A stretch of 64,000 nucleotides of DNA from TPA_inf: Saccharomyces (taxonomy: Eukaryota): positions 768,001-832,000 of the forward strand of contig BK006948.2 of assembly GCA_000146045.2 (NCBI GenBank). Reading direction: 5' to 3'. Shown one piece after another: positions 1-64,000 of this stretch. A model generated the notes under the pieces. It did not search any database. It had not been told where the DNA came from and saw only the letters and a program-made list of their open reading frames with translations. Both the position numbers and the translations under genes were made by a program. How positions within the stretch are numbered: position 1 is the first letter of the stretch; every line of letters begins with the position of its first letter.

Positions 1-266
1 GTAGTAGAATTGACTGGAACGCTTCTTCTATAGTCTACACGGAAGCTATACTCCCTTGAATAGATGGTAGATGTTCCGCATAAGGTTTGTCCTTTTGGTT
101 TTTTAGCCCCGTTCGGGGTTCGAACTGCTAAGTCATATTCCGCACATATGCGTCCGCAGACTCTCATTGGATCATTCTTACCCATTCGGGTCATAATGCA
201 AGCCTTTACCATTTATGGCACTTTGATTTCCCTTTCCATCTCACATCTTCAATTCTATTGTTTTTG

Positions 267-293
267 AAAAAAAAAAAAAATAAAAAAAAAAAA
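267..293. promoter_or_regulatory. Poly(dA:dT) tract (A14-T-A12) in the promoter region upstream of WTM2. The gene upstream of the window is presumably YOR228C, so this may be a divergent promoter.
   Basis: A14 T A12 read directly in the sequence. Such tracts exclude nucleosomes in yeast promoters (established). Confidence 0.5.
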
Positions 294-408
294 GATTAAA
301 GGCAATTAGTTAGCTGACGTATGGAACATCTCTGCTGTACAGCTACATTTACTTATAAGACAAGGAGCAATTAGTAGCGACGGGAGCAAGAACTAAAAAG
401 GATAGAGG

Positions 409-1812
409 ATGGCGAAAAGCAAATCCAGTCAGGGTGCGAGTGGAGCACGCCGTAAACCGGCACCTTCTTTATACCAACACATTTCTAGCTTTAAACCACA
501 ATTCAGCACAAGAGTCGACGATGTTTTACATTTTAGCAAGACACTGACATGGAGAAGTGAGATTATTCCAGACAAATCCAAGGGCACCTTGACGACTAGT
601 CTTTTATATTCTCAAGGTAGTGATATTTACGAAATAGACACTACTTTACCATTAAAGACATTCTATGACGACGACGACGACGACGACAACGACGACGACG
701 ACGAAGAAGGTAACGGCAAGACGAAGTCTGCAGCCACCCCAAATCCAGAGTATGGTGATGCTTTCCAAGATGTTGAGGGGAAACCATTGCGCCCAAAGTG
801 GATTTACCAGGGCGAAACAGTGGCAAAAATGCAATACTTGGAAAGCTCAGACGACAGTACGGCGATCGCGATGTCCAAGAACGGCTCTTTGGCATGGTTC
901 AGAGATGAGATCAAGGTTCCCGTTCATATCGTACAGGAAATGATGGGCCCTGCTACTAGATACTCTAGTATTCACTCTCTAACCAGACCAGGTTCATTAG
1001 CAGTGTCAGATTTTGATGTGTCGACAAATATGGATACGGTAGTAAAGTCACAAAGTAACGGCTACGAGGAGGACAGCATCTTGAAAATCATCGACAACTC
1101 CGATAGACCGGGAGATATATTACGTACAGTGCACGTTCCAGGGACCAACGTGGCTCACTCAGTTAGATTTTTTAACAACCATTTATTTGCATCTTGTTCA
1201 GATGACAACATTTTAAGATTCTGGGACACAAGAACAGCGGACAAACCGCTTTGGACGCTAAGCGAACCGAAAAATGGACGACTAACGTCCTTCGATTCCT
1301 CTCAAGTTACTGAAAACCTATTTGTCACTGGGTTCAGCACGGGTGTCATCAAGCTATGGGATGCGCGTGCTGTGCAACTGGCTACTACTGACCTCACACA
1401 TAGGCAGAACGGCGAGGAACCGATCCAAAACGAAATAGCCAAGTTGTTCCATTCTGGCGGCGATTCCGTTGTCGATATCCTGTTCTCACAAACCTCTGCA
1501 ACAGAATTTGTTACGGTTGGAGGAACGGGTAATGTCTACCACTGGGACATGGAGTACTCTTTTTCAAGAAACGACGATGACAACGAAGACGAAGTTCGAG
1601 TGGCTGCTCCGGAGGAACTTCAGGGTCAATGTTTAAAATTTTTCCACACAGGTGGCACAAGAAGATCGAGCAACCAATTCGGGAAGAGGAACACTGTGGC
1701 GCTACACCCCGTAATCAATGATTTTGTTGGCACTGTTGATTCAGATAGTCTTGTTACTGCCTACAAACCATTTCTGGCCAGTGACTTCATTGGCAGAGGT
1801 TACGACGATTAA
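409..1812 (+). CDS. WTM2: WD40-repeat transcriptional modulator, 467 aa. Paralogue of the next gene. Contains an acidic poly-Asp stretch.
   Basis: Full-length ORF. WD-repeat motifs (LRFWDTR, IKLWDAR). About 70% identical to the adjacent 437-aa ORF. Size and order match YOR229W. Confidence 0.9.
   Translation: MAKSKSSQGASGARRKPAPSLYQHISSFKPQFSTRVDDVLHFSKTLTWRSEIIPDKSKGTLTTSLLYSQGSDIYEIDTTLPLKTFYDDDDDDDNDDDDEEGNGKTKSAATPNPEYGDAFQDVEGKPLRPKWIYQGETVAKMQYLESSDDSTAIAMSKNGSLAWFRDEIKVPVHIVQEMMGPATRYSSIHSLTRPGSLAVSDFDVSTNMDTVVKSQSNGYEEDSILKIIDNSDRPGDILRTVHVPGTNVAHSVRFFNNHLFASCSDDNILRFWDTRTADKPLWTLSEPKNGRLTSFDSSQVTENLFVTGFSTGVIKLWDARAVQLATTDLTHRQNGEEPIQNEIAKLFHSGGDSVVDILFSQTSATEFVTVGGTGNVYHWDMEYSFSRNDDDNEDEVRVAAPEELQGQCLKFFHTGGTRRSSNQFGKRNTVALHPVINDFVGTVDSDSLVTAYKPFLASDFIGRGYDD
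667..702 (+). repeat. (GAC)7-AAC-(GAC)4 in-frame trinucleotide repeat encoding DDDDDDDNDDDD in WTM2
   Basis: Read directly from the sequence. It also accounts for the spurious alternate-frame ORFs at 641..895, 652..834 and 665..943 (poly-R, poly-V, poly-T). Confidence 0.95.
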
Positions 1813-2799
1813 AAAAAAAAAAGAGTAAGAAATTAACGTTACCACCTATGGGAAAGGCAGTAACTCACAAGCATTCACGTACATAATTCTGTTTTTTTTT
1901 TTTTTATTCATTTCTAGCACGCTATCGGGGTTATTTTTTTTTTTGTAATATATAGTGATGGTATAATGTTGTATAGATACTGGTATCGCTCCTAATAAAG
2001 ACTCTTTCAGATTTCTGAAGCCAACGAAGTAAGGCCTCAAGAAAAGAGGGTTACCAGTAATTAACCAAGCAATTTCTTTTTTTTCTTTCCAGCAAAGAAA
2101 TAAGACAAAAACCGGCTATATGGAGAAGAGGGAGGATCTAATGGTGACATAGTCCATTTCAAGATTCCCTCTTTCGTTTCTCGGATGAAGCTCGATGTTT
2201 ACAATTCAGAATCTTAAAAGGCTGTCGCTAAGAAAGACCCAGAGGCACATGCAAGATAGTTGTGCCTGTACCACGTGAGAAGGCGGTATTCAATATGCGG
2301 TGCTGTGCTGGCTTCCCTTTTTGGAACGCGCCGGGGTATAACAAAGAAAGGCTAAGTCATACAATAGGCAAAAGACCTTTGTCTTTCCTTTTTTTCCTCT
2401 TTCCTAACATACGGTGGTTTATGTACTATCCCTTATGTAATTGCTTAGCTATACACAGTGAGCACACATAGTGGCGCTCACTACTCCCTTTTAATTTCAA
2501 CTCGTAGATAGTTGGGCTATTTTCCTTCGAATCCTCGTTTATCATCTCATATTTAAGAGTACCATTTCGGGGCTTTTTTTTACCTTTTCCTTTTCCATGC
2601 AGTCTGTCCCCTTAATGTTCTATGTTTTTTTTTTTTTTTTTTCAGTTCTGTAGCTTCCAGTATAAAGGGAGGGAAAAAAGAAGATCCGAAAAGTTTATAT
2701 TCGCCTGAATTGTAGATATTAGATAAGAAAATTAATTATTAATCAACCAATCTTGAAAGATACAAATAAATTGTAACACACTATACATTACAACCAAAA

Positions 2800-4113
2800 A
2801 TGCCAAAAAAGGTTTGGAAATCATCTACGCCTTCCACTTATGAACATATCTCCAGCTTAAGACCAAAATTTGTGTCTCGTGTGGACAATGTTCTGCACCA
2901 AAGGAAGTCCTTGACGTTCAGCAACGTTGTTGTTCCAGATAAAAAAAATAACACTCTAACCTCAAGTGTTATATACTCTCAAGGTAGTGATATCTACGAA
3001 ATTGACTTCGCTGTACCACTACAAGAAGCCGCTTCAGAACCGGTGAAAGACTATGGTGACGCCTTTGAAGGTATTGAAAACACCTCGTTGAGCCCAAAAT
3101 TCGTGTACCAGGGTGAAACTGTCTCCAAAATGGCCTACTTAGATAAGACTGGAGAAACTACATTATTGTCGATGTCTAAGAACGGGTCGTTGGCTTGGTT
3201 CAAAGAGGGTATAAAGGTCCCTATTCACATTGTACAGGAATTGATGGGTCCAGCAACCAGCTATGCCAGCATCCATTCTTTAACCAGACCTGGTGATCTA
3301 CCTGAAAAGGATTTCTCATTAGCCATCTCTGACTTCGGCATTTCCAATGATACCGAAACCATTGTGAAGTCTCAGAGTAATGGTGATGAAGAAGACAGTA
3401 TTTTGAAAATCATTGACAATGCCGGTAAGCCTGGTGAGATTCTACGTACTGTTCATGTGCCTGGTACCACTGTGACTCACACCGTAAGATTTTTCGACAA
3501 TCATATCTTTGCGTCTTGTTCAGATGACAATATTCTGAGGTTCTGGGACACTAGAACTTCCGACAAGCCTATATGGGTGTTGGGAGAACCAAAGAACGGA
3601 AAATTGACCTCGTTTGATTGCTCTCAGGTTTCCAACAACTTGTTTGTTACCGGTTTCAGTACGGGTATTATCAAGTTATGGGATGCCAGAGCGGCTGAAG
3701 CTGCCACCACTGATTTGACTTATAGACAAAACGGTGAAGATCCAATTCAGAATGAAATCGCTAACTTCTATCATGCCGGCGGTGATTCTGTTGTCGACGT
3801 CCAATTTTCTGCCACTTCAAGCTCTGAATTCTTTACTGTGGGCGGCACTGGTAATATTTACCACTGGAACACTGACTATTCCTTGTCAAAGTACAATCCT
3901 GACGATACCATTGCTCCTCCTCAAGATGCCACTGAAGAATCACAAACAAAATCTCTGAGATTCTTGCACAAGGGTGGAAGCAGAAGATCTCCAAAACAGA
4001 TTGGAAGAAGAAACACCGCCGCTTGGCATCCAGTTATTGAAAACTTGGTTGGTACTGTCGATGACGATAGTTTAGTCAGCATCTACAAGCCCTATACCGA
4101 GGAAAGCGAATAG
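2800..4113 (+). CDS. WTM1: WD40-repeat transcriptional modulator, 437 aa
   Basis: Full-length ORF, paralogous to WTM2, with a TATAAAGG box about 140 bp upstream. Matches YOR230W. Confidence 0.9.
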   Translation: MPKKVWKSSTPSTYEHISSLRPKFVSRVDNVLHQRKSLTFSNVVVPDKKNNTLTSSVIYSQGSDIYEIDFAVPLQEAASEPVKDYGDAFEGIENTSLSPKFVYQGETVSKMAYLDKTGETTLLSMSKNGSLAWFKEGIKVPIHIVQELMGPATSYASIHSLTRPGDLPEKDFSLAISDFGISNDTETIVKSQSNGDEEDSILKIIDNAGKPGEILRTVHVPGTTVTHTVRFFDNHIFASCSDDNILRFWDTRTSDKPIWVLGEPKNGKLTSFDCSQVSNNLFVTGFSTGIIKLWDARAAEAATTDLTYRQNGEDPIQNEIANFYHAGGDSVVDVQFSATSSSEFFTVGGTGNIYHWNTDYSLSKYNPDDTIAPPQDATEESQTKSLRFLHKGGSRRSPKQIGRRNTAAWHPVIENLVGTVDDDSLVSIYKPYTEESE

Positions 4114-4600
4114 TCGCCATGCTAAACGCGCGGAACAAGGCCATATTTATATATTTAATGCTTTTAACTATTATTAGTTTTTCTCACCCAGGGCTGGTTT
4201 CTTTACCCTGTGTGATGAAAGTGCGCGCCTAAAGTTATGTATGAGCTACTGTTAGTATATTTATTATTCAATATTTAATTAAACAATACTTACTACTGAT
4301 GAAAGATACCGTACACCTGCTGGCGAATAAGTCACTATACACGAGCAATTATATTTCTCAGGTCATTGCGACAATTGAAAAATCGGATCGACTGATTATC
4401 ATTAAGGCGTGTGACGGCTCAGAATAAGGAAGTTCTATTTTAAAGGGCAGCAAAAATTTGGCACAATTTAAAAAGAAAGTTGGTCTCTGGTAGGGTTGGA
4501 TCCGGTTTTTCATAACTTGCGTTTCATTTATGGTTGCGTATTTCTCGCAGTGTACATAGACCAAATTAACTCTATCCTTCCATTGCACAATTTGCCCAGT

Positions 4601-6127
4601 ATGGCTTCACTGTTCAGACCCCCAGAATCTGCGAAATGCAACCCAAACTCTCCTAGACTTAAACTGCCCCTCTTACGAAATAATCAGGTAGATGAAAATA
4701 ATATATACTTGACGTCGAATGGGAGTTCCACCACAGCTTACAGTAGCCACACCCCAGAACCACTGACCTCTTCCACATCGACACTTTTCTCCCAAACTCG
4801 ACTTCATCCTAGCGACTCTTCAATGACTTTAAATACAATGAAGAAGAGGCCTGCACCGCCATCTTTACCTTCGCTCAGCATAAATTCACAGTCTAAGTGC
4901 AAAACACTACCCGAACTCGTACCCATCGCCGATGTGTCTGATGGTAAACATGATTTAGGATTGAAACAGCGTGTGATAGCCGAAAATGAGTTGTCTGGTA
5001 ATAGTGACTTAACCCCTTCATCGATGGCAAGCCCCTTTTCACATACAAACACCTCTTCTCCCTACCTCAGAAATGATCTGAGCAATTCAGTGGGATCTGA
5101 CTTTTCAAATTTGATATCGGCATATGAACAAAGTTCAAGTCCCATCAAGTCATCGTCCCAGCCTAAATCATCTTCTGAATCGTACATAGACTTAAACAGT
5201 GTACGAGATGTTGATCAATTGGATGAAAATGGTTGGAAATATGCAAATTTAAAAGATAGGATCGAGACATTAGGCATTCTAGGAGAAGGAGCCGGTGGCT
5301 CTGTTTCCAAGTGTAAATTGAAAAATGGATCAAAAATATTCGCTTTAAAAGTGATAAACACATTAAATACAGATCCCGAGTATCAGAAGCAAATATTCAG
5401 AGAATTACAGTTTAATAGGAGTTTCCAATCCGAATATATCGTACGATATTATGGAATGTTTACGGATGACGAAAACTCTTCAATTTATATTGCTATGGAG
5501 TACATGGGTGGGCGATCGTTGGATGCTATTTATAAAAATTTGTTAGAGCGTGGTGGTAGGATCAGTGAAAAAGTCCTGGGGAAGATTGCAGAAGCGGTAC
5601 TAAGAGGACTATCATATTTGCATGAAAAAAAAGTTATTCATAGAGATATTAAGCCCCAGAATATTTTACTGAATGAAAATGGTCAGGTGAAACTTTGTGA
5701 TTTTGGGGTCAGTGGAGAAGCCGTTAACTCGCTAGCCACAACATTCACGGGGACGTCATTCTATATGGCTCCAGAAAGGATTCAAGGTCAACCATACAGT
5801 GTCACATCTGATGTATGGTCACTTGGATTAACGATTTTGGAAGTGGCGAACGGGAAATTTCCATGCTCTTCCGAGAAGATGGCAGCCAATATAGCTCCCT
5901 TTGAATTGTTAATGTGGATTTTAACATTTACTCCTGAATTAAAGGATGAACCCGAATCTAATATCATATGGAGTCCATCATTCAAATCCTTTATCGACTA
6001 CTGTCTGAAAAAAGATAGTCGTGAACGGCCATCTCCAAGACAAATGATCAATCATCCTTGGATAAAGGGTCAAATGAAAAAAAATGTCAATATGGAAAAA
6101 TTCGTGAGGAAGTGCTGGAAAGATTAA
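4601..6127 (+). CDS. MKK1: MAP kinase kinase of the cell-wall-integrity (PKC1-SLT2) pathway, 508 aa
   Basis: N-terminus MASLFRPPESAKCNP. Kinase subdomains HRDIKPQNILL, DFG and APE. S/T-rich N-terminal half. The tracked ORF (4496) begins 35 codons upstream; the annotated Met is codon 36. Confidence 0.92.
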   Translation: MASLFRPPESAKCNPNSPRLKLPLLRNNQVDENNIYLTSNGSSTTAYSSHTPEPLTSSTSTLFSQTRLHPSDSSMTLNTMKKRPAPPSLPSLSINSQSKCKTLPELVPIADVSDGKHDLGLKQRVIAENELSGNSDLTPSSMASPFSHTNTSSPYLRNDLSNSVGSDFSNLISAYEQSSSPIKSSSQPKSSSESYIDLNSVRDVDQLDENGWKYANLKDRIETLGILGEGAGGSVSKCKLKNGSKIFALKVINTLNTDPEYQKQIFRELQFNRSFQSEYIVRYYGMFTDDENSSIYIAMEYMGGRSLDAIYKNLLERGGRISEKVLGKIAEAVLRGLSYLHEKKVIHRDIKPQNILLNENGQVKLCDFGVSGEAVNSLATTFTGTSFYMAPERIQGQPYSVTSDVWSLGLTILEVANGKFPCSSEKMAANIAPFELLMWILTFTPELKDEPESNIIWSPSFKSFIDYCLKKDSRERPSPRQMINHPWIKGQMKKNVNMEKFVRKCWKD

Positions 6128-6572
6128 TCAATAAGCAATTTTTTGCGAACATGATTAAGTTTATTTTACTTTATTTCGCATTTTCCATAAAAAAATTTTC
6201 CTCCATACAAGATTCATACCCAGGATAGCCTAACTAAAATGTATGGCTTTATACAGCTTGACGACAAACTTAATTTGAATATATAGATATATTAATTTAA
6301 TCAGCAGGATTAGCATTTAATGTCTTACATGTCTTTGTATTTGGCATACGTATTCAGTGATATTTTAATACCTCGCAACGCAATTTCCAGCGAGTTTACG
6401 TTTGAAGCAAACGTAACTCCCATGAGTTATACATAACGCCTGCTGCAGCTGAACCAGAACAATATACCGTGGTATTACCGTAAGCATTTGAAAACAATAA
6501 TAAGTTTCCAAGTGCCGCTTTAGATCCAAAGTACAAGGACATATTGTGGAAGAGTAAGTTGAATATTTGAAA

Positions 6573-7259
6573 ATGAGAGCTTTTTCAGCAGCCACCGTTA
6601 GGGCCACAACTAGGAAGTCGTTCATCCCAATGGCACCAAGAACTCCTTTTGTGACTCCATCATTTACAAAGAATGTAGGCTCAATGAGAAGAATGAGATT
6701 TTATTCTGATGAAGCCAAAAGTGAAGAATCCAAAGAAAACAATGAAGATTTGACTGAAGAGCAATCAGAAATCAAGAAATTAGAGAGCCAGTTAAGCGCG
6801 AAGACTAAAGAAGCTTCTGAACTCAAGGACAGATTATTAAGATCTGTGGCAGATTTCAGAAATTTACAACAAGTCACAAAGAAGGATATTCAGAAAGCTA
6901 AGGACTTTGCTTTACAGAAGTTTGCAAAGGATTTATTGGAATCTGTAGATAACTTTGGTCATGCTTTGAATGCTTTTAAAGAGGAAGACTTACAAAAGTC
7001 CAAGGAAATTAGTGATTTGTATACAGGGGTTAGAATGACAAGAGATGTTTTTGAAAACACCCTAAGAAAGCACGGTATTGAAAAATTAGACCCATTGGGA
7101 GAACCATTTGATCCAAATAAACACGAAGCAACGTTCGAGTTGCCACAACCTGATAAGGAACCGGGTACTGTTTTCCATGTACAACAATTAGGTTTCACCT
7201 TGAATGACAGAGTTATCAGACCAGCAAAAGTCGGAATTGTTAAGGGCGAAGAGAACTAA
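6573..7259 (+). CDS. MGE1: Mitochondrial GrpE nucleotide-exchange factor for mtHsp70, 228 aa
   Basis: MRAFSAATVRATTRK presequence rich in R/S/T. Coiled-coil followed by a GrpE C-terminal domain. The third Met of the tracked ORF is taken as the start. Confidence 0.88.
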   Translation: MRAFSAATVRATTRKSFIPMAPRTPFVTPSFTKNVGSMRRMRFYSDEAKSEESKENNEDLTEEQSEIKKLESQLSAKTKEASELKDRLLRSVADFRNLQQVTKKDIQKAKDFALQKFAKDLLESVDNFGHALNAFKEEDLQKSKEISDLYTGVRMTRDVFENTLRKHGIEKLDPLGEPFDPNKHEATFELPQPDKEPGTVFHVQQLGFTLNDRVIRPAKVGIVKGEEN

Positions 7260-7845
7260 CCTTGATGAAGAATTATTACTACCTACGACTTTATCTATAT
7301 GTGCCTTTTTTCTTTCTCTGCCTGGTTTAGTTTTATTTACTACGTTTACTTGTATATATTTGTAAACTAATGAAAATATAAAGAAATAAATCTCAAAACA
7401 TGCTTTTATACTGTAAAAACTGGTGTTATATGGGTTAATGAAAGGCATATAATATACAAGGGTGACAAATTTTTAGTACTTTCGTATACATTTTAAAGAA
7501 GACACTTTTGTTTCTTGAGGACTGGTCAATTCCATTTTTATTTTTTTGTAAACAATGACGGCGAGTTTCATTAGGAACGTGAGCAGAAAAATATTATCTG
7601 TTGTAAACAATCGCATCGGTGGGAGAGCATAAACTTCTACTGAAGATATACGGTTTGAAAAGACAATAACGCATTAGTTGTTTTTTTAGTACATATTTTT
7701 TTAGCAAGTTCACTGTTTATTGAGCTTACTGTGATTTTCAAGTAAAACACCTTTTATTTTCTCGAGGAAATCCAGCCACCTTTTCACAGGTAAAGTCATC
7801 GCATAATATTCTATCAGGACATTCCGTATACCTGAATATATATAC

Positions 7846-10248
7846 ATGGCTTCTGTACCTAAACGCCATACATACGGTGGCAACGTTGTCACTGATAGGG
7901 ACCGTCATTCTCTTCAAAGAAACAATGAGATTTTGCATCCTATACATAAAAATCAGCGAAAACATGCTACCTTCGGACCATACATAATCGGTTCCACTTT
8001 GGGTGAGGGAGAATTTGGTAAAGTTAAGCTGGGTTGGACCAAGGCTTCCTCCTCGAACGAGGTTCCTAAGCAAGTGGCAATCAAATTAATTAGAAGAGAT
8101 ACAATCAAGAAAGATGCCGATAAAGAAATTAAAATATACCGCGAAATTAACGCACTGAAGCATTTAACTCATCCTAACATTATCTATTTAGAAGAGGTCC
8201 TGCAGAATTCGAAATACATTGGAATAGTGCTAGAGTTTGTATCTGGGGGAGAATTCTATAAGTATATTCAACGTAAGAGGAGATTAAAGGAATCTTCTGC
8301 ATGCAGATTGTTTGCCCAATTAATTAGTGGGGTCAATTATATGCACTACAAAGGACTTGTTCATAGGGACTTAAAACTGGAAAATTTATTATTAGATAAG
8401 CACGAAAATTTAGTCATCACGGATTTTGGTTTTGTGAATGAATTTTTTGAAGATAACGAATTAATGAAAACTTCTTGTGGTTCGCCCTGTTATGCAGCAC
8501 CAGAACTAGTTGTTAGTACCAAGGCATATGAAGCAAGAAAGGCAGATGTTTGGTCGTGTGGTGTTATTCTTTATGCAATGCTCGCTGGATATTTGCCGTG
8601 GGATGACGATCATGAAAATCCAACGGGTGACGATATTGCTAGACTGTACAAATACATCACGCAAACACCTCTTAAATTTCCCGAATATATAACCCCTATT
8701 CCAAGAGATTTGCTGAGGCGAATACTGGTACCCAATCCAAGAAGAAGAATAAACTTACAAACAATAAAAAGGCATGTGTGGTTGAAGCCTCATGAAGCGT
8801 TTTTGAGCATTCAGCCGAACTATTGGGATGAACACTTACAGAAGGAACGTCCGAAACCGCCAAACAAAGGTGACGTTGGTCGCCACTCAACTTATTCTTC
8901 ATCAGCATCTTCGTACTCAAAAAGTAGGGATAGAAACTCTTTAATTATAGAGTCGACTCTAGAGCAACATCGAATGTCTCCACAGCTTGCGACCAGCAGA
9001 CCAGCATCACCAACATTCTCTACTGGTTCCAAAGTGGTGTTAAACGATACGAAAAATGACATGAAAGAATCTAATATAAATGGCGAGCGTACTAGTGCAT
9101 CATGCAGGTACACACGTGATTCGAAGGGCAACGGCCAGACCCAAATAGAACAAGTATCAGCTAGACACTCATCCAGAGGCAATAAGCACACATCGGTCGC
9201 GGGACTCGTAACAATCCCTGGCTCCCCCACAACTGCAAGAACAAGGAATGCACCATCATCAAAGCTTACTGAGCATGTAAAAGATTCTAGTCAGACAAGC
9301 TTTACTCAGGAGGAATTCCACCGTATTGGTAATTATCACGTGCCTCGCAGTAGACCTAGGCCAACTTCATATTATCCTGGACTCAGTCGTAACACCGCGG
9401 ATAATAGTTTAGCGGATATTCCAGTAAATAAGTTGGGTTCGAATGGTAGGTTGACAGATGCCAAAGACCCGGTACCGTTGAACGCAATACACGATACCAA
9501 CAAAGCTACAATCTCCAACAATTCCATTATGCTATTATCAGAAGGTCCGGCTGCAAAGACTTCCCCAGTAGATTACCATTATGCTATTGGCGACTTAAAC
9601 CATGGTGACAAACCCATAACTGAGGTTATCGACAAAATTAATAAGGACCTTACTCATAAAGCAGCTGAAAATGGTTTTCCTCGAGAGAGCATCGACCCAG
9701 AGAGTACCTCAACGATATTAGTTACGAAAGAACCCACTAACTCCACCGATGAAGATCATGTAGAATCTCAGCTGGAGAATGTTGGCCACTCTTCTAATAA
9801 ATCAGACGCTTCTTCTGATAAAGATAGTAAAAAGATCTACGAAAAAAAAAGGTTCAGCTTCATGTCGTTGTACTCATCCTTAAATGGTTCAAGATCCACT
9901 GTTGAATCTCGTACCTCAAAAGGGAATGCACCTCCTGTTTCATCTAGAAATCCATCAGGACAATCGAATAGAAGTAACATTAAAATAACTCAGCAGCAAC
10001 CACGTAACCTTTCCGACAGAGTTCCAAATCCCGATAAGAAAATTAATGATAATAGAATAAGAGACAACGCACCTAGCTATGCTGAAAGCGAGAATCCGGG
10101 AAGGTCTGTACGGGCTTCTGTTATGGTGTCAACACTACGAGAAGAAAATCGATCGGAATTGTCGAATGAAGGGAATAATGTCGAGGCACAGACTTCAACA
10201 GCAAGAAAGGTTCTGAATTTTTTCAAAAGAAGGAGCATGAGGGTTTGA
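7846..10248 (+). CDS. KIN4: Ser/Thr protein kinase of the spindle position checkpoint, 800 aa
   Basis: N-terminal kinase domain (GEGEFGKV, HRDLKLENLLLD, DFG, APE). Long S/N-rich disordered C-terminus. Confidence 0.9.
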   Translation: MASVPKRHTYGGNVVTDRDRHSLQRNNEILHPIHKNQRKHATFGPYIIGSTLGEGEFGKVKLGWTKASSSNEVPKQVAIKLIRRDTIKKDADKEIKIYREINALKHLTHPNIIYLEEVLQNSKYIGIVLEFVSGGEFYKYIQRKRRLKESSACRLFAQLISGVNYMHYKGLVHRDLKLENLLLDKHENLVITDFGFVNEFFEDNELMKTSCGSPCYAAPELVVSTKAYEARKADVWSCGVILYAMLAGYLPWDDDHENPTGDDIARLYKYITQTPLKFPEYITPIPRDLLRRILVPNPRRRINLQTIKRHVWLKPHEAFLSIQPNYWDEHLQKERPKPPNKGDVGRHSTYSSSASSYSKSRDRNSLIIESTLEQHRMSPQLATSRPASPTFSTGSKVVLNDTKNDMKESNINGERTSASCRYTRDSKGNGQTQIEQVSARHSSRGNKHTSVAGLVTIPGSPTTARTRNAPSSKLTEHVKDSSQTSFTQEEFHRIGNYHVPRSRPRPTSYYPGLSRNTADNSLADIPVNKLGSNGRLTDAKDPVPLNAIHDTNKATISNNSIMLLSEGPAAKTSPVDYHYAIGDLNHGDKPITEVIDKINKDLTHKAAENGFPRESIDPESTSTILVTKEPTNSTDEDHVESQLENVGHSSNKSDASSDKDSKKIYEKKRFSFMSLYSSLNGSRSTVESRTSKGNAPPVSSRNPSGQSNRSNIKITQQQPRNLSDRVPNPDKKINDNRIRDNAPSYAESENPGRSVRASVMVSTLREENRSELSNEGNNVEAQTSTARKVLNFFKRRSMRV

Positions 10249-10495
10249 GTTTTCAGTACATAGTTATATCGACAATTACATTATATTATAGAGTGATAAT
10301 ATTATTTTCTTTTTGAATTTTAACAGTCTTTTTGATAGGACACCAAATATTGCTTAACGCACTGCATGTTCCTGGTAGAGAAAGAAGAAGAAAAGTCTTA
10401 CTGTCACTACCTGCAGAAAAGATTGTATGAAACGAAATGGAGTAAGAACTCAAAATATAAACAAAAGAATAAGGATATATATATGAATGCTTATT

Positions 10496-10506
10496 TTTTA
10501 TATTTT
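10496..10506. promoter_or_regulatory. Exact 11/11 match to the ARS consensus sequence (TTTTATATTTT), lying between the convergent 3' ends of KIN4 and RPL33B
   Basis: Fits WTTTAYRTTTW. Sits in an AT-rich region between two converging genes, a common location for ARSs. Such matches occur often by chance in AT-rich yeast DNA. Confidence 0.2.
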
Positions 10507-10554
10507 ATACAATATTAATAACAATAATTATAATTTTGTTTTGGTTTAACTTAA

Positions 10555-11405
<851 letters not shown>

Positions 11406-11900
11406 TTTATCTATGATTTATCTGGTTCTACTTTTGCAAAGGTTGTTTAAGCAAAGAAACTGTTTTCGGACCTTTATCTGCTATAATAATCGTTTTTTCA
11501 AAATCTGGTGCTAAGCGTAACTGGTGCAAGCCATAGGTAGCCTCACTACGGTACAGAGGTTACTTTGAAAGCAAGAACCCTTCACATGTCACACCTGCAC
11601 GCAGAGGCATGGAGAGGCCAGCACAAACCACCATGGATGGGTAAAGTCATAGAAGGAAAAGCACATGGTACCCAGGCAGAGTTCCCCCCAGCAGTGACGC
11701 TCTGTTGCACTGGCCGGAAGAAGATGGTGTAAAGAGAAGCGGTCTCCAGGCAGAACAAATTCTGATTGCCCGTCTACCGGTAAAGCTTTCTCACAATATA
11801 CCGTACGTTTCAAAAAAAATATTGATTCTTTTTTTATAAAAATATCAGTAGTATGTATGGGCTGATTGTATGGGTTTATACAGGCCGTCAAAATTTTTTC

Positions 11901-11922
11901 ACCCCCCCATACCCCACATACC
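11901..11922. promoter_or_regulatory. C/A-rich Rap1-like element (ACCCCCCCATACCCCACATACC) sitting between the divergent RPL33B and SNR17A genes
   Basis: Resembles the UASrpg/telomeric Rap1 motif ACACCCATACA. About 500 bp upstream of the RPL33B ATG and about 190 bp upstream of the U3 transcription start. Followed by a T-rich tract and the U3 TATA box. Confidence 0.45.
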
Positions 11923-12020
11923 TTTTACTATTAACCCTGATTTTTTTTCTTTTCACATACAGCGCCTTAAGGCGAAGGCAAATCCTGAAAATTTTCTCAT
12001 TTGCTTTCCCCCACCAGACA

Positions 12021-12028
12021 TATATAAA
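12021..12028 (+). promoter_or_regulatory. TATA box (TATATAAA) of the SNR17A snoRNA gene, about 80 bp upstream of its 5' end
   Basis: Read in the sequence. The spacing is typical for yeast Pol II snoRNA promoters. Confidence 0.6.
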
Positions 12029-12106
12029 GGCTTTGTATTCTGCTGTCAATTAGATTTAGTACATCTTTTCTCTTATGTTTTCTTCTTGTTTCTACTTAAA
12101 ATCTGT

Positions 12107-12596
12107 GTCGACGTACTTCAGTATGTAATATACCCCAAACATTTTACCCACAAAAAACCAGGATTTGAAAACTATAGCATCTAAAAGTCTTAGGTACTAG
12201 AGTTTTCATTTCGGAGCAGGCTTTTTGAAAAATTTAATTCAACCATTGCAGCAGCTTTTGACTAACACATTCTACAGTAGGATCATTTCTATAGGAATCG
12301 TCACTCTTTGACTCTTCAAAAGAGCCACTGAATCCAACTTGGTTGATGAGTCCCATAACCTTTGTACCCCAGAGTGAGAAACCGAAATTGAATCTAAATT
12401 AGCTTGGTCCGCAATCCTTAGCGGTTCGGCCATCTATAATTTTGAATAAAAATTTTGCTTTGCCGTTGCATTTGTAGTTTTTTCCTTTGGAAGTAATTAC
12501 AATATTTTATGGCGCGATGATCTTGACCCATCCTATGTACTTCTTTTTTGAAGGGATAGGGCTCTATGGGTGGGTACAAATGGCAGTCTGACAAGT
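12107..12596 (+). ncRNA. SNR17A: U3 box C/D small nucleolar RNA, gene copy A. Exon 1 is 12107..12120 and exon 2 is 12278..12596; the mature RNA is 333 nt.
   Basis: Begins GTCGACGTACTTCA|...TAGGATCATTTCTATAGGAATCGTCAC. Box C (GCGATGATC, about 12514) and box D (CTGA, 12588..12591). 3' end ...GGCAGUCUGACAAGU. Matches yeast U3. Confidence 0.93.
12121..12277 (+). other. SNR17A: Spliceosomal intron (157 nt) within the U3 snoRNA precursor
   Basis: 5' splice site GTATGT at 12121. Branch-like GACTAAC at 12260..12266. 3' splice site CAG at 12275..12277. Confidence 0.9.
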
Positions 12597-12905
12597 TAAC
12601 CACTTTTTTCCTTTTCTAAATTGTTTAAAACCAAAGGTTTGGTTTTCAGTTAAGAAATTGGATTAGTTGGTGTGTAAGTATAATTAAATGTAGTCTTGGT
12701 TAGCTTAATGTATAGGTTCTTGATAGTATGACTCCACCTAAAATTCGTCAAGAGCGACGGATGCGAAAACAAAAAAATCGCTTTGCATCCTTACGTGCGT
12801 GAGATGGCATCGCTGGCCAAAGGGAAACGTTTCATTATTTTCTGTAGTTAACATTATGCTTTGCATGATAATAAGAGAAATTGAAGAGCGCAACGAACTA
12901 CGAGC

Positions 12906-13541
12906 ATGGCTGGAGGAAAGATTCCTATTGTAGGAATTGTGGCATGTTTACAGCCGGAGATGGGGATAGGATTTCGTGGAGGTCTACCATGGAGGTTGCC
13001 CAGTGAAATGAAGTATTTCAGACAGGTCACTTCATTGACGAAAGATCCAAACAAAAAAAATGCTTTGATAATGGGAAGGAAGACATGGGAATCCATACCG
13101 CCCAAGTTTCGCCCACTGCCCAATAGAATGAATGTCATTATATCGAGAAGCTTCAAGGACGATTTTGTCCACGATAAAGAGAGATCAATAGTCCAAAGTA
13201 ATTCATTGGCAAACGCAATAATGAACCTAGAAAGCAATTTTAAGGAGCATCTGGAAAGAATCTACGTGATTGGGGGTGGCGAAGTTTATAGTCAAATCTT
13301 CTCCATTACAGATCATTGGCTCATCACGAAAATAAATCCATTAGATAAAAACGCAACTCCTGCAATGGACACTTTCCTTGATGCGAAGAAATTGGAAGAA
13401 GTATTTAGCGAGCAAGATCCGGCCCAGCTGAAAGAATTTCTTCCCCCTAAAGTAGAGTTGCCCGAAACAGACTGTGATCAACGCTACTCGCTGGAAGAAA
13501 AAGGTTATTGCTTCGAATTCACTCTATACAATCGTAAATGA
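12906..13541 (+). CDS. DFR1: Dihydrofolate reductase, 211 aa
   Basis: DHFR fold motifs (IVAC...GIGFRGGLPW, GRKTWESIP). Confidence 0.9.
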   Translation: MAGGKIPIVGIVACLQPEMGIGFRGGLPWRLPSEMKYFRQVTSLTKDPNKKNALIMGRKTWESIPPKFRPLPNRMNVIISRSFKDDFVHDKERSIVQSNSLANAIMNLESNFKEHLERIYVIGGGEVYSQIFSITDHWLITKINPLDKNATPAMDTFLDAKKLEEVFSEQDPAQLKEFLPPKVELPETDCDQRYSLEEKGYCFEFTLYNRK

Positions 13542-13993
13542 AACCTCTCCGCCCGTATATTTTTTTTAATATGTTAAATAGTGATAGAACTGATAAGCCT
13601 CATTTTCTTTTATTGGGCTCCAAGACGCGAACTGTTCGTAGGGTAACCGTTTGACACCTAAACGACCTTTCAGCCTCACCTGCAGTATTTCTTCAACAAC
13701 GCCTGTCGCTATGTTAAATAATAGCAATCGTTTGTGATCACCATTGTCGAATTTGACGCGCTTAAACAAAAACCATTGTTTTGGCCTCGTTCCCTGCATT
13801 CAACAAAAGAGCAAGGTATGCCGTCAAACAGTCGTTAAAAGAGAAGGTTTATAAACTATCTTGTTTTGTACTTTGCTGTCCCGGATCCAGTTGGGTCTTC
13901 TTTTCAACCTGTCTGAGTCCGATCTTTCTTTCCCTACTTGAAGCTCCATATATCTAAGTCATCTAAGTGTATCCTGCTAGATTACAAACGAAA

Positions 13994-15298
13994 ATGTCTC
14001 AACACGCAAGCTCATCTTCTTGGACTTCTTTTTTGAAATCGATAAGTTCGTTCAACGGAGATCTATCGTCTTTGTCTGCACCACCGTTTATTCTTTCTCC
14101 CACTTCCTTAACAGAGTTTTCTCAGTATTGGGCTGAACATCCAGCTTTATTTCTGGAGCCTTCGTTGATTGATGGTGAAAACTACAAAGATCACTGTCCC
14201 TTTGACCCAAATGTGGAATCAAAGGAAGTGGCGCAGATGTTGGCGGTTGTTAGGTGGTTTATTTCTACTTTGAGATCTCAATACTGCTCTAGAAGCGAAT
14301 CGATGGGTTCTGAAAAGAAGCCTTTGAACCCATTCTTGGGTGAGGTATTTGTTGGAAAGTGGAAAAATGATGAGCATCCAGAGTTTGGTGAAACGGTTCT
14401 TTTAAGTGAGCAAGTTTCACATCATCCACCTATGACAGCATTTTCGATTTTTAATGAAAAAAATGATGTTTCTGTTCAAGGATACAATCAAATTAAAACT
14501 GGTTTTACCAAAACATTGACGCTAACGGTCAAACCATACGGGCATGTCATTTTGAAGATTAAAGATGAGACCTACCTGATTACAACCCCGCCTTTGCATA
14601 TCGAAGGTATTTTAGTCGCTTCTCCATTTGTTGAATTAGGAGGCAGGTCATTCATACAGTCATCAAATGGTATGTTATGTGTTATAGAATTTTCAGGAAG
14701 GGGGTATTTCACAGGGAAGAAGAACTCCTTTAAGGCAAGAATTTACAGAAGCCCACAAGAGCATAGTCATAAAGAAAATGCGCTATACCTAATCTCTGGC
14801 CAATGGTCAGGTGTTTCAACAATTATAAAAAAAGACTCGCAAGTTTCACATCAGTTTTACGATTCATCGGAAACTCCTACTGAACATTTATTAGTTAAGC
14901 CAATCGAAGAACAACATCCTCTGGAAAGTAGGAGGGCATGGAAGGATGTGGCAGAAGCAATCAGACAAGGAAATATTAGTATGATAAAAAAGACTAAGGA
15001 AGAACTAGAAAATAAGCAAAGAGCCTTGAGAGAACAAGAACGCGTAAAAGGTGTGGAATGGCAAAGAAGATGGTTCAAACAAGTGGACTACATGAATGAA
15101 AATACATCAAATGATGTAGAGAAAGCAAGTGAAGATGATGCCTTTAGGAAATTGGCGTCCAAACTGCAGCTTTCTGTGAAAAATGTGCCAAGTGGGACAT
15201 TGATTGGCGGCAAAGATGATAAGAAAGATGTTTCAACCGCATTGCATTGGAGGTTTGATAAAAATTTGTGGATGAGGGAGAACGAAATTACTATATAA
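13994..15298 (+). CDS. HES1: Oxysterol-binding protein homologue (short OSH family), 434 aa
   Basis: OSBP signature [22 protein letters not shown]-terminus. The tracked ORF starts 9 codons upstream. Confidence 0.85.
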
Positions 15299-15676
15299 TA
15301 TAAATGTTTTTAAAAGAATAAATATCAAAAATTAATACTAATTGATGTTTGCATTGCTTTTTTTAAGGGAAAATGCAAGCGTTTTTATTTTTAACTTTTG
15401 GTTTTGAAGCTCGTAATTCAACAAAAAAGAATTAAATAATCTTCAAGTCCGATAACAAGATGTAGAAAAAACATCCCAATGAAGTTACAAGTCAAACCAT
15501 TCACTGAGAATTTTTGTAACTCACCACCGATTTTTTGGATAAAATGTATTCCTGCAACTTTTTTTTTTGAAGAGATAAAAAGAATTGAATAGAATATGCA
15601 GTAAAAAAAGAATCTCGAAAAAAAAAGGACAAGAAATCTTAACTACCATCAAACAATTGAAAATTGAATGTACTCA

Positions 15677-16588
15677 ATGGACGAAAAAGTCGAACTTATT
15701 TTAGTGCCATGCCACTCAATATGGAAGTCCTCATCGCATCCTAGTGATAATTCAGTTAATTTGGGTCAATTACCTGAATACTGGCATTTAGCTCCGTTTC
15801 AGTATGAGGGTAATGATCATTTAGCATTCATCAAACATGGCCTAACTGCTATTAAACTACTCCTACAAAGATTCGACACCGCTACCGTTATCTTCAGTGG
15901 ATCCCAAACGAAAAAAGAGGCAGGCGCTATATCTGAGGCACAAAGCTACTATTTTTTATTTGAAAAGTTGATTAGATATGTGATGAGCAATGATAACATC
16001 GATGTTCCAAACTTTGATAACGAGCTGCGTCTTTTATTAAAAGAGGTCAAAAACTTGCTATCAAGTCAAAATGTAAATGTTGATGAATTGTTCTATGGTG
16101 GTTCAATCACTACTGAAGAGTTCTCGCTGGACTCATTTGATAATTTAATTTATTCTATATATAGATTTGAGGAAGTGAATAAAAAATTCCCACAGAAAAT
16201 AACTATAATAGGGTTTGCGTTTAAGATGCCAAGATTCATCAGCTGTCATGCCAAGGCCATTGATTACCCACAATCAAACATAACCTACATAGGAATTGAC
16301 CCTAAACCAGCAAACTACAACCAAACACAACTTTCAAAATACTATGATGATCTAGTACAAATGGAAGATAAAAATGCACTAAGCTTATTTTCTTCAGATT
16401 GGTACGCTACAAAGGATAGATTACTCACCAAGAAAAGATCTCGCAACCCATTTAACAGAACTGCACCGTACGCTCAGAATATTTTCTGCAAAGAAAACGG
16501 CAAGAGGATCGAGGGAATCGAGGATGACGAGGAATATTTTGAAACAAAAATTAAGTGTAAAATGCCATGGTCGTCGCCAAGACAATAA
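15677..16588 (+). CDS. YOR238W: Uncharacterised conserved protein, 303 aa
   Basis: Clean ORF at the position expected for YOR238W. I recognise no domain. The start is placed at MDEKVELILVPCHS; the ORF also has an ATG 3 codons earlier. Confidence 0.7.
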   Translation: MDEKVELILVPCHSIWKSSSHPSDNSVNLGQLPEYWHLAPFQYEGNDHLAFIKHGLTAIKLLLQRFDTATVIFSGSQTKKEAGAISEAQSYYFLFEKLIRYVMSNDNIDVPNFDNELRLLLKEVKNLLSSQNVNVDELFYGGSITTEEFSLDSFDNLIYSIYRFEEVNKKFPQKITIIGFAFKMPRFISCHAKAIDYPQSNITYIGIDPKPANYNQTQLSKYYDDLVQMEDKNALSLFSSDWYATKDRLLTKKRSRNPFNRTAPYAQNIFCKENGKRIEGIEDDEEYFETKIKCKMPWSSPRQ

Positions 16589-16856
16589 ACGTGTGGGAGT
16601 ATTGCAAAAACATAGTATATAAGCGTAAATCACTATATAAAGCCCAAAGAAGTTAGCACTAAAGCATCATTCATCGTTCAAAACTCCTCTCTCAAGTGAG
16701 AGAATTCGGCGCTGAAAAAAAGCTTTGTCAAAACCAAGAAAAAAACGTAGGATTGGACACGAGGTTCTTTTTTTAATGTAAACAAGAAGTGGCACTATAG
16801 CTGTGAAACTTCCAATACAATTGTATACCAAATAAGCTATTACAAATTGATTTAAA

Positions 16857-18744
16857 ATGGGTGTCGCAGATTTGATCAAGAAATTCGAAAGCATCTCAAA
16901 GGAAGAAGGCGATGCTACCGTTGATACAAACAGTTCATCAAAGCCTCTCAAATCAAACGATGAAACCAAAGAATTGCATCAACAAGAGTCTACTGCTGTT
17001 CCGCAAGAGGTTGACGTAAATGAAGAGTTTGAGAATGAACCAGAAACAATTAACAGTAGTAGAACTGCTGAGAAACCATTGGAAACAAACCTCCCAAAAC
17101 CTGAAACTAACGAAGAAGACGAAGAAGAGGGCTCCATGAGCGAGAATAAAATATATTCTAAAGGTGAAAATGCTGACATCAACGTTAATGATTTTCAAGA
17201 ATATAAAGAAATGGAAAATACTGGCGCTGAAGTTCTTGCAAGTAGTGTTGAAGAATCCGATGCTATTCAAGAAGGTGTGGCTGAGGAAACTGAAGGGATT
17301 GCTACTCCTAAACAAAAAGAAAACGAAAAAAATGATGAATCAGAAGAAGAATCTGCAAATAATGCATCTGAACCAGCCGAAGAATATTCTCAATCTGAAG
17401 AAGATGCTGACATCGAGCAATCTAATGGCAAAGAAACTGAAAATGCCGAAAACGCTTCTCAACAAGCTAATGATGGCTCTACAAGTACCACGACTTCTAA
17501 GAATAAGAAGAAAAAAAACAAAAAAAAAAACAAGAAGAAGAGAAATGGAAATGTTAACACCAACGCTAATGTCGACGACAGCACCAAAACCGGTGAAAAT
17601 GATGATACAACCGGCGACACCACGTCATCAACAACCTCCGCCATTCAAGAAGTGAATGATTTGGAAGTTGTTGATGACTCTTGTCTTAGGCATTGATCAA
17701 CAGCATAATAGGGAGCATTTGAAAGCGTTAACTCAGGACGTTAAAGAAGAGACGTTAGAGAATATTGCGCACGAGGGCAGAGGTGATAACACAGGCGATC
17801 AGAATGCAGTAGAAAAATCTGATTTCGAAAAATCAGATACAGAAGGTTCAAGAATAGGCCGCGACTTACCCTTTGAATTTGGAAAACGTAACTTGACCGA
17901 GGAATCTGACGTTTGGGATCATAACGCTTGGGATAATGTTGAGTGGGGTGAAGAACAAGTCCAGCAGGCGGAGGAAAAAATCAAAGAGCAGTTTAAGCAT
18001 CCTGTACCTGAGTTTGACAAAAAACTATACAATGAAAATCCGGCACGTTATTGGGACATTTTTTATAAAAACAACAAGGAAAACTTTTTCAAGGACAGAA
18101 AGTGGTTACAAATTGAATTTCCAATCTTATACGCATCTACCAGAAAAGACGCAGAACCCGTTACAATATTTGAAATTGGCTGTGGGGCAGGTAACACTTT
18201 TTTCCCGATCTTGAAAGATAATGAGAACGAAAACTTGAGGATAATAGCCGCAGATTTTGCTCCAAGAGCCGTCGAATTAGTTAAAAATTCTGAACAGTTC
18301 AACCCCAAGTACGGCCACGCAACAGTATGGGATTTGGCCAATCCTGACGGTAATTTACCTGATGGCGTCGAACCTCATTCTGTGGATATTGCAGTAATGA
18401 TCTTCGTTTTTAGTGCTTTAGCACCAAACCAATGGGATCAAGCCATGGATAACCTTCACAAAATTTTGAAACCAGGCGGTAAGATCATATTTCGTGATTA
18501 CGGTGCATATGATTTAACTCAAGTTAGATTCAAAAAGAACAGAATCCTAGAAGAGAACTTCTACGTTAGAGGTGATGGTACAAGAGTTTATTTTTTCTCT
18601 GAAGAAAAACTAAGAGAAATTTTCACGAAAAAGTACTTCTTGGAAAATAAAATTGGAACTGATAGAAGGTTGTTGGTTAACAGAAAAAGGCAACTAAAAA
18701 TGTACCGCTGCTGGGTACAAGCTGTGTTTGACGTTCCTCAATAG
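16857..18744 (+). CDS. ABP140: Actin-binding protein fused to a tRNA m3C32 methyltransferase (628 aa). Made from two reading frames joined by a +1 ribosomal frameshift. Frame 0 is 16857..17687 and frame +1 is 17689..18744.
   Basis: N-terminus MGVADLIKKFESISKEE, the Lifeact peptide. Acidic/K-rich low-complexity middle. C-terminal SAM-methyltransferase domain (IFEIGCGAGNT motif) that is open only in the +1 frame. CTT-AGG-C frameshift site at the junction. Confidence 0.9.
17501..17546 (+). repeat. A-rich run (A8-C-A11 plus AAG/AAA codons) encoding KNKKKKNKKKNKKKRN inside ABP140
   Basis: Read in the sequence. Consecutive AAA Lys codons / poly(A) lying within coding sequence. Confidence 0.9.
17685..17691 (+). 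other. ABP140: Programmed +1 ribosomal frameshift heptamer CTT-AGG-C. It is followed immediately by an in-frame stop (TGA at 17694..17696).
   Basis: Identical to the Ty1 frameshift heptamer. The zero-frame ORF stops 2 codons later, while the +1 frame continues for 351 codons encoding the methyltransferase domain. Confidence 0.88.
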
Positions 18745-18994
18745 GAAGTTCTGAGACAAGTACCACCTCCTCTCTCATCATAAAACAAGTAAAAGTTTTC
18801 TCGTCGCGCATATTATTTTGGTGATTGATTGTTTTTTCCTCCGATATCATCACTTATTACCTGTAATTTTATCTTTTTCTACCCCATAGAATTCGTCTTA
18901 TAAGTCTATACCCTCAAAACTATCTATCATTTTAATATTATCTGTCGCTTTAATTGTCTTATTTCTGAAGCTCACTGAAGAACATTGCTTTATT

Positions 18995-20641
18995 ATGCAT
19001 AAAGGAAAAAAAAATTACCCTAATTTGATTACTTCGTTTCGGATGAATTTGAAAAAAATCATATTGAACCATGACCGATTTAGCCATCCAGAAAGATGGA
19101 AAACAAACGCACTCTTAAGGTTCACCTTCGTGTATATAAAATTTCTCTTCGACTTGATGATAATCAAAAATCCATTAAGGATGGTTGGAAAAACTTATCG
19201 AGACGCTGTTACTGCGCTAAACTCTTTGCAGTCCAATTATGCCAACATCATGGCTATCCGTCAAACTGGTGATCGTAAAAACACTATGACATTATTGGAA
19301 ATGCATGAATGGTCTCGAAGAATTGGTTACTCTGCATCGGATTTCAATAAATTAAATATTGTTCATATCACTGGAACAAAAGGTAAAGGTTCTACTGCCG
19401 CATTTACTTCATCAATTCTAGGACAATATAAAGAACAATTACCACGTATCGGGCTATATACGTCTCCACATCTTAAGTCAGTGAGAGAAAGAATAAGAAT
19501 AAATGGGGAGCCAATTTCTGAAGAAAAATTTGCGAAGTACTTCTTTGAGGTTTGGGACCGTCTAGATAGTACAACCTCTTCTTTGGATAAATTCCCGCAC
19601 ATGATCCCGGGAAGTAAGCCTGGCTATTTCAAGTTCCTCACATTGCTTTCATTTCACACTTTTATACAAGAGGACTGCAAAAGCTGTGTCTACGAAGTCG
19701 GCGTCGGAGGTGAATTGGATAGCACTAATATAATTGAAAAGCCAATTGTCTGCGGTGTTACACTATTAGGAATAGACCATACTTTCATGCTTGGTGATAC
19801 TATTGAAGAAATTGCTTGGAATAAGGGAGGAATTTTCAAATCTGGAGCACCAGCATTCACCGTTGAGAAACAACCTCCTCAGGGATTAACAATATTGAAA
19901 GAAAGAGCTGAGGAGCGCAAAACAACGCTAACAGAAGTACCCCCATTTAAACAGTTGGAAAATGTCAAGCTTGGAATTGCTGGCGAGTTTCAAAAAAGTA
20001 ACGCCTCCCTTGCCGTTATGCTGGCTTCTGAGATCTTGCATACGTCCAATATATTGGAGGAGAAGATCAAATGCAGTTCGAATGCATCGATTCCAGAAAA
20101 ATTCATAATCGGTCTACAAAATACTAAGTGGGAAGGCAGATGTCAAGTACTAGAAAAGGGAAAAAACGTTTGGTACATTGATGGTGCTCACACCAAAGAT
20201 AGTATGGTAGCTGCATCAACATGGTTCAGAGATATGGTTCGATTGTCGAAGAGAAAGAAGATCTTGCTCTTCAACCAACAAAGCAGAGATGCCAACGCTC
20301 TTGTGAATAACCTGTACTCATCTGTTTCGCCAGAAATAACGTTCGATGATGTGATATTTACTACTAATGTCACTTGGAAATCAGGCTCATACAGCGCTGA
20401 CCTCGTTTCCATGAACACTTCTCAAGAAGATGTAGAAAAATTGAAAGTCCAGGAGTCATTAGTCAAGAATTGGAACAAAATAGACGATAATCGTGCTAAA
20501 ACGCATGTAACGGCTAGTATAGAGGAAGCAAATGAATTGATTGAAACGCTATACGATGAACCTGCTGATATATTTGTAACTGGTTCATTACATCTTGTTG
20601 GCGGATTATTGGTCGTTTTTGATAGAATAGATGTAAAGTAA
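18995..20641 (+). CDS. MET7: Folylpolyglutamate synthetase, 548 aa
   Basis: Mur-ligase/FPGS P-loop HITGTKGKGST. Conserved FPGS C-terminal domain. Confidence 0.9.
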   Translation: MHKGKKNYPNLITSFRMNLKKIILNHDRFSHPERWKTNALLRFTFVYIKFLFDLMIIKNPLRMVGKTYRDAVTALNSLQSNYANIMAIRQTGDRKNTMTLLEMHEWSRRIGYSASDFNKLNIVHITGTKGKGSTAAFTSSILGQYKEQLPRIGLYTSPHLKSVRERIRINGEPISEEKFAKYFFEVWDRLDSTTSSLDKFPHMIPGSKPGYFKFLTLLSFHTFIQEDCKSCVYEVGVGGELDSTNIIEKPIVCGVTLLGIDHTFMLGDTIEEIAWNKGGIFKSGAPAFTVEKQPPQGLTILKERAEERKTTLTEVPPFKQLENVKLGIAGEFQKSNASLAVMLASEILHTSNILEEKIKCSSNASIPEKFIIGLQNTKWEGRCQVLEKGKNVWYIDGAHTKDSMVAASTWFRDMVRLSKRKKILLFNQQSRDANALVNNLYSSVSPEITFDDVIFTTNVTWKSGSYSADLVSMNTSQEDVEKLKVQESLVKNWNKIDDNRAKTHVTASIEEANELIETLYDEPADIFVTGSLHLVGGLLVVFDRIDVK

Positions 20642-20741
20642 TTTGAAAGTAACTTGCACTTTAAAAATCGTACATAATGGACTTCATTTGCATTTATTTA
20701 TTTGTTGAAGAGTAATTTAGTTATCAACTTAAAAATTCGTA

Positions 20742-21857
20742 CTACAAGTCAATGCAAGGCTGGTCTGTAATATCTTTCCCGTACCATATTGTCCATGTTT
20801 TAAAATATTTATTATATAGATATGAGCCCTTTTGTTCGTATTCTTCCATAGCTCTCATAGCACTGGAAATATCGTAAAAGAATATAGATACGCATAATTT
20901 TCTTGATACAATAGGCGTAATTTCTAGAACCTCTCCAAAATTCTGAAAATCTTTTTCTAATTCTTGAATATCAATGTTTTCTAAAGTTTGCCCTTTATTC
21001 AGATTTGATTTGTTAGGCATTGCTGTTGTCGAGCTTTTTTTCACTATCAAACATCTTGATATGAACTTTTCCTCTTCTATTATTCTGTTGACAGATTGCT
21101 CTTTCATTATGTTTTCATATGTGCTCTCGAGGAATATCCATTCTGGTTTTAATTGAACTCCATTAACTTTAAAAATATTTGTTTTTGCGTATCTCATAAA
21201 AGATTGAGCTCCCTCGTAATTTAAGAAGAAAAGATCAACTTTATGCAAAGAACGTTCCGGAGTATCGTACCTATAGACAATAATTCTTTCTAAGGAACCT
21301 CCGCGTACTTGAGACAATACACTAGAGATGCCTGTGCCGCGCGGTATATCGTTTAATGAAATTGATCTTGTTTTGAGAAGAGCGGGATTCTGAGAACCTG
21401 CCGTTTTCTCATCAACAACCTCTGATTCTTCTGAATATACTTTTCCCTTGAAAATTAAATCCTGATTAACGTATTCTCCATTCTCATAAAATTTGTTGAC
21501 GGCTGCTTCTGTTTGCTTATTACTGTCATCATCTATGGGAAAAAAACAACCCTGTGAATGGTGCTGCCTTTTCCAAAGCTGTTGATCGTTTTTATCTTCT
21601 TTTTTTAAACGTCTTTTGTTTACATTTGCCCCAACTGGTGTATATGAATCTGTACCACATGAACCTATCTCACGACCAAACAGATATGCTTTTGCAAATC
21701 GTCTAAAACCTATGAATTCGTTTCCATTCGAACTAGACGAGTCATTGAAAAATGAAAAAAAAGATGATCTTCTCGATCTCAAAGCTTTCTTCCTCAAACT
21801 TCCAGAGTCTTTATGCTTTTTATAAACTTCTGTGTTTGAATAATAGTTCTTGTACAT
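20742..21857 (-). CDS. SSP2: Sporulation-specific protein needed for spore wall formation, 371 aa
   Basis: Full ORF. Size and position match YOR242C. Confidence 0.8.
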   Translation of the reverse strand: MYKNYYSNTEVYKKHKDSGSLRKKALRSRRSSFFSFFNDSSSSNGNEFIGFRRFAKAYLFGREIGSCGTDSYTPVGANVNKRRLKKEDKNDQQLWKRQHHSQGCFFPIDDDSNKQTEAAVNKFYENGEYVNQDLIFKGKVYSEESEVVDEKTAGSQNPALLKTRSISLNDIPRGTGISSVLSQVRGGSLERIIVYRYDTPERSLHKVDLFFLNYEGAQSFMRYAKTNIFKVNGVQLKPEWIFLESTYENIMKEQSVNRIIEEEKFISRCLIVKKSSTTAMPNKSNLNKGQTLENIDIQELEKDFQNFGEVLEITPIVSRKLCVSIFFYDISSAMRAMEEYEQKGSYLYNKYFKTWTIWYGKDITDQPCIDL

Positions 21858-22210
21858 TTGACCGGATTAAATGCTTCGTATTTTATTATTATTTTACCTT
21901 CGTTGGATTCCCGACTTCAATACGCGAGAATATATCTGTCTTTTTGTTTATAAAATATTGATAGCTACAGTATAATAATTTTCCTCTATTAGGTCCTTCT
22001 TGTTGAGAAACGTGGTTGTATCCTTTGATAAGATATATCTAGAAGGTGTTGTTTATATTTAAAAAGGCTTTATCTTTGTGTGCGATGCGCAGATACATAT
22101 TTACCGACGCCTGAAGTGACACGACACGGACACAACAATAGTGTATGAGGGAAAGAGCTTCCGACAAAAAAAGTAAACTAATATACATGAATATTGCACC
22201 TCGTATAACC

Positions 22211-34549: not shown

Positions 34550-35464
34550 TTAATCTCTGTTTTCAGCAATCCACTCGGGCCCGGATTTCAAGACCCACTC
34601 GGTCCAGGATCCATCATATAATCTAACATTGGGAACTCCTGCTAGCTCCAATGCTGTCTTGATAATGACTCCTGAAACGCCAGTTCCACAAGAGCAAATA
34701 GTTGGTTTACTTGGGTCCAAAGTGCAATGAAAGTCTTTCAATGCCTTTTCCAAAGTAGCGTGTATCGCCTCCCCAGCTTCTGGGTACGTTTTGGTCTCCG
34801 GATCAAGTAAACTTCCATATGGTAATGGTTGGGTACCTGGAATATGCCCCGATGGAATGTCGGAACGAGGCTCTGGTTCTGTACCTTCGAATCTACCGAG
34901 CGACCTTGCATCGAAAGCATTGAATTTCTTAGCCAGTTCCCCACTCTTTACCAATTGGAACATTTCCTCATAGTCTACAATCTCCTTGTCTTGGAAACTT
35001 TCTGAGGACTCATAATGACTCTTTGGATAGGGTGAAAACGCTGCCACCTTAGAGGAATCTAGAGGGTACTTAAACTCTCTGTACTGGTTGAAATTATTTA
35101 GTAAGTACACCTTAGGATGTCCCATCACTCCTAATGTCCAAGCACATCTAGGGGAGCTAAAGTTACCAACACGATCGTAAACCACTAATATATCATCTTT
35201 TTGAACTCCTAAATTACTCATAGCGTCGTCAAAAACCTTCTTTGTAGGGAACATATGTGGATAGGGCGATTTTTTGTCACTGATTGCATCAATATCAAAG
35301 AAAATGGAGTTTGGTATACGTGGTTTGGTCAAGAAATCCACTTTATTATCAAGCTTCCAACTGGGTAGGTACCATGTTGCATCAACTGGAACGATTCTAT
35401 GAACCTTCTCACTGGCCACTAACTTAACAAACGCTTTTGGAGAAATAAGATCAAATAATGGCAT
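34550..35464 (-). CDS. TUM1: Rhodanese-domain sulfurtransferase involved in tRNA wobble thiolation, 304 aa
   Basis: Tandem rhodanese domains with the active-site Cys (CSCGTGVSG). The start is taken at MPLFDLISPKAF, 5 codons inside the tracked ORF. Confidence 0.85.
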   Translation of the reverse strand: MPLFDLISPKAFVKLVASEKVHRIVPVDATWYLPSWKLDNKVDFLTKPRIPNSIFFDIDAISDKKSPYPHMFPTKKVFDDAMSNLGVQKDDILVVYDRVGNFSSPRCAWTLGVMGHPKVYLLNNFNQYREFKYPLDSSKVAAFSPYPKSHYESSESFQDKEIVDYEEMFQLVKSGELAKKFNAFDARSLGRFEGTEPEPRSDIPSGHIPGTQPLPYGSLLDPETKTYPEAGEAIHATLEKALKDFHCTLDPSKPTICSCGTGVSGVIIKTALELAGVPNVRLYDGSWTEWVLKSGPEWIAENRD

Positions 35465-35666
35465 TGAATGTATGGGCAATTTTCTTCACAACTTTATGCT
35501 TTTGTCCTCATTGTTTGAATGCACTTACGCTGTATTATTGTACACAGCTGAACATCCCGAGCGAAAATTTTAAAATGGTTTAATAGACGAGATGAGAGAT
35601 GAGCTCTTTAAAGGTACTTTCTAAGAAGAAAAGTATCGGAACAGGACTTACCACGACAAACTAATC

Positions 35667-36203
35667 ATGCCGGTTACTAAATCTTTATCTAAGTTGCAAA
35701 AGAACTTATCCAAGAAAGGGAAAAATATCACGGTTCATCCGAAGGGTAGAAAGTATGAAAAGCTGGTCAGGGCTACTATGCGTGAAGATAAAATCGCAGC
35801 CAAAAAGAAGCTTCATCAAGACAAAAGAGTCCACGAACTAGCTCGGGTAAAATTTATGCAGGATGTAGTTAACTCTGATACATTCAAAGGGCAACCAATA
35901 TTTGATCACGCCCACACAAGAGAGTTTATTCAAAGTTTTATTGAAAGAGATGATACGGAATTAGACGAACTCAAGAAGAAGAGGAGGTCAAACAGGCCAC
36001 CAAGCAATAGACAAGTGCTACTGCAACAAAGGAGGGATCAAGAGTTAAAAGAATTTAAGGCGGGGTTTCTCTGTCCAGACTTGAGTGATGCGAAGAATAT
36101 GGAATTTCTAAGAAACTGGAATGGCACTTTTGGCCTTTTGAATACTCTAAGATTGATCAGAATTAATGATAAAGGTGAACAAGTCGTTGGAGGAAATGAA
36201 TAA
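35667..36203 (+). CDS. TMA16: Small basic protein associated with translation machinery / pre-60S particles, 178 aa
   Basis: K/R-rich small ORF. Position and size match YOR252W. Confidence 0.8.
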   Translation: MPVTKSLSKLQKNLSKKGKNITVHPKGRKYEKLVRATMREDKIAAKKKLHQDKRVHELARVKFMQDVVNSDTFKGQPIFDHAHTREFIQSFIERDDTELDELKKKRRSNRPPSNRQVLLQQRRDQELKEFKAGFLCPDLSDAKNMEFLRNWNGTFGLLNTLRLIRINDKGEQVVGGNE

Positions 36204-36334
36204 GAAGTGTCGCAGAGGAATCTTTATGGTTTATATGCTCTTTATATAATTTTATGTATATTATAGTAGAAAAAGCAAAGAAAAAAAAGAAAATTGATAT
36301 TATTAGCGAAGCTTTTTCACAAATTAATCCGTAA

Positions 36335-36907
<573 letters not shown>

Positions 36908-37031
36908 CAGATGGCTGAAAAATTTTTTTTTTTTTTTTGGTTTTGCTTTGTATACACATGTATCTATTTTTATAAAGATGAAATATATACGTCTAAGAGC
37001 TAAAATGAAAAACTATACTAATCACTTATAT

Positions 37032-39023
37032 CTATTCTGGTGATTCATCATCTTCAGCTTCTGTATCCGTATCGATATCAGTATAATCGCTAGCATCACT
37101 TTCATCATCACTTTCGGTTTCGTCGTCATCAGTAGAGTACTCATCATCCTCCTCAGAATACACCTCTACTTGTTCCACTGCAGGAGAATCACGAACTTTC
37201 ATATTCATGGTAATATCCAAATCTGTAGTGAAATAATCTGTGGATTTAACGATTACTCTAAAAAAGAAATCACCAACAGTTTCAGGTGCAGGCTGACCTA
37301 ATGGAATTTTTATGGTCCCGATTTCCCAATCATTTATATCGAATTTTTCGTGTTTGGTTAAATCCATTTTTATCCTCTTATCAAAGAAATCTTTGTCATC
37401 GTTCAAGTTCTTGTAAGATAGCTTTTCAATGATAATTGGCGTTTGAAGTATTTTACCATCTTTTTGAGAACTTACCAGACAGCACCAACTCCCACGTCTC
37501 TTTGTAGGGAAAAATGGTGCAAAGGAATATGGGACGAGTGGCTGTTTACTCATCATAGCAAATGGATCTCTTTGAGATTCAAAATCTTGAGGTTCTGTTA
37601 AATTTTCTTCAGGAATTAAGCTAGTTGGTATCAATGGCTGTTTAGCAGAACGAACCAGTACTTTCAAAGAAATGTATGGGGTAGATGATGGTGTTACTTG
37701 GTTCTCACCTGGGACAAGGAAGTCTGCCTTGATGATCTTTAGATTTGGAATATGCGATGCAACTCTCAAAGTTTCGTTTAACTTTGCTTGATCCTTTATT
37801 CCAAGAACCTCACCAATCTTGGCATCTTCTAAAGTAAACAATTTACCTAATGTATGAATATCTCCGGTTTTGGTAATAAAGTGCTCTTTATCTACGTTCG
37901 GCAATTGAAGGATTTGACAGTTTGGTGTTAATGGTACAGCCTGAACAATACACTTGAAAGTATTGATTGCACCCAATGCAATATCTAAATTTCTGAATCC
38001 ACAAGCAATATCCAATAAACCGTGTAACAAAGAGTGACATTTGGCCACTATTCTAAATTTCGCATTGTTAAGTTTACCACTATCTCTGCGGTTAATATGA
38101 TCTTGCAAAAGTTTTTCAAAATCCGTTGGTTGCAAATCCGGGAAGAATTGTTTAAATTCATGAGCAAATGATAACCAGTGTAAGATCAAATCTGTGGTGA
38201 CAATCTCAGATGGCTTGTAATTGACTAAGTTACTAACAAAATTAGAAGCCGTCACATTATGTATTCCCTTCTTAGTATACGATTGTGTTCTTGCCCACCA
38301 TCTACTAACAAAATATGGCAAGATTAAACCTAGTAGCGCAACATAACAAACCACTAATAATGGAGATGCACTTCCATCTACCAAAAATCTTGGTAGAGCG
38401 ATACCATGTGAAGTAGATTGTGGGCCATCTGGATGACCGTATTTCAAATAGTTTTGCCTAACCAATTCGTCAGTAAGGGATTCGTAAGCCTTCGTAATCT
38501 GAACATAAGTTTCTTCCATCACACTTTTCTCATCAGGTGTTAGGCCCTTTGCTAATTTATCTGGATGAAATTTAACAGATAATTTTCTATAAGCAGATTT
38601 GATGTCTCTATCGGAAGCACTAGTAGAGATACCAAGGATTTCATAAGGATCAAATAATTTTGTAGCAGCGTCTTTAATCGCGTCATTACTATTAATCCTT
38701 TGCAGAAGAATTGCAACTAAGATCCAACCCACAATAATTATAATATTTCTCCTGCTCCATATTTTGGACTTCTTATTACTATTTTTATCAAACTTCCTTC
38801 TAAATTGTTTGATTTCATCACTGGTGTATTCTTCATTCAAGTTCTTGAAAACTTCCTCATTAAACTCCTTACTCTTCCCTGAATTCCCATCTTCAGCATT
38901 GGCCCCAAAAAAAATTTGGTATATTTGAAGCAGTGTCATAGGCCCGACGACCATCAAGAGCCCCGTTAAAATGAAGGACGGCCACGTCTCACTAGCCTCA
39001 TCATACTCGTAATTTGTAGGCAT
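37032..39023 (-). CDS. SEC63: ER translocon-associated membrane protein with a luminal J-domain and acidic tail, 663 aa
   Basis: J-domain (DPYEILGISTSASDRDIKSAYRKLSVKFHPDK). Three transmembrane segments. Sec63/Brl domain. C-terminal D/E run. Confidence 0.92.
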   Translation of the reverse strand: MPTNYEYDEASETWPSFILTGLLMVVGPMTLLQIYQIFFGANAEDGNSGKSKEFNEEVFKNLNEEYTSDEIKQFRRKFDKNSNKKSKIWSRRNIIIIVGWILVAILLQRINSNDAIKDAATKLFDPYEILGISTSASDRDIKSAYRKLSVKFHPDKLAKGLTPDEKSVMEETYVQITKAYESLTDELVRQNYLKYGHPDGPQSTSHGIALPRFLVDGSASPLLVVCYVALLGLILPYFVSRWWARTQSYTKKGIHNVTASNFVSNLVNYKPSEIVTTDLILHWLSFAHEFKQFFPDLQPTDFEKLLQDHINRRDSGKLNNAKFRIVAKCHSLLHGLLDIACGFRNLDIALGAINTFKCIVQAVPLTPNCQILQLPNVDKEHFITKTGDIHTLGKLFTLEDAKIGEVLGIKDQAKLNETLRVASHIPNLKIIKADFLVPGENQVTPSSTPYISLKVLVRSAKQPLIPTSLIPEENLTEPQDFESQRDPFAMMSKQPLVPYSFAPFFPTKRRGSWCCLVSSQKDGKILQTPIIIEKLSYKNLNDDKDFFDKRIKMDLTKHEKFDINDWEIGTIKIPLGQPAPETVGDFFFRVIVKSTDYFTTDLDITMNMKVRDSPAVEQVEVYSEEDDEYSTDDDETESDDESDASDYTDIDTDTEAEDDESPE

Positions 39024-39270
39024 TGTGCTGTAATATGCAGTATATTTATTTTGTTGCGAAGGCCTTCTTTGGTCAATTATAACTGACTATTGTTCCAGTC
39101 GCATCTTTTATTCGTTCAGTGATCTTCGACGTGTTCAAGACAAATTTTTCAGAAAACGCCTTTCCGTAACGAGTGACCAATTCGCGTTATAAGAGCGATT
39201 GTGTCAGTAATGAAGTCAGATTGTGACATTATAAAGCTAAGACGTTAATAACTCAAAATAGAAAAGAAGC

Positions 39271-40107
39271 ATGAGAGCACCACCTTCACCGAGAAAGTCC
39301 AAATCTGGTCATTTTTTTTACCTATATTTTCGACTGTGTCAACTGTTCAGTGGCCGGAAATTAAAGAGGAGGTGGCATGTCCACAAACTTCACATTCACC
39401 AATATAATACTCGCTGGAACTTGAGCCCCCTCTCCGAAATACACATTGAGGACATGATAAATGAACCGTCTGGACTATGTCCAGGAAGTTCCAAAAAGAA
39501 ACCACTACTGATTGCAAGGTTTCCCAAGGGTTGCCAAGAATCACCAAGGGTATATGTACTGCAAAGGAACAATTTGTCTCGTTTAAAATTAAGCAAAAGA
39601 AAATATGCCCTAAGGTTCTATCACAATGAAATTTTTGGCAATAATTTAAAGAGAAAAGACGGAAGCATCCACAAAGTTGAACACCAACAGTGCGCAGAAA
39701 CCGTTAGAAAGATCAAGAAAGTCACAGCAAACCATGCTGATGTTAAAATAATATTTCACGATAAAAATACTATAAGAAGTGACAAATTAGGGGGTAGGAG
39801 TAATAAGATGCAGACTAGGCCTAGTGTTCTTGAAGAGGATGTAGAAGAAGAAGTCTCTTCGGTATATATCAGATTTTGTGACGACCATTCCCTGAGAGTT
39901 AAAGATTATCACTCTTTGCACAGGCATTCTAAAAAATCTTCTAAAGAAAAACGAAATAATCAGGAGATTGGAAAATCTAAGTTGCTTGGGAAGCTTTTTG
40001 AAGAGGAAACATCGCGTCAAAACAAAGGTGTAGAGAAGAAACTAGATACGATTGTGATACAGAAATTTCAAAATTATCCTATTGTCTCCTTCTCTCGTGT
40101 CATTTAA
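39271..40107 (+). CDS. OSW1: Outer spore wall protein, 278 aa
   Basis: Full ORF at the YOR255W position. Basic low-complexity protein. Confidence 0.75.
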   Translation: MRAPPSPRKSKSGHFFYLYFRLCQLFSGRKLKRRWHVHKLHIHQYNTRWNLSPLSEIHIEDMINEPSGLCPGSSKKKPLLIARFPKGCQESPRVYVLQRNNLSRLKLSKRKYALRFYHNEIFGNNLKRKDGSIHKVEHQQCAETVRKIKKVTANHADVKIIFHDKNTIRSDKLGGRSNKMQTRPSVLEEDVEEEVSSVYIRFCDDHSLRVKDYHSLHRHSKKSSKEKRNNQEIGKSKLLGKLFEEETSRQNKGVEKKLDTIVIQKFQNYPIVSFSRVI

Positions 40108-40253
40108 CAAAAAGATATATACAAACATAGGATACTAAGAGGAAAAGCATCCCAAAAAGAAGAAATGCTTGCATGCCATGTATTACATAATTAAAGAAAA
40201 AATTTTATTAACATACTTCCTTATACTTACAATATGTATTCTTTCAGTTCAAT

Positions 40254-42683
40254 TTATTTATACCCGATGTCATTAGTCTCTTCGACAAACAATGCAGCAG
40301 ACTGATGGAGTACTTTGCCAATAAGGTCAATTTGTTCTTGAGCCCTCTTCCAGTCATCATCGTAAATCGCATCCATCACTCCTGGAAATGTCCAGAAATC
40401 TACATTTCCACCATTTTTAGATTTATCCTCCTGTATCAATGTTGGTCCGAACAAAACGTTCTTATAAAATGATCTATTAGGTAGACCCGCCGGAGAGCAT
40501 GTTCTTCTACCAATATTAGTCAATTTTTTATTCCATGTCCACCTATTAATTGAAAGTAAGGAGGGCTCTATACCATCCCCATGCGACCATACTATGTTCT
40601 CCCAACCTTGAGTCCATGACGCCCATTCGCTACCGATTTTCTTCCAAAATAACAAACCTTTGATTATTGATGTGAAGTTTAGTTTTTCAGGGTATGCTTG
40701 CTCTAACCTTTGCAATCTTTCATCGATATCTTCAACATAGCTTATTATGTCAAAATGAAGTAGCGGGTCATCAATCAATTCCATACTAATATGTAAAAGA
40801 TATACTAGCAAATCCTTGACAGATTGTTGGTTCTGTTCGTCTTCCAGAATCTTCTCAACACGTTCAAATTTATCCTCAGATGTTTCAGTTGGGGTGTCAC
40901 GGTTTCTCGTAGAATCAGAAGATATTACAGATACAGGAATTCCATTTGCCAGAAATGGAGTCCAGTCACCATAGTGCTGTACATTATCCACAGATATATC
41001 AAAGTTTCCATGCGCGTTTCTATTGAAAAACTTCTTCAATAAGGGATGTGTCTCAATGCTTAATTCTCCTCTAGTTTTACCGTTCTCATATTTTTCGGCA
41101 AAGGGTATACCCAGTTGACTAATATCAATCAAAGAATAAATTTCGTCTTTTAATGGCGTTAGCCTTTGCTCAACCAGCTCCGAAGATCCAGCATAATTAA
41201 ATTCGGTACCACCGAATGAGATGAAATAGATATTTCTCAAAGGTTTCCAACCAAACTTATATTTCACCTCTTGGAATAATTGAACTATAGATAATAATGC
41301 AGCTGTACCAAAATTGGGATAAGTAGTTCCAAAATTGATGGAATTTCTCGATGCAGCAATTATTATAGCTTTGTCTGATTGTTCTCTCCCTTCAATTTTA
41401 CCAACAATATTAGGAATAAAATGCTTTTCCCTAACATTAGTTTGCAGATCTACATCGATCAATACGTCTCCCATTTTCCCACTGTTACTACGATCACTAT
41501 TACCATCATCAACCGTTACTCCTCCTGAAGATAAACGCGATAGTAGCTCTTTTCCTTGTCTCGTGGAGATTGGGATAGTTGGAATATGAGTTTGACGCCA
41601 AAATTTATGATCCTTTTCTTCTACAGGAGAACCATCCCAATTCAATCCTGATGCATCACCAGTCGAATATTGGGGCAATCCTACAGGCTTAGATTGAACA
41701 ACGTCTATATTCTCACCATATGGCTCAGATATGAAGATTACAGCTTTAGCTCCGAATTTCTCAGCAATTAGTACTTGCTGACTCACTAATTTATCATATT
41801 GCAGTAAAAGCACATAGTCCTTCCCATCTTCTATCGTTTTCGAATCTTTTAAATGTTGTAAATCGTATGTTGTACCTTTGCCTCCATAAATCAAGCTCAC
41901 TTTGGATAATTTCCCGTTAGAACTCAACGGATTGAAATTTTCTTTAGAAAGTTCTAGATCATGCTTTTCATTCTTGTTATCATAATATGAAATTGATACA
42001 TTGCCTGGATAATTAGAATAAACTGAGTATCCCATTTCTTTAACCAATTTCAACCCATTGTTGTCAAAAGATTCCTGAATGTATCGATAAATAGCTGCAT
42101 CACCCTTCGTTCCGGATCCATGAGGCATGCTACTAATATATTCCAAATCTCTCTCAAACTTTGCCAAATCCACGGATTTTTTGGCATATTCAAAAAGTAT
42201 ATCGTGTTGAGAAAACATCCCTTTAGATCCTGATGCCTTTTCGTTGAATAAGTAGCCACTTGACAAGACATAATATGCAATAAATGACATGAAAATGATG
42301 TAAAAGAACCTTCGAAGTATAAAGGGATTTCCGATTTTACTTAAGTAATAGTCAGCTTTGTCTGGAACGAATTTTGATATTTGTAAGAGTGGATGAATGA
42401 TGTTTTCCATTAAGGGTTCCAAAATTTTTTCCTGAAACCCAATTGAAACCCTCTGTAGATGTGTTCTTTTGTGAAGATCATCGTGAGGGTCCTCTATATC
42501 AAATTCATAAGAAGGTGGTTCAGGTGGAGGCGTTATATTAGTTTCTATACTGTTGTCGTTAGAACTAGGAGGAGAATCATCAAAACGCTGGCTCATCAAC
42601 AGATTATGGGACGACGACGCAGTAGGTATAGCATTTTCATGTTCAAAGTTTGTAGTTGACACTGGTTGATAACTGCTCCTCAT
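40254..42683 (-). CDS. TRE2: Transferrin-receptor-like (PA/M28 peptidase-like) membrane protein; Bsd2 adaptor paralogue of TRE1; 809 aa
   Basis: N-terminal transmembrane anchor plus a transferrin-receptor-like ectodomain. Size and position match YOR256C. Confidence 0.8.
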   Translation of the reverse strand: MRSSYQPVSTTNFEHENAIPTASSSHNLLMSQRFDDSPPSSNDNSIETNITPPPEPPSYEFDIEDPHDDLHKRTHLQRVSIGFQEKILEPLMENIIHPLLQISKFVPDKADYYLSKIGNPFILRRFFYIIFMSFIAYYVLSSGYLFNEKASGSKGMFSQHDILFEYAKKSVDLAKFERDLEYISSMPHGSGTKGDAAIYRYIQESFDNNGLKLVKEMGYSVYSNYPGNVSISYYDNKNEKHDLELSKENFNPLSSNGKLSKVSLIYGGKGTTYDLQHLKDSKTIEDGKDYVLLLQYDKLVSQQVLIAEKFGAKAVIFISEPYGENIDVVQSKPVGLPQYSTGDASGLNWDGSPVEEKDHKFWRQTHIPTIPISTRQGKELLSRLSSGGVTVDDGNSDRSNSGKMGDVLIDVDLQTNVREKHFIPNIVGKIEGREQSDKAIIIAASRNSINFGTTYPNFGTAALLSIVQLFQEVKYKFGWKPLRNIYFISFGGTEFNYAGSSELVEQRLTPLKDEIYSLIDISQLGIPFAEKYENGKTRGELSIETHPLLKKFFNRNAHGNFDISVDNVQHYGDWTPFLANGIPVSVISSDSTRNRDTPTETSEDKFERVEKILEDEQNQQSVKDLLVYLLHISMELIDDPLLHFDIISYVEDIDERLQRLEQAYPEKLNFTSIIKGLLFWKKIGSEWASWTQGWENIVWSHGDGIEPSLLSINRWTWNKKLTNIGRRTCSPAGLPNRSFYKNVLFGPTLIQEDKSKNGGNVDFWTFPGVMDAIYDDDWKRAQEQIDLIGKVLHQSAALFVEETNDIGYK

Positions 42684-43007
42684 TAAAATTACTTGATCTC
42701 AATACCCGGGGGTATTATCTTGGTTTGCAAATTAGTTACAGATTTCAAATAACCCAAAGCTTGATGTATTTCTCTAGTATTGAGAGGCGTTTAGGAAAAG
42801 AACAACTTTAATGATGCAGGAAGTACTTGCTTAACTAGTTCTTGCCTGATGCCGTAATTTTATCTACTAAATTTCCAAGAGTTTTGGAGGCTTAACTATT
42901 GCGAAATAGAGAGAAAAAAAGAAGAATCCTAATTAGTAAGTATGGAAGAGATTTATTAAACGAGAAAGGAAGTGAACCAAAGAAGAAACGGAAATAAATC
43001 ATACAGT

Positions 43008-43493
43008 ATGAGTAAGAACAGGTCATCGCTACAGTCTGGTCCACTTAATAGCGAGTTATTGGAGGAGCAAAAGCAAGAAATATATGAGGCGTTTTCATTG
43101 TTCGATATGAACAATGATGGGTTCCTCGATTACCACGAGTTGAAAGTAGCAATGAAGGCCCTGGGATTTGAGCTACCCAAGAGAGAAATACTTGACTTAA
43201 TAGATGAATATGATAGTGAGGGGCGGCATTTGATGAAGTATGATGATTTTTATATTGTAATGGGGGAAAAAATATTGAAGAGAGATCCGTTAGATGAAAT
43301 AAAAAGGGCATTCCAATTATTTGATGACGACCATACTGGGAAAATAAGTATTAAAAACTTGAGGCGTGTAGCTAAAGAATTAGGAGAAACTTTGACGGAT
43401 GAAGAGCTGAGAGCGATGATTGAAGAGTTTGATTTGGATGGTGATGGCGAGATTAATGAAAACGAATTTATAGCTATTTGCACCGATAGTTAA
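43008..43493 (+). CDS. CDC31: Centrin, an EF-hand Ca2+-binding protein of the spindle pole body half-bridge, 161 aa
   Basis: EF-hand loops [26 protein letters not shown] and [13 protein letters not shown]. The start is taken at [11 protein letters not shown], the 13th codon of the tracked ORF. Confidence 0.93.
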
Positions 43494-43670
43494 TTATGAC
43501 TATATATTTAATCTATAAAAATGATTTGTAACTATATTAGTATACTCCCGTGGGTCTCTCGTTTTCTGTTTTAACTTACATCTTGCCCAAGGATGCACTT
43601 AAAAGTGAAAAAGCCAATCTAATCCTGCAGGGCAACAATAAGAGAAGACAATAAAACAAAACACTGAAAA

Positions 43671-44324
43671 ATGTCATGGAGGTATGCGTTAAAAAACTAC
43701 GTTACCAGCCCAGAAACGGTAAACGATGATACAGTCACATACTTTGATGATAAAGTGTCCATAATTAGAGACTCGTTTCCTAAATCAGAGTGCCATTTAT
43801 TGATTCTACCACGAACTATGCAGCTGAGTAGAAGTCATCCTACTAAAGTGATTGATGCTAAGTTTAAGAATGAGTTTGAATCATACGTTAATTCTGCGAT
43901 TGACCACATCTTTAGGCATTTTCAAGAAAAGTTCCGAATAAAGAAGAGTGATGATGACAAAGACCCCTGCTGGGATGACATATTAAAAGACAAAAACAAG
44001 TTTGTAAGAAATTTTGTACAAGTTGGGATACACAGCGTGCCTTCGATGGCCAACTTACATATACACGTCATATCCAAAGATTTCCATTCGGTAAGATTGA
44101 AGAACAAAAAACATTATAATTCATTTAATACTGGATTCTTCATTAGTTGGGACGATTTACCATTGAACGGAAAAAATTTGGGCACTGACAAGGAAATTGA
44201 AACTACGTACCTGAAAGAACACGATTTACTTTGCTGCTATTGTCAGCGAAATTTTAGTAATAAATTTAGCTTATTGAAAAAGCATTTAGAACTAGAGTTC
44301 AATAGCCATTTCGAGCTTAAATAA
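43671..44324 (+). CDS. HNT3: Aprataxin-like DNA 5'-adenylate hydrolase (HIT superfamily, with zinc finger), 217 aa
   Basis: HIT-like histidine triad (HIHVIS). C-terminal C2HE zinc finger (CCYCQ...H...E). Confidence 0.85.
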   Translation: MSWRYALKNYVTSPETVNDDTVTYFDDKVSIIRDSFPKSECHLLILPRTMQLSRSHPTKVIDAKFKNEFESYVNSAIDHIFRHFQEKFRIKKSDDDKDPCWDDILKDKNKFVRNFVQVGIHSVPSMANLHIHVISKDFHSVRLKNKKHYNSFNTGFFISWDDLPLNGKNLGTDKEIETTYLKEHDLLCCYCQRNFSNKFSLLKKHLELEFNSHFELK

Positions 44325-44394
44325 GGCAAGCTTTCTCGCATTTCTTTTTGTTACTGATATACACATACCTATACATACACATGTCTTTTTAACA

Positions 44395-45708
44395 TCATAA
44401 TTTTTGGTATTCTATAGTGCCTTCCAATTTCTTAACTTCAGCTACTTTTCTTACGGCTTTCATTAAATCATCAGGGTTGATGTGATCACGGTCATCTCTT
44501 ATGGCGAAAAAACCTGCTTCAGTTGCACAGTTACGAATATCAGCACCATTGAAACCATCACTCATTTTTACAGCAGCCTCGAAGTCAAATTCCCCTGTTT
44601 TTTTGACTTTTGCAGTATGAATTTTGAAAATTTCTAATCTGCCGGCCTCATTTGGCAATGGGATTTCAACTTTCCTGTCTAGTCTACCGGGCCTCAACAA
44701 AGCAGGATCTAAAGTATCTGGTCTATTCGTAGCCATGATGATTTTAGTCTGTCCAAGATTATCAAAACCATCCATCTGGGTCAACAACTCCATCAACGTA
44801 CGTTGAATTTCACGGTCTGCTGAAGTACCTTCACTGAATCTTCTACCACCAATAGCATCCACTTCATCCATAAAAATGATGCAAGGTTCGTGTTCCTTTG
44901 CATATGCAAACATTTCTCTAATAATACGAGCAGACTCACCAATGTATTTATCCACAATACCAGACGCTGGAGAGAAAATGAAGTTGGCTCCAATCGTAGC
45001 AGCAACTGCCTTCGCTAGTAAAGTTTTACCAGTACCAGGGGGACCATATAGTAGCACACCCTTTGGAGGTTTGATACCGACCCTCTGGAAAATTTCTGGG
45101 TTCTTCAATGGTAATTCTATAACCTCCCTTAATTCTCTGATTTGCTCAGTCAAACCACCAATACCATCAAAAGTGATTTCACCTTGTTCAAAACTGGTCA
45201 TATTATACACCAGTGGATCTGTCTCTCTGGGCAAAATTCTCATTATAGTCAAAGTGGTGATATCTAAGGTGACTCTCACCCCTTTCTTTAATTTAGAGCG
45301 ATCTACCGAATTCCTAACTCCGACAATATAACGTGGGCCCGAAGAGGCCTTCACTATATATTTCTCTTCAGATAATTCCTTCATGACTTCGCCAATCAAT
45401 TGTCCAATACTTTGCAAAGCTTTTATGTCGTTTTCAGTCTTGTCATATAACTTCTCTAGATCTCGTATATTTTGACGGCGCTGCTTCAATTGATCATCAT
45501 ACCTTCTGTGTTCTAGCAGCTTTCTCTTGAATTGATTCAAGGCCTTGTTATGGGCCTCCTGTTCAGGATCCACTCTAGAAGGCTCCTCTTCATGATGTTC
45601 TTCCGTTTCCTGTGGTTGTTCTGGTTGTTGTTCGTGTGACTGTTGGGTGTGATTGTCGCCGGACGTTTCCCCCAATCCTGCTAATAAAGGGTCCTGTTCT
45701 TCACTCAT
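44395..45708 (-). CDS. RPT4: 26S proteasome regulatory-particle AAA-ATPase subunit, 437 aa
   Basis: N-terminal coiled-coil. AAA module with Walker [11 protein letters not shown], Walker B IIFMDEVD and SRH. Confidence 0.92.
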
Positions 45709-45811
45709 TCTTAGTTATTAATATCTTTGCTTCGTCTGTTATCTTTGGAACCGGTGCGAGGTACTAGATTTAATTTACTTCACTATGGTATTTCAAGCTT
45801 CCTTTCCCTTC

Positions 45812-45820
45812 GGTGGCAAA
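45812..45820 (+). promoter_or_regulatory. PACE, the proteasome-associated control element GGTGGCAAA (Rpn4 binding site), about 105 bp upstream of the RPT4 ATG
   Basis: Exact 9/9 match to the Rpn4 nonamer. It lies in the divergent RPT4/GCD1 promoter. Confidence 0.8.
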
Positions 45821-45983
45821 TTCCACTATTTGAAAGGTCACCCGCCTATCGCAAAATTTTTCACTTCTCATCACTATATTGAAATATAACAATCAAGCAC
45901 TTTACGATGCAACAGAAAATGCTGAACGCTGTGCTGACCAAAAGTTCCCACCGTTGATAGCTCCCCCCCCTATTGTCGTAGTC

Positions 45984-47720
45984 ATGTCAATTCAGGCTTT
46001 TGTCTTTTGCGGTAAAGGTTCCAATTTGGCTCCCTTCACCCAGCCAGATTTTCCATTCCAAACGCAGAACAAAGACAGTACAGCTGCCACGAGCGGTGAC
46101 AAACTTAATGAGTTGGTCAATAGCGCCCTCGATTCAACTGTCATAAATGAGTTCATGCAACATTCAACGCGCTTGCCCAAGGCTCTTTTGCCCATCGGTA
46201 ATAGACCTATGATTGAATACGTCTTGGATTGGTGTGATCAGGCAGATTTCAAAGAAATCAGTGTGGTCGCACCCGTTGACGAAATCGAATTAATTGAAAG
46301 TGGACTGACTTCGTTTTTGTCCCTAAGAAAGCAACAATTTGAACTAATATACAAGGCTTTGTCAAATTCCAACCACAGTCATCACTTGCAAGATCCTAAG
46401 AAAATTAATTTCATCCCTTCGAAGGCAAATTCTACAGGTGAGTCCTTGCAAAAAGAGCTTTTGCCTAGAATCAATGGCGATTTTGTAATCTTGCCCTGTG
46501 ATTTTGTCACAGATATACCTCCACAAGTCTTGGTCGATCAATTTAGGAATAGGGATGATAATAACCTAGCAATGACTATCTACTATAAGAACTCTTTAGA
46601 TAGTAGTATCGATAAAAAGCAACAGCAAAAGCAAAAACAACAGCAATTTTTCACTGTTTATTCAGAAAACGAAGACTCAGAGAGGCAGCCAATACTTTTG
46701 GACGTTTATTCTCAAAGGGACGTCACAAAGACAAAATATCTACAGATCAGATCTCATTTATTATGGAACTATCCAAATTTAACAGTATCCACTAAGTTAC
46801 TGAACTCATTCATCTACTTTTGTTCCTTTGAACTTTGCCAGTTGTTAAAATTAGGACCTCAATCAATGTCAAGACAAGCTTCATTCAAAGATCCATTTAC
46901 TGGAAACCAACAACAGCAAAACCCTCCTACTACTGATGATGATGAAGATCGCAATCATGATGATGACGATGATTACAAACCTTCGGCTACATCTATCCAG
47001 CCTACCTACTTCAAAAAAAAGAATGATCTCATCTTGGACCCAATAAACTGTAATAAATCATTGAGTAAGGTTTTTAGAGATTTATCTCGTCGTTCGTGGC
47101 AACATTCGAAACCGAGGGAACCAATAGGTATTTTTATTTTACCAAACGAAACCTTGTTCATCAGAGCCAATAACTTGAATGCTTACATGGACGCTAATAG
47201 ATTTGTACTAAAGATAAAATCACAAACGATGTTCACGAAAAATATACAGATTCAATCTGCCGCTATCGGTGCTGATGCCATAGTAGATCCCAAATGCCAA
47301 ATCTCTGCTCATAGTAATGTCAAGATGTCTGTTCTCGGTACTCAGGCCAATATTGGTTCCAGATGTCGTGTTGCAGGGTCTCTCTTATTTCCTGGAGTCC
47401 ATCTTGGTGACGAAGTAATCCTGGAAAATTGTATTATTGGACCTATGGCAAAAATCGGTTCAAAGTGTAAACTCAGCAATTGTTATATCGAAGGCCATTA
47501 TGTTGTGGAGCCTAAAAATAACTTTAAAGGTGAAACACTGGCCAACGTTTATTTGGATGAAGATGAGGAGGACGAGTTAATATATGATGATAGTGTTATT
47601 GCTGGAGAAAGTGAAATCGCCGAAGAAACTGACAGTGATGATAGAAGCGATGAAGATTCTGATGATAGTGAATATACCGACGAGTACGAGTACGAAGATG
47701 ACGGATTATTTGAGCGTTAA
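45984..47720 (+). CDS. GCD1: eIF2B gamma subunit (guanine-nucleotide exchange factor), 578 aa
   Basis: N-terminal nucleotidyl-transferase-like fold. C-terminal left-handed beta-helix hexapeptide repeats. Acidic tail. The start is taken at MSIQAFVFCGKGS, the 36th codon of the tracked ORF. Confidence 0.88.
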   Translation: MSIQAFVFCGKGSNLAPFTQPDFPFQTQNKDSTAATSGDKLNELVNSALDSTVINEFMQHSTRLPKALLPIGNRPMIEYVLDWCDQADFKEISVVAPVDEIELIESGLTSFLSLRKQQFELIYKALSNSNHSHHLQDPKKINFIPSKANSTGESLQKELLPRINGDFVILPCDFVTDIPPQVLVDQFRNRDDNNLAMTIYYKNSLDSSIDKKQQQKQKQQQFFTVYSENEDSERQPILLDVYSQRDVTKTKYLQIRSHLLWNYPNLTVSTKLLNSFIYFCSFELCQLLKLGPQSMSRQASFKDPFTGNQQQQNPPTTDDDEDRNHDDDDDYKPSATSIQPTYFKKKNDLILDPINCNKSLSKVFRDLSRRSWQHSKPREPIGIFILPNETLFIRANNLNAYMDANRFVLKIKSQTMFTKNIQIQSAAIGADAIVDPKCQISAHSNVKMSVLGTQANIGSRCRVAGSLLFPGVHLGDEVILENCIIGPMAKIGSKCKLSNCYIEGHYVVEPKNNFKGETLANVYLDEDEEDELIYDDSVIAGESEIAEETDSDDRSDEDSDDSEYTDEYEYEDDGLFER

Positions 47721-47914
47721 TATAAACTTATGTATATTCCTTCAGTCTCTTTAATAGAGACCAAGTAAGTAAGTGGACGAGAATAGAGGCGATATTATGC
47801 ATTTATATTTGAAATTCAACAGAACATAATTATGCTTAAGCAAATTAACATGTTGTATTAATACATAGCGTTTTACACATCTATTTCATATATTATGTTA
47901 TGTTAATTTTTGAA

Positions 47915-48931
47915 TTAATTTTTCTTGTTCTTTCGTTGGATCAATGGCGCAGTTGCTTCTTTGTCACCACTCTCACTCTCACTGTCATCAGAGACTTTTG
48001 ATTGTTTGTCCTTTACTCTTTGTTCTTGAATTTTTTTATTTTGAATTTTGTTTTCAATCAAATCATCAAACGCGATAATTGACCTAACCAAATTGCTTAT
48101 ATATATAACCATTAATTCATCATTAGTTTTCACAGTTAAAGCCTTTTGTAAGTTATTTGAAATATTAATTCTGTCATGATTCTCCACATCTATTTCGTCA
48201 TCATCAGGTGTTCCCAGATTTGGTAAAAGGTTGAAAACATCTTGTAGCTTGCCCAATATAGTGTGGTTTATCGGTAATTCCTTATTAATGACTTTGTCTA
48301 AGTACTCGACAACGTCTTTTAGTTTGCTTTGTAATCCTTTCAAAGATTTTAATTGGTTGGTCAACCGGATAGATAAGCCACCTGCTGCTTGATCACGTAC
48401 GTCTCTCAATAAGTGTTCTACACCAATTTCTTCAGCTTCTTCGGCCTCAATAGTACAAGGCAAATGAAGAAACGTCTTTTCTGTAGACGTACCATCATCC
48501 TTAACTTGCTCAATCGCGACATATGCATCTGTTGGTAAACCAACACCTTGTTGTTTGACATCAACAATTAATAATAGCGGATTATTCTGAGTATATTTTT
48601 TAAACAGCTCATTAATCTTGAGGTCAGAAGCCCTTAATTTAGGACCACTATGATACCATCCAATGAGTTTTTCCTTGGCATTAATCTTTTTACACATTTC
48701 ATTCATGTTTTCAATATAATTATGGTCTAAAAACCACACGTCAGAGTTTTTCTCATCTTCTTCAAACGGTAAGGCAAAGGAATTAGTGACTCTGATAGTG
48801 GAACTGTTAGCATCACCTAAGATGACACCAACGCATCTTTTGTTTTCTTTTGTCTGCGTACGCTCATAATGATCCAAAGCAGATAGCAAAACTAGTGGTG
48901 CAATGGTAACTTTCTCGTGTTGTAGAGACAT
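47915..48931 (-). CDS. RPN8: 26S proteasome lid subunit with an MPN domain, 338 aa
   Basis: MPN/Mov34 N-terminal domain. K/E-rich C-terminal tail. Confidence 0.88.
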
Positions 48932-49094
48932 TGTAATTTGATTTTCCTTTCTTTCTTTCTTTTTTTAAATTCGAAAAATGCCCTCAATCAGTAGCAGTTG
49001 TACAGAAAGCCAACGTTACACTATAGATTGCTTAGCTGTTGGCTTCACAATTATTTCATTGTAGATTCTACGTTACGTGCAACTTGAGTAACGA

Positions 49095-49103
49095 TTTGCC
49101 ACT
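49095..49103 (-). promoter_or_regulatory. PACE-like element (AGTGGCAAA reading in the RPN8 direction; 8/9 match) about 165 bp upstream of the RPN8 ATG
   Basis: One mismatch from GGTGGCAAA. It lies upstream of a proteasome subunit gene. Confidence 0.55.
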
Positions 49104-49291
49104 GAGGTATCCCCGAACTTTAGTAAAATCAAATTTCGTAATAAGTGATTAGGAATATTGCTACTTAAAGTAAGTGATGCTCATTGAAAGATTGCATTGT
49201 GAGTCTTCACTACTTACCGTAATAGAATGGTTTGTTTTCATTTGATTGTTGTTGTGTCAATAGTTTTGATTTTCTACTAGAGAGTACAATA

Positions 49292-50335
49292 ATGCCCTTC
49301 GCTCAGATTGTTATTGGTCCACCAGGTTCAGGGAAGTCAACCTATTGCAACGGCTGCTCACAGTTCTTCAATGCCATCGGAAGACATTCCCAGGTAGTGA
49401 ATATGGATCCTGCTAATGATGCCTTACCTTACCCATGCGCTGTGGATATTCGTGATTTTATAACATTAGAGGAGATCATGCAAGAGCAACAGTTAGGCCC
49501 TAATGGAGGTTTGATGTATGCTGTTGAATCATTGGATAATTCTATTGATTTGTTCATTTTACAGATCAAGTCACTTGTAGAAGAAGAAAAAGCATATCTT
49601 GTATTCGACTGTCCGGGCCAAGTGGAGCTATTTACTCATCACTCATCTTTGTTCAACATCTTTAAAAAAATGGAAAAGGAATTGGACATTAGGTTTTGTG
49701 TTGTAAATTTGATTGACTGTTTTTACATGACATCCCCTTCACAATATATCTCGATTTTGTTACTTGCATTGAGGTCTATGTTAATGATGGATCTCCCTCA
49801 CATCAACGTTTTTTCTAAAATAGATATGCTGAAATCATACGGAGAATTACCCTTTAGATTAGACTATTATACAGAGGTCCAGGATCTGGATTATTTGGAG
49901 CCATATATTGAAAAGGAAGGCTCTAGTGTACTGGGAAAGAAATATAGCAAGTTAACTGAAACAATCAAAGAGCTAGTCTCAGATTTCAACTTAGTATCAT
50001 TTGAGGTTTTGTCCGTGGATGACAAAGAAAGTATGATAAATCTTCAAGGTGTTATAGATAAAGCAAATGGCTACATATTCGGCGCATCCGAAGTTGGTGG
50101 TGATACCGTGTGGGCTGAGGCTTCGCGAGAAGGTGCATTAATAGCGAATTACGACATTCAAGACAGGTGGATAGACAATAAAGAGAAGTATGATAAAGAA
50201 GAAGAAGAAAAACGTACGGCGTTGTTAAAAGAACAAGAATTGCAAAATAAAGCTGTTGATGTGAATGAAGAAGATGAGTGGGAAAATGCGCTGAAGGAGT
50301 GGGAAGAGAAACAAGGAATGGATTTTGTTAGGTAG
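49292..50335 (+). CDS. GPN2: GPN-loop GTPase 2, 347 aa
   Basis: P-loop GPPGSGKST. GPN motif (LGPNGG). Acidic C-terminus. The start is taken at MPFAQIVIGPPG. Confidence 0.88.
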   Translation: MPFAQIVIGPPGSGKSTYCNGCSQFFNAIGRHSQVVNMDPANDALPYPCAVDIRDFITLEEIMQEQQLGPNGGLMYAVESLDNSIDLFILQIKSLVEEEKAYLVFDCPGQVELFTHHSSLFNIFKKMEKELDIRFCVVNLIDCFYMTSPSQYISILLLALRSMLMMDLPHINVFSKIDMLKSYGELPFRLDYYTEVQDLDYLEPYIEKEGSSVLGKKYSKLTETIKELVSDFNLVSFEVLSVDDKESMINLQGVIDKANGYIFGASEVGGDTVWAEASREGALIANYDIQDRWIDNKEKYDKEEEEKRTALLKEQELQNKAVDVNEEDEWENALKEWEEKQGMDFVR

Positions 50336-50451
50336 CGTGTTCAGGTATCTTTTTCTCGTTCAGCCGTGGAACTTAATTCAAAATTGAAAATTGTATACAG
50401 AGTATATATGCATATAATTGAAAGCAGCTTACTACGAAATGTTCTTGAATT

Positions 50452-50608
50452 GCTGGCCGAGTTGCAAATCAGCTGCAAAGGACAGAACCCTATGTCTGAA
50501 CATGATTGCTTTCGTACCCTGAAAGCCAGCGCTACTAATTAACCAGGTTGACCAGCCTTCACTCATTCGCGGCGACAGCAAAAGCGGAAGAAGAAAAAAA
50601 TAACCAGC
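50452..50608. promoter_or_regulatory. Cluster of Ace2/Swi5-type sites: GCTGGC at 50452, GCCAGC at 50525, GACCAGC at 50550 and AACCAGC at 50602. The cluster lies 260-410 bp upstream of DSE3.
   Basis: Four copies of the (A/G)CCAGC core within about 160 bp. DSE3 is a daughter-cell-specific gene dependent on Ace2. Confidence 0.55.
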
Positions 50609-50865
50609 AAACTGTCAATGGGTTTCTAGGAGGAAAAAGAACAAGTTAAAAATGATTAGCACCAACAACGTTGCCTATATCTGTCATTGGGCAGCTGTGC
50701 GGGGATTCTAAGGTTTTTGCGCAGATCGTGATATAAAATGTTGTAAAAATGGTTTGCTACTCTATATTGATGAAGTTTTCATATTCAAAAGGATTTATTA
50801 AATGAATGAACCATTTATAATTGTGAGGGCAGGATAGCAAAAAAATCCTACAGAATAACTTAGTA

Positions 50866-52158
50866 ATGCCAAGAAAGTTTTTGGGCAATAAAATTGAAAA
50901 GAATGTTGATGCAGTCAGACCATCTTCGCTAACATTAACAGCTGATGACTTGAAGTATATTCCACCGATACCACAAGATTTTGAAGATGAAGATGATAAG
51001 GTTTTACGTACCAGCAACGGTGGTAACAGGTTGTCTAAAAGATTTGGGGGTACACTGAAACTGAAGAAACGGTTAGAGTCTGTTCCAGAATTGTTCTTAC
51101 ATGATTTCAAGAAGAGGCCACGCTCCCAACTTGAGGTGATTAGAGAGAAAAAATTTACTGACATGCAAGTTCCCAAGGGACCAGTTTGTCCTCAAAGCAC
51201 GATTCTACCATTACGAGAAAGAAAGAAGGTAAAATCACTACCAATTCAAAGAAAAAGTTTACGTAGGCCGACGCTGTCAAAGCCTGCAGTAGTACAATCT
51301 TTAGGGCATAAGACACATTCGGATCATATTATTGATAAAGTGTTTGTCTCTCGCCCGGCCCCAATTGTAATGCCTGTAAAAGCCCTTACTCCTATTAATC
51401 CGGTCTCCCTAATGCAAACACAGACACAAGATTGCTGTAGAAAAAATAAGTATGGCAAAAGCGGTAGTGAAATATTGTTTGACGAAATTCTATCAGCCTA
51501 TGAAAACGTTTCTACAAGCGATTCTACTGCCCTAAATTCAGAAATTGACAGAATTATCGATATATGCGCTTCAAAACAAATAGCTAAAAAAAATGAGGCA
51601 TTTCAGGTACCATATGTCGTCTGCCCTGACGACACAGAGACTTTGTTTTCGTCAACAACACCAAAGTTGAAACCTGTCAATTCTAACACATTAAACGATG
51701 TCATTTCTAGCCCAGAATACACCACGTCTGGATGCAGTACATACTCTGACCAATCGAATTCAGATGAGGAATTGTCCGAAGTAGAAAGTATAGTATGGAA
51801 CACGAATAAGAGGACAATGAGATCATCCATTGTGTCTGAAAGCACTAGTGAGGAAGGCTATTGCACTGCTGCGGAGACTTTGCCCTCAACAGTATCAGTG
51901 GAAGATCTGGATATACATAACAAGCTTCCAAAAGTTGCACAAACATCATCGTGCAATACGCTTTTGAATAAACTCTCTATAAGAAAATTAAAAAAAGTAA
52001 TTCTCGATCCGCCTAAAATAATGCATGTCATGACTTTTGACGATGACAGTGATGATGGAGATGACAACGATGACGAGGATAGGGCTTTGAATATTCTTCA
52101 AAAAAAAATTGACTGCATTGAAATAGCAAGTTGCAGCAGTAGCATTTACAGCGAATAA
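50866..52158 (+). CDS. DSE3: Daughter-specific expression protein 3, 430 aa
   Basis: Full ORF, S/T-rich. Position matches YOR264W. Confidence 0.8.
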   Translation: MPRKFLGNKIEKNVDAVRPSSLTLTADDLKYIPPIPQDFEDEDDKVLRTSNGGNRLSKRFGGTLKLKKRLESVPELFLHDFKKRPRSQLEVIREKKFTDMQVPKGPVCPQSTILPLRERKKVKSLPIQRKSLRRPTLSKPAVVQSLGHKTHSDHIIDKVFVSRPAPIVMPVKALTPINPVSLMQTQTQDCCRKNKYGKSGSEILFDEILSAYENVSTSDSTALNSEIDRIIDICASKQIAKKNEAFQVPYVVCPDDTETLFSSTTPKLKPVNSNTLNDVISSPEYTTSGCSTYSDQSNSDEELSEVESIVWNTNKRTMRSSIVSESTSEEGYCTAAETLPSTVSVEDLDIHNKLPKVAQTSSCNTLLNKLSIRKLKKVILDPPKIMHVMTFDDDSDDGDDNDDEDRALNILQKKIDCIEIASCSSSIYSE

Positions 52159-52453
52159 AAAAATTTATTCTAGGTTTCAAGTAAAATCATACGTATATAA
52201 GTAGAATAATGGCATGAGCGGTGACACATTGTGTATTTGCACCAGAGGTGGTCATCAATAGAAAAGTGTCACAATTTCAACGATAAATGGCCGCTTATGT
52301 CGCACCTTTTGTAGTATTACCCGCAAAGGATCATAATGAAGAACTACTATGGCTACATATAAACAGAGCAGTTAGATACAGTGCGTCTTATAAGGGCATT
52401 TTTGAGCATAAAGCACAACAGGTTGAACTCAAGAAAACTACATTTCACTATCA

Positions 52454-52774
52454 ATGGCACCCACACAATTGGATATAAAAGTCAAGGCCTTGAAGAGGCT
52501 GACTAAGGAGGAAGGGTACTACCAACAAGAACTGAAAGATCAGGAAGCACATGTGGCAAAACTTAAAGAAGACAAGTCAGTTGACCCATATGACTTGAAG
52601 AAACAGGAGGAGGTCCTTGATGACACAAAAAGATTATTACCTACTTTATATGAGAAGATTAGAGAATTTAAAGAGGATTTAGAACAATTTCTAAAAACTT
52701 ACCAGGGTACCGAAGATGTCAGTGATGCAAGATCCGCTATTACGTCTGCACAGGAATTACTCGATTCTAAATAA
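52454..52774 (+). CDS. RBL2: Tubulin-folding cofactor A, 106 aa
   Basis: Small helical coiled-coil protein of the cofactor A family. Confidence 0.85.
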   Translation: MAPTQLDIKVKALKRLTKEEGYYQQELKDQEAHVAKLKEDKSVDPYDLKKQEEVLDDTKRLLPTLYEKIREFKEDLEQFLKTYQGTEDVSDARSAITSAQELLDSK

Positions 52775-53022
52775 TCTATAGATAACCTTTTTCTTACCTT
52801 TTCGCATTTATTTTGATGCAGGTTTTTATACTTTATTATGTACAAACCTGTTGCGGATGAATAATAAATCTCGCTAGAAAATGCACGGAATATTATATGC
52901 AAAAGTAGAAAAGTGGAAGACGGCTGTTGATACAGTGACGAGATATAAGAACATTTTACTCTATATTTAAAAAGAACTTTATTAATCTATTTAATTGAGT
53001 TAACACCTTTAATGCCATCGAT

Positions 53023-54294
53023 ATGGATTCTCGAGTTGCACTGGTACGAAAATACATAGCACCATCGGTGATAAAAAGCGATTCTATTCAATTGCACGGT
53101 TTAGTGAAGGCACCACTATTTAAAGCGTTGAATAGCCGTTACAAATTAGGTTCACTACAGATAGTACAGGATGTCGATTGGAATGCGAAGACAACACCAT
53201 CCGATTCTCCAGAGCCTCTGGCCGCTACTCTAAACTCTAATCGATCCCTACCAATGACTAAGTTCCCCAAGCAGGAGATCTTGGAACAGGTAAAATTGGA
53301 TACTAAGGTTGGCAAATGGAGGAAATTCATGACAGGTTGGTTTAGAATTGGATTGTATCTTTTAAAAAGCTATAAAACAGGAATTCAGAACACGTTAAAA
53401 GTATTCTGGGATACTCGAAACGAAGAGCAGAAATTCAGCATAAAAAACGGTGCATTGGCTAACTTAGTACGGGAAATAGAAATGCATGAAATCAATACAA
53501 GACTATCGTCTTCATCATTGCCTACAAGTTCTTCAGCAAAAGCCCCATTAAGGCCACTTTCAATCAATAGGAAAACACTGGTGGAACTGATCAGACGAGA
53601 TCAAATCTGGAAATTACCTGTATTTTTCACCTTAGTATTCATATTTGAGGAGGTAAGTGTATTGATCTTTACCTTTTTTCCACGTGTCTGTCCGTACAAT
53701 TGTTTAACTCCTGGTGGATACAAGAAGCTTTCCAACTCATATATCAAGGGAACAACAAGCACACAAGGTAACTACGGTCTGGGTCCCTTAGAGTTTACTA
53801 AGCAAGGTACAATTAAGTATGAGCCACCATATGCAGTTCCTATTGAGAATTTGTATAATTTTCTGACAAGCTTTCCTCAAAGTATGATATCAAACTGGAA
53901 ACTGTATATTTATAAAAAGTTAAAATTACAGAAGCTACTTTGCAATGAGATAGAAAAAATTTACCAGTATCTGTTTATCGATGACTGGTTGCTGTTGCAG
54001 AGTATACTCAACACTGATGTTGAGAAAACTAAAATCGCGCTAAGTGATAGAGAATTGGTTAACTGTATACTTGAAAGAAAACTTTATCACATGGGCGATG
54101 ACTTGAATGAGATGGTTAATGACACGTTAGGGAAAGAAATCTTACTGAAAAGATTGTTTCTTTATTGGACATTAAGATATAATGACACTATATCCTTAAA
54201 CGGAAAGCATACATTCAGTGAGAAATGGGGTGTCAACAATATATCATTGTTAAAATATAATTCAGAATTGGTAGCTACGAAAGATATTCAATAG
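53023..54294 (+). CDS. PNT1: Mitochondrial inner-membrane protein (pentamidine resistance), 423 aa
   Basis: Full ORF with an internal hydrophobic segment (LPVFFTLVFIFEEVSVLIFTFF). Position matches YOR266W. Confidence 0.78.
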   Translation: MDSRVALVRKYIAPSVIKSDSIQLHGLVKAPLFKALNSRYKLGSLQIVQDVDWNAKTTPSDSPEPLAATLNSNRSLPMTKFPKQEILEQVKLDTKVGKWRKFMTGWFRIGLYLLKSYKTGIQNTLKVFWDTRNEEQKFSIKNGALANLVREIEMHEINTRLSSSSLPTSSSAKAPLRPLSINRKTLVELIRRDQIWKLPVFFTLVFIFEEVSVLIFTFFPRVCPYNCLTPGGYKKLSNSYIKGTTSTQGNYGLGPLEFTKQGTIKYEPPYAVPIENLYNFLTSFPQSMISNWKLYIYKKLKLQKLLCNEIEKIYQYLFIDDWLLLQSILNTDVEKTKIALSDRELVNCILERKLYHMGDDLNEMVNDTLGKEILLKRLFLYWTLRYNDTISLNGKHTFSEKWGVNNISLLKYNSELVATKDIQ

Positions 54295-54587
54295 ATGTAA
54301 ATATTCATGACATTATCTATGCTGTACATATTGTTTAAAACAAAAACTCTTTTAAACTTTTCTAATTGCAAATTCAAACAATAATTCAGTGATGTTTCTT
54401 GCTTTTGGAGCAAAGGGCAATGTTACTCTATATTGTATGTATAATATGATAGATACTCTTCCGTATATATAGTATATAGATTTTCGTCAAGCGTTTCAAT
54501 TGGAAAGTGAAAGAAAAAAATAAGAAAAAATAGAAAATACAATTAAATTAATCGAAAAAAGAAGTGAAAATAATTGAGTAGTTCGTA

Positions 54588-54924
54588 TTAAACCTTGTAG
54601 GTCTCTAAGTGAGCATTTTCCTCCCTAACCAATGTATGGTGATGGCCAGGCGCTCTAATAACTTTATTTTTTGAATCCATGGTACAGGCAGCAATGGCGG
54701 CAAACCATTCATCATTAAAAATATCATCTAAGGTTGCTCTTTTCTTTGGATCTACTTGCAGTATACGGGACATGATAGGTCTTGAAGCATGTGGTAGTAG
54801 ACGTAATAGACGGTATGGGCCATGAATAATTTTTTTATGGTGAGGTCCTCTGTGCTGTTGACTCGATTTATTATCGGAAGCGATACTATGGGCCTTGTCT
54901 TGATTTTGATGCTGGTGATGATGG

Positions 54925-54987
<63 letters not shown>

Positions 54988-56867
54988 GGATTGTTTTGGG
55001 GAACCATATCAGGGTTAGCGTTGGCAGCAGTGTTGACGTTAGTATCAACTTTAGCGTTACAATCCGATTCATTGCTGCAGTCATTGTTAGCATTACAATC
55101 CGTTTTGTCATTGCAGTCACTGTTAGCCTTGCAATCCACTCTGCCGTTAGAGTCACCATTAGCATCGCAATCAGCGTCGGCATCGGCATCTACTTTCTTT
55201 GGGTTAGCTGAAACTACCGTGCTTTTATTCTCATTTTTGCTTATTTTAATATCGATGGTACTTTCCTTGTCATTATCTGGCGTGCTTTCTTTATCATTAT
55301 TGCTATCATCTTCTTTATTTTCTTCGGTTTCTTCTTCCACAATGTCTGGTTTGTTATCGCTTTTACCCTGTATAGATGCTGGAGTATTTGGAACTTGATT
55401 TTGAACTGTTTTCAAGTTTGATTCATGAGCTGGTTGTTGCTGATTGATGGCGGAACAGTCACTGTGATTCAAAAACCTTTGACGCTTTTCTTTTCTTTCC
55501 TTCAGTAACTCTTCGTGATGCCTGGCAGATTCAACATAGTCGTGTTCTATATCATCCGGCATACAATATAATCTAAAATTATCGTCAGAATCTCTAGGGG
55601 CTTTCCATGGAAACCTTTTAAGCACCATACAACAATATATGATCCCAATAGACCATATATCGACGCACTGAGGATCATAAGATTTGGTGGAGGTAATCAC
55701 TTCCGGCGCTAAGTAAGGGTCACTACCCACGATTCCATGAGCCATCGTTACGCCATCTTCAAAAGGATATCTGAACACAACAGCACTACCAAAATCAATT
55801 AATTTCAAAATACCCTGGGAAGTCATGACACAATTATCCAATTTCAAATCTCTATGTGCCAATCCCATAGAATGTAAATATTTAACACCTTCAGTCAATT
55901 GCTTCAAGCAACAGTTGATCTCGCCACGAGACATCTTGCCTGTCATAACAACAGCAAAAAAATCAATCGGACAGTACTCCATAACTTCATAGTATTTATT
56001 TTGTTTAGAATCAGAGAAAACGTCAACAGTTTCGATAACATTTGGGTGATGTAAAGTCGAACCAATACAAAATTCTGCGGTGCACTTCTTGGCATATTCT
56101 TTCACACTCTCATTCGGTTTCCTTGGTCTGAATTCTTTGACGGCAAAAGTAGCACCATCAGTTGGTCTCACAAGAACTTTAACGGACCCACCGGCACCGG
56201 AACCCAATAACTTACCCAATTTCCCGTATTTTTGAGCCAGAATACAATCATCGTGATATATATTAATATTATTGGACAAAGATAGGATAGAATCGGTACT
56301 TGGCGGTATAGCAGACTGGGTATGAGCATAGTGGTCTGTAAAGCCATGAGGATGCTGGGCACGATAGTGATTATTTAAATTAACTGTAGAAGTTGATTTT
56401 GAAGGTGGGGGGGAATGGGTGCTATGTTTCTTGGAACGAAGTTGAGACATAGATAGTTTTTTATTTACAGAAGGTCTGAAAAACCTTTTCAATTCTGCCA
56501 TGGAGTGGGTTTGTTTTGGAGAGGCGGGAGAAGTATAGTCATGGAGCCCATGAGAAATATTATGGTGGTGGTTTGTTTCATAGTTATTATTGTAGTTGTT
56601 TGTTGAGATACTGGTTGCATTAGAATGGCTATGGGTGTTGTTATTAAGGTTTGTTGTAGTATAATTTGTAGTGGTTGTGGTAGATTTCATGGAATCTGTA
56701 GATTTCTCGCTTCTTAGTGAGTCATTACTTTGTTTTCTACCAATGAAGTTTAAGAAAGATTTAGAACTTCTGATCAACTGTGGCGGGTTATTAGACGAAT
56801 TTTCACGGTCATGATGATGGTCATTATGATGACCATGGAATGGGTTTCTCGACAATAGATTAGGCAT
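54588..56867 (-). CDS. HRK1: Ser/Thr protein kinase of the NPR/HAL5 family (regulator of Pma1), 759 aa
   Basis: Kinase core ([16 protein letters not shown]) in the middle. N-rich and Q-rich low-complexity flanks. Confidence 0.88.
54926..54985 (-). repeat. (CAA)20 trinucleotide repeat (GTT on the + strand) encoding a 21-residue polyglutamine tract in HRK1, followed by a His-rich stretch
   Basis: Twenty uninterrupted GTT units read on the + strand. The translation is [28 protein letters not shown]. Confidence 0.95.
55060..55155 (-). repeat. Imperfect tandem 18-nt repeat encoding five DC(K/N/S)xxx hexapeptides ([30 protein letters not shown]) in HRK1
   Basis: Periodicity is visible in both the DNA (...ttgcaatcc.../...ttgcagtca...) and the protein. 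Confidence 0.7.
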
Positions 56868-57533
56868 CTTTATACGAGAAATAGTTCTACCGTATTATTA
56901 TAATTATTAGTGTTATTATTTTTGTTTTCGATCAATTCTAGCGGAGCTACAATGTGGTAGTCAAACGCTGCTATTGTATTTAATTCCGGCTCGAGACCAG
57001 TCTGGAAAGTCGACGTATATCGTTACTACTATCCTTTTTTTATTATTCCTACTATTTCCTTATTGAAAAAGTGGAAAACTGTTAAATCTGGAAATTCTTC
57101 ACGATTCTAGAAAAATAGGAGGTGAAGAAGATTTCTAAGCTTTTTGAAAAAAACGGGAAAAGGAAGAGGCCCAAAAAAGTGAAAAAAAACTGTGTGTGTG
57201 AAATGTAAACGAACTTTGCTCCCTCTAGGAAAAACTTCTTTAAGCGGTTGGGAACTGTCTTGGGCTTACTTGTTTGTAAACAGTTGTATGAATGATTCTA
57301 TATGCTAATTCTCAGTTTGTCTCTCTTAAAGATTTGTCACTCTGAAATATATAGCCAAATAGAACTAGGCGAAGAAAAAGAAAAGGGGCGGCGACGACGT
57401 AGGGGTCAGGTAGAAGAGTTGGGCACTTATTGGCGATATAAAAGACAAAATACACTAATGCAAGAGTATGGTGAGCGAAAGGAAAATAAAGAAAGGCTAC
57501 GTTATTGACGGATATATGAATCAAGACACAAGA

Positions 57534-57932
57534 CTATTTTGTATAGTAAGCAGAACCGGCTTGTGTTTGTGATTCATGGATCAACGAGACGGTAGCGAAT
57601 AAGCACCAACGGAAAAAAAGAAAACATACGCATACATGCACGTACAAGATAAAAAAAGCACAGGTGTGGTGGTAGTATTGGGATAACCAGGCACACGCTA
57701 CTGCGAGATAGCAAAAGACCCTTCCCGTAAACCGCTCGGATAAACCGATTTTGTCCTTTAGCGTGACACGGATTATACGCGGGGATCCGGCGTCACAAGC
57801 CACGGCCCGTCCCGTCCGCGTGGTTTTTAATTCTGGCTCCGCGTAGTACATTTTGTAGCTTGCCTTTTTTCCGGCTTCTAGAAAACTGGAAAAACCATAA
57901 GAAAAAAATGGGAAGGGGAAAACAAAAACCAT
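57534..57932 (-). CDS. YOR268C: Small hypothetical ORF (132 aa) at the YOR268C position. Hydrophobic and Cys-rich; whether it is truly coding is uncertain.
   Basis: ORF only. Odd amino-acid composition. Flanked by an atypically GC-rich non-coding region. Confidence 0.4.
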
Positions 57933-58384
57933 TCAGGTCTTGCGTGCCGAGAATTTTTTTTTTCTCTTTTTCGTTGTCAACTTTTGCAGTAGCAGCCGCT
58001 GGCGACCCGGACGGTAGCCATGGCAACGGTTAGCTAATGGTAGGTAAATAAAACGAGTAACGACGTTTTAGTATATCTTGGTAAACTACAATTAGATCTT
58101 AAAACGGTTCCTGAAAAAGTGCTTTCATCTACCATTGAATTTAATTCACTTCCCTTTATGGAATTTGCACTGGTTTTGTGCTGTGGGATGTGGGTGTTTT
58201 GAAATATTTTCAGCTTGCAAGTCGTGCATATTGCACTTGTTTCTTATTTTTGGCGAGTGTAAACGTAATAGGTAATCTTAGTATTGGGCCATCGTCGCCC
58301 AGATAGCCATTGATAAAGCAGCTAGGTTCGTCGTCCGGTTGTTGGTATACACCTGTGCGTGCGTAAGTGTAGAAAAAAATAGAA

Positions 58385-59869
58385 ATGACTAACTGGCAGC
58401 AACAGCTTCCTTTAACAGATACACAGAAAAATGAACTCGATAAAAGTGTCCTCCGATATTTGAATTGGAATTACAAACAAACTGTACGACATGAGCATGC
58501 TCAAGATTACGAAAGTGTTCGACATGCAATTGTAACTCTATCAGGTTTTCTGTTGCAAGAATCAGTGGACCGGCAAGAATTCATCAGTAACAATGACACC
58601 AGTAACGAAAGTATGGTAGACATTGATGAATTACTGCTACCGAAGAAGTGGAACTCAATTGTTAGACTACAAAAAAAAATCATTGAATTGGAGCAGAATA
58701 CAGAGACCCTTGTATCTCAGATTAAAGATTTGAACACTCAAGTGTCAGAACTAGCACAATTCAAACCTACCACCAGTAACGGCACCAGCGCACATAATGT
58801 TTTGAAATGGATACCGAGAAATCTACCAAGCTGTTTAATTAATGTTGAATCATCTGTCACTTCCGTCAAACTACATCCCAATTTGCCTATAGTGTTTGTG
58901 GCCACAGATCATGGCAAATTATACGCATTTGATTTATTTAACTACACCATCCCTCTGGCATCCTTGCAAAGTCATACCAAGGCAATTACCTCCATGGATG
59001 TTTTATTTACCAATTATACGAACTCCAGCAAGAAGAACTATTTGGTGATCGTTACCGCGTCTAAAGATTTGCAGATTCATGTTTTCAAGTGGGTCTCCGA
59101 GGAATGCAAGTTCCAACAAATTAGGTCTTTATTGGGCCATGAGCATATTGTCTCTGCGGTAAAAATCTGGCAGAAAAATAATGATGTCCATATAGCGTCC
59201 TGTTCCAGAGATCAAACTGTTAAAATTTGGGACTTCCACAATGGTTGGTCGTTGAAAACATTTCAGCCTCATTCCCAATGGGTTCGTTCCATAGACGTTC
59301 TAGGCGATTACATCATCTCTGGTTCACATGACACTACATTAAGGTTAACACATTGGCCATCAGGTAATGGTCTTAGTGTTGGCACGGGTCATGAATTTCC
59401 CATAGAGAAAGTTAAATTTATTCATTTCATCGAAGACTCTCCGGAGATAAGGTTTAGAACACCATCAACGGATCGATATAAGAATTGGGGGATGCAATAT
59501 TGTGTCTCAGCGTCAAGAGATAGAACGATAAAAATCTGGGAGATACCTCTACCTACGTTAATGGCCCATAGAGCACCCATACCGAATCCTACAGATTCAA
59601 ATTTCAGATGTGTTCTTACGTTGAAGGGGCATCTTTCGTGGGTTAGAGATATTAGTATTCGAGGCCAATACTTGTTTTCTTGTGCTGATGATAAATCTGT
59701 CAGATGTTGGGATCTGAACACGGGGCAGTGCTTACACGTTTGGGAAAAGTTGCATACAGGATTTGTCAACTGTTTAGACCTGGATGTGGATTTCGATTCT
59801 AACGTTACCCCAAGGCAAATGATGGTCACTGGTGGATTGGATTGCAAGTCTAACGTTTTCATGAGATAA
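58385..59869 (+). CDS. PAC1: LIS1 homologue; LisH/coiled-coil N-terminus plus WD40 propeller; dynein regulator; 494 aa
   Basis: LisH region, coiled-coil, seven WD repeats (IKIWD, VRCWD). Confidence 0.9.
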
Positions 59870-60051
59870 GTTTGGCTTTCCTATTTCTTTTTCCCTTTTT
59901 TTTGACTCTTTTTAAGCATTGGTTGATACTTTAAATACTTTATTGAATTAGCATTGATAGTATATAATAAGGTTTACTCACTATATAGTAGCATCATTTA
60001 TTATTTAATGAAGTACTTAAATGTTTCGCTTTTTTTAAAAGTCCTCAAAAT

Positions 60052-62574
60052 TTAGCTTGAAGCGGAAGAGCTTGCACTAGCAACAGCGACTTCCATGTCT
60101 TTATACTCAAATGCGAATGGTTCGTATGGTAAACCTTCACCCACGAAAAACTTGGACATAGATTCAACCCAGTGCAAACGTAAGGAATGAAGCATGGCAG
60201 ATGTACCTTCCATCAAAACAAGAACTGCACATGTTAGTGCGAACCACATGGCAAAAAGTGCAACCGTCATAAACACACCCACAAATCCTCTAAATCCAAA
60301 GGCAATTTGAATTGTCATTGTCCATAAAACACTAGACAATTGAGCATGTGCCAATGATAAGGCCCATAAACGTAAATAGGATGCAGTGTGCGAAACACAA
60401 TTCAAACAGAATTCAATTGTATGAATAACTTGATGAATCATAATATCACCAAAGTCTTCACCATGAGATCCAGAACCAACTTCTTCTTCTTCAGCGTCAT
60501 CGGCGTCCATCGCGGAAATTAATTGTTGTGCTTCCAAATCTTCAGAACTAGCATCTGCTTCAGTCGATGGCAGTGGTTCGTGAGATTTCTTTTTATGAGT
60601 GAATTTGAAATGTAATGGCTTCACCAATAGCAACCAAGGAATACAAACCAAGGCCATCAACAACAAAAACACTTGGACCTTTGCTTGATGAGGGTATAAT
60701 TCATCGTCAATAGTTCCTGGTGATAAAAACATGTTGATCAACATATTTAACAAACCTGGAGCAGGCTTTCCGTCCTTAACCCAATCAACAGCCCATTTGT
60801 AAACAATACAAACGGAAAGATAACCAAAGATACCTTGCATAAATAGCAAACCAGGAATAAAGTTACCGATGATATCAATCATAGAGTTAAAGTATAGGTG
60901 GTTAGCCAACGAAAAGAAATAAGAATAGGTCATGTGGATGAACCCCATTAAAATTGATAGTTTCATTTTGTAAGAATTAGAAAATAACAAAGCATTTTCA
61001 GTTCCATGCCAAGCCCAATCTAAACCGATAGGGTATGTACCCACCGATGTAGCAGTAATACTCTCACCTTTTTTCCAATGATCAGGCCATTTCCAACCAG
61101 ACTTGAAAATAGTCATAGTTTTAGAGAAGATATCGTTGTAAAGGAAACCTGTGTACATGGAAAAGACACCCATCAACAAAATAATGTATCTACCAGTGAA
61201 GGCCATATCGAAAATTTCGCCTCTTTTCATTTTGTTGATTTTCTTTTCATTCAATACAAGAGACAATGCGGCTAAGGTCATTAAGAACCCGTGACCCATA
61301 TCACCAAACATGATGGCAAACATGAAAGGGAAAGTGACAATTGTGGGTAAACCAGCATTGATTTCTCTGTACTGAGCAATACCGTAACAGTCACAGATAC
61401 TTTGGAAACCAGCAGTAAACTTGTTAGTTCTGTGGAAGGTAGGTGGAGTGTGGTTTGTATCCAGGACTTGGATAATGGATGGGACATCAATACCCAATCT
61501 TGCGATCATTTCACCAAGACGAGCTTGCAAAGTAGCCAATTCGTCTCTTGGTATCCAACCTTCAGCAATCAAAATCTTTCTATTGGTATCATAGTTAGAC
61601 TTGTTCAAAATTTCAAAAATCGCCTTTTCACGGGTAACATCTTGGAACCAAGAGTCCAATTCTTTGGCAATGGCATATAATTCACTTTCTAAAGTGGTAG
61701 AAGTGGTTTTCAAAACTGTGTACAAATCACTCAAATTCTTGTTGACCTTGGCCAATTGTTGTGATCTACCCTCGTTGGAAGAGTCAACATCGTAAAGATT
61801 GGCATCCAATGATTCCGCAATCTTTCTGATTCTTTTAATAATCAGATCACCGTGAGAAAATACGATAAAAGCATTTTTATGTTTATACTCCCTGGTTTTG
61901 ACATCATAAACAGGTTGTTCAATTTCAACAGTTTTGAAGAAAAGGTTACCTCTTAATACTCTCCAAAGAATTTGTTCTAAGGTGGCAACTTTGTCTCTAG
62001 CAATGACACCAGTGACATAGTTTACAGAAGCACCGATAGCAGCAGCAATGTTTTCCCCATTAGCGTCGATCATGTCTTCATCCATATAGGAAGTGCTGTC
62101 GGTATTATCACCCTTCAAGAAAAATTCATCACCTGACTGCAAAATAAAGCGATACTGTTCCAAGTCATTTTTCTGGACTTCAATTTGATCGGTTGCATCC
62201 TCCATTTGAATCAATCTTTCTTCCAAATATGAAGCGTTCCGGACATAATCATCTATCACTGAACCGCTTGGTGGAACGTACAATTCACCTGAGCCGTCCA
62301 AATATTTGTCCGTGTCTCCTTCGTAGAGCTTAATATCGTGTTTCTTCAAAAGAGAATAAAAGTAACGATACTGTCTTTCTACATTATCCAGTCTTCTAAT
62401 TTCGTTCACGAAAGTTCTTTGAAACGCACGCACCTTAGAGTTCAAGTCACGGAATTGAACAAGACCCAATTGACCTAAAGTGTAAGCAGAGTCTCTTGAA
62501 ATTTCTTGAGGAATATAGAATTGGACTAAAGCCATTTCAGCAGAGCGAAAAATCGCTTCCTCCTTCTCTGCCAT
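60052..62574 (-). CDS. VPH1: Vacuolar H+-ATPase V0 subunit a (vacuolar isoform), 840 aa
   Basis: Cytosolic N-terminal half followed by 8 transmembrane helices. Conserved V-ATPase a-subunit motifs (LSLAHAQLS). Confidence 0.92.
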   Translation of the reverse strand: MAEKEEAIFRSAEMALVQFYIPQEISRDSAYTLGQLGLVQFRDLNSKVRAFQRTFVNEIRRLDNVERQYRYFYSLLKKHDIKLYEGDTDKYLDGSGELYVPPSGSVIDDYVRNASYLEERLIQMEDATDQIEVQKNDLEQYRFILQSGDEFFLKGDNTDSTSYMDEDMIDANGENIAAAIGASVNYVTGVIARDKVATLEQILWRVLRGNLFFKTVEIEQPVYDVKTREYKHKNAFIVFSHGDLIIKRIRKIAESLDANLYDVDSSNEGRSQQLAKVNKNLSDLYTVLKTTSTTLESELYAIAKELDSWFQDVTREKAIFEILNKSNYDTNRKILIAEGWIPRDELATLQARLGEMIARLGIDVPSIIQVLDTNHTPPTFHRTNKFTAGFQSICDCYGIAQYREINAGLPTIVTFPFMFAIMFGDMGHGFLMTLAALSLVLNEKKINKMKRGEIFDMAFTGRYIILLMGVFSMYTGFLYNDIFSKTMTIFKSGWKWPDHWKKGESITATSVGTYPIGLDWAWHGTENALLFSNSYKMKLSILMGFIHMTYSYFFSLANHLYFNSMIDIIGNFIPGLLFMQGIFGYLSVCIVYKWAVDWVKDGKPAPGLLNMLINMFLSPGTIDDELYPHQAKVQVFLLLMALVCIPWLLLVKPLHFKFTHKKKSHEPLPSTEADASSEDLEAQQLISAMDADDAEEEEVGSGSHGEDFGDIMIHQVIHTIEFCLNCVSHTASYLRLWALSLAHAQLSSVLWTMTIQIAFGFRGFVGVFMTVALFAMWFALTCAVLVLMEGTSAMLHSLRLHWVESMSKFFVGEGLPYEPFAFEYKDMEVAVASASSSASS

Positions 62575-63058
62575 TATTTTCCTTGTGTAACCTTTAAATG
62601 TTTTTTTTTTGATTCAAATTAAAAGGGATTTAAAAGTTCAAACCCTCACTTGTTGTATAGAGAAAGGTAAAAGCTAGCAAATACACACAGGTAGCCCTCT
62701 AAGCAAGTATAGATATATTGAGAGGCAAAAGCTATGGACTTATTTGGACTTTTGTTGTTTTGTAACCTCTAAAAGGGTTGCACTCAAGAAAAAAGGTTTT
62801 CCATATCGACTTATCTGAGTTTCTTTTTTTTGCTTTTTTTTTTTTTAGCCCATTTTTTTTTTGACGCATTAGTCGTTAATGATGATATAATGTCCACGTG
62901 ATGACATTTCAATCTGCAACAATAGCTCGGCAACTGGATTACTAGCAGTCATACGTATGTCAGTCACTACACATATATATATATTAATGTTTAACTAATT
63001 TTTTTTTCTTATCTATCTGATATTTATTCTATAACTATATAAATTTGTCTCTTCACTT

Positions 63059-64000
63059 CTAAATACCTCTGTTAAAATAGACCTTTTCAATTGGCTTCCC
63101 ATCCTTATCCTTCTTGCCATGTAGTTCAGGTTCTAGTTTATTTAAATGGATTGCTTGTCTTTGAGGGAAGATACCGAGTGCAAATGGCAAAGCTGAGAAC
63201 ATTGTGACTGAGATCAACCCCAAATTGGCCAAAGTTTGCACACCGAGAGACTTACCTTTGAGGACACCGCGTTGTAGTCTAACCAAAATCAAAGGTGGGA
63301 TGACCATAGTTGGAGTGGCGTTAATCACTCTACTTAATGCAGTTTCACCAACTGCCATGAAGGCAGCCTTCTTGGACTTTCCGACTTCGTCACCGTTAGA
63401 GTCAAACACAGAAATACCCTTTCTAATTTCGTTGCCTCTCATTAGGAAGACGTTGACAATACCGGCACTGACCACGGCGGCAAATGGCACCAAACGGCCC
63501 AAGATCAACTTTGAATGTGGAGAAATGTTTTTCAACCTGGGAACTAGGTTATTTAGACCTAACGCAACACCACACGACGCAGTTACAGCGGCAGCGTAAT
63601 TGGTGAGCAATTGGGACGTGGACATAGGATGAGATTTGTTTGCGTTAGCGGAATTAACGGCGACGTTTAGCGATTGATTTGCCCATTGCCAAAATACAGT
63701 CCCTGCCGTACCCAAACCAGGCGTCAGCATACCTACAGTAACGACTAGGTTTGATAGCACGTTGGAAGACATACGGAAGGGCAAAAGAACTGTCTTCCCT
63801 GTGTCCGGATGCACGGTGGAGTCCAGTTGTTTCTTGGCTCGCCAGAACTCCGGAGTAGTCTCTTTTAGTTCACCGTGACGATACGCACTGATGATTTCTC
63901 TAGCATGCGCCAGGTCCTTCTCAGTAGTTAACAACATAGTGGGGTCGGAAATCTCTGCGCAATGGCGGATTCTACCCCAATACGTGGATAAGTCATAGCG
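63059..64000 (-). CDS. FSF1: Sideroflexin-like mitochondrial membrane protein. The 3' part is in the window; the N-terminus runs past the window end.
   Basis: The tracked ORF starts at an internal Met, but the reading frame stays open upstream to the window edge (...RYDLSTYWGRIRHCAEISDPTMLLTTEKDL...). Confidence 0.8.
   Translation of the reverse strand, partial: RYDLSTYWGRIRHCAEISDPTMLLTTEKDLAHAREIISAYRHGELKETTPEFWRAKKQLDSTVHPDTGKTVLLPFRMSSNVLSNLVVTVGMLTPGLGTAGTVFWQWANQSLNVAVNSANANKSHPMSTSQLLTNYAAAVTASCGVALGLNNLVPRLKNISPHSKLILGRLVPFAAVVSAGIVNVFLMRGNEIRKGISVFDSNGDEVGKSKKAAFMAVGETALSRVINATPTMVIPPLILVRLQRGVLKGKSLGVQTLANLGLISVTMFSALPFALGIFPQRQAIHLNKLEPELHGKKDKDGKPIEKVYFNRGI

What the first reader, a model, noticed from the sequence alone, without database searches (positions are those of the whole stretch)
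11387..12596. Divergent RPL33B / U3 snoRNA (SNR17A) pair, both with introns, across a shared Rap1-like element
RPL33B on the - strand needs a 527-nt intron right after codon 6 to restore the conserved L33 N-terminus. About 700 bp away on the + strand is a complete U3 snoRNA gene, itself split by a 157-nt spliceosomal intron (GTATGT...GACTAAC...CAG). An intron in a snoRNA is rare, although it is known for yeast U3. Between them, 11901..11922 is an unusually C/A-rich sequence (ACCCCCCCATACCCCACATACC) resembling Rap1/telomere-like sites. It is followed by a T-tract and a TATATAAA box at 12021. One Rap1-type upstream element may drive both genes. The dubious 104-aa ORF 11870..12184 (YOR235W-like) is explained entirely by the snoRNA and its promoter.
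Basis: partly seen in the sequence, partly recalled or inferred. Interest (0 to 1): 0.6.

Follow-up and report, generated by a model that had tools for sequence, protein, structure and literature searches.

The report
Yeast RPL33B–U3 snoRNA divergent gene pair
This is the well-known baker's-yeast locus where the ribosomal protein gene RPL33B and the U3 small nucleolar RNA gene SNR17A, each with an intron, point away from each other; the gene models are correct, but the flagged C-rich motif is not the conserved Rap1 site, which lies about 30 bp to its left.

Summary
RPL33B (- strand) has a 19-nt first exon (11405-11387), a 527-nt intron (11386-10860) and a second exon (10859-10555). Spliced, it encodes a full 107-aa eL33. 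U3 (+ strand) has a 14-nt exon 1 (12107-12120), a 157-nt intron (12121-12277) and exon 2 (12278-12596), giving 333 nt; Rfam Fungi_U3 scores 213.5 bits. Both introns sit at the same position in seven Saccharomyces species. The 104-aa ORF 11870-12184 is intact only in S. cerevisiae. All of this is already annotated and experimentally established (SNR17A, YOR234C, dubious YOR235W).

The promoter interpretation is only partly supported. The flagged element 11901-11922 is unusually C-rich, but it matches the Rap1 consensus poorly and is only moderately conserved (76th percentile). The best-conserved Rap1-type sites are a tandem pair at 11852-11878, oriented toward RPL33B. A pair in that orientation is present in all seven species, at the sister RPL33A-SNR17B locus, and in Lachancea and Torulaspora.

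U3 has its own proximal module: an invariant TTAACCCTGA (Tbf1-like), a T-tract, an exact RRPE and a TATA box. Whether the Rap1 pair also stimulates U3 cannot be decided from sequence. Overall this is ordinary, known biology.

The parts
10555..10859 (-). RPL33B exon 2 (codon 7 position 2 through the stop codon)
   Evidence: joined to exon 1 it gives a 107-aa ORF; full-length eL33; the CDS is 91-94% identical across Saccharomyces species.
10860..11386 (-). RPL33B intron: 527 nt, GTATGT at the 5' end, TACTAAC branch site at 10914-10908, TAG at the 3' end
   Evidence: same position and signals in 7 species, length 485-543 nt; only 57-73% identical, against 91-94% for the CDS.
11387..11405 (-). RPL33B exon 1, coding part (ATGGCTGAATCCCATAGAC; MAESHR plus 1 nt)
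11538..11593 (.). Two conserved RPL33B-proximal promoter blocks: TAGCCTCACTACG at 11538-11550 and CCTTCACATGTCACA at 11579-11593. The binding factor was not identified.
   Evidence: sliding-window pair identity of at least 0.85 across 7 species.
11852..11878 (-). Tandem pair of ribosomal-protein-gene-type (RPG-type) Rap1 sites, with the C-rich strand on the RPL33B sense strand: TCAGCCCATACATA (11865-11852) and TAAACCCATACAAT (11878-11865)
   Evidence: present at the same alignment columns in 7 of 7 species, with 1-4 mismatches to WACAYCCRTACATY and invariant TGT.TGGG cores; 99th percentile of conservation; a pair in the same orientation is present at the RPL33A locus, in Lachancea and in Torulaspora.
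11901..11922 (+).
   Evidence: a composition outlier, but at the 76th percentile of conservation; 3-4 or more mismatches in S. cerevisiae. At the same alignment position S. arboricola has ACACCCATACCTC (1 mismatch).
11931..11953 (+). TTAACCCTGA, nearly invariant across the seven species (Tbf1-like: ARCCCTAA with 1 mismatch), followed by a poly(dT) tract
   Evidence: 96th percentile of conservation; exact ARCCCTAA sites occupy the equivalent place (113-203 bp upstream of U3) at SNR17B, in Lachancea and in Torulaspora.
11986..11996 (+). RRPE / Sfp1-type motif TGAAAATTTTC (exact match to TGAAAAWTTTY)
   Evidence: 0-1 mismatch in 6 of 7 species on the + strand (7 of 7 counting both strands). It is also exact in Torulaspora. 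The consensus is from PMC5416754; the gAAAATTTTc Sfp1 motif is from bioRxiv 10.1101/420794.
12021..12028 (+). U3 TATA box TATATAAA, 86 bp upstream of the first base of U3
   Evidence: present in 7 of 7 species, 99.9th percentile of conservation. A TATA box lies 65-96 bp upstream of U3 in all four lineages.
12107..12120 (+). U3 (SNR17A) exon 1, GTCGACGTACTTCA
   Evidence: the 14-mer is identical in all 10 U3 loci examined; it closes the outer helix of the 5' hairpin, which the 3' end of the intron cannot do.
12121..12277 (+). U3 spliceosomal intron: 157 nt, GTATGT at the 5' end, GACTAAC at 12260-12266, CAG at the 3' end
   Evidence: same insertion point, length 77-169 nt across species; 62-79% identical against 93-97% for the mature RNA. 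Splicing is shown experimentally in PMC5499572 and by Myslinski 1990 (cited in PMC5832005).
12278..12596 (+). U3 exon 2 (boxes A, C', B, C and D)
   Evidence: Rfam Fungi_U3 213.5 bits, covering model positions 1-274 of 274. UGAUGA, AGAGUGAGA, GAUGAUCU and GUCUGA are visible in the alignment.
12604..12646 (+). U3 3'-processing signals: U-tracts at 12604-12609 and 12612-12615, and a stem-loop with an AGGU tetraloop at 12627-12646 (Rnt1p type)
   Evidence: conserved in most of the 7 species, with a compensatory C-G to U-A change in the stem. The positions fit the +12, +18 and +58 intermediates described in PMC5499572.
11870..12184 (+). 104-aa ORF (YOR235W-like): not a gene. It overlaps a Rap1 site, the U3 promoter, U3 exon 1 and part of the U3 intron.
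   Evidence: intact only in S. cerevisiae; no Pfam family.

Best explanation
The window carries the Saccharomyces cerevisiae chromosome XV locus KIN4 - RPL33B (YOR234C) - SNR17A (U3A snoRNA) - DFR1.

Shown:
- RPL33B and SNR17A are real, divergently transcribed genes, each interrupted near its 5' end by a canonical spliceosomal intron.
- The ORF overlapping the U3 promoter is spurious.

Inferred:
- The 701-bp intergenic region is a composite of two back-to-back promoter modules, not one shared element.
- Module 1 is a tandem pair of RPG-type Rap1 sites at 11852-11878, in the orientation typical of ribosomal protein genes and 447-473 bp upstream of the RPL33B ATG. Two conserved proximal blocks accompany it. 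This module drives RPL33B.
- Module 2 is a typical independent snoRNA promoter: a Tbf1-like TTAACCCTGA, a poly(dT) tract, an RRPE/Sfp1 motif, a TATA box 86 bp upstream, and initiation at 12107. This module drives U3.
- The U3 transcript is then spliced. Its 3' end is matured through an Rnt1p stem-loop and La/Lsm-protected U-tracts.
It is most likely a weak, lineage-specific, inverted Rap1-like site or a spacer under modest constraint.
- The Rap1 pair may give some stimulation to U3 as well, by excluding nucleosomes 240-255 bp upstream of its start. This is neither shown nor required.
For: Gene models:
- establish them. Searches show conserved intron position and signals in 7 species, with exons far better conserved than introns. 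PMC5832005 and PMC5499572 document U3 splicing.
- Locus identity: the neighbours are GrpE, a kinase, DHFR and an oxysterol-binding protein, and the DFR1 orthologues come from named Saccharomyces species in the same gene order.

Rap1 pair:
- Searches show it at the same position in 7 of 7 species, at the 99th percentile of conservation.
- Searches show a pair in the same orientation at the RPL33A-SNR17B sister locus, in L. thermotolerans and in T. globosa.
- Knight et al. 2014 (PMC4117944) report that tandem head-to-tail Rap1 sites in a fixed orientation to the start site are the norm at ribosomal protein genes.
- Rap1 binding at the RPL33B promoter has been reported by ChIP-chip and in vitro (PMC1802568).

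U3 module:
- Searches show the elements and their conservation.
- The literature reports that many or most yeast snoRNA promoters are marked by Tbf1 (Preti 2010, as cited in PMC4551913 and in bioRxiv 10.1101/420794).
- The gAAAATTTTc motif is enriched at Sfp1 sites detected by ChEC, and ChEC detects Sfp1 at ribosome-biogenesis and snoRNA genes (bioRxiv 10.1101/420794).

3' end.
Against: - No transcription or occupancy data could be examined here, so the assignment of modules to genes rests on motif identity, orientation, position and conservation.
- The S. cerevisiae Rap1 sites are degenerate (2 and 4 mismatches). Across the whole window, Rap1-consensus hits are no more frequent than in shuffled sequence (8 against 8.65), so a consensus match on its own proves nothing.
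- Yarragudi et al. (PMC1802568) found no significant Rap1 motif in this promoter with their weight matrix, and saw no change in RPL33B mRNA in rap1-ts cells.
- TTAACCCTGA departs from the Tbf1 consensus at one position, and Tbf1 binding there is unverified.
- The RRPE columns align poorly (53rd percentile by column identity), although the motif itself is present in the species.
Confidence: 0.8

Rival explanations
1. One reading: the C/A-rich sequence at 11901-11922 is the Rap1 binding site, and it serves as a single shared upstream element for both RPL33B and SNR17A.
For: - It is one of only two very C-rich 22-mers in the 64-kb window.
- It contains CCCATAC and CCCACATAC, which resemble Rap1/telomeric cores.
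- A plus-strand Rap1-like match lies at the same alignment position in S. paradoxus (3-4 mismatches), S. kudriavzevii (3) and S. arboricola (1).
- Rap1 is reported at this promoter at ChIP-chip resolution, which cannot separate sites 30 bp apart (PMC1802568).
Against: - In S. cerevisiae it has 3 mismatches to the 13-mer and at least 4 to the 14-mer consensus.
- It is only at the 76th percentile of conservation, against the 99th for the adjacent pair.
- It is degraded in S. mikatae, S. eubayanus and S. uvarum.
- No counterpart was seen in the intergenic sequences printed for the RPL33A-SNR17B locus, Lachancea or Torulaspora (by inspection; one search scanned only for named consensus motifs). 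All three do keep the tandem pair.
Confidence: 0.1
2. One reading: the conserved tandem Rap1 pair at 11852-11878 acts bidirectionally and contributes materially to U3 transcription as well as to RPL33B. This would physically couple expression of a large-subunit ribosomal protein and the small-subunit-processome RNA.
For: - The pair lies only 189-339 bp upstream of the first base of U3 in all four lineages.
- The divergent RPL33-U3 arrangement predates the whole-genome duplication, and both daughter loci kept it.
- Upstream-element function is generally independent of orientation, and Rap1 is reported to control some snoRNA genes (PMC5416754; PMC4138321, citing Qu 1999 and Lieb 2001).
Against: - A Tbf1-type site lies between the Rap1 pair and the U3 TATA box in every locus, and Tbf1 has been shown to block distal upstream elements at divergent promoters (PMC4551913).
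- Rap1 restricts divergent initiation rather than promoting it (bioRxiv 10.1101/331793).
- Synteny can persist without shared regulation.
- No expression data were examined here.
Confidence: 0.3
3. The C-rich tract is the site of another factor, or acts purely through DNA structure. One candidate is a C2H2 zinc-finger protein that recognises GTGGGG/CCCCAC (a Mig1-type core, from my own knowledge). Another is a stiff, nucleosome-disfavouring spacer that separates the two promoter modules.
For: - The core CCCAkACCyC is partly conserved (invariant C502, A504, A506, C507, C510 and C512 in alignment A1) without being a good Rap1 site.
- The tract sits exactly between the two modules.
Against: - No motif library for such factors was available, so nothing was tested.
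- Conservation is modest.
- Glucose repression would make no sense for U3 or a ribosomal protein gene.
Confidence: 0.1

Closest known systems
SNR17A (U3A snoRNA gene) of Saccharomyces cerevisiae, chromosome XV
   Same: - Full-length match to Rfam Fungi_U3.
- 333-nt spliced RNA, with a 14-nt exon 1 and a 157-nt intron carrying GTATGT, GACTAAC and CAG.
- 3' U-tracts and an Rnt1-type stem-loop.
- Neighbours RPL33B and DFR1.
   Different: Nothing was detected. The window appears to be this gene itself. That identification rests on my own knowledge of the yeast map together with the gene order seen.
RPL33B / YOR234C (eL33, Pfam Ribosomal_L35Ae)
   Same: A 107-aa eL33 that differs from RPL33A at one residue (E40 against D40), with a single 5'-proximal intron after codon 6.
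   Different: Nothing was detected. RPL33B is the minor paralogue, with mRNA about six-fold lower than RPL33A (PMC9700599). That fits its more degenerate Rap1 sites, though this link is an inference.
Rap1-dependent ribosomal protein gene promoters (two tandem Rap1 sites in a fixed orientation; Knight et al. 2014, PMC4117944)
   Same: Two head-to-tail sites oriented toward the ribosomal protein gene and several hundred bp upstream of the ATG. They are conserved across species and in the paralogue.
   Different: - In S. cerevisiae both sites depart from the consensus (2 and 4 mismatches).
- One study scored this promoter as lacking a significant motif and as unaffected in rap1-ts cells (PMC1802568).
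- The Hmo1/Fhl1 promoter category of this gene could not be looked up.
Tbf1-demarcated independent snoRNA promoters (Preti et al. 2010, as cited in PMC4551913 and PMC5416754)
   Same: A GRF-type site, a poly(dT) tract and a TATA box upstream of an independently transcribed snoRNA. An exact ARCCCTAA occupies this place at SNR17B, in Lachancea and in Torulaspora.
   Different: The SNR17A copy reads AACCCTGA (G instead of A at position 7) throughout the sensu stricto species. Tbf1 binding at this variant is unverified.
SNR17B-RPL33A locus (the sister locus on chromosome XVI from the whole-genome duplication)
   Same: The same divergent arrangement, the same U3 intron position, a tandem Rap1 pair oriented toward RPL33, a Tbf1 site and a TATA box.
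   Different: - The intergenic region is shorter (604 bp) and the U3 intron is 129 nt in the strain fetched.
- The Tbf1 site is exact, and there is a PAC-like GATGAG.
- No C-rich tract equivalent to 11901-11922 was seen by inspection.
- POC4 was kept as the neighbour instead of DFR1.

Membership tests
Fungal U3 snoRNA (Rfam RF01846) | Covariance-model score above the curated gathering threshold over the whole model | tested here: met
   213.5 bits against a gathering score of 95, model positions 1-274 of 274; orthologues and SNR17B score 187-219 bits.
Fungal U3 snoRNA (Rfam RF01846) | Conserved boxes (A, C' UGAUGA, B AGAGUGAGA, C GAUGAUCU, D GUCUGA) and a 5' hairpin | tested here: met
   The boxes are visible in the alignment. 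The outer helix of the 5' hairpin forms only when exon 1 (12107-12120) is joined on.
Yeast spliceosomal intron (in U3 and in RPL33B) | GUAUGU 5' splice site, UACUAAC-type branch site at a suitable distance, and a YAG 3' splice site | tested here: met
   U3 has GTATGT, GACTAAC (12 nt from the 3' splice site) and CAG. RPL33B has GTATGT, TACTAAC (49 nt from the 3' splice site) and TAG.
Yeast spliceosomal intron (in U3 and in RPL33B) | Removal restores a conserved product; the position is conserved while the sequence and length drift | tested here: met
   same insertion points in 7-10 loci. Introns are 57-79% identical against 91-97% for exons. An intact 107-aa eL33 is restored in all 7 species.
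Yeast spliceosomal intron (in U3 and in RPL33B) | Spliced RNA observed | not testable with these tools
   No RNA-seq was available here. The literature shows splicing of pre-U3A and pre-U3B (PMC5499572; Myslinski 1990, cited in PMC5832005).
eL33 / Ribosomal_L35Ae (PF01247) | Full-length match to the family profile and to solved ribosome chains | tested here: met
   E 8.9e-43, profile positions 1-95 of 95; 106 of 107 residues identical to yeast L33-A chains.
   not within 2 mismatches. The best matches have 3 mismatches to the 13-mer and 4 to the 14-mer.
   mean pair identity 0.63, 76th percentile. The core CCCAkACCyC is kept in most species. No counterpart was seen in the sister locus or the pre-duplication species (by inspection).
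Rap1 binding site - tandem pair 11852-11878 | Consensus match, tandem head-to-tail arrangement oriented toward the ribosomal protein gene, and conservation | tested here: met
   7 of 7 species at the same alignment columns, with 1-4 mismatches; 99th percentile; the same arrangement at RPL33A, in Lachancea and in Torulaspora. The S. cerevisiae copies are themselves weak (2 and 4 mismatches).
Rap1 binding site (either candidate) | Rap1 occupancy in vivo at base-pair resolution, and an effect of site mutation | not testable with these tools
   Only promoter-level reports are available: ChIP-chip P<0.001 and in vitro binding, with no expression change in rap1-ts cells (PMC1802568).
Tbf1-marked snoRNA promoter | An ARCCCTAA site upstream of the TATA box and the snoRNA start | tested here: inconclusive
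   no exact site in the window. The nearly invariant AACCCTGA (1 mismatch) lies 174 bp upstream of U3. Exact sites occupy the equivalent place in the three other lineages.
Protein-coding gene (ORF 11870-12184, YOR235W-like) | Open reading frame preserved in related species, or a recognisable protein family | tested here: not met
   the start codon is lost in 4 of 6 species and stops appear after 2-52 codons in all 6; no Pfam match.

The most novel reading that the evidence does not exclude
The tandem Rap1 pair is a truly bidirectional upstream element that hard-wires co-expression of eL33 and U3 snoRNA. Selection for this coupling would explain why the divergent RPL33-U3 arrangement has been kept since before the whole-genome duplication, and why both daughter loci kept it. 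The C-rich inverted Rap1-like tract would then be a Saccharomyces-specific addition that strengthens the U3-facing side.
Probability: 0.2. Interest if true: 0.35.

Novelty: already known. Interest (0 to 1): 0.12.

Why it matters
It matters little beyond quality control. The finding rediscovers textbook features of the best-annotated eukaryotic genome: the U3 genes with introns (known since 1990), the RPL33B intron, and a dubious ORF.

Two points have modest value:
- The flagged motif is a decoy. The conserved Rap1 sites are the adjacent tandem pair, which one published motif search scored as not significant in this promoter.
- The divergent RPL33-U3 pairing, with its two-module promoter, is conserved within the Saccharomycetaceae and in both post-duplication copies. 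That makes it a tidy natural test case for asking whether general regulatory factor sites couple or insulate neighbouring ribosome-synthesis genes.

Tried and rejected
- Consensus scanning alone does not discriminate. ACACCCRYACAYY with up to 2 mismatches gives 8 hits in the window against 8.65 expected, and exact ARCCCTAA gives 0 hits. I therefore relied on conservation.
I reached the orthologous loci through DFR1 orthologues instead, and the RPL33A locus through an exact cluster look-up.
- Qu et al. 1999 and Preti et al. 2010, the primary papers on snoRNA promoters, are not held. I used statements in papers that cite them.
- The supplementary tables of Knight et al. 2014 (promoter category and motif positions for RPL33B) are not held.
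- Abf1, Reb1 and PAC consensus scans found nothing conserved in the SNR17A-RPL33B intergenic region.
- Single-sequence folding energies of the U3 5' domain and of the 3' stem-loop are not significant on their own (z about -1.3 to -1.6). The support for them comes from conservation and covariation.
- I looked for U3 next to RPL33 outside the Saccharomycetaceae (Hanseniaspora, Pichia, Scheffersomyces) and found none, even at a relaxed threshold in Hanseniaspora.
- I considered a Mig1-type reading of CCCCAC in the C-rich tract and set it aside. It could not be tested here and makes little biological sense.
Full report

On the + strand, GTCGACGTACTTCA (12107-12120) is followed by a 157-nt segment (12121-12277). 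That segment begins with GTATGT, carries GACTAAC at 12260-12266 (12 nt before the 3' splice site) and ends in CAG. Next comes 12278-12596. Joined, the two exons give a 333-nt RNA. Rfam's Fungi_U3 model matches at 213.5 bits against a gathering score of 95, with E 7e-56. This is the only Rfam family reaching its threshold in the 64-kb window. The Rfam alignment starts at 12263 because it forces the first 15 model positions onto the end of the intron, and it flags non-canonical pairs there. With exon 1 in place the outer helix of the 5' hairpin forms; with the intron end in its place it does not.

On the - strand, ATGGCTGAATCCCATAGAC (11405-11387) is followed by a 527-nt segment (11386-10860) with GTATGT, TACTAAC 49 nt from the 3' splice site, and TAG. 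Next comes 10859-10555. Unspliced, the frame stops after nine codons. Spliced, it encodes a 107-aa protein that covers the whole Pfam Ribosomal_L35Ae model (E 9e-43). The protein matches solved yeast L33-A chains at 106 of 107 residues, with E40 in place of D40.

The neighbouring ORFs are a GrpE protein, an 800-aa kinase, dihydrofolate reductase and an oxysterol-binding protein. From my own knowledge of the yeast map this is the order MGE1-KIN4-RPL33B-SNR17A-DFR1-HES1 on S. cerevisiae chromosome XV. The element 11901-11922 has 14 C, 6 A, 2 T and no G. It is one of only two 22-mers this C-rich (or G-rich) in the window.

**Comparative test of the gene models.** I found DFR1 orthologues and fetched the same locus from S. 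paradoxus, S. mikatae, S. kudriavzevii, S. arboricola, S. eubayanus and S. uvarum. The gene order is the same in all six.
- In all seven species the RPL33B intron follows codon 6 plus one nucleotide. It carries the same GTATGT and TACTAAC signals, varies from 485 to 543 nt, and on removal restores an intact 107-aa eL33.
- The U3 intron always follows nucleotide 14. It has GTATGT, GACTAAC exactly 12 nt from CAG, and varies from 130 to 169 nt.
- Mature U3 is 93-97% identical to the window copy, while its intron is 62-79% identical. The RPL33B coding sequence is 91-94% identical, while its intron is 57-73% identical.

This is the pattern expected of real exons and introns. The literature adds direct experimental evidence. 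The U3 introns were discovered in 1990 and are removed by the spliceosome (PMC5832005). Unspliced and spliced pre-U3A and pre-U3B have been detected by RT-PCR (PMC5499572).

**The overlapping ORF.** The 104-aa ORF 11870-12184 starts inside a Rap1 box. It runs through the U3 promoter and exon 1 and ends in the U3 intron. In four of the six other species its start codon is GTG, and in all six the frame stops after 2-52 codons. It has no Pfam match.

**The intergenic region.** I aligned the seven 701-736-bp intergenic regions (alignment A1). Mean pairwise column identity is 0.54. Sliding-window analysis and percentile ranking against same-length windows pick out a few well-conserved blocks:
- the RPL33B leader just upstream of the ATG (11406-11420);
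- two RPL33B-proximal blocks at 11538-11550 and 11579-11593, for which I could not identify a factor;
- two adjacent boxes, TATGTATGGGCT (11852-11863) and TGTATGGGTTT (11867-11877);
- TTAACCCTGA (11931-11940);
- the TATA region (12015-12032);
- the U3 start region (12096-12106).

It has mean identity 0.63 and sits at the 76th percentile. The box pair has 0.81 (99th percentile) and the TATA region 0.93 (99.9th percentile).

**Motif identity.** I used the consensus sequences listed in PMC5416754: Rap1 WACAYCCRTACATY, Tbf1 ARCCCTAA, Reb1 RTTACCCK, RRPE TGAAAAWTTTY and PAC GCGATGAGMT. Scanning all seven species gave the following.
- The two boxes are Rap1 sites on the - strand, so their C-rich strand is the RPL33B sense strand. 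They occur at the same alignment columns in all seven species, with 1-4 mismatches. In S. cerevisiae they read TAAACCCATACAAT (2 mismatches) and TCAGCCCATACATA (4 mismatches).
- Tandem head-to-tail Rap1 sites in a fixed orientation to the start site are the standard architecture of ribosomal protein gene promoters (PMC4117944).
A better version exists at the same position in S. arboricola (ACACCCATACCTC, 1 mismatch) and S. kudriavzevii (3 mismatches). In S. mikatae, S. eubayanus and S. uvarum it is degraded.
- Consensus matching alone is weak evidence. The whole window has 8 hits at 2 or fewer mismatches, against 8.65 expected from shuffles.

**The U3-proximal half.** Downstream of the C-rich tract lie four elements: the nearly invariant TTAACCCTGA (one mismatch from the Tbf1 consensus), a poly(dT) tract, an exact RRPE (TGAAAATTTTC, 11986-11996) and TATATAAA at 12021, which is 86 bp upstream of the first base of U3. 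The RRPE is present with 0-1 mismatch in six or seven of the seven species, although its columns align poorly. The RRPE sequence is also the gAAAATTTTc motif that is enriched at Sfp1 sites detected by ChEC. ChEC detects Sfp1 at ribosome-biogenesis and snoRNA genes (bioRxiv 10.1101/420794). A general-regulatory-factor site, a T-tract and a TATA box together form the published architecture of independently transcribed yeast snoRNA genes, many or most of which are marked by Tbf1 (Preti 2010, as cited in PMC4551913 and in bioRxiv 10.1101/420794).

**Deeper comparison.**
- In the pre-duplication species Lachancea thermotolerans and Torulaspora globosa the gene order is kinase - RPL33 (-) - U3 (+) - POC4 - DFR1, with U3 confirmed by Rfam.
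- The S. cerevisiae RPL33A locus reads KES1-like - POC4 - U3 (SNR17B, 202 bits) - RPL33A - kinase.
- The divergent RPL33-U3 pair therefore predates the whole-genome duplication, and both daughter loci kept it.
- All four lineages share one layout. A tandem Rap1 pair is oriented toward RPL33, 305-473 bp from its ATG and 189-339 bp from the first base of U3. A Tbf1-type site follows, 113-203 bp upstream of U3; it is an exact ARCCCTAA at SNR17B, in Lachancea and in Torulaspora. A TATA box lies 65-96 bp upstream of U3. The 14-nt exon 1 is identical in all, and the intron sits at the same position (77-169 nt).
- By inspection of the printed sequences, none of the three other lineages has a counterpart of the C-rich tract.
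- No U3 lies next to RPL33 in Hanseniaspora osmophila, Pichia membranifaciens or a Scheffersomyces species. In this small sample the pairing is confined to the Saccharomycetaceae.

**How it most likely works.**

Shown: two real genes, each spliced, and a spurious ORF.

Inferred: two back-to-back promoter modules.
- The Rap1 pair serves RPL33B, presumably together with the usual Fhl1/Ifh1 partners acting on the conserved proximal blocks.
- The Tbf1-like site, T-tract, RRPE and TATA box serve U3.
- U3 transcripts start at 12107 and are spliced early.
- U3 transcripts are matured at the 3' end through the conserved U-tracts (12604-12609 and 12612-12615) and an AGGU-tetraloop stem (12627-12646). 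That stem shows a compensatory C-G to U-A change between species. The U-tract and stem positions fit the published +12, +18 and +58 intermediates generated with Rnt1p and protected by Lhp1p and Lsm proteins (PMC5499572).

**Does Rap1 serve both genes?** This cannot be settled from sequence.
- For it: the sites are close to U3, the pairing is ancient, upstream elements generally work in either orientation, and Rap1 is reported to control some snoRNA genes (PMC5416754, PMC4138321).
- Against it: a Tbf1-type site lies between the Rap1 pair and the U3 TATA box in every lineage, and Tbf1 blocks distal upstream elements at divergent yeast promoters (PMC4551913). Rap1 restricts divergent initiation (bioRxiv 10.1101/331793).
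- In the one genome-wide study that names this promoter, it bound Rap1 by ChIP-chip and in vitro. However, it 'apparently lacked significant Rap1 binding sites' by that study's matrix, and RPL33B mRNA did not change in rap1-ts cells (PMC1802568).
- The degenerate S. cerevisiae sites fit that description. They also fit RPL33B being the minor paralogue, with about six-fold less mRNA than RPL33A (PMC9700599). This last link is my inference.

**Comparison with what is known, and verdict.**
- The membership tests for fungal U3, spliceosomal introns and eL33 are met.
- The Tbf1 test is inconclusive for this copy.
- Novelty: already known. Interest is low (0.12).
- The residual value is the corrected location of the conserved Rap1 sites, and the observation that the two-module divergent promoter is conserved across the Saccharomycetaceae.

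Noticed in passing
window 11852-11878 (- strand): A tandem pair of RPG-type Rap1 sites with invariant TGT.TGGG cores, present in 7 of 7 Saccharomyces species, at the RPL33A locus, and in Lachancea and Torulaspora.
   Followed up: yes
window 11931-11953 and 11986-11996: A nearly invariant TTAACCCTGA (one mismatch from the Tbf1 consensus) followed by a poly(dT) tract, and an exact RRPE / Sfp1-type TGAAAATTTTC between the T-tract and the U3 TATA box.
   Followed up: partly
window 11538-11550 and 11579-11593: Two strongly conserved blocks in the RPL33B-proximal promoter (TAGCCTCACTACG and CCTTCACATGTCACA). I could not assign a binding factor to either.
   Followed up: no
window 12604-12646: The U3 3' flank has conserved U-tracts and an AGGU-tetraloop stem-loop with a compensatory C-G to U-A change between species. 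Their positions fit the published +12, +18 and +58 processing intermediates (Rnt1p and Lhp1p/Lsm).
   Followed up: partly
window 12263-12277: The Rfam Fungi_U3 alignment starts inside the intron. It forces the first 15 or so model positions onto the 3' end of the intron and flags non-canonical pairs there, because a covariance model cannot skip a 157-nt intron. An automatic annotation based on it would misplace the U3 5' end by 156 nt.
   Followed up: yes
L007 (L. thermotolerans), L008 (T. globosa), L010 (S. cerevisiae RPL33A locus), L019-L021: The divergent RPL33-U3 pairing predates the whole-genome duplication. The ancestral order is kinase-RPL33-U3-POC4-DFR1. The chromosome XV copy lost POC4 and the chromosome XVI copy lost DFR1. 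No U3 was found beside RPL33 in Hanseniaspora, Pichia or Scheffersomyces.
   Followed up: partly
window 58171-58201 and 60275-60287: A GT-rich cluster containing a Rap1-consensus hit (ACACCCACATCCC on the - strand, 2 mismatches), and a separate 1-mismatch hit (ACACCCACAAATC). These may be Rap1 sites of unrelated promoters.
   Followed up: no
window 56400-56422: The only other 22-nt stretch in the window with at least 14 C (or G). I did not examine it.
   Followed up: no
window 11589-11891 (- strand): A 100-aa ORF with a TTG start, lying entirely within the intergenic promoter region. It has no Pfam match and is almost certainly a mechanical ORF only.
   Followed up: partly

What the first reader, a model, noticed from the sequence alone, without database searches (positions are those of the whole stretch)
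16857..18744. Two reading frames joined by a +1 ribosomal frameshift at CTT-AGG-C (ABP140)
The zero-frame ORF (16857..17696) ends two codons after the heptamer CTT-AGG-C at 17685..17691. The +1 frame then runs 351 further codons and encodes a SAM-dependent methyltransferase fold. The upstream part carries the Lifeact actin-binding peptide (MGVADLIKKFESISKEE). CTT-AGG-C is the Ty1-type +1 slippery site: peptidyl-tRNA-Leu(UAG) on CUU, with a pause at the rare AGG Arg codon. The six-frame track artificially splits this gene into a 279-aa and a 362-aa ORF. It is one of very few chromosomal yeast genes expressed by programmed frameshifting, so it is the most mechanistically unusual feature in the window, though not novel.
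Basis: partly seen in the sequence, partly recalled or inferred. Interest (0 to 1): 0.75.

Follow-up and report, generated by a model that had tools for sequence, protein, structure and literature searches.

The report
ABP140 programmed +1 frameshift, already known

Summary
Confirmed and already known. ORF0 (16857..17696, 279 aa) carries CTT-AGG-C at 17685..17691 as codons 277-279, with the stop at codon 280. Skipping A17688 opens 351 further codons. The resulting 628-aa protein is identical at every residue to RefSeq NP_014882.4, Abp140p / tRNA(Thr) (cytosine(32)-N(3))-methyltransferase of S. cerevisiae S288C. The heptamer occurs once in the window, inside the 41-nt overlap of the two frames. 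It is the only invariant block across nine other Saccharomycetaceae loci that share the two-frame layout. There are no intron signals. The C-terminal half is a METTL6-like m3C methyltransferase (E = 1e-52). "Rare AGG" needs a qualifier, because the decoding tRNA is scarce, not the codon. One side lead: in three Hanseniaspora species the heptamer sits in a continuous ORF, and its short +1 frame encodes a Lys/Asn tail whose substitution pattern suggests it is translated. I found no paper describing this. It bears on why the frameshift exists.

The parts
16857..17687 (+). Zero-frame segment of ABP140: codons 1-277, Met to the Leu (CTT) on which the shift occurs
   Evidence: this frame gives MGVADLIKKFE... 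in all orthologs whose N-terminus is on the contig
16857..16907 (+). N-terminal 17 residues MGVADLIKKFESISKEE (the Lifeact actin-binding peptide)
   Evidence: 9 of the first 11 residues (M1, V3, A4, L6-E11) are invariant in alignment A2; Lifeact is the first 17 aa of Abp140 (PMC7842966)
17499..17546 (+). Lys/Asn patch KNKKKKNKKKNKKKRN in frame 0, encoded partly by an A8 run and an A11 run (17511-17518, 17520-17530)
   Evidence: similar patches lie 16-46 codons upstream of the heptamer in 7 Saccharomycetaceae loci and are absent in L001 and L010
17624..17678 (+). 55-nt RNA hairpin, the published 5' stimulator of ABP140 frameshifting
   Evidence: -27 kcal/mol, z = -7.4, 0 of 200 shuffles fold as well; same fold in the 111-nt context; described in PMC12661321
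17679..17684 (+). 6-nt (two-codon) spacer TCTTGT between hairpin and heptamer
   Evidence: the paper reports that adding one codon abolishes the stimulation
17685..17691 (+). Shift heptamer CTT-AGG-C (CUU_A.GG_C)
   Evidence: the only invariant block in the 10-locus alignment A1
17688..17688 (+). The A that is skipped; removing it gives a translation identical to NP_014882.4
17694..17696 (+). Zero-frame stop TGA (codon 280); ribosomes that do not shift end here and release a 279-aa product
   Evidence: a zero-frame stop lies 3-7 codons after CTT in every frameshift-bearing ortholog
17689..18744 (+). +1-frame segment: 351 codons (Gly278 to Gln628) plus TAG
   Evidence: the +1 peptide is conserved from the first codons after the heptamer (GI.QQHN.E.L.ALT)
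17965..18732 (+). METTL6/Trm140-type m3C32 tRNA methyltransferase region (residues 370-625)
   Evidence: phmmer against PDB: METTL6 chains 8owx, 8p7b, 7f1e, E = 1e-52; Pfam Methyltransf_12, _23, _25 and _11
18172..18195 (+). SAM-binding motif I, EIGCGAGN (residues 439-446)
   Evidence: read from the sequence; invariant in alignment A2

Best explanation
The region is the S. cerevisiae gene ABP140/TRM140 (YOR239W), expressed by Ty1-type programmed +1 ribosomal frameshifting. Ribosomes start at ATG 16857 and translate 277 zero-frame codons: the Lifeact actin-binding peptide, an acidic region, a Lys/Asn patch and a Ser/Thr-rich stretch. With CUU in the P site and AGG in the A site, decoding of AGG is slow because its tRNA-Arg(CCU) comes from a single gene. 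Peptidyl-tRNA-Leu(UAG), which pairs only weakly with CUU, re-pairs one base downstream on UUA. The abundant tRNA-Gly(GCC) then reads GGC, and translation continues in the +1 frame through 351 codons that encode an m3C32 tRNA methyltransferase. A hairpin at 17624..17678 re-forms behind the ribosome, two codons upstream of the site, and raises the shift from about 40% to about 60%. The remaining ribosomes stop at TGA 17694 and release a 279-aa protein. Shown here: the anatomy, the identity of the product, the conservation of the heptamer, the fold family and the hairpin. Taken from the literature: the tRNA basis, the efficiencies and the hairpin's effect.
For: Anatomy and frame arithmetic. The single heptamer in the window lies in the 41-nt frame overlap. 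The fused 628-aa translation equals NP_014882.4, Abp140p / tRNA(Thr) (cytosine(32)-N(3))-methyltransferase of S288C (also P0001, 99% identity). The same two-frame layout with CTTAGGC in frame 0 occurs in nine other distinct Saccharomycetaceae loci, including N. dairenensis, T. globosa, K. marxianus and L. nothofagi. The heptamer is the only invariant block while the flanking codons vary. Annotated spans in L010, L011 and L013 are 3n+1 nt long. The +1 peptide is conserved from the first codon after the site, and N. dairenensis has no +1-frame ATG until 315 nt downstream. T. phaffii encodes the same two domains in one frame without the heptamer, which shows that the fusion is the functional product. 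METTL6 homology is E = 1e-52. The hairpin has z = -6.4 to -7.4 and ends 6 nt before the site. Literature: PMC5009743, PMC12661321, PMC12719033, and K. marxianus ribosome profiling in bioRxiv 10.1101/2022.03.25.485750.
Against: Nothing found here contradicts it. Limits: no translation data can be produced with these tools. The tRNA part rests wholly on the literature, because the window has no tRNA genes. AGG is not rare by codon usage in this window. The hairpin is not a general feature of the system: it is significant only in S. cerevisiae, the close relative L001 and K. marxianus, and absent in 7 other Saccharomycetaceae lineages and 3 Hanseniaspora. My two-sequence covariation test is not significant on its own.
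Confidence: 0.96

Rival explanations
1. A short spliceosomal intron (3n+1 nt) across the junction joins the two frames at the RNA level.
For: Several automated S. cerevisiae gene models bridge the junction this way: P0002 (596 aa) omits 32 residues, and P0003 and P0006 omit 11 residues. 607-, 616- and 617-aa models sit in the same cluster.
Against: There is no GTATGT or close 5' splice-site variant and no TACTAAC-type branch point in 16700..18800 apart from one AACTAAC at 17105, far upstream. The models disagree with one another on what is removed, and an 11-residue skip implies a ~34-nt 'intron', shorter than any known yeast intron (background knowledge). The exact heptamer is conserved in nine other lineages whose flanks differ, which an intron would not require. 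RefSeq and the literature give the 628-aa frameshift product.
Confidence: 0.01
2. These are two independent genes: a 279-aa actin-binding protein and a 362-aa methyltransferase started at ATG 17656 in the +1 frame, with no frameshift.
For: The +1 frame has ATGs at 17656 and 17674. Gene callers list the 362-aa ORF as a protein (P0088-P0090). The methyltransferase exists without any N-terminal extension in Ascoidea and Lipomyces.
Against: In N. dairenensis the +1 frame has no ATG from its opening until 315 nt past the heptamer, beyond conserved sequence. +1-frame conservation starts exactly at the heptamer, not at an ATG. T. phaffii and Hanseniaspora encode both domains in one ORF. An internal ATG about 800 nt into an mRNA, behind many AUGs, with T at position -3, is a poor initiator (inference). 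Reporter tests excluded re-initiation (PMC12661321).
Confidence: 0.02
3. This is a real 1-bp frameshift mutation or a sequencing error, so the locus is a pseudogene in this strain.
For: Read naively, the gene is interrupted by a frame change.
Against: The same interruption, at the same heptamer, is found in nine other Saccharomycetaceae loci from different genera. Both frames are conserved on their own sides of the site. The translation matches the reference protein.
Confidence: 0.005
4. The shift is real but occurs without P-site slippage (the Ty3-like mode): the incoming Gly-tRNA binds the +1 codon GGC out of frame while peptidyl-tRNA-Leu stays on CUU.
For: This mode has been proposed for other yeast sites (GCG_AGU_U) where re-pairing is impossible (PMC12661321). 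Nothing in the sequence alone tells the two modes apart.
Against: CUU to UUA re-pairing is possible for tRNA-Leu(UAG). The ABP140 hairpin stimulates only heptamers where P-site re-pairing is possible, which the authors take as evidence that CUU_AGG_C uses slippage (PMC12661321).
Confidence: 0.08

Closest known systems
ABP140 / TRM140 (YOR239W) of S. cerevisiae
   Same: Identical. The fused 628-aa translation equals NP_014882.4. The site numbering matches the review (codons 277-279, stop at 280). The locus lies between a 306-aa ORF and a Mur-ligase-type (folylpolyglutamate synthase-like) gene, as in the orthologous loci.
   Different: Nothing.
Ty1 TYA-TYB (gag-pol) +1 frameshift site
   Same: The same 7-nt site CUU_AGG_C and the same proposed tRNA mechanism. 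The heptamer alone gives about 40% frameshifting (PMC12661321, PMC5009743).
   Different: ABP140 is a chromosomal cellular gene. Its context raises efficiency to about 60% through a 5' hairpin, whereas the Ty1 context lowers it to about 20%.
Other S. cerevisiae chromosomal +1 frameshift genes: YFS1/YPL034W and LLP1 (CUU_AGG_C), EST3 (CUU_AGU_U), OAZ1 (GCG_UGA_C)
   Same: All use programmed +1 shifting at a slow A-site codon. YFS1 and LLP1 use the identical heptamer.
   Different: In YFS1 and LLP1 the site is near the 5' end and has no context stimulator. OAZ1 is polyamine-regulated and uses a stop codon in the A site. In ABP140 the site joins two long domains of unrelated function.
METTL2 / METTL6 / METTL8 and fission-yeast Trm140/Trm141 m3C32 tRNA methyltransferases
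   Same: Residues 370-625 align with human METTL6 over the whole catalytic domain (E = 1e-52). The SAM motif EIGCGAGN is invariant.
   Different: Those enzymes have no actin-binding N-terminal extension and no frameshift. The extension appears only in Saccharomycetaceae and Hanseniaspora among the homologs seen.

Membership tests
Ty1-type +1 programmed ribosomal frameshift site | Heptamer CUU-AGG-C with CUU as a zero-frame codon | tested here: met
   17685..17691; (17685-16857) mod 3 = 0, codon 277
Ty1-type +1 programmed ribosomal frameshift site | The zero frame closes just downstream, and the +1 frame is open across the site and encodes a conserved protein | tested here: met
   TGA at codon 280; the +1 frame is open 17656..18744; methyltransferase domain found
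Ty1-type +1 programmed ribosomal frameshift site | The heptamer is conserved at the nucleotide level in orthologs, including synonymous positions and the skipped base | tested here: met
   Invariant CTTAGGC in 10 of 10 frameshift-bearing loci, with mean column identity of 56% in the surrounding alignment
Ty1-type +1 programmed ribosomal frameshift site | P-site tRNA-Leu(UAG) reads CUU weakly and can re-pair on UUA; no tRNA-Leu(IAG) in the organism | not testable with these tools
   No tRNA genes in the window; literature only (PMC5009743; PMC12719033)
Ty1-type +1 programmed ribosomal frameshift site | Slow zero-frame A-site codon (scarce tRNA-Arg(CCU)) and a fast +1 codon (abundant tRNA-Gly(GCC)) | not testable with these tools
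   Literature: one tRNA-Arg(CCU) gene against up to 18 tRNA-Gly(GCC) genes (PMC12661321). Codon usage in the window does not itself mark AGG as rare
Ty1-type +1 programmed ribosomal frameshift site | A trans-frame product is demonstrated | not testable with these tools
   Literature: about 60% by dual-luciferase reporter and by ribosome profiling (PMC12661321)
ABP140/TRM140 gene | Product identical or nearly identical to Abp140p | tested here: met
   Exact-sequence look-up returns NP_014882.4 of S. cerevisiae S288C
ABP140/TRM140 gene | N-terminal 17-residue actin-binding peptide (Lifeact) | tested here: met
   MGVADLIKKFESISKEE at residues 1-17; actin binding itself comes from the literature
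ABP140/TRM140 gene | C-terminal m3C32 tRNA methyltransferase domain | tested here: met
   METTL6 homology E = 1e-52; Pfam methyltransferase families above cut-off; orthologs named tRNA(Thr) (cytosine(32)-N(3))-methyltransferase. Enzyme activity comes from the literature (D'Silva 2011 and Noma 2011, cited; not readable here)
5' stem-loop stimulator of ABP140 frameshifting | A stable hairpin whose base lies two codons (6 nt) upstream of the heptamer | tested here: met
   17624..17678, -27 kcal/mol, z = -7.4; spacer 17679..17684
5' stem-loop stimulator of ABP140 frameshifting | Conservation or covariation of the helix in relatives | tested here: inconclusive
   93% of cells paired between the window and L001, with one compensatory pair (A-U to G-C), not beyond shuffles with only 2 sequences. 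Hairpins with z = -4.6 (L001) and -4.3 (K. marxianus, different sequence, main helix also ending 6 nt before the heptamer). No significant fold in 7 other Saccharomycetaceae lineages. The paper reports covariation and reduced synonymous rates within Saccharomyces
Spliceosomal intron (considered as an alternative) | GTATGT-type 5' splice site and TACTAAC-type branch point flanking a 3n+1 segment | tested here: not met
   None in 16700..18800 except AACTAAC at 17105

The most novel reading that the evidence does not exclude
The CUU_AGG_C site of ABP140 is older than the family Saccharomycetaceae. Its conserved job would be to divide ribosomes between two proteins, a short Lifeact-acidic-Lys/Asn protein and a long methyltransferase fusion, not merely to 'repair' a split gene. 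In three Hanseniaspora species (L015, L016/L017, L018) the ortholog is one continuous ORF, yet CTTAGGC sits in frame 0 at the homologous place, 48-51 codons before the RLGRDDPF motif. The +1 frame there is a 17-19-codon Lys/Asn tail ending in TAA (GKNKKKKNKKKNNKKKT*, GKKKKNNKNKKKKKNNKKK*, GKKKKNNKNKKKKKNNKRK*). That tail resembles the patch KNKKKKNKKKNKKK which S. cerevisiae carries in frame 0. If this is right, the frame logic is inverted in Hanseniaspora (a shift gives the short form). The 279-aa non-shifted product of the window's ORF0 would then be a functional protein, not waste.
Probability: 0.35. Interest if true: 0.55.

Novelty: already known. Interest (0 to 1): 0.18.

Why it matters
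For the window itself it matters only as a correct annotation: two adjacent ORFs are one gene, and the 628-aa product needs a one-base skip at 17688. Many public gene models of this locus get it wrong, with invented introns or the 362-aa ORF alone. The biology is textbook: ABP140 is one of five chromosomal +1 frameshift genes in S. cerevisiae and the source of the Lifeact probe. What remains open in the literature is why the frameshift has been kept for roughly 150 million years ('the significance of the frameshifting... is unknown', PMC5009743). The Hanseniaspora arrangement found in passing offers a natural experiment on that question.

Tried and rejected
1. Intron signals across the junction: none found.
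2. tRNA genes in the window, to test the tRNA part of the mechanism: none.
3. The primary papers (D'Silva 2011, PMC3096042; Noma 2011, PMC3096043; Kilchert & Spang 2011, PMC3181485) are not held. Enzyme activity and mRNA localisation are therefore cited through reviews.
4. Stem-loop conservation: I expected it to follow the heptamer. It does not, because it is significant in only 3 of 13 lineages, so I treat it as a lineage-specific enhancer.
5. Two-sequence covariation count for the hairpin: uninformative.
6. Third-position test for +1-frame constraint in Hanseniaspora (all E/Q/K codons A-ending): weak, P = 0.15 and 0.04, because GAA and CAA dominate these genes anyway. I rely on the substitution pattern between L016 and L018 instead.
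7. The metagenome scan for more Hanseniaspora loci gave only two, one a duplicate of H. uvarum.
8. K/N patch as a universal feature: rejected, since it is absent from frame 0 in L001 and N. dairenensis.
9. No structure prediction was run. Sequence homology to solved METTL6 structures was already decisive.

Full report
**1. Observation.**
- An ATG at 16857 opens a 279-codon ORF ending ...DDSCLRH-TGA at 17696.
- CTT-AGG-C occupies 17685..17691, with CTT as zero-frame codon 277.
- From GGC at 17689 the +1 frame runs 351 sense codons to TAG at 18742-18744 without a stop.
- The +1 frame is open only from 17656, so the two frames overlap by 41 nt.
- Joining codons 1-277 to the +1 frame gives 628 residues with the junction DDSCL-GIDQQ.
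- The mechanical ORF list shows a 279-aa and a 362-aa ORF.

**2. Chance.**
CTTAGGC occurs once in the 64-kb window on both strands, where shuffles give 4.1. So the motif is not over-represented. The signal is its position: about 4e-4 copies are expected in the 13 in-frame positions where a +1 shift would be productive.

**3. Identity.**
- An exact-sequence look-up of the 628-aa fusion returns NP_014882.4, Abp140p of S. cerevisiae S288C, also named tRNA(Thr) (cytosine(32)-N(3))-methyltransferase.
- The homolog search gave Abp140p of strain YJM1450 at 99% identity over 100% of the query.
- The C-terminal half hits Pfam methyltransferase families above their cut-offs, and the N-terminal half hits nothing.
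- Residues 370-625 align with human METTL6, a solved m3C32 tRNA methyltransferase, at E = 1e-52.
- The SAM motif EIGCGAGN is invariant among orthologs.
- The downstream neighbour (18995..20641) has Mur-ligase domains, as do the neighbours in the orthologous loci.

**4. Independent test from related sequences.**
I fetched the orthologous locus from other yeasts.
- Nine further distinct Saccharomycetaceae loci have an upstream ORF overlapping the start of the methyltransferase frame. Named species are Naumovozyma dairenensis, Torulaspora globosa, Kluyveromyces marxianus and Lachancea nothofagi. The rest are a close Saccharomyces relative (L001) and four unnamed assemblies.
- Where the contig reaches it, that upstream ORF begins MGVADLIKKFE (MAVADLIKKFE in N. 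dairenensis).
- Each locus has CTTAGGC in frame 0 inside the overlap, and a zero-frame stop 3-7 codons after CTT.
- In the alignment of the junctions, the heptamer is the only invariant block. The preceding codon is TGT, TCG, TCA, ACG or TCT, and the bases after the heptamer also differ.
- The protein needs only Leu-Gly at this point. Invariance of the Leu codon, the skipped A and the third base of the Gly codon therefore shows selection on the nucleotides.
- The +1 peptide is conserved from the first codon after the site.
- Three annotated spans are 3n+1 nt long, so those records also model a one-base skip.
- Tetrapisispora phaffii has lost the heptamer and encodes MAVAELIKKFE... plus the methyltransferase in one frame. 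This shows that the fusion is the selected product.

**5. Rivals.**
- **Intron:** there are no 5' splice-site or branch-point motifs near the junction. The gene models that bridge it by skipping 32 or 11 residues disagree with each other, so they are artefacts.
- **Independent initiation of the methyltransferase:** unlikely. N. dairenensis has no +1-frame ATG until 315 nt past the site, and conservation starts at the heptamer rather than at an ATG.
- **Mutation or sequencing error:** excluded by the conservation across genera.

**6. Mechanism.**
This part rests on the literature. The heptamer alone gives about 40% +1 shifting. The reasons given are:
- tRNA-Leu(UAG) pairs weakly with CUU and can re-pair on UUA.
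- AGG is read by the product of a single tRNA-Arg(CCU) gene.
- GGC is read by an abundant tRNA-Gly (PMC12661321; PMC5009743; PMC12719033).

In this window AGG is not rare by usage, at 9.4 per 1000 codons, so 'rare codon' should read 'codon with a scarce tRNA'.

ABP140 shifts at about 60% by reporter and by ribosome profiling. The cause is a hairpin ending 6 nt upstream of the site, and adding one codon to the spacer abolishes the effect. I find that hairpin at 17624..17678 (-27 kcal/mol, z = -7.4), with the spacer TCTTGT at 17679..17684. It is also significant in L001 (z = -4.6, one compensatory pair) and in K. marxianus (z = -4.3, different sequence, main helix ending 6 nt before the heptamer). 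It is not significant in seven other Saccharomycetaceae lineages. The heptamer is therefore the core of the system and the hairpin a lineage-specific enhancer.

**7. Comparison and novelty.**
The feature is not merely like ABP140. It is ABP140, and every defining feature that could be tested here was met. It is one of five chromosomal +1 frameshift genes now listed for S. cerevisiae: ABP140, EST3, OAZ1, YFS1 and LLP1. The finding is correct and already known, so the interest score is low.

**8. Side lead.**
Hanseniaspora proteins begin MGVADLIKKFD and read straight through '...S-N-L-R-Q-E...' into the methyltransferase. DNA from three species shows the following:
- The species are H. valbyensis (L015), H. 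uvarum (L016, with L017 identical over the junction) and a third species (L018).
- L-R-Q is encoded by CTT-AGG-CAA, so the heptamer is present in frame 0, 48-51 codons before the RLGRDDPF motif. The distance in Saccharomycetaceae is 40-59 codons.
- The +1 frame after it is only 17-19 codons long and encodes a Lys/Asn patch followed by TAA.
- The same bases read in frame 0 give a run made only of E, Q and K (plus one Asn in H. valbyensis), which ends exactly where the +1 frame stops.
- These proteins have no Lys/Asn patch in frame 0. Most Saccharomycetaceae orthologs carry one 16-46 codons upstream of the heptamer.
- Between L016 and L018, four of the five differences inside the +1 ORF are E-K swaps in frame 0 but silent in +1. 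The fifth is silent in frame 0 and K to R in +1.
- CTT is 4-10% of Leu codons and AGG 5-10% of Arg codons in these genes.

This pattern suggests that the +1 tail is translated. Hanseniaspora would then use the same site with inverted logic to make a short Lifeact-acidic-Lys/Asn protein alongside the long fusion.

Caveats: there are only three species with DNA. Low-complexity GAA-rich sequence gives AAG-rich +1 frames for free. The codon-ending test is weak. The tRNA repertoire of Hanseniaspora could not be checked. The Lys/Asn patch is not universal.

The accessible literature says that no species outside Saccharomycetaceae requires frameshifting for ABP140, which remains true. I found no paper that mentions Hanseniaspora together with ABP140.

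Noticed in passing
L015:2191-2248, L016:2158-2221, L018:980-1043 (L017:160-223 matches L016 there): In three Hanseniaspora species the ABP140 ortholog is one continuous ORF, yet it keeps CTTAGGC in frame 0. The +1 frame after it encodes a 17-19-codon Lys/Asn tail plus TAA. The substitutions between L016 and L018 are silent in +1 but are E-K swaps in frame 0. I found no description of this in the searchable literature.
   Followed up: partly
L014:3001-4278 (Tetrapisispora phaffii, P0012): The heptamer and the two-frame layout are absent. The Lifeact-like N-terminus (MAVAELIKKFE) and the methyltransferase are in one 425-aa ORF. This is a second loss of the frameshift, besides the published S. 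castellii case.
   Followed up: partly
window 12107-12596 (+): A U3 snoRNA gene (Rfam Fungi_U3, 213 bits) is interrupted by an intron. Exon 1 (GTCGACGTACTTCA) is at 12107-12120, GTATGT is at 12121, a branch-point-like GACTAAC lies near 12260, and exon 2 starts at 12277. The Rfam hit starts inside the intron.
   Followed up: partly
window 17511-17530 (+): The Lys/Asn patch of ORF0 is encoded with an A8 run and an A11 run. The A11 run is one of only six A runs of 11 or more in the window (+ strand). Orthologs encode the same patch mostly with AAG and have no run longer than 8. Long A runs are known ribosome-sliding and transcription-slippage sites. A +1 slip here would end at the stop at 17653-17655.
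   Followed up: partly
window 17622-17641 (+): The 5' arm of the stimulatory hairpin encodes the Ser/Thr-rich run T-S-S-T-T-S, which the Atkins review flags as 'of unknown significance' (Trm140 modifies tRNA-Thr and tRNA-Ser). The 3' arm encodes VVDD, part of a LEVVDD motif that is also kept in L005, which has no hairpin.
   Followed up: no
proteins P0002, P0003, P0006 and P0091-P0098; equivalent to window ~17590-17710: Many public S. cerevisiae gene models for this locus bridge the frameshift with invented introns (563-, 593-596-, 607-, 616- and 617-aa products) or list only the 362-aa ORF. The models disagree on which residues are removed.
   Followed up: partly
L012:3001-5531 (K. marxianus DMKU3-1042, P0030): The 671-aa annotated protein fuses an upstream ACPS (phosphopantetheinyl transferase) gene to the methyltransferase. 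The true ORF0 starts at 3824 with MGVADLIKKFE and has the heptamer at 4487. A preprint reports re-annotation of this gene.
   Followed up: no
proteins P0040, P0038 (Wickerhamomyces): The domain order differs here. A short N-terminus MGLKKFIKSFF is followed by the methyltransferase, then long acidic repeats, and the Lys/Asn patch (...NKNKNKKKKNKKKGKK) sits at the very C-terminus. Ascoidea and Lipomyces homologs have the methyltransferase only.
   Followed up: no
window 17694-17696 and the equivalent positions in L001-L013: In every frameshift-bearing lineage the zero-frame stop follows within 3-7 codons of CTT, and the zero-frame tail is not conserved beyond Arg (RH*, RHQSTT*, RPSST*, RQD*, RHF*, RP*, RHP*). 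This suggests selection for prompt termination of ribosomes that do not shift.
   Followed up: no
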